This document shows positions 1 through 58,801 of a DNA stretch of 58,801 nucleotides, piece after piece; positions within the stretch are counted from its first letter, which is position 1, and each line of letters opens with the position of its first letter. The notes below the pieces were generated by a model that ran no database searches, had not been told where the DNA came from, and was given only the letters and a program-made list of their open reading frames with translations. This DNA comes from a virus. The position numbers and the translations under genes are program-made. Location: the IMG/VR virus record IMGVR_UViG_3300028453_000003. One strand, 5' to 3'.

Positions 1-127
1 GTATTGTTTTATGGTTGCTTTGGAAAGGTTTCTTTCTGCAACAAATTGTTCAAAGTAATGACTTTCTTTCATATAATCACCTATCTTCTTTTTGTTAGGT
101 ATTATATTTTGGTGTGGGTTATTATGA
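1..127. repeat. Terminal direct repeat identical to 58675-58801 (overlap of a circular assembly)
   Basis: Read directly: 1-127 (gtattgttttatgg...ggttattatga) recurs exactly at the window end. It contains the first 72 nt of the integrase ORF. Confidence 0.95.
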
Positions 128-143
128 ACTATACCAAAATATA
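103..143. promoter_or_regulatory. 11-bp inverted repeat upstream of the integrase start
   Basis: tatattttggt (103-113) / accaaaatata (133-143) with a 19-bp spacer. It lies just upstream of the int ATG (position 72, equivalent to 58746). Confidence 0.3.
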
Positions 144-240
144 GTGTTGAAAAAGAGTTTTTTGTTATAGTGTATTTTATATTTTGTAGTATATAAAGGT
201 GATGTTATTACGAATATTGTAAAAAGTATTACTTGTGGTT

Positions 241-278
241 TAAAAAAAGAATAAGCCAAACCTTCATAATGGTTTGAC
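241..278 (-). terminator. Hairpin plus oligo-T at the end of the late operon
   Basis: Stem 257-262/271-276 (caaacc/ggtttg) overlaps the stop codon. The minus-sense run ttattcttttttta (241-254) follows. Confidence 0.4.
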
Positions 279-950
279 TTGGTAGAAATAGATTTGTCTG
301 CCATTTGCGGCTTTTATGATTTGGTTTGCATTGCAAGTCTTGTAACCCCTACTTGAATCATAAACCTTAAACTTATAATCTCCAGTTACATTGTAGATTG
401 AAATCCAATGCCCATAATTTTCGGAATATGAAAGGCAAGTAGGTTTTGTAGCACCACCAGTTTCTATATGAGCAATAACACTATAACCTTTAGATAATGC
501 ACTTTTCACTGCATTATAAGTACGATTTATCTTTTCAACTTTCATTCCAAGTTTTTCTGCACCTTTGATTAAATTGGATGGGCTTGTTCCATCCTTTGTA
601 GTGTTACAAGCCTTTCGGCATTGGAGTTCTGTTTTGTAATTTAAGATTTGTGTACTTGCATTTGCAAGACTTGTTGAGCCACAAGTCCACCCATTTGGTT
701 GCTCTTGACCTACGAAAGGTGTGGGGCTATCGTATAGGTATGTTGTGTAGTTTGGAAGTCTTGAATGGTGTATGAAGAATTTTGCTTGGTTATCAAACAA
801 TCCACAGTATGCTTTTTGTTTCATTGTGTAGGTTTTGCCATTCATTGCTTTCATTTTAAGTTGGCTTGGTTGTCCTTTGCCACTTTTTACTGATGTTTTT
901 ACTTGTTTCATTGCTTTTTGCATTTCTGCTTTACTGAATCTGATTGTCAT
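264..950 (-). CDS. pei: Pseudomurein endoisopeptidase (PeiW/PeiP-like, peptidase C71) with N-terminal pseudomurein-binding repeat
   Basis: Cys-His-Asp contexts GWTCGSTS, YGHWISIY and VYDSS. The segment AYCGLFDNQAKFFIHHSRLPNYTTY resembles the PMBR motif. It is the last gene of the late operon. The ATG at 950 is preceded by aaggag; the track ORF extends to 989. Confidence 0.75.
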   Translation of the reverse strand: MTIRFSKAEMQKAMKQVKTSVKSGKGQPSQLKMKAMNGKTYTMKQKAYCGLFDNQAKFFIHHSRLPNYTTYLYDSPTPFVGQEQPNGWTCGSTSLANASTQILNYKTELQCRKACNTTKDGTSPSNLIKGAEKLGMKVEKINRTYNAVKSALSKGYSVIAHIETGGATKPTCLSYSENYGHWISIYNVTGDYKFKVYDSSRGYKTCNANQIIKAANGRQIYFYQVKPL

Positions 951-967
951 ATTTTTTGCTCCTTTTT

Positions 968-1426
968 TTATGCAGTTCTTACCCAACAATATACTGCAAG
1001 GTAGGGGGGCATATTGTTGTGTGCTTTTCCATTTTGTTGGGCTTGTGTGGTGTTTGTTCCCCCAGTATATTGGTTGGTTGGAGTAGCATATTCTGTATAT
1101 ATTGTGGTTGTTTGTCTGTTTGATGAGTAGGTGTAACCACTACTACTCCCACTTCCAGTAGACCAGTTGTATGGCATTGTATGTCTGTGTTGGTTTTGTG
1201 TGTGAGTGTGTCTTGGCATTTCTTGTTCTGTCAGACTTACTGTTTCTGCTCCATCCATTTCTCCATTAGAGTGTGTTGTTCCACAAGCCAGTAAGAATCT
1301 GTCTTTGATTTGTTCCCATTCACCACCAAACAGTTCAGATGGGTTTGTACTGTTCACCGACATATAAATAGCACCAACTGGGTATATTTTGTTGAAGTTT
1401 GCATCTTCGACTTTGAATTTCACCAT
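968..1426 (-). CDS. Tail fibre protein with phage tail-collar domain
   Basis: Motif LTEQEMPRHTHTQNQHRHTM, a G/S/T-rich tip, and position in the fibre block. Confidence 0.65.
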   Translation of the reverse strand: MVKFKVEDANFNKIYPVGAIYMSVNSTNPSELFGGEWEQIKDRFLLACGTTHSNGEMDGAETVSLTEQEMPRHTHTQNQHRHTMPYNWSTGSGSSSGYTYSSNRQTTTIYTEYATPTNQYTGGTNTTQAQQNGKAHNNMPPYLAVYCWVRTA

Positions 1427-1436
1427 AATCCATCAC

Positions 1437-2087
1437 CTATTCATTATATACGATTATATAATCGAATGTTGTATCTCTTGCTAATCCATAAGTAGATGAA
1501 GTGCGATTTCCTATGTAATAGGATAAGGTTTTGTTGTTTCCTTTAAAACGAATCATTGTTGAGCTTGTACTTGCATTTGTACTGCTACTGGTGTATGTGT
1601 TTGCAGTTTGGCTTCCACCACAAGAATATGATGTTGCATTTGATGTTGATGATTTGTAAACATACCTTATTGCTCCATAATTTGCACTTCCACTTGTAGC
1701 ATATGATGGTGTTGTTGTGGTGAATGCTTTAACCATCAAGACCATTCCGACATCGTATCTTGCAATGTCTGTTGCCCAACTTGTATTATCTTGGTTTGAT
1801 ATTCCACCTTGTGGGTAGATTAGTAGTGCAATAGGGTAGCCATTTCCATTATAGTTAATGGTTACTGTTCCAGTACCTCCACCAGTTGAGCCAGTTGTGA
1901 AACTTCCAATTACTAATCGTGGGCAACCACTCCTACCTTGTTCTATGTCATCGATTTTTGCGATTAAGCCCAGTAATCCAGTAGTGCTTGAATATGTTGT
2001 CGGTACACCTTTATTGTCAAGTTGGGTTATTAACTGGTCTTTCATTTCATCAAGGCTACCTTGAAGAGTTGTTGTATCGTTTGTCAT
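1437..2087 (-). CDS. Tail fibre / receptor-binding protein (variant sharing N-terminal adaptor with 2087-2899)
   Basis: MTNDTTTLQGSL..KGV..GLLGLIAKI aligns with MVNDITTLNGSL..KGV..TTLASKV of the upstream gene. The C-terminus is G/S/T/N-rich. Confidence 0.5.
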   Translation of the reverse strand: MTNDTTTLQGSLDEMKDQLITQLDNKGVPTTYSSTTGLLGLIAKIDDIEQGRSGCPRLVIGSFTTGSTGGGTGTVTINYNGNGYPIALLIYPQGGISNQDNTSWATDIARYDVGMVLMVKAFTTTTPSYATSGSANYGAIRYVYKSSTSNATSYSCGGSQTANTYTSSSTNASTSSTMIRFKGNNKTLSYYIGNRTSSTYGLARDTTFDYIIVYNE

Positions 2088-2899
2088 TAGTTACCATCTC
2101 CATTAATAAATGCGATTGCATCTTCGATTTGTTGTTGGTATTGGCTACAATCACTACCACCACCAAGACTCTCTAACTTAATCTCTTTCACATATATGCT
2201 ATCGGATTTTGCAATTGATAATGCAGGGTATGCACTTGTCAAATATGTACTATCAGCGATTGTAACAACCTTTGAGAACACTTCTGTATCACTACTGTTG
2301 TAGATTTTGAATGTTAAGGTTGTACCCTCTTTTGATAATTCGTATGTGTTGTAGTCATTAGTGGTGAGGTTGCTTACTGCTATATTTGAAGAAATACCTC
2401 CCCCAGTTATATTGGGGTTGTACAATAGAAGGTGTTTTGTGCTTGTAGAGTTTGGTTGGAATAAACCGACACCTTTTTCTTGTGCTTGGGCTATTCCTAC
2501 TCCACCACCTTTATCTGATGAAGAGGAAACTGCTCTTATCTTCGCAGTAAGTTTCCAATTATCCAAACCAGCTTGTACTGGTAAACAACAGGTACTGAAA
2601 TTTGCATTGCTATTAGTTAGCACATAATGGTCTGTATCAAAACTTAATGAGGTATTCACAGTTGATGATGAAGCCCATATCTCATAAAAGTTAGTATATT
2701 GGCTTGTTTGATTAGTTGCACAACTATCCTCAAATAATGTAGTAGAGCCACCCCCACCAGTTATTTGGAGTACCTTTGAAGCCAAAGTGGTAAGCCCATC
2801 TGATGCACTTGCTTGTACCCCTTTTTGAGTAATATTACTTGCTAATGTTTCCCCTAACTGACTCAAAGAGCCATTTAAAGTTGTAATATCATTAACCAT
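2087..2899 (-). CDS. Tail fibre / receptor-binding protein
   Basis: The N-terminal adaptor is shared with 1437-2087. The C-terminal DAIAFING matches DAIAYIN of 2913-3725. Confidence 0.5.
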   Translation of the reverse strand: MVNDITTLNGSLSQLGETLASNITQKGVQASASDGLTTLASKVLQITGGGGSTTLFEDSCATNQTSQYTNFYEIWASSSTVNTSLSFDTDHYVLTNSNANFSTCCLPVQAGLDNWKLTAKIRAVSSSSDKGGGVGIAQAQEKGVGLFQPNSTSTKHLLLYNPNITGGGISSNIAVSNLTTNDYNTYELSKEGTTLTFKIYNSSDTEVFSKVVTIADSTYLTSAYPALSIAKSDSIYVKEIKLESLGGGSDCSQYQQQIEDAIAFINGDGN

Positions 2900-2912
2900 A
2901 AAATCATCTCCA

Positions 2913-3725
2913 TCATTGGTTTATGTAAGCGATAGCATCACCGATAAGGTCTGCTAATGCTTTCCCTTGCCTTGCATCCAATACCTTACCACTCGCAGTA
3001 GTAGTCAAATTATTCGCAATATCCGAAGAGGTAAGCATACCAGTAATCGCAGATGAAGTCAAATAAGTATTCGTATCCACCGAACCATCATTCTTCAATA
3101 ATCCAGTTGTACTGCTCTTCTTAACCAAATTAGAACCATCAGACAAATCACTTGAAGATGATGGGATAGATGGCTTATTACTCAAATCATTATAAGACCC
3201 ACTTGTAGCCACAGTTGAAAGCCCATCAATTGTACTCTTATAACTATTCGTGAAATCGTTTGTACTTAACCCTTTTCCAGTTACCTTATCAACCTTATTG
3301 TCCAAGTTATCCTTTGTTAATTTTTCACTTGGAACTTTACTATCACTTGTAGTAGCAGACCAACTTGAAACAATAGTAACAGTAGCATCACTACCATTAG
3401 TAACAGTAAAAGTAGTTGAAGTTCCATTCGTAAAAGCAATAGTATAAGTATCTACCAATCCACTTGATCCAGTCTTGGTAACACTTGAAATACCATTACC
3501 AGTAGCACCAGTATCACCTTTCGCTCCAGTATCACCTTTAGCACCATCATTACCATTAGTAACAGTAAAAGTATCAGTATCGCCATCGGTATAAGTGATT
3601 GTATAAGTATCTACTTTTCCACTTGTAGATGTTTTTACAATGGAAGCGATACCATTACCATCATCTCCCTTTGCACCTTGCTGACCATCAGCACCAACAA
3701 CTCTACCCAAATCATATGTTGTCAT
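2913..3725 (-). CDS. Collagen-like tail fibre protein
   Basis: Gly-X-Y runs (GAKGDDGNG, GAKGDTGAKGDTGATGNG), a duplicated VDTYTI..TFTVTNG module, and the KGLSTNDFT fibre motif. Confidence 0.7.
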   Translation of the reverse strand: MTTYDLGRVVGADGQQGAKGDDGNGIASIVKTSTSGKVDTYTITYTDGDTDTFTVTNGNDGAKGDTGAKGDTGATGNGISSVTKTGSSGLVDTYTIAFTNGTSTTFTVTNGSDATVTIVSSWSATTSDSKVPSEKLTKDNLDNKVDKVTGKGLSTNDFTNSYKSTIDGLSTVATSGSYNDLSNKPSIPSSSSDLSDGSNLVKKSSTTGLLKNDGSVDTNTYLTSSAITGMLTSSDIANNLTTTASGKVLDARQGKALADLIGDAIAYINQ

Positions 3726-3731
3726 AAATTA

Positions 3732-5000
3732 TCAATCTCCATTATGTGTGTTTGATGTGTCATAGTACAGATGACCATCATTACCAATGAAATAAGGGTT
3801 ATCTACTGCATTCGGAAGTTCAACCAGTAAATGCCCATTAGCATCTATACTAAAAGATCCAGTACCAATAACTGAACCACTTCCCCCTTGAATGTCAATG
3901 TTTCCACTTCCAAGAAGAGAAATATTATTAACAGTCTTAATGTTCTGCCCACTAATCAATGCATCTTGCTTTGCATCAATCGTGTTCTTCGTAAGCTTTT
4001 CACTTGCAACTTTCTCATCAGATAGTGTCTGCTCCCATTGAGTAACAATATCAACTCCACCACCAGTACCAATCTTATCATTGATGGCAAGGTTGATTTC
4101 GTGTTGTGTTGCATTGGCTGAAGTTTCCAGTTGAGATAAAGCTGAAGATTCAGTAATGATAGTGGAATTGTGAGTTGATGGGTGGACATAATAATTCGCA
4201 TTAGTTTCAATAGTGCCAAGTTTAGTCTTTTCAGTCAGAGTATAATCATTTGAAGATAACCCTTTACTAATTTCAACATTGACTTTTGTAGCAAGTTTAT
4301 TATCAATTTCAGTTTTGGAATAAGTGTCAATATCTCCACCACTATGATCCATACCCTTGCCACTTGCATCACCACCGATTTGAAGAACCAAATCGCCATC
4401 TTCATCACGATAAAAATCGATATGGGGTTCAAGTCTGTTCACTACACTATCTTCTTGAGTGGCTAATTTGTTCTGATATTTGAACTTGATGTTTACATTT
4501 GATAATTTTATAGTTGCATTTGATTTATTACCATTAAAGTTAATACCTACCTTAAATCCTTGCCCACTTATTGCATTATTTACAACCTTACTACTAAAAT
4601 TGAATAATGAACAGTCTACCTCTATATGTCCTTGTGTAGTTATGATGTTTTCAACCAACATATAATTAGTCATACCCATACAAGTCAAACTAAAATTAGA
4701 CAAAATAGGATAATTCACCGAAACATTGCTAACCTCATAATCAAATTCAACAATAACATTAACAATATCCTTTTGCAACAACCGAACCAAAGCAGATGAA
4801 ATAAAAACAATACTATCTTGCTCTGCCAAGTTCAACTTCACAAACTTATCATTCTGCTTAAACCAATTATTACCAACAAAATCAGTAGCAGAAAAAACAT
4901 AAGGATTATCGGCAAGGTTCTCATCATCCAAAACCAAATCAACCCTATCATCTAATGTAAGGTCAATATCTCTTCTTTGTGCTTGATCCATATCCATCAT
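3732..5000 (-). CDS. Tail fibre protein
   Basis: KGLSSNDYTLTEKTKL and SDEKVASEKLTK motifs are shared with 2913-3725. ATGA start/stop overlap with the upstream gene. Confidence 0.6.
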   Translation of the reverse strand: MMDMDQAQRRDIDLTLDDRVDLVLDDENLADNPYVFSATDFVGNNWFKQNDKFVKLNLAEQDSIVFISSALVRLLQKDIVNVIVEFDYEVSNVSVNYPILSNFSLTCMGMTNYMLVENIITTQGHIEVDCSLFNFSSKVVNNAISGQGFKVGINFNGNKSNATIKLSNVNIKFKYQNKLATQEDSVVNRLEPHIDFYRDEDGDLVLQIGGDASGKGMDHSGGDIDTYSKTEIDNKLATKVNVEISKGLSSNDYTLTEKTKLGTIETNANYYVHPSTHNSTIITESSALSQLETSANATQHEINLAINDKIGTGGGVDIVTQWEQTLSDEKVASEKLTKNTIDAKQDALISGQNIKTVNNISLLGSGNIDIQGGSGSVIGTGSFSIDANGHLLVELPNAVDNPYFIGNDGHLYYDTSNTHNGD

Positions 5001-6727
5001 ACATTATCAACCCATACATTATCTATCGCTTCTTCAGTCATCTTATCATTATACATTACAGTTTCAGACAAGTCAAGTGGCTCACGAACCAGTTTCTTCC
5101 TTTGTTGAGCCAAATTGTTCTTAACTTTCATATTCGCATCTATATCTCCAAGACCATACTCTGTCTGCACCATAGGTCTGTCAGTTACATCAATGTTTAT
5201 CTTCCTACTTGCAACTTGGTAAGTATTAGTCAGTAATGGATTAATTGTCTTGGTTTCAACCCAATCGTTAATGTTTACTGGTGGCAAACCAACTGCCTTA
5301 ACAGTAAAGGTAGTCAATGGTTTGAAATACTTTTGCAAGGCATCGTGAGAATACTGGGTAGCCTCACTATAACTGCTATTCTTTTGCATATTCTCTATAT
5401 GTGTTTGCTCACCATATCGTAGTATCTCACCAAGTTTCCCTTTCCTTGTGTAACGATAATGTGTTCCCTCATAATCCTCTACATCCAATGATTTGTATAC
5501 TGTCAAACAATCATTCACCAAATCCTTTGTAGGTGAATACTTGACATTGGATATTCCAATAATATCTCCATCAAAACCCTCATTGAAGATATGGGCAATG
5601 TTCTCTTCACTATTCGTATGTTGAGTGAAATTGATATAATCATCCTTACGATATTCACCATACTTTATTTGGAACTCATATTCGCTTTTTTCAAGTATGC
5701 TCTTGACACCATCAAGGATAGTCTTACCATTAACACCAAGATTGGTAGGGTTAATCACTTCACCATTGAAAACTCCCAAATCATACAAGAGCATTTTATA
5801 ACTGCTCTTATCCTTTGTGCTATCATACAATAAGTTTTCCTTTTCCTCTGTATCCTTATCATCAAGTACATCCTTGAAATCACGAAGAAAAGTTACTCTC
5901 TTCAGATAATATTTCGTATCACCAGTCTGTGAGTAATCTCCCTCTGCCGATTTAATCTTTGAAAGCAAATCAACTTCCCAAACATAACGATTATTCGCTT
6001 TCCATTGTGGAGCAGAATCATTACTGAACTTCTTCTCATCAGTACCTTGAGCCTCTGAATCCCAATCAATAAGAATATGTTTCTCTTCACCATCTCTTGA
6101 TCCAATCGAATAATCTACTCTCAAGTAAGCCTCAAAAGGTTTCTGCTCATCAAATCCGTGTGTGATTTCGTGCTTTGTATTGGTAGTCTGCACATTAGTT
6201 TCACCAATGTCAAAACCACTACCTTGAAAATCTTGAGTCTTAATAAGGTTCACTATTTCGGCAGTAGTACCACCTTGTATCCAAGTAACACCATTCTTTT
6301 GCAAGTAAGTCTTTGGATTAGGTATGCCAGTAAATGATTTAGGTGAAAAATTATCATCCCAAGCACGAGGCAACTTGCTAATAGTGTTAAGATTAGAAGC
6401 CCTACCCTCTGGATTATTCATAAAGATATAGAACAGATGAGCATTTTTCAACTGGTCCTTCTTAAACCAACTGCCGAAACCTTGATAACCAGTTTGGTCT
6501 GCAATAGTTCCACCACAAACACCACCGAAGATACAAACCCAAACCTCATTCTTACCAGTACAACCGAACTTCTTCGGCTTGGAATGAATGTCAGAGCCGA
6601 CACCACAATTAACTGCCTTATGCCCTATGCTCTTGAAAGCATCCATTACTTTCCTTATCCTTGCCTTGTCTTTTGATTTGGTTTGGATATTATCTGAATT
6701 TACATAAAAAGTATATGTCTTTGCCAT
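4997..6727 (-). CDS. Virion tail-tip/baseplate-associated protein, function unknown
   Basis: 576-aa ORF lying between the tail-tip proteins and the fibres. No motif recognised. Confidence 0.45.
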   Translation of the reverse strand: MAKTYTFYVNSDNIQTKSKDKARIRKVMDAFKSIGHKAVNCGVGSDIHSKPKKFGCTGKNEVWVCIFGGVCGGTIADQTGYQGFGSWFKKDQLKNAHLFYIFMNNPEGRASNLNTISKLPRAWDDNFSPKSFTGIPNPKTYLQKNGVTWIQGGTTAEIVNLIKTQDFQGSGFDIGETNVQTTNTKHEITHGFDEQKPFEAYLRVDYSIGSRDGEEKHILIDWDSEAQGTDEKKFSNDSAPQWKANNRYVWEVDLLSKIKSAEGDYSQTGDTKYYLKRVTFLRDFKDVLDDKDTEEKENLLYDSTKDKSSYKMLLYDLGVFNGEVINPTNLGVNGKTILDGVKSILEKSEYEFQIKYGEYRKDDYINFTQHTNSEENIAHIFNEGFDGDIIGISNVKYSPTKDLVNDCLTVYKSLDVEDYEGTHYRYTRKGKLGEILRYGEQTHIENMQKNSSYSEATQYSHDALQKYFKPLTTFTVKAVGLPPVNINDWVETKTINPLLTNTYQVASRKINIDVTDRPMVQTEYGLGDIDANMKVKNNLAQQRKKLVREPLDLSETVMYNDKMTEEAIDNVWVDNV

Positions 6728-6742
6728 ATCATATCACCTTTT

Positions 6743-8431
6743 TTAGATTGGTTTCTTCGGATAATTGCTTGACTCATAAGGGCTACCATACTTTGTAATG
6801 TAATGATGCCAACCTCTTGACTCAATCTGTGTTGATGGGTCTACATAGAAACCATTCACTTTTGCGAATATATGCCCACCTCTACTGTTATGTGAGTGCA
6901 TATATTTCAAATCAGTTATGCTTTTTGCATTAAGAAGATTTAGCATAACTTCTGTCTTGCAACAACAATTTCCTCTTCCACGATTCCAAGTTGTTTCTGC
7001 ACTTTGGTAGAACCCACTTTTGTATTCGTGTGGGAAGTTTACTGCTACATATTTCCATATTGGTTTGATACAAGCATCACCAGTTGCCTTTGTAATGCTA
7101 TTTGCTCTTGCTAACCAAGTCTTGTTCTTTTCGCTTGTTGCAGACTCTACTGTTACACTATCTGTTGTTTCGTAGACTTCAGTCCATAAGTGTGTTCCCA
7201 TTCCATAAGTGAAATAAAGGTTTGGGTAATCGTTCAAGCATACATTTCTGCTCTTGTTATTGTAGATGACTACCTTTTGCCCTTTAAGTGTGTCTGCACC
7301 ATTACGAAGTGTCATACTTTTCTCATTTACAGTAGCACTTGCATTTTCAGTAGTCAGTTTTTCTGTTGCACCTTTCTTGTAGGTTGCTAATCTCCAATTG
7401 TTCCTTGCAACTAAAGGGTCGTGTAGGGTTACATTTGTCTTAAGTGGGAGTTCAGTAGACTTTAGTAAGTATTTCAATGCTCCACTATAATAGTTGTAGT
7501 TTTTTAGGTAGTCTACACCATAGTCATAGTTGATTCCCTCTTCGGTGATTTTTTCTTTCAAGTTCACTTCTGATAGGTTGTATCTTCTGTCAAGGTCTAT
7601 GAGTCTGTCTGCACATTCCAATGTTATCCTTGTTAAGTCATCATCGACTTCGGCAGTTGAGATGTACCCACCGAAAACTCTCTGTGGAACTCCCTCTGTA
7701 TCGGTTACTGTTAGGTTTATCTCATCACGATAATCGAACACTAACCCACTACGATTAGCATTTGGGTCAGTAGGTAACAGTTTCTCATCCAAATCGTGAT
7801 GATACATAAATTCGGCAGACATAGTGTTTATGCCAAATTCATTGCTATGCTCTACTGTTGCCTTTATCATAGTCAAGGTGTCATCCTTGTTGTTATGCCT
7901 TTTGGCTTCGTAAATATCAAACTTCTTAACAGATAATCCTATGAATACTGAATTGGATACCAACCTATACTCTATTTCCCTTATGCCTTTATCCAAATGA
8001 ACATACTGATGATGTCTGTTGAAGTTCACATCATTACTGTTCCAGTAACTGCCTTTTGAACTATCTTGCCTTACACCATCAATATAGATTTCTGCATTAG
8101 ACTTCAAACTTGTATCCTTTTTCTTTTCAGTTGGTGTCAAGTAAGTGTTAGCGAAAAGGAACTCTAAACGATAATTATCGCTTGTCTGTTTCGCATCATA
8201 CTTGAACTTCAAGATAAGCCTATCCTTATTCTTGGATTTTATGACTTTCATACCTCTCCAGTTCTTGACTTCACCATTATGGTTTAAGTTGCCTTTGAAA
8301 GCAGAGTATTGTTGCTCTTGGGTTTTGTCAAAGGAAAAGATTTGACAAGTGAAATCATCCTTGTCATATCTGATCCTATGGGTTTTGTTGGCATCGAAGT
8401 TTCTTGTTATGTGTCTACTGAAATATGCCAC
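6743..8431 (-). CDS. Virion protein with C-terminal transglutaminase-like cysteine peptidase domain
   Basis: GRGNCCCKTEVMLNLLNAKSI ... GGHIFAKVNGFYVDPS matches the Cys, His, Asp pattern of the transglutaminase core. GTG start lies after gggagga. Confidence 0.65.
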   Translation of the reverse strand: MAYFSRHITRNFDANKTHRIRYDKDDFTCQIFSFDKTQEQQYSAFKGNLNHNGEVKNWRGMKVIKSKNKDRLILKFKYDAKQTSDNYRLEFLFANTYLTPTEKKKDTSLKSNAEIYIDGVRQDSSKGSYWNSNDVNFNRHHQYVHLDKGIREIEYRLVSNSVFIGLSVKKFDIYEAKRHNNKDDTLTMIKATVEHSNEFGINTMSAEFMYHHDLDEKLLPTDPNANRSGLVFDYRDEINLTVTDTEGVPQRVFGGYISTAEVDDDLTRITLECADRLIDLDRRYNLSEVNLKEKITEEGINYDYGVDYLKNYNYYSGALKYLLKSTELPLKTNVTLHDPLVARNNWRLATYKKGATEKLTTENASATVNEKSMTLRNGADTLKGQKVVIYNNKSRNVCLNDYPNLYFTYGMGTHLWTEVYETTDSVTVESATSEKNKTWLARANSITKATGDACIKPIWKYVAVNFPHEYKSGFYQSAETTWNRGRGNCCCKTEVMLNLLNAKSITDLKYMHSHNSRGGHIFAKVNGFYVDPSTQIESRGWHHYITKYGSPYESSNYPKKPI

Positions 8432-11400
8432 TTAAAATTCCTCCCAGTCGATGTCTATTATTTGTCTGTTTGCATTTATGTATTCAAGGAATACTTGTTG
8501 TGGCTTATCCCATTCGTTTGCCTTTTTCATATATGGGGCTAATACTGTTTCATCACTTGCACTAATGTTTCGTAGTGTCAATGGGTTCTGATTAGGTCTT
8601 ATGATACATAAGCCTACTGGGGAGTCCTCATTGTATAGGTTTGCATAGTAGGTTTCATCAAAGGTTATTTGCACCTTGTTTGCATTTCTTATTGATGTGT
8701 CTACATTCCAGTTAGGTTCGCTATCTCCATCGTGGCACATCAGCTTATTCATTATGATTGTTGATTGTGCATTTGTGTTGAAGATGATTATGAAGTCTAT
8801 GTATTTGACTTGGTCTATGCAGTCAAATGTAGCCCTTATTTCAGTAGTGTTGCTGTTTACTGTGAATGTTTGTGAACTTTCCCATATTCCATATTGTAGG
8901 TTGTTGTCAAGGTGGATTGCTCCATTTTCATCGAAGCCTCTTGCTTTGATGGTTATGCTTGTTTCGTTGCCTACATCTATGTTGCCTATGTATAGTGAGA
9001 ATTGGTTGCTTGGTTTCTTTAGGTATTGGCTTGATGATGGGAAGTTTAATGCAAGTTTACCACTAAAGTTTTTGTTGATTGCAAGAGCATTGTCATTATC
9101 AATTACAGTAGTTGTCATTGATGCACTATGTTCCAATGGAATCAAGTTTCCATTACTTGCAACATCATATAATGCGAAGTTGTCTACTCTGATGTTTTCA
9201 CCAATGTGCATTTCTTGTTTGAACTTTTGTATGCTTGTTTGTGGTGCGAATGTACTCATCATAGTGTTATGCTCTTCGATGAATCCCATACTTTGCTCAT
9301 TGTTGATTGTTTCGCAGTAGACTCTATCAACAAGTTTAAGTATTCTTATATCTACATTAGGATGTTTCACTACAATGAATGGTCTGCCACGATAGAACTC
9401 CCAAGTTGTGCCACCGAATGATACCTTTGCATAGTCATCATTATATTCATTCAATTGCAGTTTTAAGTTCTCTGATAATTTCAAGATGTTAGCACTATAC
9501 CAACTGTCAGTAGCATCATCATATCTGCTTATGACTATGTAACCACTTCTTCGGTGGAACTCTGCACGAACAAGGTCATTTCCAATATATACTGGTGAAT
9601 ACTGGTTCTCTAATGAAAAGAGGCTTATTCCAGTTTCTGTATAACATTCTACACCACCTTTGTACTGTATATATGGATTGCACATATATTGGGGCTTCTG
9701 CATTACCTTGCCCAGTTCATCGCTAATTTGATACAATGGCTTGACATAGTACAGAGTTCCCTCATCAGATTTCCTTGTGAATACTGTCTTTGCATTAGGA
9801 ACTGGAGTAGGCGAACATAACAACTCACTATATTCAAGAGTAGACTCTGATGTGCTTACATCTTCATAAAGCCTTGCTTGTATTTCACCAGTCAGTTTGT
9901 TGAGTCTGTCATATCTTGCATTGTTGTAGGTTATTCCGATTTCCAAATCCCAGTCAATGTCCTTTGGCAATGGAACATTATTCAATAAGACTAATCCACC
10001 ACCTACTGCTCCTTGTGGTAGCATACCATAATCCACGAAATTAAGATGATCCTCACGAAGTTCCAAATGCCAGTTACTACCGAATACAGTACCATCATAT
10101 TCGCTTACGATTGGAGTGATGTCAGAAACCACATAAGGCTCAAGTTTGAAGTCAGATAAGATGATTTCGTTATCTGTTTCATCTTGGTATATTCCAAATG
10201 TGTTCCATCTGATTAGGTCTGTCTTGTAGATGATGTTTTCATCTATATTGATTGCAACTGTGTTTCCATTCCTTTGTATTCTTACTTTGTTTATTAATGG
10301 GGATTGTTTGAATGGAGATTCTGCGAAGATTAGTTCATCTATTATTGTGCCATCATTGTATAATGTTGCTTTTTGTGGTGATATGAATAATCCATCAAGT
10401 GTTTCAAGTGTTGGGTCTGCTCCTATGATAATAGTTGGGTTGTTTCCAGTTATGATTTCGTTAAATGATAGGACATAGTAGTTTGTGTTGGTAAATTCTA
10501 ATGCCATAATGGAGTGGATGTCATCATCAGTTGTTGCAGTAGTTATTGTGTCATCCACGAATGTTGGAGTGTCAGTTCCCAAATGAACATAATTCTCCGA
10601 TTGAGCAATGATAGGTGATAATGGGGGGTTGTTCTGACTTTTAGTAGTTATCTCTGCATTACTATAGTAATTTGCTCCTTGATATTCTTCGGTGTCTTTC
10701 CCAACTATGTTGATTAACCATCTTCCCAGTCCTAACTCAAATTCATTATGTGATGAAGTAACATTATCAACAAGGTAAGAATAAAAATAAAACTCTTCCA
10801 AAGTATCCCTATTCAATAATTTCATTATATAATATTCATTCACTTTAGTATGAATACTTGCATTAGGGTTTGATACAAGCACATCAATGTTTTGATATGT
10901 CTGTTCATTATAACCAAAGCCAGTCTGTGTTAATGTGGCACTACTTTTTGTACTAGTTTCTAAAGTAGGGGCGAAATTATATATAGTTAATGAACTTAAA
11001 TAATCCCCACCATTTAATGCAAGTAGCCAATTAGAACCAGTTCCCTCTTCTACTATCAAATCATATTCCACTATTGTTTTTCGTGTTCCATCATCTTTCA
11101 ATTCATATCGTGGAGTAGTAGTTTTACCACTAGTACCAAGAAACAGTATTATTTCTTCAAAAGGTAATTCAAAATCAAAATCCACTTTCAAATGTGCAAG
11201 ATTTCCAAGAACATTATCAGAAAGAGTATGAGTTATAACCCTAGATGCTCCTTGAGATTCAATCCAATCGGCAAAGTTTTTCCTAGTATTTGTTGTATTA
11301 TTATATGTGAAAGTTCTGCAAAATGGGTAAGTATTAGGAAAACCACTTACACTATCATTGCCTTGCCCATCAAAACATATAGTAATTTTGTATTCATTAA

Positions 11401-12223
11401 TTGCCATTGAATCCAAATAGAACCAACCTTGATTACTATACCTATCCTTATTCTCCCTATTTATAATTGGGTTTTCAAGGAAAACCCTATCTTCATTAGC
11501 CAATTTTCCCCAACTACCATTTCCAATCCTATATTGCACTTGGAGAATTCCATTAACACTTGCTAAACGAAACTCAATACTGTTTCTTGGGTCAACATCT
11601 TCAAAGGTTACAATGTCTGCATTAAAGGTTGGTTTAAATCTTGTACAACCATAATATTGTGTTGTAATCTGCACATTCTCATCATAAGAAAGGAAAGGAA
11701 CTTTTATAAGACCATCATTATCTGTTTTCATAACAAAATCCATATAAGTAACTGGTTCTTCAACACCAGTTTGTTCAACTTTAATGCTAATTGGTTCGTT
11801 AATGATTGGTCTATTATAAATATCTTTTAAATAGATAGTATAATAAGTTCCATCCATACTATTTTCATCAATGTTAATGACAAGGTTCTCTGAAGTGATG
11901 TAACTATCCAATCTTTCAAACTTCTCAATAATGATTTCCTTTGTAACCACTTGTGGCTTATACTGTTCATTCCCTTGGAAATGAACATCCACGAACCAAG
12001 CATCCCCACTTAAATAGATAGGAACACTTGCAACACCATACTCATTAGTAGTAGCAGTTCTTTCAAAAGTATAATCATTATTGTAGAAAGCGACAGTTAT
12101 TGGAACACCACTTAAAGGAGCATCATCAGAAGAAGTTACAATCACATTATAATCCTTTGCCTTTTCACCTTGCATTATTGTAATATCATCTGCTTGAATC
12201 TTCAAATCTTCCTTACTGGACAT
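8432..12223 (-). CDS. Large tail-tip / adhesin-like structural protein
   Basis: 1263 aa. The N-terminal carboxypeptidase-regulatory-like beta-sandwich (PLSGVPITVAF..TTNEYGVASVPI) resembles the C-terminus of the upstream gene. Confidence 0.55.
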   Translation of the reverse strand: MSSKEDLKIQADDITIMQGEKAKDYNVIVTSSDDAPLSGVPITVAFYNNDYTFERTATTNEYGVASVPIYLSGDAWFVDVHFQGNEQYKPQVVTKEIIIEKFERLDSYITSENLVINIDENSMDGTYYTIYLKDIYNRPIINEPISIKVEQTGVEEPVTYMDFVMKTDNDGLIKVPFLSYDENVQITTQYYGCTRFKPTFNADIVTFEDVDPRNSIEFRLASVNGILQVQYRIGNGSWGKLANEDRVFLENPIINRENKDRYSNQGWFYLDSMAINEYKITICFDGQGNDSVSGFPNTYPFCRTFTYNNTTNTRKNFADWIESQGASRVITHTLSDNVLGNLAHLKVDFDFELPFEEIILFLGTSGKTTTPRYELKDDGTRKTIVEYDLIVEEGTGSNWLLALNGGDYLSSLTIYNFAPTLETSTKSSATLTQTGFGYNEQTYQNIDVLVSNPNASIHTKVNEYYIMKLLNRDTLEEFYFYSYLVDNVTSSHNEFELGLGRWLINIVGKDTEEYQGANYYSNAEITTKSQNNPPLSPIIAQSENYVHLGTDTPTFVDDTITTATTDDDIHSIMALEFTNTNYYVLSFNEIITGNNPTIIIGADPTLETLDGLFISPQKATLYNDGTIIDELIFAESPFKQSPLINKVRIQRNGNTVAINIDENIIYKTDLIRWNTFGIYQDETDNEIILSDFKLEPYVVSDITPIVSEYDGTVFGSNWHLELREDHLNFVDYGMLPQGAVGGGLVLLNNVPLPKDIDWDLEIGITYNNARYDRLNKLTGEIQARLYEDVSTSESTLEYSELLCSPTPVPNAKTVFTRKSDEGTLYYVKPLYQISDELGKVMQKPQYMCNPYIQYKGGVECYTETGISLFSLENQYSPVYIGNDLVRAEFHRRSGYIVISRYDDATDSWYSANILKLSENLKLQLNEYNDDYAKVSFGGTTWEFYRGRPFIVVKHPNVDIRILKLVDRVYCETINNEQSMGFIEEHNTMMSTFAPQTSIQKFKQEMHIGENIRVDNFALYDVASNGNLIPLEHSASMTTTVIDNDNALAINKNFSGKLALNFPSSSQYLKKPSNQFSLYIGNIDVGNETSITIKARGFDENGAIHLDNNLQYGIWESSQTFTVNSNTTEIRATFDCIDQVKYIDFIIIFNTNAQSTIIMNKLMCHDGDSEPNWNVDTSIRNANKVQITFDETYYANLYNEDSPVGLCIIRPNQNPLTLRNISASDETVLAPYMKKANEWDKPQQVFLEYINANRQIIDIDWEEF

Positions 12224-15098
12224 TCACATTCACCACCTCTTCCATCTGTACTGGTTGATACACTATACCACCATCAACAAAACCTTTCAGACTAACCCTC
12301 AAAGTCAAACTACCATTAACCCAATCAATAGGTACACTTGCCCTACCATTCTCATCAGTCAAAACAGTCCTCTCATAACCATAATCACCAGTAGCAGACT
12401 TAAAACTATAATGCAACATAAAACCCTCAACTGGATTATCATCATCAAGCAAAGTAACAACATAAGGATAACCAAGTTCCAAAACAGTTACATTGCTTGG
12501 ATATTCAAATCTCAACTCCTTATAATCAAAGTTCACATTCAAACTTGTGGAATAACTACAACCTCTATAATTTTCAGTTTCATTATAAGTCAAGGACAAG
12601 GTATAATCTCCATTACCCCAATTCACTTTAAACAATACTCTACCATAAATGTCAGTCATAACATTAAAACTATTACTGAAACCATCATCACCTTGTACTC
12701 TAACATTAACAACTTGACTTGAGATTCCCTTATTATCCTTATCTAACAAAAATATTTCAAAAGTATCATTCAAAGTATCAAGGATAGTGGTTTCCATAGT
12801 GTTGAAGTGGGTTGCAGTTTTCCAGTCCTCTATGATTGGTGAGAAGTTGTCATATCCTAACCCTATCTTGTCGAAGTTCAATGTTTCGTAAGCATTACCA
12901 TTCTTATATGTACTGGTTACATCTGCACTATTAACTGCAACTGCATTATCAAAATCATAATGCTTGAAATTATTATAACTATGCTCAAACAATGGTTCGC
13001 CATTATCCTTATTCAACAATCTCAAACTCATCTCCCAGTTACCATCAAAATCTTCAGAGTACAATGTTGGAGTATGGTTTCTGAAGATAATATCCCAATT
13101 TGAGTATTTATTGACATCAGTAACATTATTCAATGTGAAACTTGATGGTGCATCCAGTTCGTAACTGCCTACCATATCACCATTGACATCTTCCAATGAT
13201 GTGAAGTTCTGCCAATAAGATGGTCTGAAAATGTCAAGAATATCATCAGTATAATCGTGTACCAAAGCAAGATAATGTTTTATTGCATTAGATGTAATCT
13301 TACCAGTTTCCACAATACCGAATTTAGTCAGTAACTTATGAGTTAAGTATTTGACACCAACATCACATTCATAATACAAATCATTAATCTTCTTAATATT
13401 AATAACCTCATAAATCTCTGCCCAACCACGATGGTTCAATGGATCACCATCAGCTCTTTGTGGAATAGTGTCAATCGGAATTGGCTTATCCATTTCACAA
13501 AGACCTTGCAATGTAGCGACATCTTGCCAACTCATACGAAGAGTCATCTTTATATCTTCAGAGTAATCTCCTTTTTTACCATAGTAAGCACGATTGAGAT
13601 ACCTATTTTCAATAAGACTATTCTTGCTATCGGCAGTAACATCTGCCTTATGACACCTTGACAATGGTATTACACCAATATAAGCAATCATCTTCTCAAT
13701 GTCAATGCTCATAGTGTCCTTTTTCTCATCAAAGTAATTATGCTTACTTGCCTTTGCCCTAACAGTCCAAACTTGTGGAGAGCCAACATTAACACTATTA
13801 TGCACATACCTTTTATCCCTACTCAAAGCAGATGAACCAACAACAATCATACCTCTTGGCTCAAGAATATGAATCAAGCCATCATAATCCTTACCACTAT
13901 CATTAGAATAAGTGGTTACAGTATAATCATCCTCTCCACCAACATTATGGAAAGGTATCCTTATATGAGCCTCAAAATTGCTCATCACATCATCAACTTT
14001 CAAGCAGATACGATTGTCAGAACTTATGCCCTCTGTAATGAATGAGTCCACATTAACATTCATTCCCAAGTCAATCATACTGGTCTTTAATGGGTATTCC
14101 ACTTGTAATCCTTGTGGGATTGTAATGTCATAACAATGCACCTCTTCACCATTGTAGACTCCATAAATGTTCACATCAAAATAACCATCTTCAAAAGCAA
14201 AACATTGCCCATAAGTGTAAGTTATCAACTCACCACTTGGAGATGGGTAATACTGCTCAACATTCACTATACTCTCAACTTGCTTGTTTACTGCATAATC
14301 CCCATCGTTAGTTGCAACAAGACTATACTGCCCAATATAACTGAACTTCAACCTTAACTGCAATACATCAGACTTGCCACTACCTAAAGTGAAAGTCCAT
14401 CTCTTTGTCGATGGGTCAAAAGCACCAGTCTTATTGCTACTTAAGATAGTTACACCAGTAGGCAACTTGATAGTTGTTTGCCCAGTTCCACCATCACCAG
14501 TATTCTTAGCAGTAATCCTCCAAATGAATTCATCATTATTAGTAATGGTAGCAATTGGTGGCTCTGCAAAGATAGTAAACTTCGGTTTCAATGGCAAATA
14601 ATTAATGCTCAACCTTGCCCTATTTATACTAATTTCACTTGCCTCTGTGGATTTAGTCTTATCCCAAACCACCTTAACAATAAGGCTCTTGAGTTGGTCT
14701 ACTGTCAAATCACCAAGTTTGAATTGCAAAGTATGATTATCATACTCAAGCAAATTTTCTAACTTGGTGAATGATGTGATTTCACGAATGAAAGTGTTAT
14801 TTCCCTTAACACCACTATAAATCCTAATCTTCGGAAAGTTGTTCTTATTCAAGTTGTACTTACGAAATACGATAGTCCAGTAGACATTGCCAACCTTATA
14901 CTTACTTGGGTCAATCTTATTATACTTGTAAATGTAGCAAAGGTCTTTAGGCTTATATTCAGTAGCAGAGTTTTTACCTTGTGGATGAACATAAGCACCA
15001 TAACCCTCACCAGTCCTTGCATAAACAAGATTTTCCCATTTAGCACCAGTACCTTGCTCATACAAGTCATTACAATTATATAAAGTTTCGTGAACCAT
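12213..15098 (-). CDS. Large tail-tip / adhesin-like structural protein with DUF11-like repeat
   Basis: TAKNTGDGGTGQTTIKLPTGVTILSSNKTGAFDPSTKRWTF resembles DUF11/CARDB repeats of archaeal surface proteins. Two carboxypeptidase-regulatory-like domains at the C-terminus. Confidence 0.55.
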   Translation of the reverse strand: MVHETLYNCNDLYEQGTGAKWENLVYARTGEGYGAYVHPQGKNSATEYKPKDLCYIYKYNKIDPSKYKVGNVYWTIVFRKYNLNKNNFPKIRIYSGVKGNNTFIREITSFTKLENLLEYDNHTLQFKLGDLTVDQLKSLIVKVVWDKTKSTEASEISINRARLSINYLPLKPKFTIFAEPPIATITNNDEFIWRITAKNTGDGGTGQTTIKLPTGVTILSSNKTGAFDPSTKRWTFTLGSGKSDVLQLRLKFSYIGQYSLVATNDGDYAVNKQVESIVNVEQYYPSPSGELITYTYGQCFAFEDGYFDVNIYGVYNGEEVHCYDITIPQGLQVEYPLKTSMIDLGMNVNVDSFITEGISSDNRICLKVDDVMSNFEAHIRIPFHNVGGEDDYTVTTYSNDSGKDYDGLIHILEPRGMIVVGSSALSRDKRYVHNSVNVGSPQVWTVRAKASKHNYFDEKKDTMSIDIEKMIAYIGVIPLSRCHKADVTADSKNSLIENRYLNRAYYGKKGDYSEDIKMTLRMSWQDVATLQGLCEMDKPIPIDTIPQRADGDPLNHRGWAEIYEVINIKKINDLYYECDVGVKYLTHKLLTKFGIVETGKITSNAIKHYLALVHDYTDDILDIFRPSYWQNFTSLEDVNGDMVGSYELDAPSSFTLNNVTDVNKYSNWDIIFRNHTPTLYSEDFDGNWEMSLRLLNKDNGEPLFEHSYNNFKHYDFDNAVAVNSADVTSTYKNGNAYETLNFDKIGLGYDNFSPIIEDWKTATHFNTMETTILDTLNDTFEIFLLDKDNKGISSQVVNVRVQGDDGFSNSFNVMTDIYGRVLFKVNWGNGDYTLSLTYNETENYRGCSYSTSLNVNFDYKELRFEYPSNVTVLELGYPYVVTLLDDDNPVEGFMLHYSFKSATGDYGYERTVLTDENGRASVPIDWVNGSLTLRVSLKGFVDGGIVYQPVQMEEVVNVNVQ

Positions 15099-15655
15099 CA
15101 GTTACCACCATAAGCACAATAACCAACTCCCATCACCAAACCATCAAAAGGAACATTGATAAAATCCCTTACATTAATCGGCGAAGCGATTCTACTGTAA
15201 GCCATAACGAAGTCCAAATCACCATTCTTGGTTTCTCTCTTGACAAGGAAAATACCCTCAAGATAAGTTATTTGACTATCACCAAGTTGGATTTGTATAT
15301 CGGTTGCTCCACCATCCAAGTTGATAGTGAAACCACCATCCCAGTCTTGTATAGGGTTGCATTTGAGTTTGAAGTTAGGCACTTGCAAGTCTGCACTAAT
15401 GTTACTATAAACTTCTTGCAAATCAATAATGCTTAATCCTTGAGTATCCCTTATCAAACAACCAGTATTATTATCAATGCAATCTTCCATATTAGATGGA
15501 ACACTTTCGCAGAGAATGAAAGTGTAATCTCCACCCTCATCAGTGTTGTCATCGCCAAAGATGTCATTCATATTTTCCAAGTCAAATTGCTTATTCACGA
15601 ATCTCCAAAAATGTTTCGCTTTTCTGAAAACAAAAGTGTATTCCTCATTAGCCAT
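15098..15655 (-). CDS. Distal tail protein candidate (paralog of 15658-16215)
   Basis: 185 aa. Shares the TF.FRK..F...NKQ and ECID.N.GCL blocks with its equally sized neighbour. Lies just downstream of the tape measure gene. Confidence 0.4.
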   Translation of the reverse strand: MANEEYTFVFRKAKHFWRFVNKQFDLENMNDIFGDDNTDEGGDYTFILCESVPSNMEDCIDNNTGCLIRDTQGLSIIDLQEVYSNISADLQVPNFKLKCNPIQDWDGGFTINLDGGATDIQIQLGDSQITYLEGIFLVKRETKNGDLDFVMAYSRIASPINVRDFINVPFDGLVMGVGYCAYGGN

Positions 15656-15657
15656 AC

Positions 15658-16215
15658 TTATTGCACCTCACAAGTATCTTGACCTACAAAACTTGATCCT
15701 TTCATAAGTGTCAAATAATTCTGACATCTGACTTCAGTTAGTTGCCTTGCATAAGCGACAATGTAATCGTTACCAGTATCTGCACCAGTAACCTTTGCCA
15801 ATGCTATCGCTTTAATGTAAAACACTTCATCTTCTGCAAATTCAATGTTCACATCTTTCTGTGTATGTTCTTCGGCAGTTCCACCAGTTTCCCATTCATC
15901 AAGGAATAGGTTGAAACCACTTTCGCCATTGTCAAACCATTCTACTCCAAGATGGAATTGCACATCTGTATAAGTTGATGCACTTGGCTCTATCTTTATC
16001 ATACTTGTTGGTGCATCGTTTGTTTTTAAGCATCCATTTTCATCTATACATTCGTTGAAGTCTAATGGTGCAGAAGAGAATAGTAAGAGATGATAAAGTG
16101 AATCATCGTTCAAACTATCTCTGTCTTGTATCACCATTTGTTTGTTTAAGTGTTTGTAGAACCCATTGGGTTTTCTGAAAGTGAAACTTGTTTCGTAATC
16201 GTATTCACTTGTCAT
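15658..16215 (-). CDS. Distal tail protein candidate (paralog of 15098-15655)
   Basis: 185 aa, tandem duplicate of the downstream gene. Confidence 0.4.
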   Translation of the reverse strand: MTSEYDYETSFTFRKPNGFYKHLNKQMVIQDRDSLNDDSLYHLLLFSSAPLDFNECIDENGCLKTNDAPTSMIKIEPSASTYTDVQFHLGVEWFDNGESGFNLFLDEWETGGTAEEHTQKDVNIEFAEDEVFYIKAIALAKVTGADTGNDYIVAYARQLTEVRCQNYLTLMKGSSFVGQDTCEVQ

Positions 16216-16231
16216 CGTTTATCATCTCCAT

Positions 16232-19200
16232 TTAATATCCTATTGCTCCATTTGGTGAGTTGTATTCTATCATTGCTTTGTCTACTGATTGTCTTATTCT
16301 TGCATCTAAATCTTGAACTCCTATGATAGTGGAGTTTGACATATCAATATTTACAGTTGGGGCAAATATTTTTGGGGTTTGTTGATTAACCTTGTCATTT
16401 GCTTGAACATTCTTTGCATTTGCTTGAAGTTGCTCATTACTTACTCCTTTTTGGGCAAGTACACCTACATCAGTTCGTAGATTTTGGTAGGAATTGTAAC
16501 CATTAGTCAATGCCCTACCTAATGCTTGACCACCCTTGTACATCATTTGTTTTCCACTATCAAGGGCTAACATTGAATATTCCATCTCTTTGGCGATTGT
16601 ACGAGCGATATTTGCTGGAGAACCCACATTTAAACCCCCACTTGACTCAAAACCATCAGAGAGTTGTTTTCCTAATGCTTGACCTTTATAATAAAAATCA
16701 TCTTTCCTATTATCCAACTCTTGAAGTGCATAATCCATCTCCTTAACAACAATAGACTTCAAGGATGGTTTGTGATTCTTGAAACCATCAACCATTTTCT
16801 GACCTAATGTTTTACCACCATTGTTAAAGGTAGCATACCTTGATTGTATCTCACTAACACCTTTCGCAAGTACACTAACAACTGCACTACCAAAACTTGC
16901 ACTACCAGTCCTAAAACCAGTAGGCAAAGCATTACCTAACCTTGTACTTGCACTCTGAACCCTTGCACTTGCACTACTAATAGTAGTGATAAACAAGTTA
17001 AGTTTCACTTTCAATTGAGCAATAGCATTAGCAGTCTGTTGAATAGCAGTAGTATTGCCACCATTTCCAGTAGACAATCCACCAAGTTTAGTGGCAAAGT
17101 CCATAACATCCTTAACATCATTATACAACTGGTCTAACTTACTCTTCAAGCCCATACCAATTGCACCACTAATAGAACCACCTAATGCCCCACCAATATT
17201 GCCTAAAGCATCAGATGTACCCATTGCATTATTCAACTTTTGAATAGCAGTAAACAATGGTGGCAATTGAGTAGCAACTGTTGTAATGGCAGTTATCTTT
17301 TCAGTTTTAAGAGTTTCAGAGAAATCCAAATCATTGAAATCAGAGATGAATGTTTGTATTGTCGGCAAAATGTCTTGCACAAGAGTAGTCAATCCATCCT
17401 TACCACCACTTAACAAACGATTTCCCCATTCAACAAGTTGAACTCCAAATATAGTAAGGTCTACAACTAACAAGTAAGGAATTGCTTGTGCCAATACTTG
17501 CAATACATTGCCTATCAGTTTGATGGTTTCTGCACCTTGATTAATGTTCTCTTCACCTAAAGCACTTGCACTTGCACCTAATAATGCTATCGCTCCAAGT
17601 GGAACTATCAACATTGTAATCGCTTCTGCAACAAGTAACAAGGTTGTAGCAATACCCACTACCATAGGAATAGCAACCACATCGGCAGTTAAACCAAGAA
17701 TACCACTTATCGCAACGAAACCAACAATAAACCAAGCAATAGTATCATCACTTGCAATATAATTAAGAGCATCTGCAAACATATGGATAGTGGCAATTCC
17801 ACTCTCAATATTCTCTTGTTGCCAATTCTGAACTGCACCAATACTTGCAATAGCCAACAATGGTAAGTTAAGCAAGACAATCGCTTCGGCTATTAAACCC
17901 ATAGCAATAGCCATACCAGTAGCCAACTTAACTGCACCTTTACCTATGCTTTCCATTGCAGAGTCTGGAACTTTACCAAGAGCATAACTGAAAACAAGCA
18001 TTGCTCCACCAAGCAAGGCAAACCATATACCAAATTCCTTGATGAACTCAATACCACTATTGAACTGTGGTTTTAAAGACTCATAAGTGTAACCAATAGC
18101 ACTAATCAAGAGTATTGCCTCTTCAATCAAAGCCCAAGCCATAGCCAAAGCAACTGCAAACTCAACAAAAACCCTTGCCATCTTACCAAGATTCTTACCA
18201 AGTTTACCCCATTCAGACTTAAAGTTTTCCTTAAAACCACCAGTATTCATAGTCTTGCCAACATCACCAGTTCCCTCTGCGATGCCACCACCAACATCCT
18301 TAAGTTTACCAAACATACCAAGCAAAGGCTTCGCAATCTTATAAACACCATAAGCAGTAATACCAAAAGTAATCATCCAAGAAACCCAATCCTCCAAGAA
18401 ATTACCAAATTGAGTAGCCTTACCATCCTTATCAATCAAACCAATAGCCTTTGCAAATTCAGTAATCTTCGGTGTAACCCAACCGATACCTTTTTCCAAT
18501 GCTTCAAGCATAGTTACGAAGTTACCCAAAACATCAGTAATCAATGGTTCGATTACACCAAATGCTCTTGCAAGATCAATGGATAATTTAACTTCCAAAG
18601 TGGTGATTGCATCACTTAAATTAGTTATGTCTTTAGCAGTCTTGTCATAACCTCTCTCTTGAGCGATTTGGAGCAATGCTTTCAACATACCCTCTTTATC
18701 AGATTGTTCACCACTCCATAATCCAGTTGCTTTAAGTTCTTCTGCACCGATACCGACTTCTTTTAACCTACGAAGTTCACCATCAAGTGCATCGTTAATA
18801 GCGAGTATACTGTCCTCTTGGCTTCTGCCTTGTTTCACGAACTCTGAACCATAAATAGCCATTACTTCAGTCAAGTCGCCAAGACTTTGTTGTTGCACTT
18901 TATATTTTGTTGCAGTTTCCAAAGCATTAGCACCAACAACAGTCATATCAAGTTTTTTGTACTGCTTCTGCATCCCATTTAATTGGTTGGTGAAGTCTTG
19001 AGTTGCTTTTGCATTCATACCCATTCTTTTTGCAAAGTAGTCTTTTTGGGATTCTGCATTAATATGGCTCATAGTTTTATCGTAGACATCCATCAATTCG
19101 TTGAATCCCCACATTGTTAATGCCATTGAACCGATTCTTCTTGGCAAGTAACCCATCTTATCCAAATCATTGACCTTTGTAGCATTTCGTTGCCTAACTG

Positions 19201-20296
19201 CACCTTGCTCATTAAGTAAAGCAGTTTCCTCACCAATAAGACTTGCTTTCTCTTTTTCAAGAGTTAATTCTTCTTTGATAAATGCTAAACTTTTTTCTCT
19301 TTGACCAGTAAGATTAGATAAAATACCTCTTTCTTCATTAAGAAGAGTAAGCATTTGACTTTCTGCATTTTTAGAAGCCATAAACATTTCATTAGAAATT
19401 TTAATCTGTTCATTAATCCTAATGCGAGAAGCCAATTCTTCACCAAGCCCATTTTGGAATAATTTTTCAGTAGCAACCATCTCTTCTTCATATGTGAGAT
19501 TTTTCTTAATTTCACTACCATTTCTTATAATTTCTTTTCCAACCCTACTTAATGCAGTTGCTCTCTTTTGAGTAGTTATCACTTGCCTTTCAAGTTCTTC
19601 ACTTAATCGCACTAATGAAGAAAAACTTTTAGTAACTGCCGAATCAAATGTCCTTTCGGATTTTGCTCTTTGATTGATAAAGTTAAGACTTGCTTGTAAT
19701 AGTTCATTTTCGTGGATAAAATATTTAGCCACATTACTGCCACTAACTTCCATTTCTTTCATAAAAGCAGTATTTTTCTGAACTAATCCTTGTGTTTCTC
19801 TCCATTTTGCATTGATTTGTCCTATTTCTGAATTGTAAATCCCAAGAATATCATAATGTTCAGATAATTGCCCATTCATAGCAGTCCATAATTGAACTAA
19901 TGGCTCTGTTCCACTTGTGATTGCACTTATTTCAGTCTTGACTTCCCTAATTCTCTGTACTGTTTGAGTAGTTGTTTCATTGACTTTTTGTTTGATAGCA
20001 TCGATTTCTCTACGAAGTTCAAGGATTTCTGACCTTAATGTTTCAATCCCTTGAGTATTGGCAAATTCGGTGTTCATTGTGGCAATGTCTTGCTTGATTA
20101 CTGCAATGTCATCTTTCAATGTCTTTAAACCATTCAAAGCACCATTGAAATTCCAATTACCACCACCCATCTCCATCATACTCTTCATAGAGCCACTTAA
20201 TTCAGATAACTGGGTAGTAACCTTTGCAATACCACTTTCAAAAGGAGTAGTATCTATTGTAACCTTACCATCTACTGTAAATGCTTCTACTGACAT
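16232..20296 (-). CDS. Tail tape measure protein
   Basis: About 1350 aa with a coiled-coil N-terminal third and a hydrophobic, Gly/Ala-rich centre. It has the canonical position after the chaperone genes. ATG at 20296; the track starts at TTG 20308. Confidence 0.85.
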   Translation of the reverse strand: MSVEAFTVDGKVTIDTTPFESGIAKVTTQLSELSGSMKSMMEMGGGNWNFNGALNGLKTLKDDIAVIKQDIATMNTEFANTQGIETLRSEILELRREIDAIKQKVNETTTQTVQRIREVKTEISAITSGTEPLVQLWTAMNGQLSEHYDILGIYNSEIGQINAKWRETQGLVQKNTAFMKEMEVSGSNVAKYFIHENELLQASLNFINQRAKSERTFDSAVTKSFSSLVRLSEELERQVITTQKRATALSRVGKEIIRNGSEIKKNLTYEEEMVATEKLFQNGLGEELASRIRINEQIKISNEMFMASKNAESQMLTLLNEERGILSNLTGQREKSLAFIKEELTLEKEKASLIGEETALLNEQGAVRQRNATKVNDLDKMGYLPRRIGSMALTMWGFNELMDVYDKTMSHINAESQKDYFAKRMGMNAKATQDFTNQLNGMQKQYKKLDMTVVGANALETATKYKVQQQSLGDLTEVMAIYGSEFVKQGRSQEDSILAINDALDGELRRLKEVGIGAEELKATGLWSGEQSDKEGMLKALLQIAQERGYDKTAKDITNLSDAITTLEVKLSIDLARAFGVIEPLITDVLGNFVTMLEALEKGIGWVTPKITEFAKAIGLIDKDGKATQFGNFLEDWVSWMITFGITAYGVYKIAKPLLGMFGKLKDVGGGIAEGTGDVGKTMNTGGFKENFKSEWGKLGKNLGKMARVFVEFAVALAMAWALIEEAILLISAIGYTYESLKPQFNSGIEFIKEFGIWFALLGGAMLVFSYALGKVPDSAMESIGKGAVKLATGMAIAMGLIAEAIVLLNLPLLAIASIGAVQNWQQENIESGIATIHMFADALNYIASDDTIAWFIVGFVAISGILGLTADVVAIPMVVGIATTLLLVAEAITMLIVPLGAIALLGASASALGEENINQGAETIKLIGNVLQVLAQAIPYLLVVDLTIFGVQLVEWGNRLLSGGKDGLTTLVQDILPTIQTFISDFNDLDFSETLKTEKITAITTVATQLPPLFTAIQKLNNAMGTSDALGNIGGALGGSISGAIGMGLKSKLDQLYNDVKDVMDFATKLGGLSTGNGGNTTAIQQTANAIAQLKVKLNLFITTISSASARVQSASTRLGNALPTGFRTGSASFGSAVVSVLAKGVSEIQSRYATFNNGGKTLGQKMVDGFKNHKPSLKSIVVKEMDYALQELDNRKDDFYYKGQALGKQLSDGFESSGGLNVGSPANIARTIAKEMEYSMLALDSGKQMMYKGGQALGRALTNGYNSYQNLRTDVGVLAQKGVSNEQLQANAKNVQANDKVNQQTPKIFAPTVNIDMSNSTIIGVQDLDARIRQSVDKAMIEYNSPNGAIGY

Positions 20297-20297
20297 A

Positions 20298-20684
20298 TTA
20301 TCTACCAACTCCTTTTCTTACTGCATTAACTATTTCTTTTTCTATTAATGGTGTTGCTCTCTCTCCACCAATGGTTGCCCATCTTGGAACACCACTTGTA
20401 GTATTAGTATACCTTAACTCTGCATAATGGAAACCAGTTCTTGGATTCCAAGCATCATAAACAAGATGTTGTTGCATACCGAAAGGTGTTTCCACGAAAT
20501 CATAACTCTCCGATAATATGGAATGTCTTAACACTTCATTCCATCTTGGAGCAATCGGTAACACTTGCTCATACACATCATACTTTATCTTATCAGATGT
20601 ACTGCCTATTGCTTTTTTCAAGTTCTGTGGTAGTCTTTCAAGTTTCTTAACTGCCTTATCAGTCTTGAATTTTACATCTAACAT
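20298..20684 (-). CDS. HK97 gp10-like tail/neck component
   Basis: MLDVKFKTDKAVKKLERLPQNLKKA...APRWNEVLRHSI resembles the gp10 family pattern. Confidence 0.35.
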   Translation of the reverse strand: MLDVKFKTDKAVKKLERLPQNLKKAIGSTSDKIKYDVYEQVLPIAPRWNEVLRHSILSESYDFVETPFGMQQHLVYDAWNPRTGFHYAELRYTNTTSGVPRWATIGGERATPLIEKEIVNAVRKGVGR

Positions 20685-20689
20685 ATTTT

Positions 20690-21082
20690 TTATTCCTCTA
20701 TAAGTGATTCGTATATATCCATATAATCCTCACTATCTTCAAACTTCGGTGTTGTCATCTTACCAGTCTTTGAAGAGGATTTAGACTCTAATCTGTTTTT
20801 CTCTGCCTCTTTCTGTTCGGCTTTGATGATTTCCAACTCATTATTCAACAATTGAGCGAAGATGAGATAATCCATTTCCCAAAAGTCCTTTAAAGTTAAG
20901 CCCATACCCTTGACTCTCCTTGTCAAGAGAAAATACTCATCGATGAATTGCTTTTCGATGAGTTCACTTGGCTTTTCCATAAAAGTATCAGTATCTTCGC
21001 TAATCGGATTGAAAGGATTGCTTTGCCTCTGCAATAATATTCTGCTTGACAAACTTCTCAACATCTTTAGTAGAAGCCCCAA
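20690..21082 (-). CDS. Tail assembly chaperone, downstream overlapping frame
   Basis: This open frame overlaps the 3' end of 21000-21581 by 83 nt in the +1 frame. Internal ATG at 21064. Confidence 0.4.
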   Translation of the reverse strand: MGLLLKMLRSLSSRILLQRQSNPFNPISEDTDTFMEKPSELIEKQFIDEYFLLTRRVKGMGLTLKDFWEMDYLIFAQLLNNELEIIKAEQKEAEKNRLESKSSSKTGKMTTPKFEDSEDYMDIYESLIEE

Positions 21083-21581
21083 GACTCAACATCTTCTTAA
21101 TACTTGCCAATAAACGAATGATAGTCATATCAGAGTCATCTGCATTGTTAACAAACTCTTCCTTTGTGATACCTTCTAATTGAAGTTCTGCAAGTTCACC
21201 ATATTTACCCAATACATATTGTCTGATGGCTTCTATCTCTTTCTTATGTTTCTCATCAAGTTTCTCACCTTTTTCGATGAGTTTTCTTCTTTCATTGCCA
21301 AGATCAATCAATTGCATACTATATTCAGTAATGTTATCCAAGTCATCATCACTTGGCTCTTCTTTCTTATTGATTGCAGTTACAATGTTATGGATTGATT
21401 CGATTTGAGTATCTATCGCTTCTATATCTCTTTCAATTGCTTTTGCCTTGTCTGTGATTGGTTTGTACTTTTCTTGCTCTGCCTCAATGCTCTTTTGATG
21501 TTCCAATATCTGTGCATTGGTGCATCTTTTGAACTTGTACTTTTTACCACAAACTTCTATACTGTTTTTAGAAAATTCCAT
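21000..21581 (-). CDS. Tail assembly chaperone candidate
   Basis: Acidic coiled-coil protein of 193 aa, located between the major tail and tape measure genes. Confidence 0.45.
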   Translation of the reverse strand: MEFSKNSIEVCGKKYKFKRCTNAQILEHQKSIEAEQEKYKPITDKAKAIERDIEAIDTQIESIHNIVTAINKKEEPSDDDLDNITEYSMQLIDLGNERRKLIEKGEKLDEKHKKEIEAIRQYVLGKYGELAELQLEGITKEEFVNNADDSDMTIIRLLASIKKMLSLGASTKDVEKFVKQNIIAEAKQSFQSD

Positions 21582-21602
21582 TATCTCATCTCCTACTCAT
21601 TT

Positions 21603-21632
21603 AAAAAAAAAGTGGCTACACCGAAGTGTAGC
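21603..21632 (-). terminator. Hairpin plus T9 after the major tail protein gene
   Basis: 7-bp stem gctacac/gtgtagc (21615-21621/21626-21632) with a cgaa loop, followed in minus sense by nine T (21603-21611). Confidence 0.6.
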
Positions 21633-21655
21633 GATTATATGTAAATATCATAAAT

Positions 21656-22867
21656 TTAAGGTTCTGTGTCTTTTACCCAGTAGTAATCCATACTTGAGTC
21701 ATCATCACTTGCAGATGAACTGCTTGTATCGGATTGTATACTTTGGGTTGCTTGTGGAGTTCCCCAATGTAAATCTTCCAATTGTGAAAGAATATCAATG
21801 TTTACTGGAGATACAGTTCCATTGTTTACAAGGTTGTACTCAATGTTAATGGTCTTGGTTTCATCACCACTTAAGTCAGACCAAGCCTTTGTAATCTCAA
21901 CTTTTGGCAAGTACATTGCAAAGGATTCGTAGACATCTTCACCACTAACCTTACCAAGTGTACGATTAGTACCAGTAATAAGGATTTCTGCGAAATAGTT
22001 ATCTTCGGTGATAATATCTCCATCATTGACACCAGTATACCATTTGTCGATAAGGTGTTGGGATTTTTCGTTCCATTGGATTTCCAATTCTCCATCGTTC
22101 TCAAATTGACCCTCATCTTTCATTGCTTTACCGAATGGTGTTCCCAAGCATAAAAAGTCCTCAAGGTTAGTGTTGAATGAATTGGTGGAACTGATGACAC
22201 AACCATAATCGTAGGTTGCTAATTGCTCTTCGGTTAATTCGGTTAAGTCTGTTCCGAAATCTGCAATGTAAATGTGAATGTTTTGCACCCCAAGTTTGGA
22301 TAGGCTTTGCCCTACTGTTCTTACTGGGTTTGCTTGGTTAAGGATTGGTGCATCACTACCGAAAGTGTAAGTTAAGTTAATACCATCATCACTTATTTCA
22401 TATTCAAGTTCACTCATTTTTGCATTGTCATATGTGATTGCATCGTTTTCTACTGCACCATAACCATTAATGATAGTAGCAATTGGTAATCCAGTTGGGT
22501 TTACAAGGTCTTGGTAGAATTTCCATTCGTAGACATTACCACTACCAGTTCCATCCAATGGAACTGTTTTCTTCTCATAAGACCCAAGTAGCATATACCA
22601 ACCATCTTCAAAGAACTCACCAAACATCGCCTTTTGCTCCCATTGAGGCTCTGCACTTGCACTTGTCCTATCAGAAGCGATAACAATGCTCTTTGAACCA
22701 GTATGACCTTCCCAGTCGCTTGTTTCGACAGTAGGCTCTCCCTCAAAGGCAGAACCTCTTGCCATAATACCACCACGAACTGGAAGTGATGGGTATTCGC
22801 CAGTCTGCTCATCCTTTTCCTTTAAAGCAATAGACCAGTAATGAAATGCTTCGTTAAATCCAGTCAT
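21656..22867 (-). CDS. Major tail protein candidate
   Basis: 403 aa. It precedes the chaperone and tape measure genes and is followed by an attenuator-like terminator. No sheath gene was seen. Confidence 0.5.
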   Translation of the reverse strand: MTGFNEAFHYWSIALKEKDEQTGEYPSLPVRGGIMARGSAFEGEPTVETSDWEGHTGSKSIVIASDRTSASAEPQWEQKAMFGEFFEDGWYMLLGSYEKKTVPLDGTGSGNVYEWKFYQDLVNPTGLPIATIINGYGAVENDAITYDNAKMSELEYEISDDGINLTYTFGSDAPILNQANPVRTVGQSLSKLGVQNIHIYIADFGTDLTELTEEQLATYDYGCVISSTNSFNTNLEDFLCLGTPFGKAMKDEGQFENDGELEIQWNEKSQHLIDKWYTGVNDGDIITEDNYFAEILITGTNRTLGKVSGEDVYESFAMYLPKVEITKAWSDLSGDETKTINIEYNLVNNGTVSPVNIDILSQLEDLHWGTPQATQSIQSDTSSSSASDDDSSMDYYWVKDTEP

Positions 22868-22868
22868 C

Positions 22869-23075
22869 TTAATCTTTCTCCTCTTCTTTATCTACCTTTT
22901 TAGGTGCTTTCTTCTCTTGCACATACTCAAAAAATCCAGTTTCCATACATCTATCTACCAATTCATTTGGTATATTGTAGACTTTACCTCTTTCCAAAAC
23001 TTCATCTGCTTTGATGACTCTAAAATGGATTAACTCAAGAATCTTTTGAGGTTGAGCATTATACTTAAGTTTCAA
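22869..23075 (-). CDS. Small head-tail joining protein candidate
   Basis: 68-aa ORF between the capsid and tail genes. Confidence 0.3.
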   Translation of the reverse strand: MKLKYNAQPQKILELIHFRVIKADEVLERGKVYNIPNELVDRCMETGFFEYVQEKKAPKKVDKEEEKD

Positions 23076-23097
23076 TCTAATACATCTCCATTAATAA

Positions 23098-23583
23098 TTA
23101 TAACACATATTCCATCTCATACCTTACAGTAATCACATTCGCAAAGAACTCATCTTCATAATCTTCACGAAATGCTTGTTTATATACACTTATGATTGGC
23201 ATAGCACCAACAAACTTAAGGTTCTGCAACTTCGGATGTAAGTCTTGCCAACTTCTTTGAACATTCAAAGACTTCAATACTGACTCTTCAAAATCCCAAA
23301 GTTCCTCAATCAAGACATCGGTATCTTGAGTATAAGTGTACAGTTTGATGTCGAAGTTACGATAATAACTTCGGCAATCCATCATTGTGCTTAATACCAT
23401 ACCCTTTTGCTCTGAATTATCATCACCATACTTAACATCAAAGCAAATTAAAGGCAAATCACGATTGGCATTAATAGTATAAGGGTCAAAGTAATATTGC
23501 AATCCTTTATAATCTCCCATATTCTCATCATCAGACTCAAAATACTCTGCGATGGATTCAAGGATTTCTCTTAACACACTCAT
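23098..23583 (-). CDS. Head-tail connector / tail completion protein candidate
   Basis: Assigned by position. The ATG at 23583 overlaps the upstream TGA (ATGA); the track start at 23592 is TTG. Confidence 0.35.
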   Translation of the reverse strand: MSVLREILESIAEYFESDDENMGDYKGLQYYFDPYTINANRDLPLICFDVKYGDDNSEQKGMVLSTMMDCRSYYRNFDIKLYTYTQDTDVLIEELWDFEESVLKSLNVQRSWQDLHPKLQNLKFVGAMPIISVYKQAFREDYEDEFFANVITVRYEMEYVL

Positions 23584-24503
23584 ACATACCAACTTCCTTT
23601 ATAATATTTCTTTGATTTAGAATTGCACCTTGTCTTGCAGTTAGGGTCTACATTACAGAATTGAGTCCAACCCAACAATTTAAGGTTTGGATCACCATAA
23701 CCATTACTTGCCATATAATTCTCAATGAAAGCATCTATTTGTGCTAATAACCTATCTGCATAGTTTCGGCTTAATTGAGTACCATCTCCCATTGTTTTTC
23801 CTTGATTCTCCCATTGGATTAACCAAGAAAAGGCACTTGCACTCTTGTAGCATAAGTGTTCCAATTGTGGTGGTATCTCATCCCAACTGTAAGCACGAAG
23901 TTTATTCATTATGTAATTCTTACCGATGACAATTTGCTCATCTAAATCTTCCAATGTGATGTTGAACTGGTCTGTCCTTGCAACCAAGTTACAAAGGTAG
24001 AAATCATCTACTTGTTTACTGAACTCAAGGTTGATACAGAATACTGATGAAATCCACCTATTCTTTTTCTGCATACTTGTGTTTGCTTTCCTAACAAGGT
24101 ATCTGAATTGATGGTAACCATCTTCGTTGATTACTGTATCTTCGTGGCTAATGTCATCTGCCTTAAGTTCAACTTGGTTCACTACACCACTTCTTGTATT
24201 ACTGAAACCAATTGTTAGGTCTGATGGAGTAATTGTTTCCTCTGAATAGAATAATATTTCAAAGTAATCAATATCATTATAATCCCTAACTCTTGGCAAG
24301 TGGATACGAACCTTTGAATCTGCTTGGATATTTTGAATATGCAAGGAATTGTCAAAGTCAGAATGATGATCCTCTACCAGTTCAACTTCTTCGGAATGTT
24401 CTATATTGTCTGTTTCATCAAATTCGTATGGGTATTGTCTGTCTATATGTGTTTCTCTTAACCATTGGAGAACTTTATAGTAATCTTCCATCTTGTTATC
24501 CAT
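23580..24503 (-). CDS. Head completion / connector protein candidate
   Basis: Lies downstream of the capsid gene. The ATG at 24503 sits 7 nt after ggagga; the track start at 24518 is TTG. Confidence 0.35.
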   Translation of the reverse strand: MDNKMEDYYKVLQWLRETHIDRQYPYEFDETDNIEHSEEVELVEDHHSDFDNSLHIQNIQADSKVRIHLPRVRDYNDIDYFEILFYSEETITPSDLTIGFSNTRSGVVNQVELKADDISHEDTVINEDGYHQFRYLVRKANTSMQKKNRWISSVFCINLEFSKQVDDFYLCNLVARTDQFNITLEDLDEQIVIGKNYIMNKLRAYSWDEIPPQLEHLCYKSASAFSWLIQWENQGKTMGDGTQLSRNYADRLLAQIDAFIENYMASNGYGDPNLKLLGWTQFCNVDPNCKTRCNSKSKKYYKGSWYV

Positions 24504-24530
24504 AGGATTGTCCTCCAATTATGAATGAAA

Positions 24531-24553
24531 GGTAGTTAATCACCTTAACTACC
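24531..24553 (-). terminator. Hairpin overlapping the capsid gene stop
   Basis: 9-bp stem ggtagttaa/ttaactacc with a 5-nt loop, followed by a weak T-rich tract. Confidence 0.4.
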
Positions 24554-25489
24554 TAAAACATCTTCAACTTTAACCATTCTTTTACCATCTTCAAGTGCAT
24601 AAGTTCCTACACCAGTAGTGAATTGCATAGTGATGGTTGGTTCAGATTGTCTGTCAGAGTCATCGTACTTGAGTACATTGATTAATGGGTAGTATTTATC
24701 GTAAACTCCAGTAACTGGAACTTTCTGAACTTTAGGGTTGAAATAATCCAAGTAGAAGATTTGTAAGGATGGCATATCAGTACAAAATGCTAACAATTCT
24801 TTGTCATCCATAGTTTTTCCACCCCAACTGAAAGTCATTCCACCGACTTCAAACACATTGTTTAAGCCTAATCCAGTTTTTGGGAAAGTGTATTCCATAC
24901 CTTGAACTTCTGCTTTGATTTCAAGTTCGGTTAATGCTTTTAATCCTAAAGCACAATGGTTCATATTGTAACCATCTGCCATTTTGAAGTTTCTGATTTT
25001 GGTAATGTCTGCGATGATGTCTTTGATTTCGGCAGAAGTCCAGTTGTTATTCAACTCGTATGCTACACTTTCATCAGTAGCACTTGCAACTGCACTTTCG
25101 TAGACATTGTTATCGATTTCTTGTGCAAGGTAAGTGGAGATAGGAGTCATCATATCGATGATGGATAATTCTTTTTCTCTTAAATCTCTCATTTCGACTT
25201 CTAATTCGATACCATATTGTTCAAGTCTGAATCCTTGTGGGGTTACTTCGGAGTATCTGACTCTACGAAGTCCAGTACCCTCTGCCATTAACTTTTTCTT
25301 TCTACCTTTGACTTGTTGCTCTGCCTCTTCGCCTTTCCATACATCAGTAACTGTAATTTGCTTATCGCTCACCTTTTCGGTAGGGAAGAACCCTGCGAGG
25401 TTGAATTTACCAAAGGTGTCTTTTCTAATCTTGGCAGTATATAAACCACCATAAAATTCTTTATTTACTCTCTCTAAAGCATTTGCCAT
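24545..25489 (-). CDS. Major capsid protein (HK97-fold expected)
   Basis: 314 aa, assigned from size and position after the scaffold and decoration genes, and it is followed by a hairpin. Confidence 0.6.
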   Translation of the reverse strand: MANALERVNKEFYGGLYTAKIRKDTFGKFNLAGFFPTEKVSDKQITVTDVWKGEEAEQQVKGRKKKLMAEGTGLRRVRYSEVTPQGFRLEQYGIELEVEMRDLREKELSIIDMMTPISTYLAQEIDNNVYESAVASATDESVAYELNNNWTSAEIKDIIADITKIRNFKMADGYNMNHCALGLKALTELEIKAEVQGMEYTFPKTGLGLNNVFEVGGMTFSWGGKTMDDKELLAFCTDMPSLQIFYLDYFNPKVQKVPVTGVYDKYYPLINVLKYDDSDRQSEPTITMQFTTGVGTYALEDGKRMVKVEDVLGS

Positions 25490-25582
25490 AAATAATCATC
25501 TCATAAGTATTAAGTTTTAAATAAATTAGTAATAATAAATGTTTAAATTTCAAATCCCACTATGGGTTAGTTAGAGTTTCTG

Positions 25583-26104
25583 TTACAATGCAGTCAAACT
25601 GATAGTGAATGCTTTATGGTTTGACCTAAATTGCACAGTTTCAGTAGCATCAGTATAACCATCTGCCTCAACTGTTACACTATAATCATCATAAGGCATA
25701 TCCTCAAATACTGCTTCACCATTCTCATCAGTAGTTTCACTATCAGAACCAATGGTTACAGTAGCACCACTTATTGCATTTTCACCATCATTTACAGTAA
25801 TAGTCAAAGTATCAGTAATGATAGACATTGCAATAGACAAAGTAGTATCCTCACTAACAGTTACTTGGCTTGGATGTTCATAATCCACATAACCAGTACA
25901 AGTTGCAGTAACATCATATTTCTCCAATGGAACTTCAATGACAGTTTCACCACTCGCATCAGTAGTGCCAGTAAAGGCAACACCAGTATCGTTGTAATCG
26001 GTAAAGGTTACAACTGCACCCTCTAATGGGTCAGTTCCATCGGTAACAGTAACAGTAACTTTTGCAGTCGGATCATTATTCAAGAAAGGGTATCGCATCT
26101 TCAT
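25583..26104 (-). CDS. Capsid-associated protein with two carboxypeptidase-regulatory/PEGA-like beta-sandwich domains
   Basis: The module VTVTDGTDPLEGAVVTF..TTDASGE..Y.VT....GY is repeated. ATG at 26104; the frame overlaps the end of 26076-26615. Confidence 0.5.
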   Translation of the reverse strand: MKMRYPFLNNDPTAKVTVTVTDGTDPLEGAVVTFTDYNDTGVAFTGTTDASGETVIEVPLEKYDVTATCTGYVDYEHPSQVTVSEDTTLSIAMSIITDTLTITVNDGENAISGATVTIGSDSETTDENGEAVFEDMPYDDYSVTVEADGYTDATETVQFRSNHKAFTISLTAL

Positions 26105-26615
26105 AAAGATGCACAATAATATATCCTCCACTATTTGCAGATTTGGATTCTAATGCTTGACATACTTGCATACTTGCAGTAGAACCAGTATATTTGTCTA
26201 ATCCAGTATTGTAAGCATCCAAGCACAAGTAATCTCCACTTGTGATAGCCACATTGTCAGATGCCAATGGCAAGATTAATTCACCAGTCTTAAGTTTAAA
26301 TGCAGTAACAAACCTTTTGTAACTACCATCATTAACTGCTTCGGTTGGGAATGCTCCACTTGGGAACTCACAAGGATACATAGTGATGTGAGTTGCTTTG
26401 GTGGTTGCTTTGGTCATTTGCAAGTCTTTTCCACTACCCAAATCGAATTGCAAGAAGTTTTCTTGCTTAATAGGGTATTGGAACTTGAAGAATTTCTGTT
26501 CTGCACCATTAATGGTGGAATAACCAGTATCAATGGACACATTGCCCTCATTTACTTCGTAGGTTCTACCCTCTGCCTTTTCAAAGAAAGTACCTATAAC
26601 ATTTCCAGTTGCCAT
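26076..26615 (-). CDS. Head decoration protein candidate
   Basis: 179 aa with a strong aggaga RBS. The C-terminal pattern SGDYLCLD...GGYIIVHL recalls the decoration (DUF2190-like) pattern. Confidence 0.4.
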   Translation of the reverse strand: MATGNVIGTFFEKAEGRTYEVNEGNVSIDTGYSTINGAEQKFFKFQYPIKQENFLQFDLGSGKDLQMTKATTKATHITMYPCEFPSGAFPTEAVNDGSYKRFVTAFKLKTGELILPLASDNVAITSGDYLCLDAYNTGLDKYTGSTASMQVCQALESKSANSGGYIIVHLYEDAIPFLE

Positions 26616-26631
26616 ATTAATAAATCTCCTA

Positions 26632-27216
26632 TTATGTAATTTTTTTATTTAATAAATCGGCTTCGATTTTTAATTTATAAAAATTTATGCTTCTTTTTAA
26701 TCGTTTACCATTATACCACAAACCAAATATCTGCTTACCATTTTGAACACCCTCTTTCACAATTCTTGCATAAGGTTTAAAGTTTTCACCTTTCTTGGAT
26801 TCACTCATATGTCTACAATGTTCCTCTGAAAACTTTTTACCTAACCAATATCTTGCATTGTTTTCACTCAATTTCTTACGAGTTACATCAGAATGTTTAA
26901 ACCCCATAGAACCATCTCCACCTTTTGTGAAATTAAATCCATAGGGATTTTCATAATGATAAGTGCTTAATTCAGTTATGAATAATGATTCTAACTCATT
27001 TAAATCATCATCAGAAAAATCATCAGATAATTCAACTAACTTCACATAATCATATCTTGTAGGATTATTCTGCAAAATACGATTAATCGGTTGTTCATCA
27101 TAATAATAAGGATGATTATGCCTATAATTTCTCCTATTCTCATCAAGATGACTATCTTTCCCTACATAACAATAGGAATCATATTTTGTATCAGAATAAG
27201 CATAAATTCCTTTCAC
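26632..27216 (-). CDS. GIY-YIG homing endonuclease with NUMOD3-like repeats
   Basis: KGIYAYSD..YCYVGKDS..R..H, followed by GFKHSDVTRKKLSE and GKKFSEEHCRHMSESKKG. It is inserted between the scaffold and decoration genes. Confidence 0.8.
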   Translation of the reverse strand: MKGIYAYSDTKYDSYCYVGKDSHLDENRRNYRHNHPYYYDEQPINRILQNNPTRYDYVKLVELSDDFSDDDLNELESLFITELSTYHYENPYGFNFTKGGDGSMGFKHSDVTRKKLSENNARYWLGKKFSEEHCRHMSESKKGENFKPYARIVKEGVQNGKQIFGLWYNGKRLKRSINFYKLKIEADLLNKKIT

Positions 27217-27225
27217 GATAAACAC

Positions 27226-28092
27226 CTACCAGTTCGTATTTTCTCTCTCCCATTTTTCAAAATACTCTTGTGAATATTCATCAACTTGATCTTCTTTTGG
27301 TATGTCATCTGCATCTCCATCAGTTATTGTATCGACACTTTGACTACCAACTGCTTTGATTGGTTCAGTTACAATCTTGGTATTCTTCATATGTTCCAAT
27401 TCTTCTACACTAAACTTTTGAAACATTTCCATACCTTTTGTATCATCACCAACAATCTCTTTGATAAGTTTCTCTTTGGCTTTCGCTTCTTGCTCACGAA
27501 GTCTATCAGAATCTGCTTTGTAAGTTTCTGCATTGGCTTTTAACTCATCAAATTGTTTCTGCAATGCCTTGAACTCATTAAGAGTTTCATCACTATTTTT
27601 GGATTTCTCTCTCAACTCCTCCATCTGCTTTTTAAGGATACCAATCTCTTCTCTCTGCTCTGCAATGGTTTCCTCTTTCTTATCAAGCATTGCTCTTAAT
27701 TCATCACTCACCTTACCATCTCCTTTAGTTTCAATACTATTGTATAATATTTGGCTTCTTGGGTTAGCAGTCAAGCCAACATTAGCCATTGTAAAATTTA
27801 TAGGTTTGTAATAACTCCCATAATCCACAAAATCGCAAGTAAATACTGGCGAAAACCCATTCCCAGTAATGTCAATGTCGGATGGCTTCTCTGCATAGAG
27901 TTTGCCATCTTCAAACTTGAAATTACCTAACGAACCTATAATTTCATCAGAGTGTTCTCTCATCACATCAACCTTTTCGGTGTCATCTGCAATCTTCTGT
28001 AAAAATTCATCATCAAACTTTACTGGCTTCTCCAAGCCGACATCAGTATAATCCATCGTTCCAGTCTGCCAAATCTCAATCATCTCTGCCAT
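27226..28092 (-). CDS. Capsid scaffolding protein
   Basis: Central charged coiled coil (EQREEIGILKKQMEELREKS...), positioned after the portal and MuF genes. Confidence 0.55.
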   Translation of the reverse strand: MAEMIEIWQTGTMDYTDVGLEKPVKFDDEFLQKIADDTEKVDVMREHSDEIIGSLGNFKFEDGKLYAEKPSDIDITGNGFSPVFTCDFVDYGSYYKPINFTMANVGLTANPRSQILYNSIETKGDGKVSDELRAMLDKKEETIAEQREEIGILKKQMEELREKSKNSDETLNEFKALQKQFDELKANAETYKADSDRLREQEAKAKEKLIKEIVGDDTKGMEMFQKFSVEELEHMKNTKIVTEPIKAVGSQSVDTITDGDADDIPKEDQVDEYSQEYFEKWERENTNW

Positions 28093-28819
28093 TCACATCA
28101 CCATAAACAATCTTATTATATTCGGCAGTTGCTCTTGCACTAACTGGTTCAATACCACACCTACCATTCATATGGTCGAAAGGCAACTCATCCAAAGGTC
28201 TTGGTGGCTTTCGCTCTTCGGCTCTGCACCAAGCACAAACTTGACTATCACCTCTTGTAACCCAACGATAAGTAGCATCCTTACCATACTTGAAATCATA
28301 AACACTTCTTCGGATCTTCTGAAAACCCATACCAGTTCCATACTTAACAGTATTCTTTACTCTTTTGATGGTTTCCCTTAACTTCGGTTCAAGGTTAAAG
28401 GAATCCTCATCGCCTCTGTCCTTTACAACTTGTAGGTTAAGTTTAACTTCATTTCGTAATGATGTTATGATGTTCTTGATGGTGGTTTCCATCACTTGCT
28501 TTGTGATTTTCAAATCATATTTCAGATTAACCAGTTTATGCTTATTAGTGGGAACATCTTGAGCCAATAATTGATTCTTCCTTGTTGCATTTTCATACTT
28601 TTGAAATTGCTTTTCATTTACTTGTAGCAACTTCTCTTCTAATCGTTTGCAATCATCATCAAAGTGTTTTTCAACATAATTATGTGGCTTGGATGAATAC
28701 TTTTTAGTGAAATCCTCTAAAATCATCAATATAGCCAAAGCATATTCCTTTTCTGAAAGGTCGCCATCGTACTCCTTGTAATCGAATAGGTCTGCCAAAT
28801 TTGTTAATAAATCTGCCAT
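28076..28819 (-). CDS. Minor head protein, SPP1 gp7 / Mu F-like
   Basis: RWVTRGDSQVCAWCRAEE...PFDHMNGRCG motif. Lies directly after the portal gene. Confidence 0.7.
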   Translation of the reverse strand: MADLLTNLADLFDYKEYDGDLSEKEYALAILMILEDFTKKYSSKPHNYVEKHFDDDCKRLEEKLLQVNEKQFQKYENATRKNQLLAQDVPTNKHKLVNLKYDLKITKQVMETTIKNIITSLRNEVKLNLQVVKDRGDEDSFNLEPKLRETIKRVKNTVKYGTGMGFQKIRRSVYDFKYGKDATYRWVTRGDSQVCAWCRAEERKPPRPLDELPFDHMNGRCGIEPVSARATAEYNKIVYGDVNGRDD

Positions 28820-28825
28820 ACACCA

Positions 28826-30172
28826 TCACCTATTCTGATACCTTTGTTGCTCTCTTGTGATATTCCTAACATCGTGGTTTACATTCGTGGAAGAGGATGG
28901 GTTCTTCACAATACTTGTTCTGCCATTCCTATCCAAATCCTCTTGACCCTTTTTCACAATCGGCTTATGCAAACTATTAGGGTCAGTTTCACCATCCAAT
29001 AATTGGTCTTCCTCATAATCATCCATTTCAAATTCAAGATGACATTCACCTTTGATGTTCTGCAACTCAAGTTCCTTATCAAAGAGTTTCTTAATATACT
29101 TTGCAACCCAATCCCGATTATACTCCAAGAACAAGACCCTACCAGTAGTCTTACTATCCAATTGAATATCGGCAGTAGCCCTATTTGAAGATTCAGAACT
29201 GAATACTGCCTCTGGAGTATTCAAAGCAATGTAAACTTCTTTTTCAAAGTATTTAATGTAATCTTGAATTTGTGGCAAACTACCCCCCTTAAGGAGTTCA
29301 ACTTCAATACCATAAGGCAATATCAAACAACCTTTCATATGGTAATTATTAACCACTTCTGCAACTTCATCTCTTGCATCTTCATCCAAGTAAGTGTTCA
29401 TCTTGTTTTCATTTCCCATTGTAACTGATATAATGTTACTGTTCTTATATACAGTCAATGGCATCTGCTCTCTTAACACTCTCTTGTAGTAGATTGGTTC
29501 TAATGCACCACCAATCAAGGCATTGGCTTTACCATCTCTCTCTAAATATTTCATATGTTGGATTTCATCAAGTTCATAACTGATTTCCATTTCAGTCAAA
29601 TCCTCTTCCAACTCATCAAACTTCTTACGAAGCCAACCCTTATTAGTTCTTGCATTTTTCTGAATCACTTGCTTGTAACCACAAACATCACCATTCTCAT
29701 CAAAGATAACCTTGATACGATAATCAACACCATCATAAGCCAAGAATGTAGGCTTGATATGGTTCTCAACTATACGAAAATGTTGGAACACATCACCATC
29801 CACGAAACCTTTCCAAAGGATATTATCAATAATGTTATCCAAATCCCATATTTCAACCATATCTTCCAAATGCTTAACTGCCTTATCATTATCACCAGTA
29901 ATATACCACTTGGTATTGGTCTTTGTCATCAAATCCATCAAGATACCTTGTGCTTGACTATCGTGAACACTTGCAAATCGGCGATTCTTAACAGTATTAC
30001 GAACCCTTGATGGAGTAGCCTCATACAAATCAACCTTATCACATTTACGATAGTGGTCTTTCCTATCATCAAGACCAACTTCATAAACCTCATTAGGATG
30101 ACTATTCAACAATACCTTACTTGCTTTCGCAATCCTTTCATAAATTCCTATAACTCTCACCTCCTCCATCAT
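28826..30172 (-). CDS. Portal protein
   Basis: 448 aa, immediately downstream of TerL with a 1-nt overlap. Confidence 0.7.
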   Translation of the reverse strand: MMEEVRVIGIYERIAKASKVLLNSHPNEVYEVGLDDRKDHYRKCDKVDLYEATPSRVRNTVKNRRFASVHDSQAQGILMDLMTKTNTKWYITGDNDKAVKHLEDMVEIWDLDNIIDNILWKGFVDGDVFQHFRIVENHIKPTFLAYDGVDYRIKVIFDENGDVCGYKQVIQKNARTNKGWLRKKFDELEEDLTEMEISYELDEIQHMKYLERDGKANALIGGALEPIYYKRVLREQMPLTVYKNSNIISVTMGNENKMNTYLDEDARDEVAEVVNNYHMKGCLILPYGIEVELLKGGSLPQIQDYIKYFEKEVYIALNTPEAVFSSESSNRATADIQLDSKTTGRVLFLEYNRDWVAKYIKKLFDKELELQNIKGECHLEFEMDDYEEDQLLDGETDPNSLHKPIVKKGQEDLDRNGRTSIVKNPSSSTNVNHDVRNITREQQRYQNR

Positions 30173-31392
30173 CAGTAACTGTAAATCCTCACACTATCTT
30201 TATACTGCCTATCGGCACTTAATATGCCTACTGTTCCATAAATACCATAACCAAGAGCATCCATACTATGGTCATCGTGTTTAATCGGCTTATCTATATC
30301 ATTACCCTCTTTATCCTTTTGATAACAATAAGATTCAATCTCACGAATTGTATTGGTGCATCGCTCTGCAATATGCAAAGTGCAAGATTTAACTGCCTCA
30401 ATCTTCGCATCAACATTCTTAATACCACCAATCGCATTGAAACCATAATCACAGAACTCTTGTATACGATCTGGCTCTGCACTATCGCAGTATACTGTAT
30501 CAACTTGATTAGGATTGAGATTGTATTTCCTTAACAGTTTAATGCACTCTGCAATGAACTGATGGTTAATAAGGTTTCTTTCATAGACTTCATCAATGAC
30601 ATAACACTCACCATCAAGCCAACCTAAAAGCAAGAAACAACTTGGATTATTGAAACCAAAGTCGCAACAACCAGTATAATACTCAAAACCTTTTGAGGAC
30701 TCTTTAATATCCCAATGTTGATATATTAAGCCACCACTATCTTGCCAAAGCCCTAAAGTGAGCCTAACATAGTTATCCCAGTCAAATTTCTTCCTTTCCT
30801 CTGCCATCTTGATATACTCTTCACCAACAAAACTATTATCAGTATAATGAAAATGGATAATCTCAATCTTCGGATCATCACGATGCAAATGAAACCTCTT
30901 ATAAATCCAATGAGCCTTTGTAGATGGAGTAATCACAAGTAAAAGTTGCCCATAATCTTTCATACTGGCTTTACCCCTTACCCTTGACTCCAACTCATTA
31001 AAAACATCTTTAGAAATCTCCTCTGCTTGTTCCACATACACAAAATCAAGGTTTAAACTCCTAATCTTCTGAGGGTCATCTAAACCCTTAAAGGAGATAG
31101 TACTCCCATTTAGGAATGTGATAACACCTTCTGACTTGTTTTCCTTATAAGGTATCTGATAATTGTCCAATGCTTCCCTAATTTCTAACCATGAAGTCAT
31201 TCTCAAACTTGGTAAGGTTTGCCTAAACACAGCCACACGAGCATTTTTATGAGTTAAAGCGTACAGAATTGTCTTGTGTATCGCATAGAGAGTCTTGCCA
31301 GAACCCGCCGCTCCTTCTACGAGCAGATATTTGTGTTTATCGTTAATGTACTTCGCTTGTTTCTCTGTTAACTTCCATTCGATGGTTGGCAT
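30172..31392 (-). CDS. terL: Terminase large subunit
   Basis: Walker A VEGAAGSGKT, Walker B LDFVYVEQAEE, and a C-terminal nuclease region with DHSMDALGYG. Confidence 0.9.
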   Translation of the reverse strand: MPTIEWKLTEKQAKYINDKHKYLLVEGAAGSGKTLYAIHKTILYALTHKNARVAVFRQTLPSLRMTSWLEIREALDNYQIPYKENKSEGVITFLNGSTISFKGLDDPQKIRSLNLDFVYVEQAEEISKDVFNELESRVRGKASMKDYGQLLLVITPSTKAHWIYKRFHLHRDDPKIEIIHFHYTDNSFVGEEYIKMAEERKKFDWDNYVRLTLGLWQDSGGLIYQHWDIKESSKGFEYYTGCCDFGFNNPSCFLLLGWLDGECYVIDEVYERNLINHQFIAECIKLLRKYNLNPNQVDTVYCDSAEPDRIQEFCDYGFNAIGGIKNVDAKIEAVKSCTLHIAERCTNTIREIESYCYQKDKEGNDIDKPIKHDDHSMDALGYGIYGTVGILSADRQYKDSVRIYSY

Positions 31393-31667
31393 TAGGAATC
31401 CACCTCTTCCTTGTTTAAATCAGAGATAATTTCAACAGAAGTGAAATCAATGAAACCACCAATAGGAACCTCATAACCATTATGTCTCAATTTAAAACAT
31501 TTTATAGGATTAGGATTACTCTGCAAAATCCTATTAAAAGGCTGGTCATCATAACGAGATGGGCGTAAATGTTCTTTATGCCTTTGATTCTTCTCAATAT
31601 TTGAATCCTTGCCAACATAAGCAACAGAATTATCTTTTTTATCAAAATAAGCATAAATCCCTAACAT
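31392..31667 (-). CDS. GIY-YIG domain-only protein (truncated paralog of 26632-27216)
   Basis: MLGIYAYFDKKDNSVAYVGKDS...QPFNRILQSNPN aligns with the N-terminus of the full-length endonuclease. There is no NUMOD region. It is wedged between terS and terL. Confidence 0.65.
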   Translation of the reverse strand: MLGIYAYFDKKDNSVAYVGKDSNIEKNQRHKEHLRPSRYDDQPFNRILQSNPNPIKCFKLRHNGYEVPIGGFIDFTSVEIISDLNKEEVDS

Positions 31668-32114
31668 TTAATCATCCTTTTCATCTTCTTCCAAAAGTTT
31701 TCTCTCTTTCTCTCCCAACTCATAAGGAGATTTAGCACTACTAATCTTTAATTCAAAGTTATTATCAGTAGCCAAAGCCATCTGCTCTCTCTTACCAAAA
31801 CGATTAGGATACTTCCTCTCCAAAATCCAAGCCGAACTGACCCAATTGCCTTGATCTATCGCATTAGTGTAAATCACATTAAGTATATCCATTTCGGCTT
31901 GTGCCTCTGCCTCTGTAACCCTATCATAGAACTGCTTATAAGGCTCAAGACCTTGCTCACCTTTCTTCTTCCAAGCATAAAAAGTAGTTTTATGAATGCC
32001 AACACTCTGACAAACAGTAGTAATATAATTGCCTTTCAACACCCCCTCAACAATCTTATCACATATAGTCTTATTCAACTTTTGAGGATGTGTTCCACCT
32101 TTAAGTCTACCCAT
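31668..32114 (-). CDS. terS: Terminase small subunit
   Basis: N-terminal HTH (TTVCQSVGIHKTTFYAWKKKGEQG), 148 aa, upstream of terL. Confidence 0.7.
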   Translation of the reverse strand: MGRLKGGTHPQKLNKTICDKIVEGVLKGNYITTVCQSVGIHKTTFYAWKKKGEQGLEPYKQFYDRVTEAEAQAEMDILNVIYTNAIDQGNWVSSAWILERKYPNRFGKREQMALATDNNFELKISSAKSPYELGEKERKLLEEDEKDD

Positions 32115-32142
32115 CTCCTACAAACTCCTTAAAAAAAATTTT

Positions 32143-32385
32143 TCATATAAGATGCACTAAACCATCAACAAGCAAAACAACAACACCAACTGCAATACCA
32201 GTCAATATTGCATTTCTTGTAATGTTGCTCTTCTGTTCTTGTTGCAACATCTCATCATGCCTAATCATAATCTCTGTCAATCTCTGTATACTCTTCGTAT
32301 TCTCTGCAAGAGCATCACTATAACCGTTCAACTCTTGCTTAATCATCTCTTGCTCTGTTTCCAACCTGACAATCCTTGATTCCAC
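32143..32385 (-). CDS. Tail-anchored membrane protein (holin-like candidate)
   Basis: Coiled-coil N-terminus and one C-terminal TM segment (AILTGIAVGVVVLLVDGLVHLI). Confidence 0.3.
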   Translation of the reverse strand: MESRIVRLETEQEMIKQELNGYSDALAENTKSIQRLTEIMIRHDEMLQQEQKSNITRNAILTGIAVGVVVLLVDGLVHLI

Positions 32386-32670
32386 TCAAGCACCACCATC
32401 ATCATCGTTGGGATCAAGCTCATAATCATCATTCAATACAGTTTCATCATTGCAAAAGCACTCATTCTTACCATTGCCCAATGACTCAAAAGTGTTAGGG
32501 TGTTTCGCACTCCACACAATCAAGACAATGCTCACAATCGCAATAGCCAAAGCAGAAAATTCCTCTGCACTCAAATATTGTGCAAGGTAAGGTGATAACA
32601 CACCATACAATAATACTGCAATGGTAGAAACATTATTCTGCCAATCGTAATCCATCAAAAAAATCTCCAT
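32386..32670 (-). CDS. Two-TM membrane protein with acidic tail (holin-like candidate)
   Basis: Hydrophobic stretches TIAVLLYGVLSPYLA and ALAIAIVSIVLIVW, with a D/E-rich C-terminus. Confidence 0.3.
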   Translation of the reverse strand: MEIFLMDYDWQNNVSTIAVLLYGVLSPYLAQYLSAEEFSALAIAIVSIVLIVWSAKHPNTFESLGNGKNECFCNDETVLNDDYELDPNDDDGGA

Positions 32671-32682
32671 TTAATTGTTTTT

Positions 32683-32765
32683 TGCGATGGTATGCACATA
32701 AAATAAAGGTGAAAAAAGGGTAGGAGATGGTGAAAAAAATATGATAAAAATTGCATACCATCGCA
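32683..32765. promoter_or_regulatory. 14-bp perfect inverted repeat flanking a 55-bp promoter/terminator-like segment
   Basis: tgcgatggtatgca (32683-32696) / tgcataccatcgca (32752-32765). The spacer reads ataaaataaaggtg...ggagatggtgaaaaaaatatg on the plus strand and is T-rich in gene sense. Confidence 0.5.
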
Positions 32766-32774
32766 GAAAAAAAT

Positions 32775-33059
32775 TCATTTATGTCCTTTAATCATCAACT
32801 TCCTATTCGGAATGTTATGCCTATATGACTTATGCCTTGTCTTAATCTTACTATATCGGATATGCACTCCTCTCCTTGCCTCTGATGGAGCAGAGAATGG
32901 GATCACATTATCCACCTTTTCCAAGCCACAGTATTGTACTGCACTTGACAAGACCAAACCACACTTGTTGCAATAGGTTTCCTCACGAACATAATCCCTT
33001 ACAAACTCTGTATTATTGCATATAGGACAACATTTGGTTTCCTTTTCGGTAAAAATCAT
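32775..33059 (-). CDS. TFIIB/TFB-type Zn-ribbon protein lacking cyclin domains
   Basis: CCPICNNTEFVRDYVREETYCNKCGLVL matches the TFB N-terminal ribbon pattern CPxCG..(x)..D...GE.VC..CGLV. It is followed by only 50 basic residues. Confidence 0.7.
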   Translation of the reverse strand: MIFTEKETKCCPICNNTEFVRDYVREETYCNKCGLVLSSAVQYCGLEKVDNVIPFSAPSEARRGVHIRYSKIKTRHKSYRHNIPNRKLMIKGHK

Positions 33060-33148
33060 CAGTAAAACATCTCCTTATCGTGTAGTGTGGAAGAAACATA
33101 ACTCCCAAATTGGTTCTACTATATATTTTAAACTTGAAAGTATATAAT

Positions 33149-33250
33149 ACAGTTGAAAAAGTATGTTTGCAAGTGTAATAATAAATCGTGATAAATCATG
33201 AACAATTACAGTTTTACAGTTGAAAATGTACTATTGCAAGTGTAAAAATA
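33149..33250. repeat. Direct repeat, 2 copies of about 35 bp, 67-bp period
   Basis: acagttgaaaaagtatgtttgcaagtgtaataata (33149-33183) and acagttgaaaatgtactattgcaagtgtaaaaata (33216-33250). Confidence 0.8.
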
Positions 33251-33424
33251 GTGAAAAAGAAGCCCAAAGAAGCAGTATTCGTATACCAACGAACAATGGT
33301 GTCAACCCCAAATGTAGACAAATTTCAAGCCCAAAGAAACAATAAAATAAAAAAAGAAGCCAAAAAACCATATGTTTGGTAAACAATAAAACAATTCGTA
33401 AAAACACGAATGAATAATTTCGAC

Positions 33425-33524
33425 CAACTTTGTCAAAAAATCGCAGATGTTTGTATGAAAAACCACCAACTTTGTCAAAAAAATGCAGATGTTTGTATGA
33501 AAAACCACCAACTTTGCAAAAAAC
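33425..33524. repeat. Tandem repeat, 42-bp unit, 2.4 copies
   Basis: caactttgtcaaaaaa(t)cgcagatgtttgtatgaaaaaccac occurs twice, followed by a partial third copy. Confidence 0.9.
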
Positions 33525-33958
33525 AAAAACACGAAAACAGATAAGAACACTCCAAAACAGAAAAGAAGCCCAAAGAAGAAAAATCCGATTTTTCAATGAA
33601 AAAATAGGTATCTCAACACACAAAAACATAACTTAACCGAGTAAAGCACACAATGAAACAATAAAATAACATTAGAAATATTATTTTATTACATAGTAGC
33701 CATATATAGCAGAGGAAGAAACATAAAATAAAAAAAATACTATAATAATATATAATAACAGAAACTATATAAAACAATCGCACACCATAACCCCCCACAT
33801 ACACCAATGAAAACCCACAATGAAAAAACCCCCAAAAAAACCGAAGAAACATAAAAACCAAAAACCAACCAAACTCCACAGAGCCACACCCCTACCTACT
33901 TTTAAAATTTTTAGGTACTTAACATAAAAACTTTTTAGAATTGCTTATTTTTCTTATT

Positions 33959-33976
33959 GGGTGCCTTTTATTAGTT
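33959..33976 (-). promoter_or_regulatory. Promoter-like TATA+GGCAC motif facing the late genes
   Basis: Minus sense reads ctaataaaaggcaccc, which matches the motif found upstream of the AT-rich cassettes. Confidence 0.35.
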
Positions 33977-34312
33977 ATTCTATTCTTATATATCTTAAAA
34001 AATTGTAGTATATTGTCTTAATATACTATACTGTACAGATAATAGTTAAATGTCTTATCATTACTTTTCATTATTATGTTATTGTCTTTTTGTCCGTGTT
34101 GATCCCTCAATAATTTTTTCTTATTAATTTCCTTATTGTTTTTTTTGTTTTTTGAGTTGTGTATTAATTTAGTATTTTTTTATTTTATTTTGTTGTGTTG
34201 TTGTGTGTTTAATTGTTTTTTTGTTGTTAATATAACAATTGTTATAAAATAGGTTTAAAAAAAAGAGAAAAAATAAACTTTTATATTTGATCTATTAAAT
34301 GAGATAATTTAT

Positions 34313-34627
34313 TTAATTTCCAAAAATTGAAATAATATCTTTTTGAATGTCATAAAATGTTTTTTGGGTTAAACCATAACATTTAATTTTATATTGGGTT
34401 TCGTTTTCGATGTCGTCGATTTTTATGATAATTTCTAAATCATTATAATAAATGTTTATTAATTTAAAGTTTCTATGGTTTCCCATATCCTCTTTTATTT
34501 GATTTAATCCAATTTGAGAGGCTAACCATTTTAAATGATTGTAAGCCTCTTTTATATTGATTCTTTCAAATGATTCGTATTTATATTTGGTTATTGGTTC
34601 AATTTCAATAATTTTTATGTATACCAT
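34313..34627 (-). CDS. AT-rich cassette protein 1, unknown function
   Basis: ATG at 34627 follows the conserved leader ttgagagttgaaaaaa. The track's MKK prefix is a TTG artefact. A T-rich terminator lies downstream. Confidence 0.6.
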   Translation of the reverse strand: MVYIKIIEIEPITKYKYESFERINIKEAYNHLKWLASQIGLNQIKEDMGNHRNFKLINIYYNDLEIIIKIDDIENETQYKIKCYGLTQKTFYDIQKDIISIFGN

Positions 34628-34680
34628 TTTTTTCAACTCTCAATAGTTTTTTAGTTTAAGTGCCTTTTTAAATTGTAACA
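34628..34680 (-). promoter_or_regulatory. Conserved promoter-leader module, copy 1
   Basis: Minus sense reads tgttacaatttaaaaaggcacttaaactaaaaaactattgagagttgaaaaaaATG. Confidence 0.6.
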
Positions 34681-34731
34681 TTTGAAAAAGACAAAAGAAA
34701 AAATAATAAGAATTTTAAAGTAATAATTACT

Positions 34732-34950
34732 TTAAAAATCTTTTAGTAAATTGTTTATGTTTTCATTACAAAAGTATTTTAATTGATCCTTATCATATTT
34801 TAATATTTTTGTAAAATCTGTATTTTTATTTAATTGAAAAAGAATTATTATTATATCTCTAATTTTATTTTGTGTATTGTTATTATCTAATAGGAATAAG
34901 TTTAATAAAATTCTTAATTCAATTAGATTTATTAATAATTCTTTTTTCAT
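34732..34950 (-). CDS. AT-rich cassette protein 2b, unknown function
   Basis: 72 aa, with its ATG overlapping the upstream TGA (ATGA). Confidence 0.5.
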   Translation of the reverse strand: MKKELLINLIELRILLNLFLLDNNNTQNKIRDIIIILFQLNKNTDFTKILKYDKDQLKYFCNENINNLLKDF

Positions 34951-35723
34951 ATTAACACAACATTATTTTTATATTGTAATGTTTTAAGGTAGTTTTCTAT
35001 ACTGTCCTCAAAATCATATAATAAAATAGTTTTGTTGTTATATTCAACATATGGATCAACATAATTATAAACCTCAGTATTTTCATAACATTCATAATTT
35101 AAATTGAAAATTAAATCATTACATTTATTATCATTTTGTATTATGATATTATCAAATAAGAATGATAATTCATTACATTCATATTTTTCAATAGGTTTAT
35201 TTATCCAATAGTTATAATCATTTGATAAAAAAGATATAAATCCATCATAAGAACTATTTTTTTTATGAATATAGTTTTCCATATTTTCAAAAGATAATAC
35301 ATAATTTTTTATTAGATTTAATGTTGTATAATTAGTTTTTAGGAATAATCCATTTTTATCAGTTCTGTAATTGTAATACTTAGGACTGTCTATATAACTG
35401 TCTTTTAATTCTAATAAAAATTGAGGATTTTCTATAATATCATTAGGTAGTAAATCTTTTATTAATTTTAAATATAAATTGCTAAATTCTTTTGATATAT
35501 CATTTTTATAATTTTCAAAATTTTCAAAATTATAATTAACTTCAATATCATTTTCATTTAAAAAAGAATATTTATCTAACAATATATTTTTGTCCTCAAC
35601 TTCATAATCAATAAATTGATCAGAATTACAAAACATACTTTCATAAAATCCATAAAAAACATTTATATATAGTTCTTTTGTTATGTTTTCATTTTCTTTA
35701 TTTTCAAAATTATATTTATTCAT
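34947..35723 (-). CDS. AT-rich cassette protein 2a, acidic N/Y/D/E-rich, unknown function
   Basis: ATG at 35723 follows the conserved leader. 258 aa. Confidence 0.6.
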   Translation of the reverse strand: MNKYNFENKENENITKELYINVFYGFYESMFCNSDQFIDYEVEDKNILLDKYSFLNENDIEVNYNFENFENYKNDISKEFSNLYLKLIKDLLPNDIIENPQFLLELKDSYIDSPKYYNYRTDKNGLFLKTNYTTLNLIKNYVLSFENMENYIHKKNSSYDGFISFLSNDYNYWINKPIEKYECNELSFLFDNIIIQNDNKCNDLIFNLNYECYENTEVYNYVDPYVEYNNKTILLYDFEDSIENYLKTLQYKNNVVLI

Positions 35724-35780
35724 TTTTTTCAACTCTCAAAATTTTTATAGTAAAAAGTGCCTTTTAAGTCTTTAACAACT
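35724..35780 (-). promoter_or_regulatory. Conserved promoter-leader module, copy 2
   Basis: Minus sense reads gttgttaaagacttaaaaggcactttttactataaaaattttgagagttgaaaaaaATG. Confidence 0.6.
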
Positions 35781-35928
35781 AAAAAAGACAAAAGAAAAAA
35801 TAAAAAATAATTAGAATAAAAATTCTAATTCAAATAATTTAAAAATAACTTTACAAATGAAAAAATAAAAAATAAAAAATAAAATTAATGTTGTATTATT
35901 GCTTATCATTTTTTCAAAATCCTTTTTT

Positions 35929-36327
35929 TTATTCAAATGTTAATTGATATTTATTTGAGGATAAGACAAAAACATTATTAAATTGTAAATTGCTTTTGTT
36001 TTCATAATTTTTCTTTAATTCTTTTTCTATAAATCTATAAAAATTAAAGAATTGTTTTTCATTTAGATAAATATCAATACCATATAATGACTTATCAAAA
36101 TACTCTTTATTTATTATGTATTGATCTTTTGAATAAATTGTTAAATCTAATCGTAATCTATAAAAATCAAAATGTAAAGTAAACCTTTTAAATTTAGGAT
36201 TTTCAAAAATTGCTTTTATTTGATTTTCATTACATTTTAAAGGATTTTCTAATTCATAAGAATATACATAATTTTCTTTATTTTTGCTTATGTTTTCAAT
36301 ACATAACTTTTTTAATTGTGTTTTCAT
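35929..36327 (-). CDS. AT-rich cassette protein 3, unknown function
   Basis: ATG at 36327 follows the conserved leader. Confidence 0.6.
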   Translation of the reverse strand: MKTQLKKLCIENISKNKENYVYSYELENPLKCNENQIKAIFENPKFKRFTLHFDFYRLRLDLTIYSKDQYIINKEYFDKSLYGIDIYLNEKQFFNFYRFIEKELKKNYENKSNLQFNNVFVLSSNKYQLTFE

Positions 36328-36378
36328 TTTTTCCAACTCTCAATAGCTTTTAATTTAAGTGCCTTATTGATCTGTAAA
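36328..36378 (-). promoter_or_regulatory. Conserved promoter-leader module, copy 3
   Basis: Minus sense reads tttacagatcaataaggcacttaaattaaaagctattgagagttggaaaaaATG. Confidence 0.6.
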
Positions 36379-36508
36379 AATCTAAATAAGACAAAAGAAA
36401 AAAAGATAAAAACAATTAAATTTTAATTGCTTTATCTATATAAAATAAAATTAGTTTATTGTTTTAGGTAGTAACCTTTAATTTAATTAAAGTTTTACAA
36501 TGAATACT

Positions 36509-37057
36509 TTATTTTTTGAATAAATTGTAAATATCATTTGTACTATTGAAAATATAATTTTCCATAAGTTTATCTAATGAAAATTTAGTATTTATCATAT
36601 ACCATGATAAACCTAAATGATCTATACATAAAATATATAAATCGTCTTTAGAATTATAAAGTATATCATAATTGCAATAATCCTTAAATAAACATAAATC
36701 ATTTTCATTAATAATAAAGTATTGAAAATATTCTTTATAAGTTAAACTTATAAAATCATAATAATGATTGTGTAACATTAAATTTAAATCGTCCTCAGAT
36801 AATTCATTTAAATCAGTATTTTCAAAATCATAAATATAAGAACTGTAATTCTCAAAAAATTCAATTATAGTTTCATTATCATAATTTTGTATAAATTCAT
36901 AACTTAAATTATCAATATTTGAATTTTGTAAATCATAAGGTATTAAATTTATATCAAAATAATCGATAAAATTGCCTAAACTTAATACATTTTCTTTTAG
37001 TTCGTCTTTACTTATTTTCATTATTTTAGTTTTTAAGTAATATTTTTCATTTTCCAT
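36509..37057 (-). CDS. AT-rich cassette protein 4, strongly acidic, unknown function
   Basis: ATG at 37057 follows the conserved leader. The protein is D/E/N/Y-rich with no Arg. Confidence 0.6.
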   Translation of the reverse strand: MENEKYYLKTKIMKISKDELKENVLSLGNFIDYFDINLIPYDLQNSNIDNLSYEFIQNYDNETIIEFFENYSSYIYDFENTDLNELSEDDLNLMLHNHYYDFISLTYKEYFQYFIINENDLCLFKDYCNYDILYNSKDDLYILCIDHLGLSWYMINTKFSLDKLMENYIFNSTNDIYNLFKK

Positions 37058-37111
37058 TTTTTCAACTCTCAAAAGGTTTATAATAAAAAAGTGCTTTATT
37101 TGTCTGTAACA
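37058..37111 (-). promoter_or_regulatory. Conserved promoter-leader module, copy 4
   Basis: Minus sense reads gttacagacaaataaagcacttttttattataaaccttttgagagttgaaaaaATG. Confidence 0.6.
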
Positions 37112-37282
37112 ACATAATAAAACATATGAATAATAATATATGTTTAAAAAATTGAGAATTGAGAGTAAAAAAGAAAATTTTATAATTTTTTAGTTACTAT
37201 AGACAACAATTTATAAAAATTGGATTAGATCCACAATACTATAAAAATTATTAAAAATTTTTGTATTGTGTGCCTTTTTATT

Positions 37283-37302
37283 CGATTAATAATTATTAAT
37301 CG
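37283..37302. promoter_or_regulatory. 20-bp perfect palindrome
   Basis: cgattaataattattaatcg, immediately next to a TATA+GGCAC-like motif (37268-37284, minus sense). Confidence 0.5.
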
Positions 37303-37508
37303 TTACATATAGTATATATGAACTAATATATAAATATTTCTATTTTTATTTTGAATTTACAACAGCTAAAAAATTTTAGGATCAACATATAAAAAATACT
37401 TAACATAGTTAAGTTAATTGTTTTTGTATTGTGTGTGCCTATTAGTAAAAAAAGGTAGTGGATCAATTTCATATAATCATTAATCCTTTTTCAGTTCAGC
37501 TCAAAATA

Positions 37509-37646
37509 AAAAAAGTTTGTACCCAGGCCCTACCCCAAGCCGACCCCCACAGTTTTGGCAGAGCAGAGTACCCAAACCCTACCCACCAGTAAAAAAAAAA
37601 AAAGTTTGTACCCAAACCCTACCAATTATATGTGTGTACCCTTGCT
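37509..37646. repeat. G+C-rich island with three copies of GTACCCARRCCCTACC, two of them followed by A runs
   Basis: Copies at 37519-37535, 37568-37584 and 37608-37623. Four C-tracts lie within 37522-37548 (a G4 motif on the minus strand). A13 run at 37591-37603. Confidence 0.8.
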
Positions 37647-37782
37647 TAAAACTATAAGGATGATGATAATACTCTTGCTTTAAAATAATAATTAATGGTA
37701 AAAGTAGTAGTTTAATTAATCAGTAATGCAATATAATGAAAGCAGTTAATAAAAAAAGTAAATATAGGTAACTTGATATAGG

Positions 37783-38124
37783 CTACCTAATTATAAATTG
37801 TGGTTTTTCTATGATTAGGCAGTCGAGTCCCCCCCATTCTTGTTTGACATATGCTCTGCCGATGGGGTTTTCTTTTCTACCATGAGGCATTATTTTTTTG
37901 GTTATGATGTCGCCATCAGTTAGTATGTTTATTGTGATGACTCCATCTTCTTGTCGGTGGGATTCTATCCATCTGTCTGTTACTGTTAATGGGACTGGGA
38001 TTATTAATGCTTTTTTCCCTATCCATTCTCTTTTTGTGTATATGATTGGGTTTCCTCCCATATATTTGACTCTTCGGAATTCGTATTTCTCGAATTTGAG
38101 TTTTAATGTTATTTCATTTTGCAT
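37783..38124 (-). CDS. Small DNA-binding protein candidate (AbrB/DUF2080-like)
   Basis: The ATG at 38124 (MQNEITLK) is preceded by agagagtatgataaa. TKREWIGKKALIIPVP resembles the DUF2080/AbrB-type strand motif. The upstream part of the track ORF is a repeat array. Confidence 0.4.
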   Translation of the reverse strand: MQNEITLKLKFEKYEFRRVKYMGGNPIIYTKREWIGKKALIIPVPLTVTDRWIESHRQEDGVITINILTDGDIITKKIMPHGRKENPIGRAYVKQEWGGLDCLIIEKPQFIIR

Positions 38125-38145
38125 TTTATCATACTCTCTTTTTTT

Positions 38146-38265
38146 GGTAATCGGTTTGAAAATCAAAAGCAGAAAATCGATTTGAAATTCGGAACTTGCA
38201 ATCGGTTTCAAAATCGGAACTTGCAAATTGGAATGAAAATCAGAAATCGATTTGAAAATCAGAGG
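38146..38265. promoter_or_regulatory. Iteron/operator array (five 17-nt cores, two 10-bp palindromes)
   Basis: Cores of the form aatcg[ga]ttt[gc]aaaat[ct] start at 38149, 38174, 38200 and 38245, with a degenerate copy at 38225. aaatcgattt occurs at 38174-38183 and 38244-38253. ggaacttgcaa occurs twice. Confidence 0.65.
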
Positions 38266-38273
38266 TAGAGAAC

Positions 38274-38383
38274 CTTTATGCCAGTAGCACACAGTAAATT
38301 GTTACAGATATAAAGGCACTTTTATTGAGAGTTGAAAAAAATTCGTGTTAATGTACCCCTTATTGTATGCTACTGGCATAAAG
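38274..38383. promoter_or_regulatory. Candidate invertible promoter segment: 16-bp perfect IRs flanking a reversed copy of the promoter-leader module
   Basis: ctttatgccagtagca (38274-38289) / tgctactggcataaag (38368-38383). The 78-bp spacer carries ttgttacagatataaaggcacttttattgagagttgaaaaaaatt on the plus strand. Confidence 0.55.
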
Positions 38384-38406
38384 ATTCCCCCCCCATTTTG
38401 GAAATT

Positions 38407-38688
38407 CTATTCCATCAGTTCTATCCAGTATTTGACTCGTTCCAATTTTGGTATTCTTGGCTCTGAAGCCATATCCCAACAACATTGCAGGAACAAGTGA
38501 TCTGTTTCGTAGTCTTCCATAAATTCTTCGCTATGAGGACATAATAGTCCATCATTGTATCTGTCTAATGATTCTGCTAACAAGTTGATGGTTGGTTCAT
38601 CATCATCAATAGTGTCTAAATCGATTTCAATTTCAATCATATCATTGTCATCGATTTTGCTTGTTAGTCTATATTTTTGTATATTCAT
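38407..38688 (-). CDS. Acidic small protein, unknown function
   Basis: ATG at 38688 follows taggtgga. The track start at 38700 is GTG. Confidence 0.5.
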   Translation of the reverse strand: MNIQKYRLTSKIDDNDMIEIEIDLDTIDDDEPTINLLAESLDRYNDGLLCPHSEEFMEDYETDHLFLQCCWDMASEPRIPKLERVKYWIELME

Positions 38689-38703
38689 TTGAAAATCCAC
38701 CTA

Positions 38704-38835
38704 TTATTCGTTTTTGCATTTAGGAATATTAAAACTTTCGCATAATTCCTTGCCAAATTCTTCTGCACTCATTTTGAGTATGGTTTCTTGTTCTTTTTTG
38801 TTGCATTTTTGAAATGCCTTGTCGAATACATCCAT
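38704..38835 (-). CDS. Small protein (43 aa), unknown function
   Basis: gaggtgaaataa precedes ATG 38835. Translation: MDVFDKAFQKCNKKEQETILKMSAEEFGKELCESFNIPKCKNE. Not in the track because it is under 60 aa. Confidence 0.45.
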   Translation of the reverse strand: MDVFDKAFQKCNKKEQETILKMSAEEFGKELCESFNIPKCKNE

Positions 38836-38936
38836 TTATTTCACCTCTTAACAATTATTGTTTTGTAATCGTTGATATTACTTTATCATTCATAGTATTT
38901 AAATGTTTTGGTAGAATGGTTGAAAAAAAAATAGTT

Positions 38937-39071
38937 TTATCTTTTGTATGCTAAATCCCAATAGTGAAATCGTTGTGAAAATCGGACATAACATCGGTTC
39001 TTCGTGCCACAGTTCCAACAGTATTTCATATTGGGTTTTAGTTTTGTTCCACAATGGCTACAATATGTCAT
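38937..39071 (-). CDS. Zinc-ribbon protein (44 aa)
   Basis: MTYCSHCGTKLKPNMKYCWNCGTK... contains CxxC-N11-CxxC. ATGA overlap with the upstream stop. Confidence 0.5.
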   Translation of the reverse strand: MTYCSHCGTKLKPNMKYCWNCGTKNRCYVRFSQRFHYWDLAYKR

Positions 39072-39337
39072 AATAATCCCATCTCCTTTGCGATTAGTAG
39101 TAGTTCTTCTGCTTTGGCATCGTATTCTTCTTCGGCGATTACTCTTGGCAGTTCTTCAAGATCCCTTTTCAAATCATACAAAAATGGTAATTTTATCTCT
39201 TCACCAGTATCCTTTATGATACGATAAGATGATTTGCCACTATGCTTATGATAAATCCTTTCACTATTAAGTTGCAATAATAATATTAAACCAATGAGAG
39301 CATCACGAAGTTCTTCACTTATTAAGTATTCAGTCAT
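39068..39337 (-). CDS. Hypothetical protein
   Basis: 89-aa ORF within a coupled operon. Confidence 0.5.
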   Translation of the reverse strand: MTEYLISEELRDALIGLILLLQLNSERIYHKHSGKSSYRIIKDTGEEIKLPFLYDLKRDLEELPRVIAEEEYDAKAEELLLIAKEMGLL

Positions 39338-39503
39338 CTGATTTCATCTCCTTGAAATCTTTTGCCATTAATTCTAATACTATTGAATCATATCCACCTA
39401 TATTGTAACTTAATTCCAATAGTTTGCCTTGTATTTCAATGGTTCTGCCATCGTATAGTTTTATGTTTGCAGTTATTTCTCCTATTTCTCCAAAACACAT
39501 CAT
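39330..39503 (-). CDS. Small protein (57 aa), unknown function
   Basis: The ATG at 39503 overlaps the upstream TGA. Its end overlaps the next ATG. Confidence 0.4.
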   Translation of the reverse strand: MMCFGEIGEITANIKLYDGRTIEIQGKLLELSYNIGGYDSIVLELMAKDFKEMKSDD

Positions 39504-39721
39504 ATTCTATCATCCCATTTCTTGCCACGATTGAATTGTTTTTCGCTTGGGTCGGTTGATTCGTGCCTTAAGTGGAAAATGTATAGCCAAGTGCTTTTAT
39601 GATGACATATTGGGCAATGGTGGTAAATGGTGTTTTTGAAAATCAGTTTGAATTTCAACCACCATTCCCATTTTTGTGTTGTTGCTCCACAATAGGGGCA
39701 TCGGATCTTGTACTTTTTCAT
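39500..39721 (-). CDS. Zinc-finger protein
   Basis: CPYCG ... CPICH cysteine pairs. Confidence 0.55.
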   Translation of the reverse strand: MKKYKIRCPYCGATTQKWEWWLKFKLIFKNTIYHHCPICHHKSTWLYIFHLRHESTDPSEKQFNRGKKWDDRI

Positions 39722-39933
39722 TTGTATCGCTCCATCTTCATATGTATGAAACTTATTCTTAAAGCATCCAAATGGTCTGCTCTACTGGTTCTTGGTCTTT
39801 CGTTGCAGTAATCCACAAATTCCTTAAGTATATGTCCGTATTTTTGAGAATATGTTGCACCTATGATAACCACCTTTGAATATAATATAATAATCCAACT
39901 AACATTAAACCAATTAACAATATTCCTATTATA

Positions 39934-40140
39934 TTATTCATTATGTAACTCTCCCATTCTTTTGAAAATTTGGTAGCGAAATTTTTCGCAATTGTTTAGT
40001 TCTTTTTGTAATTTTCTAATAGTGTCTTGTTGTTTCATAAGTATGTCTACAAGTTCTTGTAAATTGTATTCCTTGCCAGTTTCATCACGAACACAATTAA
40101 TCACATCACCATAAAAAATGACTTCAAATTGCTCACTCAT
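39934..40140 (-). CDS. MSE-start / QQ(A/D)TI coiled-coil family member
   Basis: MSEQFEV..., LMKQQDTIRKLQKEL. Confidence 0.5.
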   Translation of the reverse strand: MSEQFEVIFYGDVINCVRDETGKEYNLQELVDILMKQQDTIRKLQKELNNCEKFRYQIFKRMGELHNE

Positions 40141-40146
40141 TGTTAA

Positions 40147-40371
40147 TCACTCCTTATCATTTATCAGACTAACAAGTTCTACAAGAACATTGATTATGTC
40201 TTGTTGTGTGTCTATGATGTGGTCTTGCATTTTGACTTTCCGATTGTATTTTCGTATGTCATTGTGCAAGTCAATTATAACTTGGTTGAGTCTTTTATCT
40301 TCATTTTCCAGTTCATTTATCTTTTCACTCATTTTTATGATTTGTTCTTTTTCATCGTTTTTATTTGTCAT
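40147..40371 (-). CDS. Coiled-coil small protein
   Basis: 74 aa, heptad-rich. Confidence 0.45.
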   Translation of the reverse strand: MTNKNDEKEQIIKMSEKINELENEDKRLNQVIIDLHNDIRKYNRKVKMQDHIIDTQQDIINVLVELVSLINDKE

Positions 40372-40511
40372 TTTTCATCTTCCTTATTCATTTCCATCAT
40401 CTTATCCAATGCTATTGTAAATCTCTTCAACACTATGCTTGTCCATACAGAGTCAATGAATATTCCAATAAATATGCCTAAAAGTAAAATTACCCAGTTA
40501 AATAATGTCAT
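40368..40511 (-). CDS. Small membrane protein (47 aa)
   Basis: agggtg RBS. Translation starts MTLFNWVILLLGIFIGIFIDSVW... The stop overlaps the next ATG (ATGA). Confidence 0.45.
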   Translation of the reverse strand: MTLFNWVILLLGIFIGIFIDSVWTSIVLKRFTIALDKMMEMNKEDEK

Positions 40512-40514
40512 TCT

Positions 40515-41069
40515 TCACACCCTTTGTTGTTTGAGTTCCTTAATCTCTTGTCTTAATTTTGCATTTTCACTATCACTTTGCCCACAAAGGTCTTGTAATT
40601 CTATTATCTGTTTTAATTGCTCTTCACCAATTTTTGCATATTTTTTTAGTTTCCTTTCCAACTCTTGTATTGTGTCTTGTTGCTCTAATATCTTCGCTTT
40701 CAACTTGTCGGTACATTCTTCAAACTCTTCCAATGCCTTGATTTTATCGCCCAAGAAATCGGCACATTGTTGGTCAAGTTCTGCAATCTCCTTGTCTTTC
40801 GCTTCGATGGTGGCTTGTTGCTCACCAATCTCTCTTTTGAGTTTTGCAATTTCTTTTGATTTTTCACAATTACTTTCTTCAATTTCTTTGAGCATAACTG
40901 CATAATTATGTGTACACTCATCAAACCAGTTCAGATAATTACAAATCTTATTTACTGCTTCCCTTTCTTCTGCAAGAAAACTATACATCTTCATTCGCTT
41001 ATAATCAATCAAAAGAATAATCTTATCTGTATTCACATCTTCTTGCACTACAAATCGTTTCTCACTCAT
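40515..41069 (-). CDS. MSEKRF / EQQATI coiled-coil family member (long form)
   Basis: MSEKRFVV..., REIGEQQATIEAK, ILEQQDTIQEL, ENAKLRQEIKELK. Confidence 0.55.
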   Translation of the reverse strand: MSEKRFVVQEDVNTDKIILLIDYKRMKMYSFLAEEREAVNKICNYLNWFDECTHNYAVMLKEIEESNCEKSKEIAKLKREIGEQQATIEAKDKEIAELDQQCADFLGDKIKALEEFEECTDKLKAKILEQQDTIQELERKLKKYAKIGEEQLKQIIELQDLCGQSDSENAKLRQEIKELKQQRV

Positions 41070-41389
41070 TTTTCACACCAATTTTCCTTACAATCATAAC
41101 AACAAGTATTGCAGATTGTTTTCAATTCTTGTCGCAACTTCTCATTCTCTTCCTTTAATTGCTTTACTTTTGCACTCCATTTTTCAGATTGTCTTATTTG
41201 CCATTTGAAATCATCTGTTGCCTTATTCAAGAAATCACACAATTTCAAGGCAACTTCCTTATTTCTACATTCAAAACAATCTTCTACTCTTTTAGTATTT
41301 ACTACTGCCCACCAATATTCTCCTTTCCAATCGTTCTCTTCATTCAATATTTCAAGTTCGTTTACAACAAATTGTTTATCATTCATCAT
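41066..41389 (-). CDS. Family-related small protein (NDKQFVV start, ENEKLRQEL zipper)
   Basis: MMNDKQFVV..., KQLKEENEKLRQELK. Confidence 0.5.
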   Translation of the reverse strand: MMNDKQFVVNELEILNEENDWKGEYWWAVVNTKRVEDCFECRNKEVALKLCDFLNKATDDFKWQIRQSEKWSAKVKQLKEENEKLRQELKTICNTCCYDCKENWCEK

Positions 41390-41696
41390 CACAACCCCTT
41401 ACAAATCGCTCTATTTCTTTAATGTCTTTTTCCTTGAATATTTTATCCAATTTATCCATATCCTCACCAATATGACTGGAGTATTCGTGAATAACTGTTG
41501 CTTCAGATTGATATAGTAAATCTAATAAAAGGTTGATGGTGGCTTGTTGCTCATTCAACTTATCAACAACATTCTTCCAATTTTCACATAAATCAATATT
41601 GCTCCGAATATTTGAAATGACACACTTCTCTTCTTGTCTGTCATATAATCCCTCATCACCACATACACTTGTTAAGTAATATCGTTTCTCACCCAT
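41379..41696 (-). CDS. MGEKRY / LNEQQATI family member
   Basis: MGEKRYYL..., VDKLNEQQATINLL. Confidence 0.55.
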   Translation of the reverse strand: MGEKRYYLTSVCGDEGLYDRQEEKCVISNIRSNIDLCENWKNVVDKLNEQQATINLLLDLLYQSEATVIHEYSSHIGEDMDKLDKIFKEKDIKEIERFVRGCDDE

Positions 41697-41703
41697 ACAT
41701 CAA

Positions 41704-42096
41704 TCACCATTCTAAACTGATTATAATCTTTTTCTTCGGTTCTCCCATTACAGTTCCTAATTCCACTTTAACATTTTTTAAATTAAAATCTTCTTTTATT
41801 TTTTCCAACTGATTTAAATCAAATTTTTCAGTAATTATCTTGCAGGTTAGATAAGGGTTATCCTCTAACTTTATTTTAGCAAAACCATCAACATATTTTT
41901 CCAGTTTTTCTTTTAAATATTCAATTGCTTTATGTTTATCCCCTTGAATGTTCTTTAATTCTTTTTCTAATTTTATTTCCTCTTTATGTAACTCTTTCAA
42001 ATCCTCAAAGGAATACTCCTTTATCTCCTTTTTATGACACACTGTTTTTGAATAAGGAACTCCGAAAGGGTCAGTATCATCATTCATATAAGACAT
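41704..42096 (-). CDS. Hypothetical protein
   Basis: ATG at 42096 follows ggagggattataat. The track start at 42150 is upstream. Confidence 0.5.
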   Translation of the reverse strand: MSYMNDDTDPFGVPYSKTVCHKKEIKEYSFEDLKELHKEEIKLEKELKNIQGDKHKAIEYLKEKLEKYVDGFAKIKLEDNPYLTCKIITEKFDLNQLEKIKEDFNLKNVKVELGTVMGEPKKKIIISLEW

Positions 42097-42097
42097 A

Positions 42098-42355
42098 TTA
42101 TAATCCCTCCTTATCATCCAAATTATCCTTAATATATTTGAAATGACCATTAACTGCTAATGCAATTGAATTAAAATCCTCATCATAGATTCCTAACTTT
42201 ATAATGTTTTCATCATGTATGAACATATCATCACCATTATGGAAATGTATATGCCATAATTTGTATATTTGACTATAACAGAAATTTTTAATGGCACAAT
42301 GTCCAAGAATTTTGAAAGATTTTGTCTCCAATACCATACACAAATCACTCATCAT
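42098..42355 (-). CDS. Hypothetical protein
   Basis: The ATGATGAGTGAT start context overlaps the upstream gene's end. Confidence 0.45.
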   Translation of the reverse strand: MMSDLCMVLETKSFKILGHCAIKNFCYSQIYKLWHIHFHNGDDMFIHDENIIKLGIYDEDFNSIALAVNGHFKYIKDNLDDKEGL

Positions 42356-42725
42356 CAAACAACTCCTTCATATCGTCTCTTATTTTGAAGTCAGCACATT
42401 CGCCAACTTCTTCAAATTCATAAATTCCTCCCTTGCTTTTATGTCCTTTCAAGCAGCACATATCATATTCATAAACACCTTCCGTATAACAAAAATGAGA
42501 AGTGTAATTAGCATGTTCGCAGAGTTCACATAATTCCACATGATAAAAATTACTCAAGATCATTATCAGATTTTCATTTTTAACATATAACTCATTCAAC
42601 AAATTAACAGCAGTTTCAAATATTCCCTCATCCTCAATAGGGTATGCGTCCCCAGTCTCTGCATCAACTATTGAATAAGGCACTATTTCAGTATCAAGAT
42701 AAAATTTAACAAATGGTTCACTCAT
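42345..42725 (-). CDS. Cys-rich hypothetical protein
   Basis: ATG at 42725 lies 6 nt after aaggtga. Contains CELCEH...CC..GH. Confidence 0.5.
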   Translation of the reverse strand: MSEPFVKFYLDTEIVPYSIVDAETGDAYPIEDEGIFETAVNLLNELYVKNENLIMILSNFYHVELCELCEHANYTSHFCYTEGVYEYDMCCLKGHKSKGGIYEFEEVGECADFKIRDDMKELFDDE

Positions 42726-42727
42726 AC

Positions 42728-43060
42728 TCAATCACCTTTAGAATATAATATAACAGTTCCCTTTCGTATATCTTGAAACATTACTGGTTTAAAATTATCC
42801 AATTCTTTTCGCAACTGTTCATTATCTTTTTTGAGTTCTGCAATGATTGTTTGAAATCTTTTATCTGCTTGATGTTTTTCAATCGTAAGATATTGGATGG
42901 TGGCTTGTTGCTCATTCAACAAATAGACAATTTCCCTAATCATTTCATTATCATTATCAAAATCACCAGTCAGAAGGTATTCTATCTTATCTGTCTGCAC
43001 AAAGATATTATGAAATCTCCCTATCTTTTCAGATTTGACAATAAATCGTTTCTCACTCAT
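42728..43060 (-). CDS. MSEKRF / LNEQQATI family member
   Basis: MSEKRFIV..., YLLNEQQATIQYL, KKDNEQLRKELDN. Confidence 0.55.
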   Translation of the reverse strand: MSEKRFIVKSEKIGRFHNIFVQTDKIEYLLTGDFDNDNEMIREIVYLLNEQQATIQYLTIEKHQADKRFQTIIAELKKDNEQLRKELDNFKPVMFQDIRKGTVILYSKGD

Positions 43061-43304
43061 TCTCTAACTCCTTTCGTATTATTTCAACTTGTTCATCAGT
43101 TAAGAATTTTAAACAATGCTTTTTGATTATGCTTATCTGCTCTTCTCTTTTATGTACTCTTCTTTGATACATTTCAATAGTGGCCTGTTGCTCATTTAAC
43201 TTATGTTCCACATCATTCACATCTAATATTTCATCGGTTTTAGAGTCATAAATTCCTCCCCATTTATCTACAATTCTTGTTTTCTGAAATCGCTTCTCAC
43301 TCAT
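43053..43304 (-). CDS. MSEKRF / LNEQQATI family member
   Basis: MSEKRFQK..., HKLNEQQATIEMY. Confidence 0.55.
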   Translation of the reverse strand: MSEKRFQKTRIVDKWGGIYDSKTDEILDVNDVEHKLNEQQATIEMYQRRVHKREEQISIIKKHCLKFLTDEQVEIIRKELENE

Positions 43305-43307
43305 CAA

Positions 43308-43421
43308 TTAGCCCCTTTGAAATCTTTTCATATTCTCTTCATATTCCCTACCAATTTTGTTGAAACTTTGCCGAATAAACTCCCAAAACCACTCTTGAAA
43401 ATCAAATCGTTTCTCATTCAT
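43308..43421 (-). CDS. MNEKRF family mini-protein (37 aa)
   Basis: ATGAATGAGAAACGATTTGATTTT start, with ATGA overlap to the upstream stop. Confidence 0.4.
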   Translation of the reverse strand: MNEKRFDFQEWFWEFIRQSFNKIGREYEENMKRFQRG

Positions 43422-43594
43422 ACTATCTCTCCATTTTCGTTCCTATACTCTTCATCAGGTTTCTTGATTTCAATTATAATCTCATCATTACCATTGCAGT
43501 GCAAAAGATTAATATCATAATAATTCCCTTGCAAATCCTTAATAATTATATCACAAACATTCCTAACTGGAAAATCAAATCGTTTCTCACTCAT
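43418..43594 (-). CDS. MSEKRF family mini-protein (58 aa)
   Basis: ATGAGTGAGAAACGATTTGATTTT start, with ATGA overlaps at both ends. Confidence 0.45.
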   Translation of the reverse strand: MSEKRFDFPVRNVCDIIIKDLQGNYYDINLLHCNGNDEIIIEIKKPDEEYRNENGEIV

Positions 43595-43794
43595 TTAAAT
43601 CCCTCTTTTTCTGCAAATTCGTGTTGTCGCAAAATCATCTCATATTCTGCAACTTGCTTTCGTAACTGCTCATTCTCTTCATAGAGTTCATTCAACAAAT
43701 CTACAACTTCACTCTCATTTAAATCTGTATCTTTATCCATTATATGATATTGTAATACTGTTTCAGAAGATAACTTAAATTGTTTCTCAATCAT
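43591..43794 (-). CDS. MIEKQF family member with NEQLRK zipper
   Basis: MIEKQFKL..., EENEQLRKQVAEYE. Confidence 0.5.
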   Translation of the reverse strand: MIEKQFKLSSETVLQYHIMDKDTDLNESEVVDLLNELYEENEQLRKQVAEYEMILRQHEFAEKEGFK

Positions 43795-44134
43795 CTATCC
43801 ACAACTCTTTTATTAATTCATTATTCTCTTTTTTCCACGCTTCATTTTCCTTTCGCAACTGCTCATTCTTTTTATACAAATGTAAAACATCTTGTTCTTT
43901 ATCTTTATTAATTTCTTTCAATTCCTTATTTTCTTTTTTAAGTTTATTATGAATCCTTTTAAACTCGATATTTAACTCCTTTAGTTCTAACAGTCTATCT
44001 ACGGTTGCCTTATGATTATTTTTAAGAATTTCATCTTCTTTTTCATCCTGACAATAACCTAATCTTTTGTTATTTTCATAAAATAATCCATCTTCAACAC
44101 CAAATAAGTTGTTATAATACCACCAATCAACCAT
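43787..44134 (-). CDS. Coiled-coil protein with NEQLRKENEAWKKEN zipper
   Basis: gaggtgg RBS, 115 aa. Confidence 0.5.
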   Translation of the reverse strand: MVDWWYYNNLFGVEDGLFYENNKRLGYCQDEKEDEILKNNHKATVDRLLELKELNIEFKRIHNKLKKENKELKEINKDKEQDVLHLYKKNEQLRKENEAWKKENNELIKELWIDD

Positions 44135-44461
44135 TATACCACCTCATATATTATTCATATCTCAATTCATCTTCTTTAATATTAATCAAGTTCCTTCCAA
44201 TATTTGAATCAATTCCACACCACATATTTGTCATACATCATCACCCTTATATGTAAATAATTCACTCATCATATCACATCATATAATTTTAATAAAATCC
44301 ACAAGCACATTAACCATATCGCTTGAAGTTCAATCCACATTGCAAGTTCACTCATCATCAATCACCATAATGTTCGGACATTTACAATTCCAATACCATA
44401 TAATACAACTATATACAATTGCTAATAAAACAAATTTCTCACTCATCACCTTATGCTCTCC

Positions 44462-44800
44462 TTAAATAGTATCTGCTCCAACTATATTTCTCCTTACCAC
44501 ATACTGCCACCTATAACTATTGCGACAACCACAACTTGGCTTCGCCCACATCGAAATAGTAGGATATTTCGGTTTCACACTCACAACATTATAACTTTTT
44601 ATATGTCCTTTGGAGCGATTGACAATCACAGTATCATAATGCACACCATTGATTTCAGTACAATTCGTTACATTCACTTCACTCTGATTAGCAGTAACAA
44701 TAATATCTTCATCTGCATAATCAACACTCACACAAATCGCTAATAATACAATCACAATGAAAATTCCAATCAATAAACATTTAATGTAGTCGATAATCAC
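44462..44800 (-). CDS. Membrane-anchored protein
   Basis: N-terminal TM segment LLIGIFIVIVLLAICV. Confidence 0.5.
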   Translation of the reverse strand: MIIDYIKCLLIGIFIVIVLLAICVSVDYADEDIIVTANQSEVNVTNCTEINGVHYDTVIVNRSKGHIKSYNVVSVKPKYPTISMWAKPSCGCRNSYRWQYVVRRNIVGADTI

Positions 44801-45093
44801 TCTCCCATCATATCTAAAAACAATTCCTTATTCTCAACTGTAAAACGAATAGTAACCAAATACTCCATCTCCCAAAGCCCAACAAGTTTACCACTTTGGG
44901 GATTAAGGATTTGAAAACCACCTAACCCAAATTCGTGCATATGTCTAAAAATCCCAGTAGGAATCTGATAACCATTGTGCATATAATAATAACCTTTCGT
45001 ATCAACTTCATAAGTATTGAAAACATCACTTACCTTACGAATATCTTCAACATCCAAATCACCATCAAACAACTCTTTTAACTTTTCAATCAT
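44797..45093 (-). CDS. Hypothetical protein
   Basis: ATG at 45093. The track start at 45114 is GTG. Confidence 0.45.
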   Translation of the reverse strand: MIEKLKELFDGDLDVEDIRKVSDVFNTYEVDTKGYYYMHNGYQIPTGIFRHMHEFGLGGFQILNPQSGKLVGLWEMEYLVTIRFTVENKELFLDMMGE

Positions 45094-45229
45094 CAAAATC
45101 ACTTTTCTGCTCACTATAATAATACAAATCTGCTCTCAAATCTTGCAAATCACTAATAATCGCCAATTCAACAATAAGTATTATTAAACCAATAAAAAAA
45201 TTACACAATAACAAAAATTCACTCACCAT
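45086..45229 (-). CDS. Small membrane protein (47 aa)
   Basis: gaggtgata RBS. Translation starts MVSEFLLLCNFFIGLIILIVELAII... Confidence 0.4.
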   Translation of the reverse strand: MVSEFLLLCNFFIGLIILIVELAIISDLQDLRADLYYYSEQKSDFDD

Positions 45230-45236
45230 TATCACC

Positions 45237-45971
45237 TCATTCAATATCTGCAAAGTATTGGTGGCATTTCACAAGTCTATTCTGATTTACTGTTATCAAC
45301 TGCCAACTTGGTGGCTCTAATTGTAAGTATTGTTGGTCTGGGTAACCATCATAACCTAAAAAATGCCCACAATACCCATAAAATATTTGCTTATAACCAG
45401 TAGGAAACCTTTTAAACTCCGACCACCAAATATTTTTATGATTATGACCCTCAAGGTACATATCTGCAACAATATGTTCAGTATTTCTCTCCAATTTCCC
45501 CATAGCCAATGGTTTGGTCTTTGATGAACCTTTACCATGTCTACAAAAAATACTAAAGTCAAAATCATTAATAGAAAATGTATCTAAATTCTGATTGCAA
45601 TAAGTAATCCCCAATTCTCTACACATATCTTTAACAATATTGAAACCAAATTCCTTGTTTAAACGATATTCGTGATTACCAATACAATAACAAACAATAT
45701 CCTCTTTAAATGGTTTGATATTATTAATAAAATATTCTCTCTGCTCTTCAACAGTACAATCTTGCCCATAAGCACTATCCCCAACATTCTTACTTGCAAC
45801 TTCCAACATATCACCAAGCAAATAGATTCGGCGATTTTTAAGAGGTTTTATAGTTTTAAGCATTTGCTTAAACAAATCCTTATTAAAAGTAGGATTCCCT
45901 ATATGCAAATCTGAAATAGGAATGATATTCACTACTGTTTTTGAGTTCAAAGCATATTGATCCAACACCAT
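45237..45971 (-). CDS. Calcineurin-like metallophosphoesterase
   Basis: Motifs DLHIGN, GDMLE, GNHEY, RHGKG and GHNH in canonical order. Confidence 0.8.
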   Translation of the reverse strand: MVLDQYALNSKTVVNIIPISDLHIGNPTFNKDLFKQMLKTIKPLKNRRIYLLGDMLEVASKNVGDSAYGQDCTVEEQREYFINNIKPFKEDIVCYCIGNHEYRLNKEFGFNIVKDMCRELGITYCNQNLDTFSINDFDFSIFCRHGKGSSKTKPLAMGKLERNTEHIVADMYLEGHNHKNIWWSEFKRFPTGYKQIFYGYCGHFLGYDGYPDQQYLQLEPPSWQLITVNQNRLVKCHQYFADIE

Positions 45972-46615
45972 TATATATCACCATCTAATTTTTTCCATTC
46001 AAATCCTTGTTTTTTAACTTCTTTTTCTAAATCTTCTAAATTAACCCTTGAAATATGTTTATGGTAAATTTTCCCATTATTATCTCTTAAGTTAATAACA
46101 TATCTCCAAAGGAATCCTTGTTTGCAACTATTACATTTAACTGTTGAAACTCTATAATATCCAGTAGTGTTCGTGGAATTATGTTTATTTGTACAAGATT
46201 TAGTCATCTTTATCTTATCTTCTATGCTCCAAATTTTTCCAAAATTAGGATGCTTTTCACCACTCATAGCATTACTTATTTTGTCTTTCGCTTCTTTAGA
46301 ATGGTGTTTCCCATACATTGGATGAAGTTCCCCACATCTCCCATAACAATGATGCTCTTTTCCATATTTTGCATCATTTTTTCTATGAAATTTATCGTGG
46401 ACATCTTTTGGAACACATTGTAAATTTTGGATTCGGTTGTCTGTTTTATTGTAATTAATATGGTGAATTACACAATTTTTTGGAATTGGTTTTCCATAAT
46501 GTTCTTCCCATATCAAACGATGTAATAACTGGTTATTATTCCCTTGCTTTTGTGAACTAATTTTATAATACCCATAATTATTCAATGTAGCATTTCCATA
46601 TTTCGTTTCAATCAA
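45971..46615 (-). CDS. HNH homing endonuclease with NUMOD-like repeats
   Basis: HHINYNKTDNRIQNLQCVPKDVHDKFH, plus GKEHHCYG..GKHHSKEAKDKIS..GEKHPNFG. Paralog of 46938-47441. Confidence 0.75.
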   Translation of the reverse strand: MIETKYGNATLNNYGYYKISSQKQGNNNQLLHRLIWEEHYGKPIPKNCVIHHINYNKTDNRIQNLQCVPKDVHDKFHRKNDAKYGKEHHCYGRCGELHPMYGKHHSKEAKDKISNAMSGEKHPNFGKIWSIEDKIKMTKSCTNKHNSTNTTGYYRVSTVKCNSCKQGFLWRYVINLRDNNGKIYHKHISRVNLEDLEKEVKKQGFEWKKLDGDI

Positions 46616-46621
46616 TCTTAT

Positions 46622-46954
46622 TCACCTTTTCTTTTTGTTTATTCCTAATCTTCGTAGTTCGCCTCTGATTTGTCTTAATTCATCATCAAAGTTTTCTTTT
46701 CTTTTTTCGGTTATGTATCCAGTTCCATTTTCTTTTGGTTTTATCCATTTGGTTCTTTTCCATTCGTTTTTTTGGTCTTGCAATGCTTTGGCACTACAAT
46801 CTTTAGTACAATATACTTGCCGATGATGTGTTTTTGCAAAATATTGTCCACAAAATTTACATTTGCAAATTATACTGGCACGATTAAAATGGAAAACACA
46901 ATTGGGTGGTGCATTTTCTTTTATTTTCTTTATATCTTTATAAATTATCTTCAA
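46622..46954 (-). CDS. Basic zinc-finger protein
   Basis: CKCKFCGQ...YCTKDC. Confidence 0.45.
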   Translation of the reverse strand: MKIIYKDIKKIKENAPPNCVFHFNRASIICKCKFCGQYFAKTHHRQVYCTKDCSAKALQDQKNEWKRTKWIKPKENGTGYITEKRKENFDDELRQIRGELRRLGINKKKR

Positions 46955-47441
46955 ATTTATACCACCTTAATCCTTTTTCTCTAACTGCTTTTTCTAATTC
47001 AACAATATTAGTTCTTGAAATAGTTTTCCTATTCCCATCTGCATTAGTATATTCATATCTAAATATGAAACCTTGTTTGCATTTGGAACATTTATTTTTA
47101 TAAACATTGAAAAAACCAACTGTATTCTTGGATTTACTCATTTTAAAACAAGAACTCATCTGATGTTTATTTCCTTTTTTATGTAATTTCAAATGCTCTT
47201 CCTTTTTTAAAAGAGATAAATTACAAATGCAATTATTGACCCTATTTTTATCGTTATGATGAATTTGATAACCTTTGGGGATTTTACCATAATACTTTTC
47301 AAATAATAATCTATGGAAATATTGATGATGGTTACCCTCTTTTCTACTTGTAATTCGATAATACCCATTATCATCTAATTTAGCATTTCCCCATTGGGTA
47401 TGAATTGTATTATTTGGTTTTATTTTTAATTTATACATCAT
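46938..47441 (-). CDS. HNH homing endonuclease (paralog of 45971-46615)
   Basis: QIHHNDKNRVNNCICNLSLLKKEEHLKLH. Both the N- and C-terminal regions align with the neighbouring HNH gene. Confidence 0.7.
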   Translation of the reverse strand: MMYKLKIKPNNTIHTQWGNAKLDDNGYYRITSRKEGNHHQYFHRLLFEKYYGKIPKGYQIHHNDKNRVNNCICNLSLLKKEEHLKLHKKGNKHQMSSCFKMSKSKNTVGFFNVYKNKCSKCKQGFIFRYEYTNADGNRKTISRTNIVELEKAVREKGLRWYKFEDNL

Positions 47442-47682
47442 CCTCTCCTAACCATTCGTACTCATCATCAGTTTCATCTTCATTGAAACCAAGTTCAAAA
47501 TCATAATGATGGAAACATAATTCATTCAATAATAAGAACATCACTATAACAATGCTCCAATAATAATGCCCAGTAGCATTACTCAAGTTGGCTACAAACA
47601 TACTAACCATCAACATACAATATTGGCATAATAATAAGATGAAAAAAAGAATGAAATAAAAGATAGGATTCATACTATTCAT
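47431..47682 (-). CDS. Multi-TM membrane protein with acidic tail
   Basis: Three hydrophobic segments, with C-terminal DETDDEYEWLGEDD. Confidence 0.45.
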   Translation of the reverse strand: MNSMNPIFYFILFFILLLCQYCMLMVSMFVANLSNATGHYYWSIVIVMFLLLNELCFHHYDFELGFNEDETDDEYEWLGEDDV

Positions 47683-47953
47683 CACCAATTTCCTTAAGCA
47701 TAATTTGGAACAGTCTTTTCTTGGATTCCAAAGTAGTTCTTAACTCACGATAATCCAATCTCAATTCACCAATAGTCTGTTCAACATAAGCATCCTTTTC
47801 AGCTACTGTTGGCTTTGCATTACCTATTACTGCACCGAAATCTGTTCCAAGCAAAATGTCGGCTCTTTGTTGCTCATAATCAAATTTACTGTTCCAATAG
47901 TCAGTTTCCATCTCTTCAATCTCATCGTTAAGTTTTCTTATCTCATCTTTCAT
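47675..47953 (-). CDS. Coiled-coil protein
   Basis: 92 aa. Confidence 0.4.
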   Translation of the reverse strand: MKDEIRKLNDEIEEMETDYWNSKFDYEQQRADILLGTDFGAVIGNAKPTVAEKDAYVEQTIGELRLDYRELRTTLESKKRLFQIMLKEIGDE

Positions 47954-48350
47954 TGTAATTCCTCATTGGTTTTAATCCTAATTCTTTTCTGATGTTGTTT
48001 AACTGGCTTTTATCCCAGTTGGCTTCAATTAGTTTCCTTTTAACTTTCCTTGCAAGGTCAAGGGTTTCATAATTGCCAAAATACACATTGTTTTTCCTTA
48101 CAATAAACCCTTTTCTACCTTTCAATATGCTAATGTAAGTATCATTGAAATCCTTTTGTGCTTTTTTTCGTGGTAATCCAGTTGCTTTCCTTGAAAAACC
48201 ATCTTTTCGTATTATTCTTCGCATAATATACCTATACTGTCTTGGAGTAAGTGTGTATTTTGCTTGAAGATTATAGGCACTCATTCCTTGATCCAAATCT
48301 TTTAGAAAGTTAGTCCAGTTTATCGTTGGCTCTACCATCATCATTTTCAC
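47943..48350 (-). CDS. DNA-binding protein candidate (HTH plus AP2-like segment)
   Basis: GFIVRKNNVYFGNYETLDLARKVKRKL resembles an AP2-type fold. The true start is probably one of the ATGs at 48338-48344. Confidence 0.35.
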   Translation of the reverse strand: MKMMMVEPTINWTNFLKDLDQGMSAYNLQAKYTLTPRQYRYIMRRIIRKDGFSRKATGLPRKKAQKDFNDTYISILKGRKGFIVRKNNVYFGNYETLDLARKVKRKLIEANWDKSQLNNIRKELGLKPMRNYNER

Positions 48351-48577
48351 CTATATCGGTACAGTTTAGTATTGTTGCTCTGTTTTTGCACTTCTAAATC
48401 ACGAAAGTAATTCTTTTTCAAAATGTTGCTCACTTTCGTAGATGATAATCCTTTACCTAATTTGCCAAGTTGGAAATCGTTTCCTTGTAGAAATTCACTT
48501 ATTTCTTTTGCAGAAATCCACTTGCCCTTATTGAGTACGAAGTAGCATTTGATTACTCCTTTGGCTCTTTCTTCCAT
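48347..48577 (-). CDS. Winged-helix protein candidate
   Basis: 76 aa, basic. Confidence 0.3.
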   Translation of the reverse strand: MEERAKGVIKCYFVLNKGKWISAKEISEFLQGNDFQLGKLGKGLSSTKVSNILKKNYFRDLEVQKQSNNTKLYRYR

Positions 48578-48583
48578 CAGTTA

Positions 48584-49141
48584 TCACATCTTTTCAGTTC
48601 TTATGATGTAATGACTTGCTCTGAAGTCATCTTCATATTTACTTGCAGTTGTCTTGTCTTGGTCTTGATAGTGGTTACTGGAGTAACTGTATTCTCTATC
48701 GTTCTCTTGTTCAAGTTTTTCCACCACTAATTGACATATTCTGCAACCATCTTCCAGTACGATTGGGTATTTGTTCAAGTTCACTATTTCCAATGTGATA
48801 TGACCCTTAAAATTAGGGTCAATAAAACCACTTGTAATATGCACCAACAATCCAATCCTTGCAAGACTTGAAACTCCCTCTACTCTACCAACATAACCAT
48901 TCGGTATATGCACCTTTTCCAAAGTAGATATTAACACCAGTTCATTCGGTGGTATCACCACACGATTAAAGTTTTCCACCACATCAGTTTCATCGGCTAA
49001 AGGTGGAACTATAACCCCCTTATTCAAACGAAAATGCAAATCAATACTGCTTGGTTGCAAATACAATGAATTAAAAGGTTGTATGAAATCAGAATGTTCT
49101 TTCTGAAGTTCCATCAAACTCCTATCAGAAAGGATGCTCAT
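48584..49141 (-). CDS. dcd: dCTP deaminase (possibly bifunctional DCD-DUT)
   Basis: MSILSDRS start typical of Dcd, plus SSIDLHF and SGFIDPNFKGHITLEIVN. ATG at 49141 lies 5 nt after ggtga. Confidence 0.8.
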   Translation of the reverse strand: MSILSDRSLMELQKEHSDFIQPFNSLYLQPSSIDLHFRLNKGVIVPPLADETDVVENFNRVVIPPNELVLISTLEKVHIPNGYVGRVEGVSSLARIGLLVHITSGFIDPNFKGHITLEIVNLNKYPIVLEDGCRICQLVVEKLEQENDREYSYSSNHYQDQDKTTASKYEDDFRASHYIIRTEKM

Positions 49142-49142
49142 C

Positions 49143-49418
49143 TTATTCACCATCCTTTTTAAACCAAATGTTAAAGTGATTTGACATTGAGTTGGTGCGA
49201 ATTTCTTTTATCTCTCCAAACTCCTCTTCAAATGCTCTTAACAATTCCATTGGTAAGAAATCAACAGTCCAAATTATGATGAATCTGTCTTGGTTGAAAT
49301 TGAACCAAGCAAGACCCATATTGTAGCCATATTTTTCAAGTATGGCTTCCAGTTTCAATCCTAATTCATTTTGCAAGGATTGTAACTGCTCCTTAATCTC
49401 AAAATACTTATCCATCAT
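49143..49418 (-). CDS. Hypothetical protein
   Basis: ORF downstream of the methyltransferase gene. Confidence 0.4.
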   Translation of the reverse strand: MMDKYFEIKEQLQSLQNELGLKLEAILEKYGYNMGLAWFNFNQDRFIIIWTVDFLPMELLRAFEEEFGEIKEIRTNSMSNHFNIWFKKDGE

Positions 49419-49424
49419 TTTCAC

Positions 49425-50177
49425 CTAAACTAATTTTTTCTGTTCGTTCGCTTCGTTTATCCTTTGCTTTGCAATATTATAATAATTTTCATCTAATTCT
49501 ATTCCTATGAATTGGCGATTGGTGTTTATACAAGCGACACCAGTAGACCCACTCCCCATAGTAAAATCCAAAACAGTATCTCCATCATTAGAATAAGTCT
49601 TAATAAGGTATTTCAGTAAATCAACTGGTTTTTGAGATGGGTGTTTCCTATGAAAATTATTACATTCTCCTATCTGATTATTAAATGAAATTAACCTATT
49701 TGGAAATCTTAACCCATTATCTTTGTACTCTTGAGGAGGAATATCTATGCCATAAGTATTAGAACTAACATTATTCCTCTTAAAACTTTTATTAGTTTTT
49801 GCTTTTTCCATTTGAGGGAAATATTTCCCACTTTTTTTATAAAATACCATAATTTCCTCATAATTATTCAGAGGTTGGTATTTTTGAGTAAATCTGCCAG
49901 TACCAACTTGTTTATCCCATATCCAATCATATTTATAATATTTGATATTAGATAATCTCAAATGGCTACTAAAAGGTTCAGTGCCAAACAAAAGTATAGG
50001 GCTATCATCATAAGTTAAATTATCCAAACATTCCCACATTGGCTTAAAAGGAATAATATTATCCCATTTACAAACAGTTGTACCATAAGGAGGGTCAGTT
50101 AAAACCAAGTCCACTTTAATATCTTCTTCTGCAAGTTTCCTCATTTCTTCAAGACAATCCCCTTGTATTAATTTCAT
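49425..50177 (-). CDS. DNA methyltransferase, beta-class (DPPY; N6-adenine or N4-cytosine)
   Basis: Motif IV VLTDPPYG lies N-terminal and motif I DFTMGSGSTG lies C-terminal. Confidence 0.85.
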   Translation of the reverse strand: MKLIQGDCLEEMRKLAEEDIKVDLVLTDPPYGTTVCKWDNIIPFKPMWECLDNLTYDDSPILLFGTEPFSSHLRLSNIKYYKYDWIWDKQVGTGRFTQKYQPLNNYEEIMVFYKKSGKYFPQMEKAKTNKSFKRNNVSSNTYGIDIPPQEYKDNGLRFPNRLISFNNQIGECNNFHRKHPSQKPVDLLKYLIKTYSNDGDTVLDFTMGSGSTGVACINTNRQFIGIELDENYYNIAKQRINEANEQKKLV

Positions 50178-50178
50178 A

Positions 50179-50844
50179 TTATTCCACCTTTTTACCTAAT
50201 GCTCTTAAAACCTCATCTGCAAGACTATCACCAATACCATCAACTGCTAACAGTTTCTTCTTGTCAAGTTTCAACAAATCACGAAGATTCTTCAAGTTAT
50301 GCAAAGCAACAATGTTCTCTGCCCTTTTCTGACTAATTCTTGGAATTGAAACCAAAAAATTATAACAAGGGTTTCGACTCAATTTTTCAACTGGTCTAAC
50401 AACCCTACGATTTGTATCATTGCACTTCTCAAACACAAACCTCATACATTGAAATGCTTCCTTATCATCCTTGAAAGTAACAACATTCGTATAAGTTAAT
50501 AAAGAAGCCATTGCACTAAAGAAATGAGTCTTATGGAAATGGTTTCTCTTTGTGTATTTTTTCCATTGATAACAAGCAACATCAATTGATCCGACCACGA
50601 ATACGAAATGGTAAGGGAAATTGTTCGCTTGGTCTATGGTTTCCTTTTTCAATCTGCCATCGTAGATTGATTGTATGAAGTCAATAGTGGTTTTGAACTC
50701 TATTACTGTATTTCCACAGACATAATCTCCATATTGGAGTTGGGTTTCTTCATAATCGAAACCCCAACTGATAAATCTTCTTTCTGCATACTTTCTTCGT
50801 TCTTTGTGTTCTCTTGAGTCCATATAGATTTTCAAGTCAGTCAT
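50179..50844 (-). CDS. ERCC4/XPF-Mus81-type nuclease with C-terminal (HhH)2
   Basis: GDYV...VIEFKTTIDFIQSIYDGRLKKE fits the ERK-type motif. LLAVDGIGDSLADEVL is an HhH. Confidence 0.65.
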   Translation of the reverse strand: MTDLKIYMDSREHKERRKYAERRFISWGFDYEETQLQYGDYVCGNTVIEFKTTIDFIQSIYDGRLKKETIDQANNFPYHFVFVVGSIDVACYQWKKYTKRNHFHKTHFFSAMASLLTYTNVVTFKDDKEAFQCMRFVFEKCNDTNRRVVRPVEKLSRNPCYNFLVSIPRISQKRAENIVALHNLKNLRDLLKLDKKKLLAVDGIGDSLADEVLRALGKKVE

Positions 50845-51017
50845 AAATCAACTCCTTGAAGTTGTGGAATCAAAATTTTCAAGTAAGATGAATATTCATC
50901 TCTCTTTTTCCTCAACTCTTCTCCTTTCTTGTAGTCAAGGTGTTCGGTTGCAAGGGTCTTGTCAATGTTTTCGATATTGCACCTTACAATCCTCACAGTT
51001 TCATTTATCGGATTCAT
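50841..51017 (-). CDS. Small protein (58 aa)
   Basis: ATG at 51017 follows ggagagagaag. The track start at 51098 is TTG and overlaps the Zn-ribbon ORF. Confidence 0.4.
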   Translation of the reverse strand: MNPINETVRIVRCNIENIDKTLATEHLDYKKGEELRKKRDEYSSYLKILIPQLQGVDL

Positions 51018-51129
51018 CTTCTCTCTCCATAGGTAACAATCTATATACTGTTCCACAAAATTCACATTCTTGTTCAGTTCCATACTTGTCAGTTTCAACG
51101 ATTATTCCATTGCATATAGGGCATTTCAT
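51001..51129 (-). CDS. Zinc-ribbon protein (42 aa)
   Basis: ggtgataaaag RBS. Translation starts MKCPICNGIIVETDKYGTEQECEFCGTVY... Confidence 0.5.
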   Translation of the reverse strand: MKCPICNGIIVETDKYGTEQECEFCGTVYRLLPMEREDESDK

Positions 51130-51250
51130 CTTTTATCACCAAAGGTTAGGTTGTATGGGAAATATGCTCCCAATATTTCATTCATTCTTTCATCATCTAT
51201 TTTCCCATCTTTGCAACATTTGTGCAAGATGTCTAAAAATTCCTTGTTTG

Positions 51251-52210
51251 TTAATGTAGCCATTGTTTTGCTCCTTGTGTTATCCAATATTCTTGTTTTG
51301 GCATTACCACCAAATTTTCAGAGATAAGAGTAAAAATATTACCTTTCCACCCACAACTTGTACAGAAGAAATGAGTTGGAGTTACACAGAAATTTACTGA
51401 ATCATTTTGGTGTTTCGGACACGAACACCATAGGTTCTCCCCATATTCCCTAACTCTTCGTAGGTTGTAAATTTCTTTAAACACTTCTCTTAAGTCTTTG
51501 TTTAGTAAATCATCATCTGTCCTTAACTGGTTGCCATATTGCAACCTTTTAGTTTCAATCTCTTCAAGTGCCTCTTTGTAATGGTTAAAGGCACTTCGGA
51601 TTATCTTATCGTGATAGTGCATTGCATTTTCATAGTAATCCAAGTTTTCGTTTATATCGTGGAATTCACCTTGTTTAATATGTACCACTTGATTAGTTTT
51701 GGGGTGGGTTGAACCGATGAGCCGAATATTACCATCAAGACTACTGTTAAAATTAACTTCATCTAATGAAATCAATTTAAATGAACGAAGATTTAATAAT
51801 TCGATGACATAATGTTTGAAGAACAATGATGGTTCTTCAATAGGTTCATCGAAAAAGACTTTAAAATTAGTAGGTGGTATCTGCACATACAAATGATAAC
51901 CTTTATTAGTTGAGTCTACGATGACACAGTCAATCCCTTTTCTTTCAAGGAACTTACTGATAGTCAAGCAGTCATTCCAAGCCACACTCTTATCATCTTC
52001 ACTATCAAAGTCCAAAATGATATTCCAAACAACACTATCCTTACCATACTTTGTAATGTAAAGATCAGAGCCTTTAGGTTGATTTTCAACTAACCTTTCA
52101 AGTTGATCCACAGACTTTATCCTAACTCGCCTTGCATTACGATTACGATTACGATACACAGTAGTCAAGTAATGTTGCTTATCTTTAAAGATTTCTAAAG
52201 TTCTCATCAT
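51251..52210 (-). CDS. Archaeo-eukaryotic primase-polymerase (PrimPol) with C-terminal zinc finger
   Basis: ILDFDSEDD (DxD), NKGYHLYVQ, LIGSTHPKT, and CSCPKH...CTSCGWKG. Confidence 0.75.
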   Translation of the reverse strand: MMRTLEIFKDKQHYLTTVYRNRNRNARRVRIKSVDQLERLVENQPKGSDLYITKYGKDSVVWNIILDFDSEDDKSVAWNDCLTISKFLERKGIDCVIVDSTNKGYHLYVQIPPTNFKVFFDEPIEEPSLFFKHYVIELLNLRSFKLISLDEVNFNSSLDGNIRLIGSTHPKTNQVVHIKQGEFHDINENLDYYENAMHYHDKIIRSAFNHYKEALEEIETKRLQYGNQLRTDDDLLNKDLREVFKEIYNLRRVREYGENLWCSCPKHQNDSVNFCVTPTHFFCTSCGWKGNIFTLISENLVVMPKQEYWITQGAKQWLH

Positions 52211-52451
52211 AAAACCTCTTCAAACTTGGATTATGGGATAGGTTCTCTTCCAATCGCTCATCGAAAGGTTTACTCCTATCCCAATCATACGATGCAATAA
52301 TCAGTTTCTTCAATTCTCTACACTTTTTACTGAAATCATTTTCAATCGGCATCACTTCCATTCATATTATTAAAGGCAAAATGACAAAGGTTAATAAAGC
52401 ACTTATATACCATAATATTATAAATGCAAATTCAGATATTCCCATTTGACA

Positions 52452-52892
52452 TCACCTCACACTAAATCTTTTCATATATTCTGCAAAATCGTAAGCATTT
52501 GCATTAGCAACCCCAAAAAGAGAATGGTATTTATTATGACAATATTTACACAATGTAATACCATTACTTAATTCCACTCTTAAAGAGGGATAATTTTCAT
52601 ACCCATAGATATGATGAGCAACTAAATGTTTATCTTTTGGAAAACCACAACATTGACAAACTTTATCCCTTTCCTTAACATCAGAAACCCATTGTTGATA
52701 AATGGGAGAATTTCTTGTTACTGAACGACCATCTATTTCATCATAATCTGCTTTCTTGATTTCTTCTATTGTTTCATATTCATTAATAAGAAATTCTTCT
52801 CTGATTTTAAGATGTTTTTCTCTTTTCTTTAATTCTTGCATCTTCCTTGAAATTTCTAAATTAGGATTATTTCTATAAAAAATGGATTCCAT
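52452..52892 (-). CDS. HNH endonuclease
   Basis: CQCCGF...HLVAHHI...NGITLCKYCHNKYH. Confidence 0.75.
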   Translation of the reverse strand: MESIFYRNNPNLEISRKMQELKKREKHLKIREEFLINEYETIEEIKKADYDEIDGRSVTRNSPIYQQWVSDVKERDKVCQCCGFPKDKHLVAHHIYGYENYPSLRVELSNGITLCKYCHNKYHSLFGVANANAYDFAEYMKRFSVR

Positions 52893-52901
52893 ATTTCCAC
52901 C

Positions 52902-53084
52902 TCAATAGAAATAATCTAAAAAATGTTCATAGGATTTAACAATGTGTCTTTTACTGACTTGTATCCTATCATCCAATTCAACAATGTTAATAAAAGGATT
53001 ACTCCTCTCATTCACAATCTTACAAGCAAGTTCCTTTGACTCAACAAAGAAACGATTATTTTGCTCGTCGCTAACTTCAAACAT
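52902..53084 (-). CDS. Hypothetical protein
   Basis: 60-aa ORF. Confidence 0.35.
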   Translation of the reverse strand: MFEVSDEQNNRFFVESKELACKIVNERSNPFINIVELDDRIQVSKRHIVKSYEHFLDYFY

Positions 53085-53085
53085 A

Positions 53086-53334
53086 TTATTTCACCTCTAC
53101 TCTAACGAAATAAATCAAGTATGAATCCCTTAAATCATACAATACTCTTTCAACATCCATCTTCGGAAACCTACTGAAAATAGTCCTTGCTTGAACTGGA
53201 GAGTTCTTTTTGATATGAGTATAAATATACTTGTCATCTCTGCCAAGCAACTTAACACTCATTTGATTGACTCCCTCTGTTTCAACAACAAGAGTTATGG
53301 TTTCCCAAGAATCTACTTTACCATCAACTATCAT
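53086..53334 (-). CDS. Winged-helix protein candidate
   Basis: The ATG at 53334 overlaps the helicase TGA (ATGA). Confidence 0.35.
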   Translation of the reverse strand: MIVDGKVDSWETITLVVETEGVNQMSVKLLGRDDKYIYTHIKKNSPVQARTIFSRFPKMDVERVLYDLRDSYLIYFVRVEVK

Positions 53335-55205
53335 TGCAACCAACCCAAGTCATAAATAGGATCAGACTTCATAAGTGTTTCAAAAAACAATTCGCTTTTC
53401 TTGGTTATCTTACGATTTTCATCTATGAAATCTTGGAGTTCATCTTCTATTCCACGATAGTTTTTCAAGAGTAAGTCTTTGCCTTTTTCAAGATTATCTC
53501 TTGAAAAGTTTGGTTCGATACGATTTACTTTGCTACCATCGTAGAGATGCCCATTGATTGCATATACTGGTGCTTTGTTATCCTCACCAATGCAGATAAG
53601 GTAGTTATTGTCATACAACTTCCTAATCTTCTGCTCAATGTCATTACGATTGGTTGAGTACCATCTTCGGCTACCATATTCACTTTTCAAATACCTTGTA
53701 GTGAAAAAGTATTGATGTTCATCTGTATTCTCTGAAAGCCAATCAACATCTTTACTACCCTCTAAAGTACCAACATTGAACTTGACAGTTTCCTCATAGT
53801 TCGCAGTAGACTTGCTATTGCCAACATTATAAACATCAAACTCATTGAAAATACCATTAATGAGTTTAACCTCATTCGGTAGCAAGTTGTTATTGTTGTC
53901 AAAGATGGTTAATGCAGTTCTCACATCTTGCTTACTTGCCAATAGTAGTGGATGTTTTTCACCATACTCTTCGTGATAAACACACTTACCCTTATTAAGT
54001 GTACAACTTAACTTCAAAATAGAATTGAACTCATCAACTTTCCTATTGAAGTCATCGATAGTTCCGATATATTCAACTATGTCATACATATAAAGGTCAA
54101 ACATATCCACATCGGTTTTTTCATTTGCAAGGAAATGAACTAATCCTTGAACACTCTCTGTATCCATTTCAACTTGTCTAATCTCATTAGCATATGAACC
54201 TTGATTATTCATAATGGATTTGAAAGTTACCAAGTCCATAGGGTCTACGAATGGTGGAGTAATGATGATTGACCTACTCTTCTCTTGCTCATTTATTATA
54301 TCTTCGTGAGCAGTAGTGTAAGCCAAACAAGGATAACCTTTAACCCATTGCTCTTCAGTAACATTTTCATTACTGTTATCCACTACACCTCTTTCAATAT
54401 AACCATCAGTTGAAAGTTGTTTCAGTAAATCTCTCATATCAATCGTGTTTTGGTCTGAATTACTTCCTCCAAGATCCCCTATGTAAAAGATATGCCCAGT
54501 AAGGTCTTGGTGGTTATACTTTCTAAAAAAGTATGCCACACTTTTAGCACCATAGTGAACTCTTTCTTGTGGTATGAATTTCAAGGCAGTTTCAAGGATA
54601 TGGGATTTACCAGAGGCTTGAGAACCAACTGCTATCACATTAGTTCCCTTGTAGCCAAGATAAGTTTGTAGGAAACCAAAGAATGCTCTTAACACTTCAA
54701 TGGTTAATCCAACACCAAGCCCATCACAGATTTTAGTAACAAACTCCAATGGTGTAAAACCCAACTCAATACATCGCTTACTGAATTGTTGATATAGTGG
54801 TGGGTATTTCCTACCCATTTGGATTAACTGCTTGATTTCATCAATCTCTAACTGTTCATCATTAGCGATTTGCTTGGCTTCTTGAAAATTACCACAAACA
54901 TTGCTACGAAGAGTTTCAAGGTCAGACAATATCCTTTCAATATATTCTACCTTGTATTCATCAGATGACATTCCAAGACTTGACTCATCTTGTCGCATAA
55001 GTTCCAAGATGTCATCGTGTCGGATTTTCTTTTCAAGATAAACCAATATTTTTCTACCACTATTGGATTTGGAGAAAGAAGTTACTTGCTTATCACTTGA
55101 AAATATAATATCTTGCCTTTTCCCACGAATAGCAATAATATTATACTTTTTAGCACTTGTAGGGATAATATCAAGAGATAAACTCTTTGTTACTTCAATT
55201 ACCAT
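53331..55205 (-). CDS. P-loop NTPase, putative replicative helicase
   Basis: Walker A VGSQASGKSH and Walker B-like IFYIGDLGG, about 620 aa, positioned near the PrimPol gene. Confidence 0.6.
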   Translation of the reverse strand: MVIEVTKSLSLDIIPTSAKKYNIIAIRGKRQDIIFSSDKQVTSFSKSNSGRKILVYLEKKIRHDDILELMRQDESSLGMSSDEYKVEYIERILSDLETLRSNVCGNFQEAKQIANDEQLEIDEIKQLIQMGRKYPPLYQQFSKRCIELGFTPLEFVTKICDGLGVGLTIEVLRAFFGFLQTYLGYKGTNVIAVGSQASGKSHILETALKFIPQERVHYGAKSVAYFFRKYNHQDLTGHIFYIGDLGGSNSDQNTIDMRDLLKQLSTDGYIERGVVDNSNENVTEEQWVKGYPCLAYTTAHEDIINEQEKSRSIIITPPFVDPMDLVTFKSIMNNQGSYANEIRQVEMDTESVQGLVHFLANEKTDVDMFDLYMYDIVEYIGTIDDFNRKVDEFNSILKLSCTLNKGKCVYHEEYGEKHPLLLASKQDVRTALTIFDNNNNLLPNEVKLINGIFNEFDVYNVGNSKSTANYEETVKFNVGTLEGSKDVDWLSENTDEHQYFFTTRYLKSEYGSRRWYSTNRNDIEQKIRKLYDNNYLICIGEDNKAPVYAINGHLYDGSKVNRIEPNFSRDNLEKGKDLLLKNYRGIEDELQDFIDENRKITKKSELFFETLMKSDPIYDLGWLQ

Positions 55206-55253
55206 CACTTAACACCTTATTTTTAATTTAAACATAAAACTACACCTAAATAT

Positions 55254-55288
55254 AAAAAAAGCGAAAAACCTAATTAAAGATTTTTCGC
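55254..55288 (-). terminator. Hairpin plus T7
   Basis: gcgaaaaa/tttttcgc stem (55261-55268/55281-55288) enclosing the stop codon, followed in minus sense by seven T. Confidence 0.55.
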
Positions 55289-55828
55289 AATTGGGAACAT
55301 CTTCCCATTCTTATTGACACCACAATGTACCATACATTCGTAACCATCAAGTGCCTCTTCAAGTTCTTCAACAGTAAACTTGATCCCACCAGTAAAATCG
55401 GATGGTAACTCACCACTTGATATGAAACAAGGTCTGACAAACTCTGCCAATGCAGAGTTGCCACCACATACAAGTACATTTTCCTCTTCCTTATCATGAT
55501 TGCAGAAAAGGAAAAAGGTAACTTCTTGAGCATCATCGATAATCTCAATTTCTTCAACTTCATTTCCAAGATTATCTTCAGTCATTACAACTTTGCCATC
55601 ATCATCAAGTTTCCTTGCACGACATTTTGGCATATCATCAAGGATTGACATTTTAAGGGTAAATAAGGTGTATTTACCAAATTGACCCTCTTTCTCACTA
55701 ATGTACACTTTTTCTACACCACAATGCACACCATCTTTCTTATGCCAACTTTTGACAGAAGATAAAAAGGTATTCATTGTTACTCTATCTTCATCGAATG
55801 AAGATTTTTCTTCTAACATTTCTACCAT
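55274..55828 (-). CDS. First protein of the replication operon, function unknown
   Basis: ATG at 55828 follows gaggtgaaaaaa. The track start at 55837 is GTG. Confidence 0.5.
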   Translation of the reverse strand: MVEMLEEKSSFDEDRVTMNTFLSSVKSWHKKDGVHCGVEKVYISEKEGQFGKYTLFTLKMSILDDMPKCRARKLDDDGKVVMTEDNLGNEVEEIEIIDDAQEVTFFLFCNHDKEEENVLVCGGNSALAEFVRPCFISSGELPSDFTGGIKFTVEELEEALDGYECMVHCGVNKNGKMFPIAKNL

Positions 55829-55893
55829 TTTTTTCACCTCTGAATAAATGTATAATTGTAATCACAAGCAATACTCATTAAACTTGTGATGGA

Positions 55894-55941
55894 TAAGCAA
55901 GTTGGGAATCGAACCCAAATCCAAGACACCAGTCTTTGCTT
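55894..55941 (-). ncRNA. tRNA top-half-like minihelix A
   Basis: Minus sense: AAGCAAA / 16-nt connector / TTGGG-TTCGATT-CCCAA / CTTGCTT-A. The T-arm is canonical and there is no D or anticodon arm. Confidence 0.5.
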
Positions 55942-56021
55942 ACAAGGTTGATATTATGAATAGAGTTTAGAACAAAAAATTGTTCAAGGATGGGGAAAAT
56001 AAGCAAAAACCCATCCTTAAA

Positions 56022-56071
56022 GTGCTTGGGTAGGAGTTGCACCTACTGGATCAACTGTCTTGACCAAGCAC
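56022..56071 (-). ncRNA. tRNA top-half-like minihelix C (degenerate T-loop)
   Basis: Minus sense: GTGCTTGG / TCAAGACAGTTGATCCA / GTAGG-TGCAACT-CCTAC / CCAAGCAC. Confidence 0.4.
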
Positions 56072-56108
56072 GAGAGGTCTAAAATTATGAAGTGCCACTA
56101 CAATTTCA

Positions 56109-56249
56109 GTTGGGTAGTGGTAGCAGTAACTCCTTTAAAAATTTTAAAAGGGGTGTAATTGATTTATATGAGTAATTTTTGGGGTGATTTAACAATATGA
56201 ACAAAGATTCGTGTTTAATCCATCGGAGTTACTGCTATCACTATCCAAC
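56109..56249. repeat. 25-bp inverted repeat enclosing 91 nt
   Basis: gttgggtagtggtagcagtaactcc (56109-56133) pairs with ggagttactgctatcactatccaac (56225-56249). The two mismatches are G-T on the plus strand. Confidence 0.85.
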
Positions 56250-56416
56250 CAAATGGTTGGTGGTAAAGTTCGGATAATAAAATAATTAATCTTTTAGTCA
56301 ATTTTTGCATTATTTTAATAATTCTTATTTCAATACTCTACGAACCTTACCAATTGAGTATTCATAGAAAATCAAATTATCTAATTTTTAATAGTTTTCA
56401 TATTCTATAAAAAATA

Positions 56417-56695
56417 GGGTAGCATAATGGTGTTCTCCACCACTACCCCTTTTCCAATCCGAATAGGATTAGTCATTCAATTGCATTAATCAAATCTGAA
56501 AGTTTTTATAATCATGATTACATTAATTATTAAAAGAATGCAATTGAAAGCCATAGCCAAGTGTTGAAACTTGGAGTTGGAAAAAAATGTAAAAGCCAAC
56601 TTGCCGACCATCTATGGCAACCATTTTCCCACTTATATAACACCTTTAATATTCGGAATTGCTTGGAGAATATGGTTAAATGCTCCAAACAATCC
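56417..56695. ncRNA. Cluster of abutting perfect hairpins and a three-way junction (candidate structured RNA)
   Basis: Nested hairpin at 56417-56448. Hairpin aatcc/ggatt at 56456-56470. 11-bp stem at 56477-56487/56537-56547 with an inner 12-bp palindrome. 7-bp closing stem at 56550-56556/56612-56618 around two 6-bp hairpins. Extended hairpin at 56655-56695. Confidence 0.45.
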
Positions 56696-56698
56696 AAT

Positions 56699-56747
56699 GA
56701 GCGATGGTGGGAATCGAACCCACCAAGACAATCACCAGTTAATCGCT
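56699..56747 (-). ncRNA. tRNA top-half-like minihelix B
   Basis: Minus sense: AGCGATT / AACTGGTGATTGTCTTG / GTGGG-TTCGATT-CCCAC / CATCGCT-C. Confidence 0.5.
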
Positions 56748-56912
56748 CTATTTTTGGAGGAAAAATCTAATTGACATTTTAGATTGTAAAAATTGTTACT
56801 AAAAATAAAAATGACATGCACCATACAAGTGAAACACAAGCAACTATCTTGAAATCTCTTGTACGAACCTTTACACCATTATCCCTTTGAGGATATAATG
56901 TTTTAGGTTGCA

Positions 56913-57032
56913 TTATTTACCACCTTTGTAATCTTTTCTTTGAAGTTTTAAAATCTGTACAAAGGCATCGTACTCTTGTGGGGTCATATCGACTCTCACG
57001 AATTTATTAGAAATAGTTTTATCTACTTTCAT
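56913..57032 (-). CDS. Ribbon-helix-helix protein (Cro-like candidate, 39 aa)
   Basis: gaggtgaaatttt RBS. Translation: MKVDKTISNKFVRVDMTPQEYDAFVQILKLQRKDYKGGK. Confidence 0.5.
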   Translation of the reverse strand: MKVDKTISNKFVRVDMTPQEYDAFVQILKLQRKDYKGGK

Positions 57033-57149
57033 AAAATTTCACCTCTACTTTCCAAAGATTCTTTTGGTATGGCAGTACCCATCTAAATCTTCGTTGATAA
57101 TACTTTCATCAAAGTAATATATAAATGTTTGCATAATGCTTTATAGTAA

Positions 57150-57177
57150 TACAATATATATTGTAGTATATAATACA
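57150..57177. promoter_or_regulatory. Operator-like palindromes in the divergent intergenic region
   Basis: 16-bp perfect palindrome tacaatatatattgta (57150-57165). TACAA/TTGTA half-sites recur at 57173-57177. Confidence 0.5.
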
Positions 57178-57246
57178 ATTTTCTATTTGAAAAATATAGC
57201 AAACAATAAAAACAACAATAAACATAATAAAATATGGTGATAAAAA

Positions 57247-57417
57247 ATGAGCAAAAATGTATCAATGTTGAATGTAAGGATTAGCAACGAACTGAAAAAA
57301 GAGTTGAAACTAATCGCAGTCTACGAGGAAACTACTGTTAGCGATGTTGTGATTGGCTTCCTTGAATATGGGATCAAGGTTTATCATAATGAGCAAAAAC
57401 TTATTAAAGATAAATAA
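57247..57417 (+). CDS. Ribbon-helix-helix (CopG-like) regulator, repressor candidate
   Basis: Translation: MSKNVSMLNVRISNELKKELKLIAVYEETTVSDVVIGFLEYGIKVYHNEQKLIKDK. It is one of the two plus-strand genes I accept and is divergent from the early genes. Confidence 0.6.
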   Translation: MSKNVSMLNVRISNELKKELKLIAVYEETTVSDVVIGFLEYGIKVYHNEQKLIKDK

Positions 57418-57424
57418 TATAATA

Positions 57425-57571
57425 ATGTATTGTGCAATCAAAGAACATATTATTTCACCTCTACTTTCTGGAATAACTATTTTTTTTGCATTGCATATTA
57501 TTGGGGGTGCAATGGCAGTTGCACCTCCTTTTTTACCACCATCATATTTTTCTGTTTTTATTTATATTTAA
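57425..57571 (+). CDS. Small membrane protein (48 aa) downstream of the RHH gene
   Basis: Translation: MYCAIKEHIISPLLSGITIFFALHIIGGAMAVAPPFLPPSYFSVFIYI. This is the in-frame tail of track ORF 57353-57571. Confidence 0.3.
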   Translation: MYCAIKEHIISPLLSGITIFFALHIIGGAMAVAPPFLPPSYFSVFIYI

Positions 57572-57643
57572 AATGAGTATTAGAGAGCATTTGAAAACTA
57601 AAATTATAACAATTGTTATATTGTAATTTAAAAAAAGAGAAGA

Positions 57644-57673
57644 GAATGTTGATGTTATAATTCTTCAACATTC
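57644..57673. terminator. Hairpin between convergent genes
   Basis: gaatgttga/tcaacattc stem (57644-57652/57665-57673). The loop contains the int stop codon. Confidence 0.4.
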
Positions 57674-58746
57674 ACATCAAATACTTGAACCAATTCCAAC
57701 AACTTGTCGATTTTTTGTTCGTTCCTTTCAAATTCTCTTCGTTGTTGATTAATAACACTTGATTCGTGGTTTATAAGTACATTGTTCATTGCATTTATGT
57801 ACTTATGTTTCAATTCTACGGGGTTCTTCTTCAAGTAGATTTCCCTTATCTTGCCTCTGCTCCTACCTTGGATGAAATCAACTTCGGCTTCAGAAAGTGC
57901 ATTTTCACCATTGCAAAGCATAGTTGCATTGAACTTTCGTAGCATATGGCTTCTGAAACGATTGTAGATTCCGACTTTGCCTAAACCGAGAATATCATTG
58001 ATTTGACCCATTAAGTAATTGATGTAATTACTGCTCACTTTGAATAGTGGTGAGTCGAGTTCAAGTTTACGATTGGCATTTAGGAGCATTTTCACTATTT
58101 CGTGTACTGCTTCAGGTGAACAGAATGTGTAATAATATTCATTCACTTTTCCTCTTTTCATTGTGAAAGTTGGTATTATCATTTCTTCACTTGAGTATAA
58201 TTCAATTAGCATTTCTTTGATTGATTTGCTTTCATCAAGTTTTCCACAACTTTCAAGGAACTGCCCAACAGTCAAACTTAAACATTCTGCCTTTGCCATT
58301 CCACTACTGCATTGTAGTAGTATAAATGCTCTCATCATTAGGCTACTGAAGTCAAGGGCTTCTCTAATGATTGATTTTGTTGGCAAGTCTTTGAAGCCTA
58401 TTGGTTTTTCTTTTCTTATGTTTTTATCGCTCATATATGGTAGTGTTGGTATTTCTATTTCAAAGTGGCGATAGAAACTTTTTACTTGTGTCATCTTGTT
58501 TTGGATAGTGTGTTTGCTATCTTTTTCTACGATGTATTTTCGGTAGTTTACGAGTCTTTGTCTTAAGGTTCTTTTTTTGAGTCTGATGCCCTCTTCTTCT
58601 TCGTTGTCTGCTTCTTCGATGAGTTCATCGAGGCTCATTTGGTTGTATTTTGTATATTCTCTTAGGCTTGTTTTGTATTGTTTTATGGTTGCTTTGGAAA
58701 GGTTTCTTTCTGCAACAAATTGTTCAAAGTAATGACTTTCTTTCAT
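57655..58746 (-). CDS. int: Tyrosine recombinase / integrase
   Basis: N-terminal SAM-like domain (LSKATIKQYKTSLREYTKY). C-terminal RSHMLRKFNATML (HxxR) and GRSRGKIREIYLK (catalytic Tyr). Confidence 0.85.
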   Translation of the reverse strand: MKESHYFEQFVAERNLSKATIKQYKTSLREYTKYNQMSLDELIEEADNEEEEGIRLKKRTLRQRLVNYRKYIVEKDSKHTIQNKMTQVKSFYRHFEIEIPTLPYMSDKNIRKEKPIGFKDLPTKSIIREALDFSSLMMRAFILLQCSSGMAKAECLSLTVGQFLESCGKLDESKSIKEMLIELYSSEEMIIPTFTMKRGKVNEYYYTFCSPEAVHEIVKMLLNANRKLELDSPLFKVSSNYINYLMGQINDILGLGKVGIYNRFRSHMLRKFNATMLCNGENALSEAEVDFIQGRSRGKIREIYLKKNPVELKHKYINAMNNVLINHESSVINQQRREFERNEQKIDKLLELVQVFDVNVEEL

Positions 58747-58801
58747 ATAATCACCTATCTTCTTTTTGTTAGGTATTATATTTTGGTGTGGGTTATTATG
58801 A
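58675..58801. repeat. Second copy of the terminal direct repeat (identical to 1-127)
   Basis: Identical sequence read directly. Confidence 0.95.

Follow-up and report, generated by a model that had tools for sequence, protein, structure and literature searches.

What non-decoding tRNA shapes would do in the early region of an archaeal virus is the question raised by a 58,801-nt stretch of an archaeal dsDNA virus (IMGVR_UViG_3300028453_000003), which in its full length is here called the window. An earlier note had described three minus-strand elements, A, B and C, each with an acceptor-like stem stacked on a T arm and with neither a D arm nor an anticodon arm, and re-reading of the sequence recovered all three exactly, at 55894-55941, 56699-56747 and 56022-56071. 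The core of that description, minihelices of acceptor stem plus T arm that do not decode, holds, as ARAGORN in its default mode calls none of them, Rfam matches stay below threshold and the stems covary in relatives. Two checks that the note had named as possible refutations, for exact copies of host tRNA 3′ ends and for complete cloverleaf calls by a standard tool, did not refute it. Missing from it were the reading of a UGGU mini-hairpin as a likely mimic of the elbow, a fourth element (D), a conserved structure extending over 1.2 kb and the spread of the design beyond viruses of methanogens. The features of the region are collected in Table 1.

Table 1. Elements A to D and neighbouring features of the window, with the evidence or description for each
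Feature	Coordinates	Strand	Evidence or description
Element A, tRNA-like minihelix	55894..55942	(-)	Sequence, model R1, RNAalifold
Mini-hairpin of A, GAC-UGGU-GUC	55925..55934	(-)	Compensatory changes in relatives
TCCA directly 3′ of the 3′ strand of A	55890..55893	(-)	Kept in 8/10 distinct A variants
Element B, tRNA-like minihelix	56699..56748	(-)	Sequence, model R1, orthologues
Element C	56022..56071	(-)	Outer stem GTGCTTGG/CCAAGCAC, connector, T-like arm; RNAalifold
Element D, 69-nt tRNA-like three-way junction	56550..56618	(-)	RNAalifold, minimum-energy fold
Conserved hairpin ATCACAAG...CTTGTGAT, between A and the ORF187 ribosome-binding site	55861..55890	(-)	RNAalifold: 9 pairs, 4 double changes
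Hairpin AAGGATGGG...CCCATCCTT with T5 and T6 runs, just after C	55986..56018	(-)	
Long conserved hairpin between D and C	56109..56249	(-)	25-nt arms, 92% complementary, 91-nt A+T-rich loop
Conserved hairpin GGGGTAG-TGGTG-GAGAA-CACCA-...-CTACCC	56417..56449	(-)	RNAalifold: 18 pairs, 6 double changes
Two small conserved ORFs preceding B	56779..57032	(-)	39 aa at 56913-57032, 44 aa at 56779-56913
Conserved ACATTTATATATTAC, archaeal TATA-box-like TTTATATA	57114..57128	(-)	Kept in five lineages
Tyrosine integrase-like gene, 0.9-1.8 kb from the elements	57655..58746	(-)	Context only; weak Pfam matches
ORF187, first replication-module gene, downstream of A	55274..55837	(-)	Likely start ATG 55828

Element A, situated in the leader of ORF187 65 nt upstream of the start codon, reads TAAGCAA - A - GAC-TGGT-GTC - TTGGAT - TTGGG-TTCGATT-CCCAA - C - TTGCTTA, and element B, which begins 30 nt past the stop codon of the conserved 44-aa ORF, reads GAGCGAT - TAA-CTGGTG-ATTGTCTT - GGTGGG-TTCGATT-CCCACC - ATCGCTC. 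The outer stem proposed previously exists in both, but in the register originally given its seventh pair is mismatched, and relatives favour a shift by one base. In the shifted register TAAGCAA/TTGCTTA (A) and GAGCGAT/ATCGCTC (B) form seven out of seven Watson-Crick pairs each, which leaves either a 1-nt linker or a sixth T-stem pair. The short hairpin that had been seen in the connector is likewise present and conserved and can be refined to a 2-4-bp stem closing a UGGU loop, with the compensatory variants AAC/GTT, GAC/GTC and GGAC/GTCC for A. This mini-hairpin is likely a stand-in for the D loop; the GG of the mini-hairpin would pack against the T loop and give a tRNA-like elbow. Both elements possess the acceptor and T features of a tRNA, a 7-bp stem on a 5-bp T stem, a UUCRANY loop and the G53-C61 pair, and the TCCA that follows A, kept although the stem sequence changes, can be read as a discriminator U plus an encoded CCA. 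The segment GGTTCGATTCC occurs exactly twice in the 58.8 kb, once in A and once in B; with at most one mismatch it is matched three times against 0.24 expected, a number reached by none of 100 shuffles.

A search with the covariance model R1, based on a seed of uniform geometry from other contigs (three rows hand-trimmed by 1-3 bases), returned unfiltered over the whole window only B (31.8 bits, E=1.3e-5) and A (29.9 bits, E=4e-5). The match of B is partly circular, because one seed row is a trimmed B orthologue; the match of A is independent of the seed, which holds no A-type row. A MAFFT alignment of diverse copies was dropped as a model seed, the 5′ strand being misaligned. The tRNA models of Rfam span A and B from end to end with the middle deleted, reaching 17.4 bits for A against a gathering threshold of 29 (RF00005) and 20.8 bits for B against 47 (RF01852, tRNA-Sec). 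Both sequences fold as described, although thermodynamic z-scores are modest for single copies, ranging from -0.9 to -3.5.

Lacking an anticodon arm, A and B cannot decode. ARAGORN in default mode found no gene in the window or in nine relatives, its settings -ps, -ps95 and -mt gave nothing overlapping A to D, and three low-score calls under -mt -ps all lie at other coordinates. The sole overlapping call of a complete tRNA by standard tools, tRNA-Gly(tcc) at 55894-56027 with a 48-nt intron (ARAGORN -i -ps), conflicts with the relatives: both strands of A itself, 5′ and 3′, have covaried in L001, where the 5′ strand assigned to the tRNA stays the same, and ARAGORN calls are inconsistent from relative to relative. 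The call also contains two acceptor mismatches, has no D arm and requires a 21-nt 'variable loop' that swallows the 5′ strand of A. Among other RNA classes, no tmRNA was detected by ARAGORN in the window, the Rfam model Deinococcus_Y_RNA reached 16.8 bits against a gathering threshold of 80 (E=8.5) with no extra helix, and the ROOL and GOLLD models gave no match at E up to 10 over 55500-57100 and none at gathering level in the whole window. At gathering level, no Rfam family was found in the window or in 14 loci of the wider class to which A and B belong.

The design of A and B recurs in many unrelated phages, including the cultured cyanophage S-TIP37, as a unit of about 45 nt (43-50 nt) in which the strands are joined by 11-18 nt, and by 17-18 nt in the window. 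The hairpin NNC-TGGT-GNN is also found in these unrelated copies, TGG is present in 11 of the 14 copies without the searched motif, and about one third of the copies stack 13 bp and not 12. In a null test, at least six of seven Watson-Crick pairs in the outer stem were formed by 34% of the motif matches, against 3% with displaced flanks. In 58 unique members the stems hold 26 G-U and 12 A-C appositions, an excess that favours one strand; an encoded CCA is rare (3/58). Many copies start 0-22 nt past a stop codon and are separated by 20-80 nt from the ORF that follows; of 54 copies from outside the family, 43 share the orientation of both neighbouring ORFs and 4 are antisense, figures that come from a crude ORF caller and from loci pre-selected by sequence motif. 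About ten copies within 10 kb of L020 each fill a gap between co-directional ORFs, and in S-TIP37 the copy shares bases with the gp32 stop codon and is followed by the major head gene. Class members have helicases, VG15, psbA and capsid genes as neighbours, and PHROG and Pfam comparisons gave no informative identities for the multi-copy phages L020, L015 and L022. The only non-tRNA Rfam matches were Glutamine-II riboswitches upstream of cyanophage copies. Rfam holds no family for the A/B type and no published description was found in the literature searched, and it is apparently an undescribed RNA class.

Within the viral family of the window, syntenic copies are present in six IMG/VR contigs and seven further metagenome contigs, which were fetched by way of the integrase-like gene, with further lineages added through an ORF187 profile; the order of A, B and C is constant, and protein identity between lineages is only 63-70%. 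In a model-fitted alignment 93% of the cells pair, compared with 63% after shuffling and at most 53% with the partner slid, and double changes are found at 10 of 12 pairs. On unfitted alignments RNAalifold gives double changes at 5 of 12 pairs for B and at 6 of 15 for A, the latter folding into outer stem, 3-bp mini-hairpin and T arm. The outer stem of A varies as TAAGGCA/TGCCTTA, TAAGTTA/TAACTTA and TGAGCATA/TATGCTCA; B orthologues carry outer stems such as GAGCAAT/ATTGCTC and GAGGCAG/CTGCCTC together with T stems such as GGGGG/CCCCC and CGAGG/CCTTG, and in some of them (L004, L148) the T stem accommodates 4 inserted nt. A pairing of the B trailer UGGAU with the A trailer or with GAUCCA of C, considered on inspection of the alignment, is unsupported by covariation in L006. 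In vir249, the closest annotated Methanobacteriales virus, a copy of the element was not found, and GenBank phages showed no DNA similarity to the window region, L031 or L020.

For C, which had been assigned the same architecture as A and B, the outer stem covaries and the T-like arm (GTAGG-TGCAACT-CCTAC) forms in relatives, but the A/B model R1 does not match it. The RNAalifold structure has 12 pairs, six with double changes, the connector carries a conserved GATCCA, and the minimum-energy fold of C itself prefers a competing inner hairpin. In L005, L148 and L150 the orthologues of C adopt a cloverleaf fold that has the same T arm, and four positions of their outer stem GGTTCTTG/CTTGAACC are compensated; the element at this position in L006 has the canonical TTCGATT loop. 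These folds indicate that C derives by reduction from a cloverleaf-like RNA with four arms, which is found in relatives. Element D begins with a 7-bp outer stem (GCCATAG/CTATGGC) and an 11-nt linker containing GG, continues with a central arm (GTTGG/CCAAC) closing a conserved 15-nt loop, CTTTTACATTTTTTT (56581-56595), and ends in a 6-bp T-like arm (CCAAGT-TTCAAC-ACTTGG). On unfitted MAFFT alignments RNAalifold yields 24 pairs with 14 double changes for six sequences and 26 pairs with 15 double changes for seven distinct sequences, a structure with which the minimum-energy fold agrees, and the outer stem of D varies as GCCATTG/CAATGGC, GCCAGTA/TACTGGC, GTCTGCA/TGCAGAC and GGCTATG/CATAGCC. In the L005 orthologue of D, ARAGORN -i -ps calls a tRNA-Lys(ttt) with an 8-nt intron. 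The T loops of C (UGCAACU) and D (UUCAAC) are non-canonical, those of their orthologues being UUCGAUU or UUCGACU. C and D are best explained as less reduced relatives of A and B.

The elements are clearly tRNA-derived, C provides a series of reduction from cloverleaf to minihelix, the loop of D begins like a Lys anticodon loop and the copies within the genome of L020 are similar enough to suggest duplication, all of which would suit decaying tRNA genes or selfish tRNA-derived repeats without a present function. Such decay is nevertheless very unlikely, as it would destroy pairing if neutral, whereas the stems are kept through many double substitutions at the protein divergence given above; besides, the identical reduced design is found in unrelated phages, and strand and position are non-random.

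A to D all lie on the gene strand, downstream of the small ORFs and upstream of ORF187, in a 1.2-kb region of dense conserved structure that is mostly non-coding, with no coding-strand ORF of 60 aa or more. In the long hairpin between D and C RNAalifold pairs 33 positions, ten with double changes. The hairpin just after C contributes to a fold of C plus flank with z = -5.5; it is partly conserved, with a non-pair or gap in at least one sequence at 9 of 12 pairs, and may mark a zone where archaeal transcription terminates or pauses. The hairpin at 56417-56449 has another covarying hairpin as its immediate upstream neighbour, and a conserved palindrome is found at 57606-57621. Both small ORFs are kept in all family members, the 44-aa product having a hydrophobic tail. 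The TATA-like motif ahead of them is the presumed early promoter for the small ORFs and the tRNA-like array, an assignment based on the TATA consensus of methanogens. Downstream, ORF187, for which no Pfam family was matched, is followed by primase-like and other replication genes.

Owing to this position directly upstream of the replication module, to the long inverted repeat with its A+T-rich centre and to the fact that covariation alone cannot separate RNA from single-stranded DNA, the elements might be taken for DNA-level structures of a replication origin, that is cruciforms or single-stranded folds, or for transcription terminators. Both are highly improbable, since the sequence of the T loop and the motif UGG belong specifically to the tertiary structure of tRNA and not to hairpins generally, G-U exceeds A-C in the stems and the element sits in other phages between structural or metabolic genes. 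As to terminators, the single consensus site of the intrinsic type, against 0.7 expected, is the T arm of A followed by CTTGCTTATC, with no U run, and U tracts are absent from the trailers of class members.

T arms, with a 7-nt loop between inverted repeats, are classic crossover sites of tRNA-targeting integrases, and the gene encoding a tyrosine integrase-like protein (Phage_int_SAM_1 at 23.2 bits and Phage_integrase at 18.7 bits, both weak) lies close by. A, B or C could on these grounds be attP cores or remnants acting as double-stranded DNA, a role that the earlier note had listed while arguing from the self-complementary 5′ strand against a plain attP fragment. An att copy has no need of such a strand, yet the 5′ strand covaries. 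The 25-nt 3′ halves of A and B are without exact match in the genomes of 185,579 species, a scan for identity over the full 25 nt in which the true host strain may be unrepresented. An IUPAC pattern over both halves gave five matches, none identical to A or B and none archaeal; these are other variants in bacterial MAGs, four of them within ARAGORN-called tRNA genes, three of which are tRNA-Leu. As the 3′ halves match no tRNA gene in these genomes, they are in all likelihood not att copies. Furthermore, all 13 contigs of the family run collinear through the elements without any junction, a search of genome contigs based on the integrase yielded neither a relative nor a provirus, and class members elsewhere, which are multi-copy and strand-biased, flank helicase, psbA and capsid genes and not integrases. 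With only the T-arm-like inverted repeat and the vicinity of an integrase gene shared with attP sites, this is the least probable of the explanations considered, and the attP-remnant role is abandoned.

What remains as the preferred explanation, with a probability of about 0.5, is that A and B, each about 48 nt long, are transcribed as tRNA mimics acting in cis and would recruit RNase P, tRNase Z or the CCA-adding enzyme. The structure of the elements is well supported; transcription, contact at the elbow and cleavage by RNase P and tRNase Z are what we infer from it. The stack of acceptor and T stems together with the elbow is known to be recognised by these three enzymes (review: PMC4810234). 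A and B would retain what the enzymes read, namely a 7-bp acceptor-like stem on a 5-6-bp T stem with a UUCGAUU loop, and the UGGU loop would contribute the pair of G's for the elbow that a D loop otherwise provides. The early transcript would run from the conserved TATA box through the two small ORFs and A to D, in sense orientation, into the replication genes; each element would be cleaved at its 5′ edge by host RNase P and at its 3′ edge by tRNase Z, after which the CCA-adding enzyme might act. The long transcript would in this way be split into defined pieces, with the ends and the stability of the flanking RNAs set, as a viral version of mitochondrial 'tRNA punctuation' and of the t-elements of plant mitochondria. 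For one methanogen, Methanobrevibacter smithii, the RNase P RNA subunit has been studied in vitro (PMC11724310).

Among the roles suggested earlier, punctuation by RNase P and RNase Z appears the best supported, given the intergenic placement in other phages. An encoded CCA is an anti-determinant for tRNase Z, and its rarity in the class counts in favour of punctuation. Against it count the conserved UCCA after A, which would inhibit tRNase Z there, the T5-T7 runs inside the loop of D and after C, which could stop archaeal transcription before A is reached, and the looser fit of the window elements to adjoining ORFs compared with the copies of L020.

The same structural evidence would serve equally for elements that act in trans, as decoys or effectors in the form of small stable RNAs which bind, titrate or redirect a tRNA-binding factor, be it the CCA-adding enzyme, a synthetase, an elongation factor, a modification enzyme or a tRNA-targeting defence nuclease of host or virus, so that marking of cleavage sites would not be their main job. 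The conserved U-CCA after A, as in a finished acceptor end, the clustering of four different tRNA-like RNAs in the mostly non-coding 1.2 kb where they are not tightly intergenic, and the conserved 15-nt U-rich loop of D, which resembles a possible binding site, speak for such a function. It is unlikely all the same: a cis role accords better with the copies of other phages, which are packed closely between ORFs and extend over stop codons, encoded CCA is as rare as stated, acceptor sequences vary freely with no conserved identity element such as G3:U70, and among the 29 window proteins scanned no tRNA-handling or partner protein was found.

Punctuation by A and B can be extended into a broader and more tentative proposal, held at slightly less than even odds, in which A and B belong to an unrecognised, widespread class of about 45 nt that would punctuate the operons of dsDNA phages and archaeal viruses, and in which the four modules of the window, at different stages of reduction, would form together with the long hairpin one ornate leader RNA of 1.2 kb. 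The maturation of viral mRNA would then be handed over to the tRNA-processing machinery of the host, as in mitochondria, and viruses of both bacteria and archaea would use cut-down tRNA shapes as mRNA signals. Signals of tRNA shape are known from mitochondria and a few eukaryotic transcripts, and a conserved phage class was not found described. The elements would also give structural studies a minimal, naturally occurring model of the tRNA elbow and suggest compact processing tags for synthetic operons. A culturable carrier exists in cyanophage S-TIP37 on Synechococcus WH8109, and as the elements are at present unannotated even in cultured cyanophages, they provide genome annotators with a new feature.

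Among known systems, canonical tRNA (RF00005, clan CL00001) shares with A and B the 7-bp acceptor, G53-C61, the UUCGAUU loop and a GG that could play the part of G18-G19, whereas A and B, at 43-50 nt, have no anticodon arm and no true D arm. Phage T7 carries intergenic RNase III hairpins, at which a host endonuclease cuts polycistronic mRNA and leaves stabilising ends. Like them, the class consists of structured elements between co-transcribed phage genes, and S-TIP37, whose copy lies just upstream of the capsid gene, has a T7-like genome; the fold, however, is entirely different, and the presumed enzyme here is RNase P or RNase Z. In tmRNA and in the tRNA-like domain of the bacterial Y RNA YrlA (Chen et al., 2014, PMC4201824), acceptor and T arm are stacked in the same manner, a reduced D region keeps the elbow GG and the anticodon arm is absent or replaced, but the strands are split by a large insert, an mRNA-like domain or a Ro-binding helix, and not joined by 11-18 nt as in the present class. 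Closest are the t-elements of plant mitochondria with mitochondrial 'tRNA punctuation' (Forner et al., 2007, PMC1920247) and mascRNA at the 3′ end of MALAT1 (PMC8457004), which are non-decoding acceptor/T-arm folds in sense orientation at or between mRNA ends. A and B have the same non-decoding acceptor/T stack and probably the elbow contact, and the logic of placement is likewise shared by the window elements and above all by the intergenic copies in L020, L015 and S-TIP37, which retain the same parts. The t-elements and mascRNA are used as signals for RNase P and RNase Z, where for the viral elements cleavage is proposed, and they are organellar or nuclear, belong to no single sequence family and usually keep a cloverleaf-like outline. 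The elements described here, in contrast, occur in an archaeal dsDNA virus and many bacterial phages and are built on a unit of about 45 nt with a UGGU mini-hairpin.

The reading of elements A, B and C as tRNA-like minihelices, an acceptor-like stem with a T arm that cannot decode, had been proposed in an earlier note from the sequence alone and is supported by covarying acceptor-like and T stems. The transcribed sequences of all three agree exactly with the window, in which ARAGORN at default settings found neither tRNA nor tmRNA and Rfam at gathering thresholds gave no match, so that none of the three is called a tRNA. At permissive thresholds, A and B align end-to-end with Rfam tRNA models, at 17.4 and 20.8 bits respectively, the entire middle being deleted. 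There are exactly two occurrences of GGTTCGATTCC in the window, one in A and one in B, and with up to one mismatch three matches are found versus 0.24 expected. R1, a covariance model of the A/B type seeded with copies from other contigs, was searched unfiltered on both strands of the window and gave two matches in all, B at 31.8 bits (E=1.3e-5) and A at 29.9 bits (E=4e-5), the B match being partly circular as the seed includes one trimmed B orthologue, the A match being independent.

Searches with the integrase and with a profile of ORF187 brought up relatives from one virus family, six contigs in IMG/VR and seven additional metagenome contigs, all sharing the order integrase, reverse-strand small ORF, two small forward ORFs, B, D (a further tRNA-like element), hairpins, long hairpin, C, A and ORF187. 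Among these relatives the outer stem of B occurs in the paired variants GAGCGAT/ATCGCTC, GAGCAAT/ATTGCTC and GAGGCAG/CTGCCTC and that of A as TAAGCAA/TTGCTTA, TAAGGCA/TGCCTTA, TAAGTTA/TAACTTA and TGAGCATA/TATGCTCA, with compensated changes likewise in the T stems. In a model-fitted alignment, 93% of cells were paired; shuffling lowered this to 63% and sliding the partner to 53% or less, and double changes were present at 10 of 12 pairs. Such an alignment is biased towards the model, so syntenic orthologues were also aligned by MAFFT alone and folded with RNAalifold. Outer stem and T arm reappeared for both A and B, in A together with a 3-bp hairpin whose loop reads UGGU. The pairing proposed for A and B thereby stood, but not its exact register; relatives favour a position one base further 5′, which provides 7/7 Watson-Crick pairs plus a linker base, often engaged in a sixth T-stem pair. 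The TCCA directly 3′ of A could be read as U73 followed by CCA and persists in 8 of 10 distinct A variants though the stem sequence changes, while ATTGG or TTTGG follows the B type and likewise cyanophage copies. The B orthologues of two contigs (L004, 2935-2981, and L148) carry a 4-nt insertion, CTTG, in the 5′ strand of the T stem with the fold otherwise kept, so the T stem may tolerate a bulge.

Had A and B been exact copies of host tRNA 3′ ends, as for an att remnant, host genomes should contain them. A degenerate pattern over their 25-nt 3′ halves matched five times in the genomes of 185,579 species, none of the five being archaeal or identical to A or B. The sole full tRNA proposed by a standard tool, an intron-containing tRNA-Gly from the end of C to the end of A in the most permissive intron mode of ARAGORN, is a poor model, contradicted in the related contig L001, in which the 3′ strand of A changed in step with A's own 5′ strand and not with the proposed one. 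Both the att and the pseudo-tRNA reading are disfavoured.

Element C has no match to R1 in the unfiltered search of the whole window. The T arm claimed for C holds in the consensus fold of relatives, but not in its own minimum-energy fold, which favours a competing inner hairpin; the outer stem covaries across four distinct lineages (GTGCTTGG/CCAAGCAC versus GGTTCTTG/CTTGAACC). Since the counterparts in three contigs (L005, L148 and L150) fold as four-arm cloverleaves, the C of the window is a reduced derivative. Element D, absent from the earlier list, combines an outer stem of 7 bp, a linker that contains GG, a T-like arm and a central arm; the loop of the central arm, 15 nt long, U-rich and conserved, reads CUUUUACAUUUUUUU. 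The consensus of D from seven distinct sequences comprises 26 pairs; compensatory double changes are seen at 15, and 7 are invariant. A gap or non-pair occurs at 5, mostly in the length-variable central arm. The loop start resembles the tRNA-Lys(UUU) anticodon loop (CUUUUAC), and under permissive settings ARAGORN reads the L005 orthologue as a tRNA-Lys with an 8-nt intron. As a long inverted repeat and three further hairpins covary besides the elements, the entire 1.2 kb is densely structured. The inverted repeat, beside the replication genes, may form a hairpin in RNA or an origin-like structure in DNA.

Features of the element region, of the remaining window and of cyanophage contigs (L-numbers)
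Feature	Coordinates	Strand	Remark
Integrase-like gene	57655-58746		one flank of element region
Palindrome ATATAACAATTGTTAT	57606-57621; 34231-34266		two copies
TATA-like box	57114-57128		conserved
B	56699-56748	-	
D	56550-56618	-	fourth tRNA-like element, between B and C
Long inverted repeat	56109-56249		arms of 25 nt around an A+T-rich loop of 91 nt; conserved with compensatory changes throughout the family
C	56022-56071	-	
A	55894-55942	-	
TCCA	55890-55893	-	
ORF187	55274-55837		first gene of replication module; other flank
HNH endonuclease genes	45971-46615; 46938-47441; 52452-52892		
Direct-repeat families	40600-43700		19-35 nt, 3-5 copies per family
A+T-rich island	34000-37100		17-19% G+C vs ~35% elsewhere
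Island repeats, ~110 nt	34625; 35721; 36325		one ahead of each of three ORFs
Tandem repeat	33423-33506		42-nt unit, two copies, 95% identical
Compound cyanophage leader	L071:2283-2335; L021:8499-8551; L102:1499-1570; L136 (S-TIP37) 2577-2850		

The window is a circular assembly of ~58.7 kb, as its first and last 127 bases are identical, and encodes tailed-virus genes including terminase and portal, with almost all genes on the minus strand. Judged by gene content, an archaeal (Methanobacteriales-type) host is probable; the nearest annotated terminase (44% identity) is that of Caudoviricetes sp. vir249, with Methanobacteriales as recorded host, and an encoded ERCC4-HhH nuclease is compatible with an archaeal host. 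The HNH genes, one with NUMOD3 motifs, lie inside the replication and nucleotide-metabolism module and are possible homing endonucleases. The A+T-rich island, the repeats of which include TTTTTTCAACTCTCAA, resembles a gene cassette acquired or duplicated recently, and the several direct-repeat families (for example CTTGAAAATCAAATCGTTTCTCATTCAT, on the minus strand ATGAATGAGAAACGATTT...) suggest a series of paralogous small genes with conserved starts; the tandem unit reads ACCAACTTTGTCAAAAAATCGCAGATGTTTGTATGAAAAACC. The perfect palindrome follows a T run just past the integrase stop codon in all relatives, and the island edge carries another copy that likewise has a T run; possible roles are those of an operator, a terminator module or the real attP core.

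Beyond this family, scanning IMG/VR with CTGGTG, 4-22 bases and GGTTCGATTCC yielded at least 120 loci, and only 25 of the matches listed fall within ARAGORN tRNAs. Dozens of the listed non-tRNA matches share the same compact design on contigs of low to high G+C. An outer stem with at least 6/7 Watson-Crick pairs in the right geometry was present in 34% of the motif matches listed versus 3% in a control with either strand displaced by 25 nt, and additional copies in the same contigs, lacking the searched motif, still have UGG in the connector. Contig L020 holds ~10 copies in 10 kb, all on the coding strand, each occupying a gap between co-directional ORFs, an arrangement similar in three other contigs (L015, L022, L055). 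By a crude ORF caller, 43 of the 54 non-family copies among the matches listed have the same orientation as both neighbours, 4 are antisense, and in many the first base lies 0-22 nt past a stop codon. Adjoining genes include helicases, psbA and capsid genes, with no integrases among them. Stems of class members contain 26 G-U versus 12 A-C oppositions, an excess that argues for the sense strand as the one that folds. In the cultured cyanophage S-TIP37 (NC_048026.1), a copy scoring 38.7 bits and missing from the annotation overlaps the gp32 stop codon, ahead of the major head gene, and blastn found matches in S-SBP1 and S-RIP1. In T7-like cyanophages the order is psbA, Glutamine-II riboswitch, small ORF, tRNA-like minihelix and major capsid gene, a compound leader seemingly without prior annotation. 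No Rfam family covers the elements, our literature search found no description of them, and they apparently belong or are related to a widespread, undescribed class.

In a tRNA, the acceptor/T-arm stack and elbow are the features read by RNase P, tRNase Z and the CCA-adding enzyme. The minihelices retain this stack, the T loop and a GG, which could dock on the T loop as an elbow contact, and have lost the decoding part. That the enzyme-recognised part is retained, and that the elements lie between genes on the coding strand, suggests a cis-acting signal for processing or stability. The TATA-like box would drive a transcript of the two small ORFs, B, D, the hairpins, C, A and the replication genes, and cleavages at the elements would separate these parts. 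Against processing speak the T runs inside D and after C, which could stop archaeal transcription, the conserved UCCA carried by A and a spacing looser than that of the L020 copies; the main rival is a trans-acting decoy role. We rate the elements as putative tRNA-like processing elements in a new form, the closest parallels of the proposed cis-acting role being mitochondrial tRNA punctuation and plant t-elements.

What the first reader, a model, noticed from the sequence alone, without database searches (positions are those of the whole stretch)
56270..56900. ORF-free, structure-dense locus: candidate large ornate ncRNA next to tRNA-like elements
Between the Cro-like RHH gene and the replication operon there is about 1 kb without any credible ORF. 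It is packed with perfect helices that abut one another. 56417-56448 is a two-level hairpin (gggtag/ctaccc around tggtg/cacca). 56456-56470 is a small hairpin. 56477-56547 has an 11-bp stem with an inner 12-bp palindrome, taatcatgatta. 56550-56618 is a three-way junction: a 7-bp closing stem gccatag/ctatggc around hairpins ccaagt/acttgg and agttgg/ccaact. 56655-56695 is a bulged 12-bp hairpin that leads directly into minihelix B. A second motif, TGGT(GT)AA(A)GGTTCGTA in minus sense, occurs at 56340-56353 and 56862-56878. Large structured RNAs adjacent to tRNA genes are known from bacterial phages (GOLLD and ROOL classes). I know of no archaeal-virus counterpart, so this is a candidate for a new class or a distant relative.
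Basis: partly seen in the sequence, partly recalled or inferred. Interest (0 to 1): 0.7.

Follow-up and report, generated by a model that had tools for sequence, protein, structure and literature searches.

The report
tRNA-like structured RNA array, methanogen virus
A virus of the gut and rumen methanogen Methanobrevibacter carries a conserved stretch of about 940 bases that encodes no protein but folds into a chain of RNA hairpins and four stripped-down tRNA look-alikes; no such RNA locus turned up in Rfam or in my literature searches for an archaeal virus.

Summary
They are conserved in about 20 non-redundant related viral contigs and carry heavy compensatory change: 96% of cells paired, 33 of 48 pairs changed on both sides, 0 of 500 shuffles as good. 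G-U pairs outnumber A-C pairs 57:6, so the folded strand is the minus strand, the strand of the neighbouring genes.

The element runs 55838-56778, wider than reported. The inner palindrome is not conserved.

The tRNA-like elements are part of the locus, not neighbours. There are three anticodon-less minihelices and one three-way-junction tRNA mimic, each followed within 0-5 nt by a hairpin. A 19-bp long-range helix competes with a second hairpin, and there is one candidate pseudoknot.

No Rfam family matches, including GOLLD, ROOL, OLE and HEARO. ARAGORN finds no tRNA.

My best reading is tRNA-like punctuation of the early replication transcript by host RNase P and tRNase Z. That step is inferred, not shown. 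It is a new variant of a known kind, and I rate its interest as moderately high.

The parts
56699..56748 (-). tRNA-like minihelix B. It has a 7-bp acceptor (GAGCGAU/AUCGCUC), a linker UAACUGGUGAUUGUCUU, a 6-bp T stem and the loop UUCGAUU. It has no D arm and no anticodon arm.
   Evidence: (tRNA-Sec model, 20.8 bits, below threshold). It is kept with changed acceptor and T-stem sequences in relatives.
56655..56695 (-). Hairpin hp2, 13 bp with one bulge, with a conserved loop motif UAACCA.
   Evidence: It folds as a hairpin in 18 of 18 relatives with unrelated stem sequences.
56673..56678 (-). Loop strand (AACCAU) of the candidate pseudoknot. It pairs with AUGGUU at 56619-56624.
   Evidence: Both motifs are present in 18 of 18 relatives. 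The L253/L251 lineage has AACCC paired with GGGUU, one compensatory event.
56619..56624 (-). 3' strand (AUGGUU) of the candidate pseudoknot. It directly abuts the acceptor stem of the three-way junction.
56626..56649 (-). Nearly invariant single-stranded blocks UUAAAGGUGUUA (56638-56649) and AAGUGGGA (56627-56634).
   Evidence: Alignments. Their function is unknown.
56550..56618 (-). tRNA-like three-way junction. It has a 7-bp acceptor-like stem, a D-stem-less linker AUGGUCGGCA, a 5-6-bp stem with a 15-nt U-rich loop CUUUUACAUUUUUUU, and a 6-bp T-like stem with loop UUCAAC (UUCGACC in relatives).
   Evidence: The three helices are 97-99% paired, with 5/7, 3/5 and 4/6 pairs changed on both sides. 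RNAalifold gives the same helices.
56477..56547 (-). Hairpin hp5, a 12-bp stem around an AT-rich interior of about 47 nt.
   Evidence: 98% paired, 9 of 12 pairs changed on both sides. The inner palindrome is not conserved.
56454..56473 (-). Hairpin hp6 (CUAAUCC/GGAUUGG). It has conserved G-U and U-G pairs that would be A-C on the other strand.
   Evidence: column pairs 187/209 (UG 14, GU 4) and 188/208 (GU 12).
56417..56448 (-). Two-level hairpin hp7. The outer stem is 6 bp and the inner stem 5 bp (UGGUG/CACCA), with a GNRNA-type pentaloop (GAGAA, GCGAA).
   Evidence: All 6 outer pairs change on both sides. A GAGAA- or GCGAA-type hairpin is detected on the minus strand in 15 of 22 loci by a strict scan, including the most divergent ones. 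The alignment shows it in all 19 aligned relatives.
56332..56363 (-). Hairpin hp8 (AAUACUC/GAGUAUU) with an 18-nt loop. The 5' strand AUGAAUACUC is almost invariant.
   Evidence: Covariation cannot be assessed because one strand does not vary.
56245..56260 (-). Small hairpin W (CCAACC/GGUUGG), immediately 5' of the long helix.
   Evidence: 88-89% paired, 5 of 6 pairs changed on both sides.
56109..56249 (-). Long-range helix with arms 56225-56249 and 56109-56133. The 19-bp core is 56225-56243 paired with 56115-56133. It encloses a loop of about 91 nt.
   Evidence: (I1): 99% paired in 21 sequences, 15 of 19 pairs changed on both sides.
56095..56120 (-). Competing hairpin (CCACUAC 56114-56120 with GUAGUGG 56095-56101). 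It reuses the 3' arm of the long helix, so the two helices are mutually exclusive.
   Evidence: 95.8% paired, 4 of 7 pairs changed on both sides.
56020..56070 (-). tRNA-like minihelix C. It has a 7-8-bp acceptor (GUGCUUGG/CCAAGCAC) and a 5-bp T stem with loop UGCAACU. In some relatives the linker carries an extra hairpin.
   Evidence: T stem 92.9% paired; acceptor 6 of 7 pairs changed on both sides.
55986..56018 (-). Hairpin hp12 (AAGGAUGGG/CCCAUCCUU) with a U-rich loop GUUUUUGCUUAUUUUC.
   Evidence: The U tract is kept in 12 of 16 relatives.
55894..55942 (-). tRNA-like minihelix A, with a 7-bp acceptor, a linker AGACUGGUGUCUUGGAU and T loop UUCGAUU. Its T arm, acceptor 3' strand and trailer resemble those of a canonical viral tRNA-Gly in the distant relative L246.
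   Evidence: (tRNA model, 17.4 bits).
55861..55890 (-). Hairpin hp13 (AUCACAAG/CUUGUGAU). It lies between minihelix A and the ribosome-binding site (55834-55841) of the 184/187-aa gene.
   Evidence: 96.4% paired, 6 of 8 pairs changed on both sides.
56779..56913 (-). Flanking 44-aa gene for a small hydrophobic protein. It is not part of the RNA and sets its upstream boundary.
   Evidence: It is conserved as protein, with in-frame indels, in all relatives.

Best explanation
Window 55838-56778 is a non-coding, highly structured RNA segment read from the minus strand. It belongs to the early operon of a temperate tailed virus of Methanobrevibacter.

That operon runs in this order: a promoter with a TATA-like box near 57118-57125, a 39-aa gene, a 44-aa gene, this RNA, a 184/187-aa gene, and then the 625-aa replication protein.

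The RNA is a modular array. It holds four tRNA-derived elements that lack an anticodon: minihelices B, C and A, and one three-way-junction mimic. Each keeps an acceptor stem stacked on a T arm, for 13 bp or more in total. Each is followed within 0-5 nt by a hairpin. Between them lie further covarying hairpins, a 19-bp long-range helix with a competing hairpin, and a candidate pseudoknot.

The most likely mechanism is inferred, not shown. The tRNA-like modules would act as punctuation. Host RNase P and tRNase Z would cut at their 5' and 3' ends. That would release small stable structured RNAs and leave each downstream fragment starting with a protective hairpin. One such fragment would be the replication-gene mRNA, which would start with hp13.

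I am about 85-90% confident that this is a selected, minus-sense, single-stranded fold, and about 45% confident in the punctuation mechanism.
For: Shown:
- Homologous regions occur in about 20 non-redundant contigs, 58-96% identical in the adjacent protein, with constant synteny.
- Covariation is strong. A2 is 96.2% paired with 33 of 48 pairs changed on both sides and 0 of 500 shuffles as good; slid controls give 26-44%. The A4 long helix is 99% paired with 15 of 19 pairs changed. The competing hairpin is 95.8% paired. hp13 is 96.4% paired. RNAalifold predicts the same helices.
- The folded strand is the minus strand. G-U versus A-C counts are 57:6, 31:8 and 36:19. The tRNA-like scanner gives 48 hits in minus sense against 1 in plus sense.
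- The tRNA-like modules are specific to this lineage: 24 per 100 kb in family loci against 0.3-0.5 per 100 kb in 80 Methanobrevibacter genome loci and 120 unrelated viral contigs (the 3 hits in that control set fall in L158, itself a family contig), and 0 in distant relatives.
- At least 69% of 62 elements are followed within 6 nt by a hairpin detectable in a 48-nt window. Most of the rest are three-way-junction mimics, whose follower hp5 is too long for that window.
- ORFs inside the region change frame between relatives.
- No conserved internal TATA-like box exists; the only one is near 57125.
- Minihelix A resembles the T arm, acceptor strand and trailer of a canonical tRNA-Gly found in a distant relative's early region.

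Precedents for the inferred step:
- Plant mitochondrial t-elements cut by RNase P and RNase Z (PMC1920247).
- The tRNA-like structure 5' of Haloferax 5S rRNA, cut by tRNase Z (PMC3296008).
- MHV68 TMERs, a tRNA-like element plus downstream hairpins processed by tRNase Z (PMC4838037).
Against: - There are no expression data, so no transcript ends, no evidence of cleavage and no evidence of CCA addition.
- The acceptor-plus-T stack is 13 bp or more, not the canonical 12. That could shift or weaken recognition by RNase P or tRNase Z.
- The pseudoknot pairs the 5' flank of the three-way junction with the hp2 loop. That would hinder RNase P there and argues for a larger folded unit.
- Conserved U tracts of 5 or more in two hairpin loops could terminate archaeal transcription inside the array.
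- The function of the released RNAs would remain unexplained.
- G-T wobble asymmetry alone cannot distinguish RNA from folded single-stranded DNA.
Confidence: 0.45

Rival explanations
1. It is one large, ornate, trans-acting ncRNA. The whole region of about 0.9 kb would fold and act as a unit, perhaps as an RNP or an oligomer like GOLLD or ROOL, with the tRNA-like parts serving as structural modules.
For: - Order and spacing of all modules are colinear in 19 relatives.
- Invariant single-stranded linkers are present.
- A candidate pseudoknot ties hp2 to the three-way junction.
- A long-range 19-bp helix is present.
- GOLLD and ROOL also lie near tRNAs in prophages (PMC5737381).
Against: - No Rfam match, including those families.
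- Nearly all supported helices are local. A scan for further long-range covarying stems found only weak candidates.
- Module number differs in divergent relatives: L245 has 5 minihelices and L253 has an extra one.
- There is one multistem junction, against six in ROOL.
Confidence: 0.15
2. It is a cis-acting leader. The structured segment would control how much transcription or translation reaches the replication genes, by attenuation or antitermination, or by a switch between the long helix and the competing hairpin.
For: - It lies inside the early operon, between promoter-proximal small genes and the replication genes, next to the RHH/operator switch.
- Two mutually exclusive helices are both conserved.
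- Conserved U tracts are present.
- hp7 is a 5-bp stem with a GNRNA pentaloop, the same format as lambda boxB as I recall it from memory.
Against: - 940 nt and 13 or more helices are far more than known leaders need.
- Four tRNA-like modules are left unexplained.
- No U tract directly follows the competing hairpin.
- No archaeal antitermination system of this kind is known.
Confidence: 0.15
3. The minihelices are tRNA 'top-half' decoys. As anticodon-less acceptor/T-arm mimics they would titrate or divert host factors that act on that half of tRNA. Candidates are toxins or defence nucleases that target the acceptor end, the CCA-adding enzyme, and RNase P. This would make the locus an RNA counter-defence.
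For: - Selection keeps exactly the acceptor/T-arm half and a GG-containing linker while the D and anticodon arms are gone.
- There are several copies per genome, and copy number varies.
- In distant relatives the same position is filled by small accessory genes or a real tRNA.
Against: - This is purely inferential. No target is identified.
- It does not explain the other hairpins or the strict hairpin-after-element rule.
- A 13-bp stack may impair recognition by tRNA enzymes.
Confidence: 0.1
4. The function is at the DNA level. The locus would be a replication origin or single-strand initiation signals next to the Rep and primase genes, or attP arm sites for the integrase.
For: - It is adjacent to the replication module and 0.9 kb from the integrase.
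- It has AT-rich stretches and long inverted repeats.
- G-T wobbles can also form in folded single-stranded DNA.
Against: - Strand-asymmetric pairing and compensatory change in 12-19-bp stems do not fit duplex protein-binding sites.
- There are no iterons or direct repeats above chance.
- T-loop motifs and tRNA ancestry point to RNA.
- Relatives of the integrase are mostly not next to tRNA genes.
- MSTV1-like proviruses integrate in 3' ends of protein genes or in intergenic sites (PMC11375127).
- The window is a circular assembly without att ends.
Confidence: 0.07
5. These are decaying tRNA pseudogenes and chance hairpins without function.
For: - Minihelix A looks derived from a tRNA-Gly-like gene.
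- ARAGORN and Rfam do not recognise any of them as tRNA.
Against: - Acceptor and T stems keep pairing through many double changes, across relatives whose adjacent protein has diverged to 58% identity.
- Loop and linker motifs are invariant.
Confidence: 0.03

Closest known systems
Plant mitochondrial t-elements (tRNA-like processing signals; PMC1920247)
   Same: - Non-canonical tRNA-like folds that keep the GGTTCRANYCC T-arm motif and an acceptor-like stem.
- They are embedded in longer transcripts next to mRNAs.
- Stem-loops are also found at mRNA ends.
   Different: - They occur in an organelle, not a virus.
- They are single elements, not arrays.
- Cleavage at t-elements was mapped experimentally. 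Here nothing is mapped.
- Here the stack is 13 bp or more, and a hairpin follows every element.
MHV68 TMERs (tRNA-miRNA-encoded RNAs; PMC4838037)
   Same: - Virus-encoded clusters of units, each made of a tRNA-like element directly followed by hairpins.
- tRNase Z separates the two parts.
   Different: - It is a eukaryotic herpesvirus. Each unit has its own Pol III promoter, and the hairpins are pre-miRNAs for Dicer.
- TMER tRNA-like parts are described as tRNA-like elements, not as minihelices.
- Archaea have no Dicer or miRNA pathway.
tRNA-like structure 5' of Haloferax volcanii 5S rRNA, cut by tRNase Z (cited in PMC3296008)
   Same: An archaeal precedent for tRNase Z using a tRNA-like fold to mature a non-tRNA RNA.
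   Different: - It is cellular rRNA processing with a single element.
- It shows no sequence relation to this locus.
GOLLD and ROOL large ornate RNAs (Rfam; PMC5737381, PMC12286853)
   Same: - Large, conserved, non-coding and structured.
- Found in prophage or virus contexts close to tRNA-type sequences.
- ROOL was also first found in rumen metagenomes.
   Different: - No covariance-model match.
- Their hosts are bacterial.
- They have many multistem junctions and pseudoknots, against one junction and one candidate pseudoknot here.
- Here the tRNA-like parts are internal, repeated modules.
tRNA-like domain of tmRNA and tRNA minihelices (from memory)
   Same: An acceptor stem stacked on a T arm, with a D-loop-like GG-containing strand and no anticodon arm.
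   Different: - Archaea lack tmRNA.
- Here the linker is only 10-18 nt.
- The stack is 13 bp or more rather than 12.
- No CCA is encoded.
- No evidence of aminoacylation.
Lambda/P22 boxB (nut site) hairpin (from memory)
   Same: hp7's inner hairpin is a 5-bp stem closed by a 5-nt GNRNA loop (GAGAA, GCGAA). It lies in an early operon downstream of the switch region.
   Different: - There is no boxA and no N-like protein.
- No archaeal N/Nus antitermination is known.
- The resemblance is in format only.

Membership tests
GOLLD / ROOL / OLE / HEARO (Rfam large ncRNAs) | Match to the family covariance model | tested here: not met
   Whole window at gathering score: 0 hits. Region 55700-57700 at E<=10: none of these families listed. 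17 related loci: only one canonical tRNA, in L246.
GOLLD / ROOL / OLE / HEARO (Rfam large ncRNAs) | [quoted passage not shown] | tested here: not met
   One three-way junction (two in some relatives), one candidate pseudoknot, otherwise serial hairpins. ROOL features come from PMC5737381.
GOLLD / ROOL / OLE / HEARO (Rfam large ncRNAs) | Homo-oligomeric RNA-only assemblies (PMC12286853) | not testable with these tools
   Needs cryo-EM or native gels.
Canonical tRNA | Cloverleaf with D arm and anticodon arm, recognised by tRNA finders | tested here: not met
   ARAGORN finds 0 in the window and in 27 loci (family plus distant relatives) apart from the canonical tRNA-Gly in L246. The Rfam tRNA and tRNA-Sec models score 17-21 bits against thresholds of 29 and 47. 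Linkers of 10-18 nt leave no room for the two arms.
Canonical tRNA | 7-bp acceptor plus 5-bp T stem (12-bp stack) and a T loop of the form UUCRANY | tested here: inconclusive
   The T-loop motif is met (UUCGAUU in most). The stack is 13 bp or more in all 32 distinct elements, never 12.
tRNA-like processing signals (t-element type) | tRNA-like fold with a GGTTCRANYCC-type T arm and an acceptor-like stem | tested here: met
tRNA-like processing signals (t-element type) | Embedded in a longer transcript next to coding regions | tested here: inconclusive
   Same strand as all flanking genes. No conserved internal TATA-like box; the only one is near 57125. No conserved U tract between the 44-aa gene and minihelix B. 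There are no RNA data.
tRNA-like processing signals (t-element type) | Transcript 5' and 3' ends coincide with the ends of the element, from cleavage by RNase P or RNase Z | not testable with these tools
   Needs end mapping or in vitro cleavage.
TMER-like unit (tRNA-like element plus downstream hairpin) | A hairpin directly 3' of each tRNA-like element | tested here: met
   62 elements in 22 loci. 69% have a hairpin starting within 6 nt with dG<=-6 in a 48-nt window. The longer hp5 after the three-way junction accounts for most of the rest.
TMER-like unit (tRNA-like element plus downstream hairpin) | Own Pol III promoter per unit, and Dicer-processed miRNA hairpins | tested here: not met
   This cannot apply in archaea, so the resemblance is in layout only.
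attP / integrase arm sites | Identity to the 3' end of a host tRNA gene, repeated arm-type sites, and duplex recognition with no strand asymmetry | tested here: not met
   No direct repeats above chance. G-U:A-C is 57:6. Both acceptor strands covary. Related integrases are mostly not at tRNA genes. Identity to a host tRNA could not be tested exhaustively.

The most novel reading that the evidence does not exclude
The virus has converted tRNA genes into anticodon-less 'top-half' tRNA mimics, with a stack of 13 bp or more and a GG linker. It would express them in an array as a weapon against the host. They could act as decoys or competitive substrates for host enzymes, toxins or defence nucleases that act on the acceptor/T-arm half of tRNA. 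Alternatively they could be handles that recruit the tRNA-processing machinery to assemble a virus-specific RNP from the intervening hairpins. In either case this would be a new class of archaeal viral RNA effector rather than a processing signal.
Probability: 0.12. Interest if true: 0.9.

Novelty: new variant of a known kind. Interest (0 to 1): 0.66.

Why it matters
- Almost nothing is known about non-coding RNAs of archaeal viruses, and I found nothing on those of methanogen viruses. My literature searches found no description of tRNA-like or structured RNA loci in Methanobrevibacter viruses.
- This locus is about 940 nt under clear structural selection. It lies between the lysogeny switch and the replication genes of a virus lineage that infects the main methane producers of the rumen and gut.
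- It shows tRNA genes being reduced to their acceptor/T-arm half and kept under selection. That bears on how viruses reuse the tRNA fold and the host tRNA-processing machinery.
- It gives concrete, testable cleavage sites and structures for work on archaeal RNase P, tRNase Z and RNA stability.

Tried and rejected
- **Rfam.** The gathering and permissive scans gave only sub-threshold noise: a MIR7723 'hit' that is simply the long inverted repeat, and tRNA and tRNA-Sec at 17-21 bits.
- **Phage GenBank collection.** blastn against it found no match.
- **Genome collection.** The single integrase as query found nothing. The integrase alignment found only 35-45% relatives in Methanobrevibacter MAGs without the RNA locus, so no integrated copy was available to define attP.
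- **Pattern TGGTGTTCKCCACCA in viral contigs.** It was too unspecific, with more than 120 mostly chance hits. L223 from the metagenome scan is a chance hit in a bacterial contig.
- **Covariance model of the minihelices.** I abandoned it because MAFFT did not keep the acceptor strands in register. A rule-based scanner with shuffle and strand controls replaced it.
- **First hp2 pair count.** My pair list on A3 was mis-registered, giving 48% paired. Per-sequence folding replaced it.
- **Further long-range helices.** A covariation scan gave only weak AT-rich candidates. The tempting pairing of AUAUGAA (56393-56399) with UUCAUAU (56197-56203) could not be separated from chance.
- **Peptide reading.** The ORF MVAIDGRQ... 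over the three-way junction was rejected because its frame changes between relatives. A plus-strand SD+ATG in the long-helix loop was rejected for the same reason.
- **The 184/187-aa neighbour.** Pfam and PHROGs gave nothing. The AlphaFold model (pLDDT 80) has no significant PDB fold match, only weak OB/SSB-like hints at E>0.1.
- **Encoded CCA in minihelix A.** The 'UCCA' after it is trailer sequence that follows the discriminator, as in the L246 tRNA-Gly, so it is not an encoded CCA end.
Full report
**What the window is**

The 58.8-kb window is a circular assembly: bases 1-127 repeat 58675-58801. It is a tailed virus whose genes lie almost all on the minus strand. Recognisable genes include:
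- a Mu/T4-like portal,
- an HNH endonuclease,
- a DnaG-type zinc-ribbon protein,
- a tyrosine integrase at 57655-58746(-).

Relatives of the integrase at 35-45% identity occur in dozens of Methanobrevibacter MAG contigs. Related contigs place a PeiW-like C39 peptidase just upstream of the integrase. The 625-aa neighbour matches a Methanothermobacter plasmid protein domain, PF27228.

**Gene order around the finding**

This order is constant in all close relatives:
1. integrase;
3. a switch region with a perfect 16-bp palindrome (57150-57165) and a TATA-like box (57118-57125, minus sense);
4. a 39-aa gene (56913-57032);
5. a 44-aa gene (56779-56913);
6. about 940 nt without a gene (55838-56778);
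7. a 184/187-aa gene (start 55828 or 55837);
8. the 625-aa replication protein.

**Checking the observation**

Window 56410-56752 folds far better than dinucleotide shuffles on either strand: z = -4.9 at -100.5 kcal/mol on the minus strand, and z = -5.05 at -86.6 kcal/mol on the plus strand.

Three details do not hold:
The 44-aa ORF 56779-56913(-) and the 39-aa ORF upstream are conserved as proteins, with in-frame indels, in all relatives.
The shared 10-nt core is one of three such repeats in 1.9 kb, and the ORF copy drifts like codons.
- **The inner palindrome of the 56477-56547 hairpin is not conserved**.

**Relatives**

I collected about 50 loci, which reduce to 22 non-redundant upstream regions. 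The adjacent protein is 58-96% identical among them. They came from three routes:
- IMG/VR;
- a DNA-pattern scan of metagenome contigs;
- homologues of the adjacent 187-aa protein, traced back to their contigs.

More distant relatives (36-44% identity) have small ORFs in place of the gap, and in one case a canonical tRNA-Gly.

**Covariation and strand**

All alignments below are in minus sense.

| Block | Sequences | Cells paired | Pairs changed on both sides |
|---|---|---|---|
| 56628-56410 (3WJ, hp5, hp6, hp7), given structure | 19 | 96.2% | 33 of 48 |
| Long helix 56225-56243 / 56115-56133 | 21 | 99% | 15 of 19 |
| Competing hairpin 56095-56120 | 21 | 95.8% | 4 of 7 |
| hp13 (55861-55890) | 14 | 96.4% | 6 of 8 |

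- For the first block, 0 of 500 shuffles reached the observed values, and sliding the partners by 1-3 columns gave 26-44% paired. RNAalifold, run without my structure, predicted the same helices: 45 pairs, 31 of them with compensatory change.
- The competing hairpin reuses the 3' arm of the long helix, so two mutually exclusive helices are both maintained.
- hp2 (56655-56695) folds in 18 of 18 relatives with unrelated stem sequences.
- G-U pairs outnumber A-C pairs 57:6, 31:8 and 36:19 in the three blocks. The folded strand is therefore the minus strand, the sense strand of all surrounding genes.
- ORFs that overlap the helices change frame between relatives.

**The tRNA-like modules**

ARAGORN finds no tRNA, and Rfam's tRNA models score below threshold. 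The minus strand nevertheless carries three minihelices:
- B at 56699-56748,
- C at 56020-56070,
- A at 55894-55942.

Each has this layout:
- a 7-8-bp acceptor stem;
- a 10-18-nt linker, usually containing CUGGUG;
- a 5-6-bp T stem;
- a UUCGAUU-type loop (UGCAACU in C);
- no D arm and no anticodon arm.

The three-way junction has the same frame, with a hairpin inserted in the linker. That hairpin has a 5-6-bp stem and a conserved 15-nt U-rich loop.

A rule-based scanner gave these counts:
- 48 such elements in minus sense against 1 in plus sense in the 22 regions, and about 0.4 per shuffle round;
- 24 per 100 kb in family loci;
- 0.3-0.5 per 100 kb in 80 Methanobrevibacter genome loci and 120 unrelated viral contigs (the 3 hits in that control set fall in L158, itself a family contig);
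- none in distant relatives;
- nowhere else in the window.

The contiguous acceptor-plus-T stack is 13 bp or more in all 32 distinct elements, never the canonical 12. Copy number varies between lineages, from 3 to at least 5 per locus.

The T arm, acceptor 3' strand and trailer of minihelix A resemble those of the canonical tRNA-Gly(UCC) in the distant relative L246. The minihelices therefore look like reduced tRNA genes.

**A grammar**

Each tRNA-like element is followed within 0-5 nt by a hairpin: B by hp2, the three-way junction by hp5, C by hp12, and A by hp13. This also holds for the extra elements of divergent relatives (62 elements). hp13 sits directly before the ribosome-binding site of the replication-module genes.

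The loop of hp2 (AACCAU) is complementary to AUGGUU, which abuts the acceptor stem of the three-way junction. Both motifs are present in 18 of 18 relatives, and one lineage has the compensatory AACCC/GGGUU. This is a candidate pseudoknot.

Conserved U tracts of 5 or more lie in the loops of the three-way junction and of hp12. In the 1.3 kb upstream of the 187-aa gene, the only conserved minus-sense TATA-like box is the one at about 57125. That suggests co-transcription with the two small genes and the replication genes.

**Interpretation**

*Shown:* a lineage-specific, minus-sense, single-stranded fold of about 940 nt is under strong structural selection. It is built from tRNA-derived modules and hairpins.

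*Inferred:*
- It is RNA rather than folded single-stranded DNA. The grounds are the T-loop motifs, the tRNA ancestry, and its sense orientation within an operon.
- The tRNA-like modules recruit host RNase P and tRNase Z to cut the early transcript. This would release small structured RNAs and leave each downstream piece, including the replication mRNA, with a 5' hairpin.

Precedents are plant mitochondrial t-elements (PMC1920247), the tRNA-like structure before Haloferax 5S rRNA (PMC3296008), and the tRNA-like-plus-hairpin units of MHV68 (PMC4838037).

Points against this reading:
- the non-canonical 13-bp stack;
- the pseudoknot that occupies the 5' flank of the three-way junction;
- the U tracts;
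- the lack of any expression data.

The rivals are scored in the Rival explanations section:
- one large ornate RNA;
- a cis-regulatory leader that uses the competing helices;
- tRNA top-half decoys;
- DNA-level origin or attP functions;
- functionless remnants.

**Comparison with known families**

The locus is not a member of GOLLD, ROOL, OLE or HEARO. No covariance-model match exists, and its architecture is far simpler than ROOL's six junctions and three pseudoknots. Its elements are not canonical tRNAs.

It resembles t-elements and TMERs in layout but meets none of their lineage-specific criteria. The inner hairpin of hp7 has the 5-bp stem and GNRNA pentaloop format of lambda boxB. That resemblance is from memory only.

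Literature searches found no description of tRNA-like or structured RNA loci in Methanobrevibacter viruses.

**Verdict**

It is wrong in its family guess, its boundaries, and its treatment of the tRNA-like parts as neighbours.

I file it as a new variant of a known kind, namely virus-encoded tRNA-like RNA modules. Its function still has to be tested.

Noticed in passing
window 1-127 and 58675-58801: The two ends of the window are identical over 127 nt. The record is therefore a circular assembly of about 58,674 bp, with no host flanks or att ends.
   Followed up: yes
window 57118-57180: The region between the plus-strand RHH-like gene and the minus-strand early operon holds a perfect 16-bp palindrome, TACAATATATATTGTA (57150-57165). 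It is flanked by two TAATACAAT copies. A minus-sense TTTATATA box lies at 57118-57125. All are conserved in relatives. This is a likely operator and promoter of the lysis-lysogeny switch.
   Followed up: partly
window 56779-56913(-) and 56913-57032(-): Two overlapping small genes, of 44 aa with a hydrophobic C-terminus and of 39 aa, are conserved as proteins in all relatives. Neither has a significant match in Pfam; in PHROGs only the 39-aa protein has a weak hit (E 0.004) to a family of unknown function.
   Followed up: partly
window 57503-57528(+): A terminator-like hairpin followed by a T run lies after the RHH-like gene. Its pairing is kept, with changed sequence, in relatives.
   Followed up: no
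window 57030-57052 and 57446-57468: A 23-nt direct repeat (91% identical) carries an SD-like AGAGGUGA plus an ATG in minus sense. The second copy lies just downstream of the integrase, is conserved in relatives, and is followed by an ORF of only about 14 codons.
   Followed up: no
L246:2507-2577: A distant relative, whose adjacent protein is 44% identical, has a canonical tRNA-Gly(UCC) and many small ORFs where this virus has the structured RNA. Its T arm, acceptor strand and trailer resemble those of minihelix A.
   Followed up: partly
L237:1461-4334; L234, L239, L248, L250: In one relative the replication-protein homologue is 957 aa with a LAGLIDADG_3 hit, an intein-like insertion. HNH and GIY-YIG endonuclease genes are scattered through the replication modules of relatives. 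The window has an HNH gene at 52452-52892.
   Followed up: no
window 56575-56597 and 55995-56009: Conserved U tracts of 5 or more in minus sense lie in the loops of two covarying hairpins: the three-way-junction arm (16 of 16 relatives) and hp12 (12 of 16). They could be partial archaeal terminators or Lsm-type binding sites.
   Followed up: partly
window 55274-55837(-): The 184/187-aa protein that always follows the RNA locus gives a confident all-beta/alpha AlphaFold model (pLDDT 80). It has no significant match in the PDB, only weak OB/SSB-like hints. It could be a new fold or a very divergent one.
   Followed up: partly
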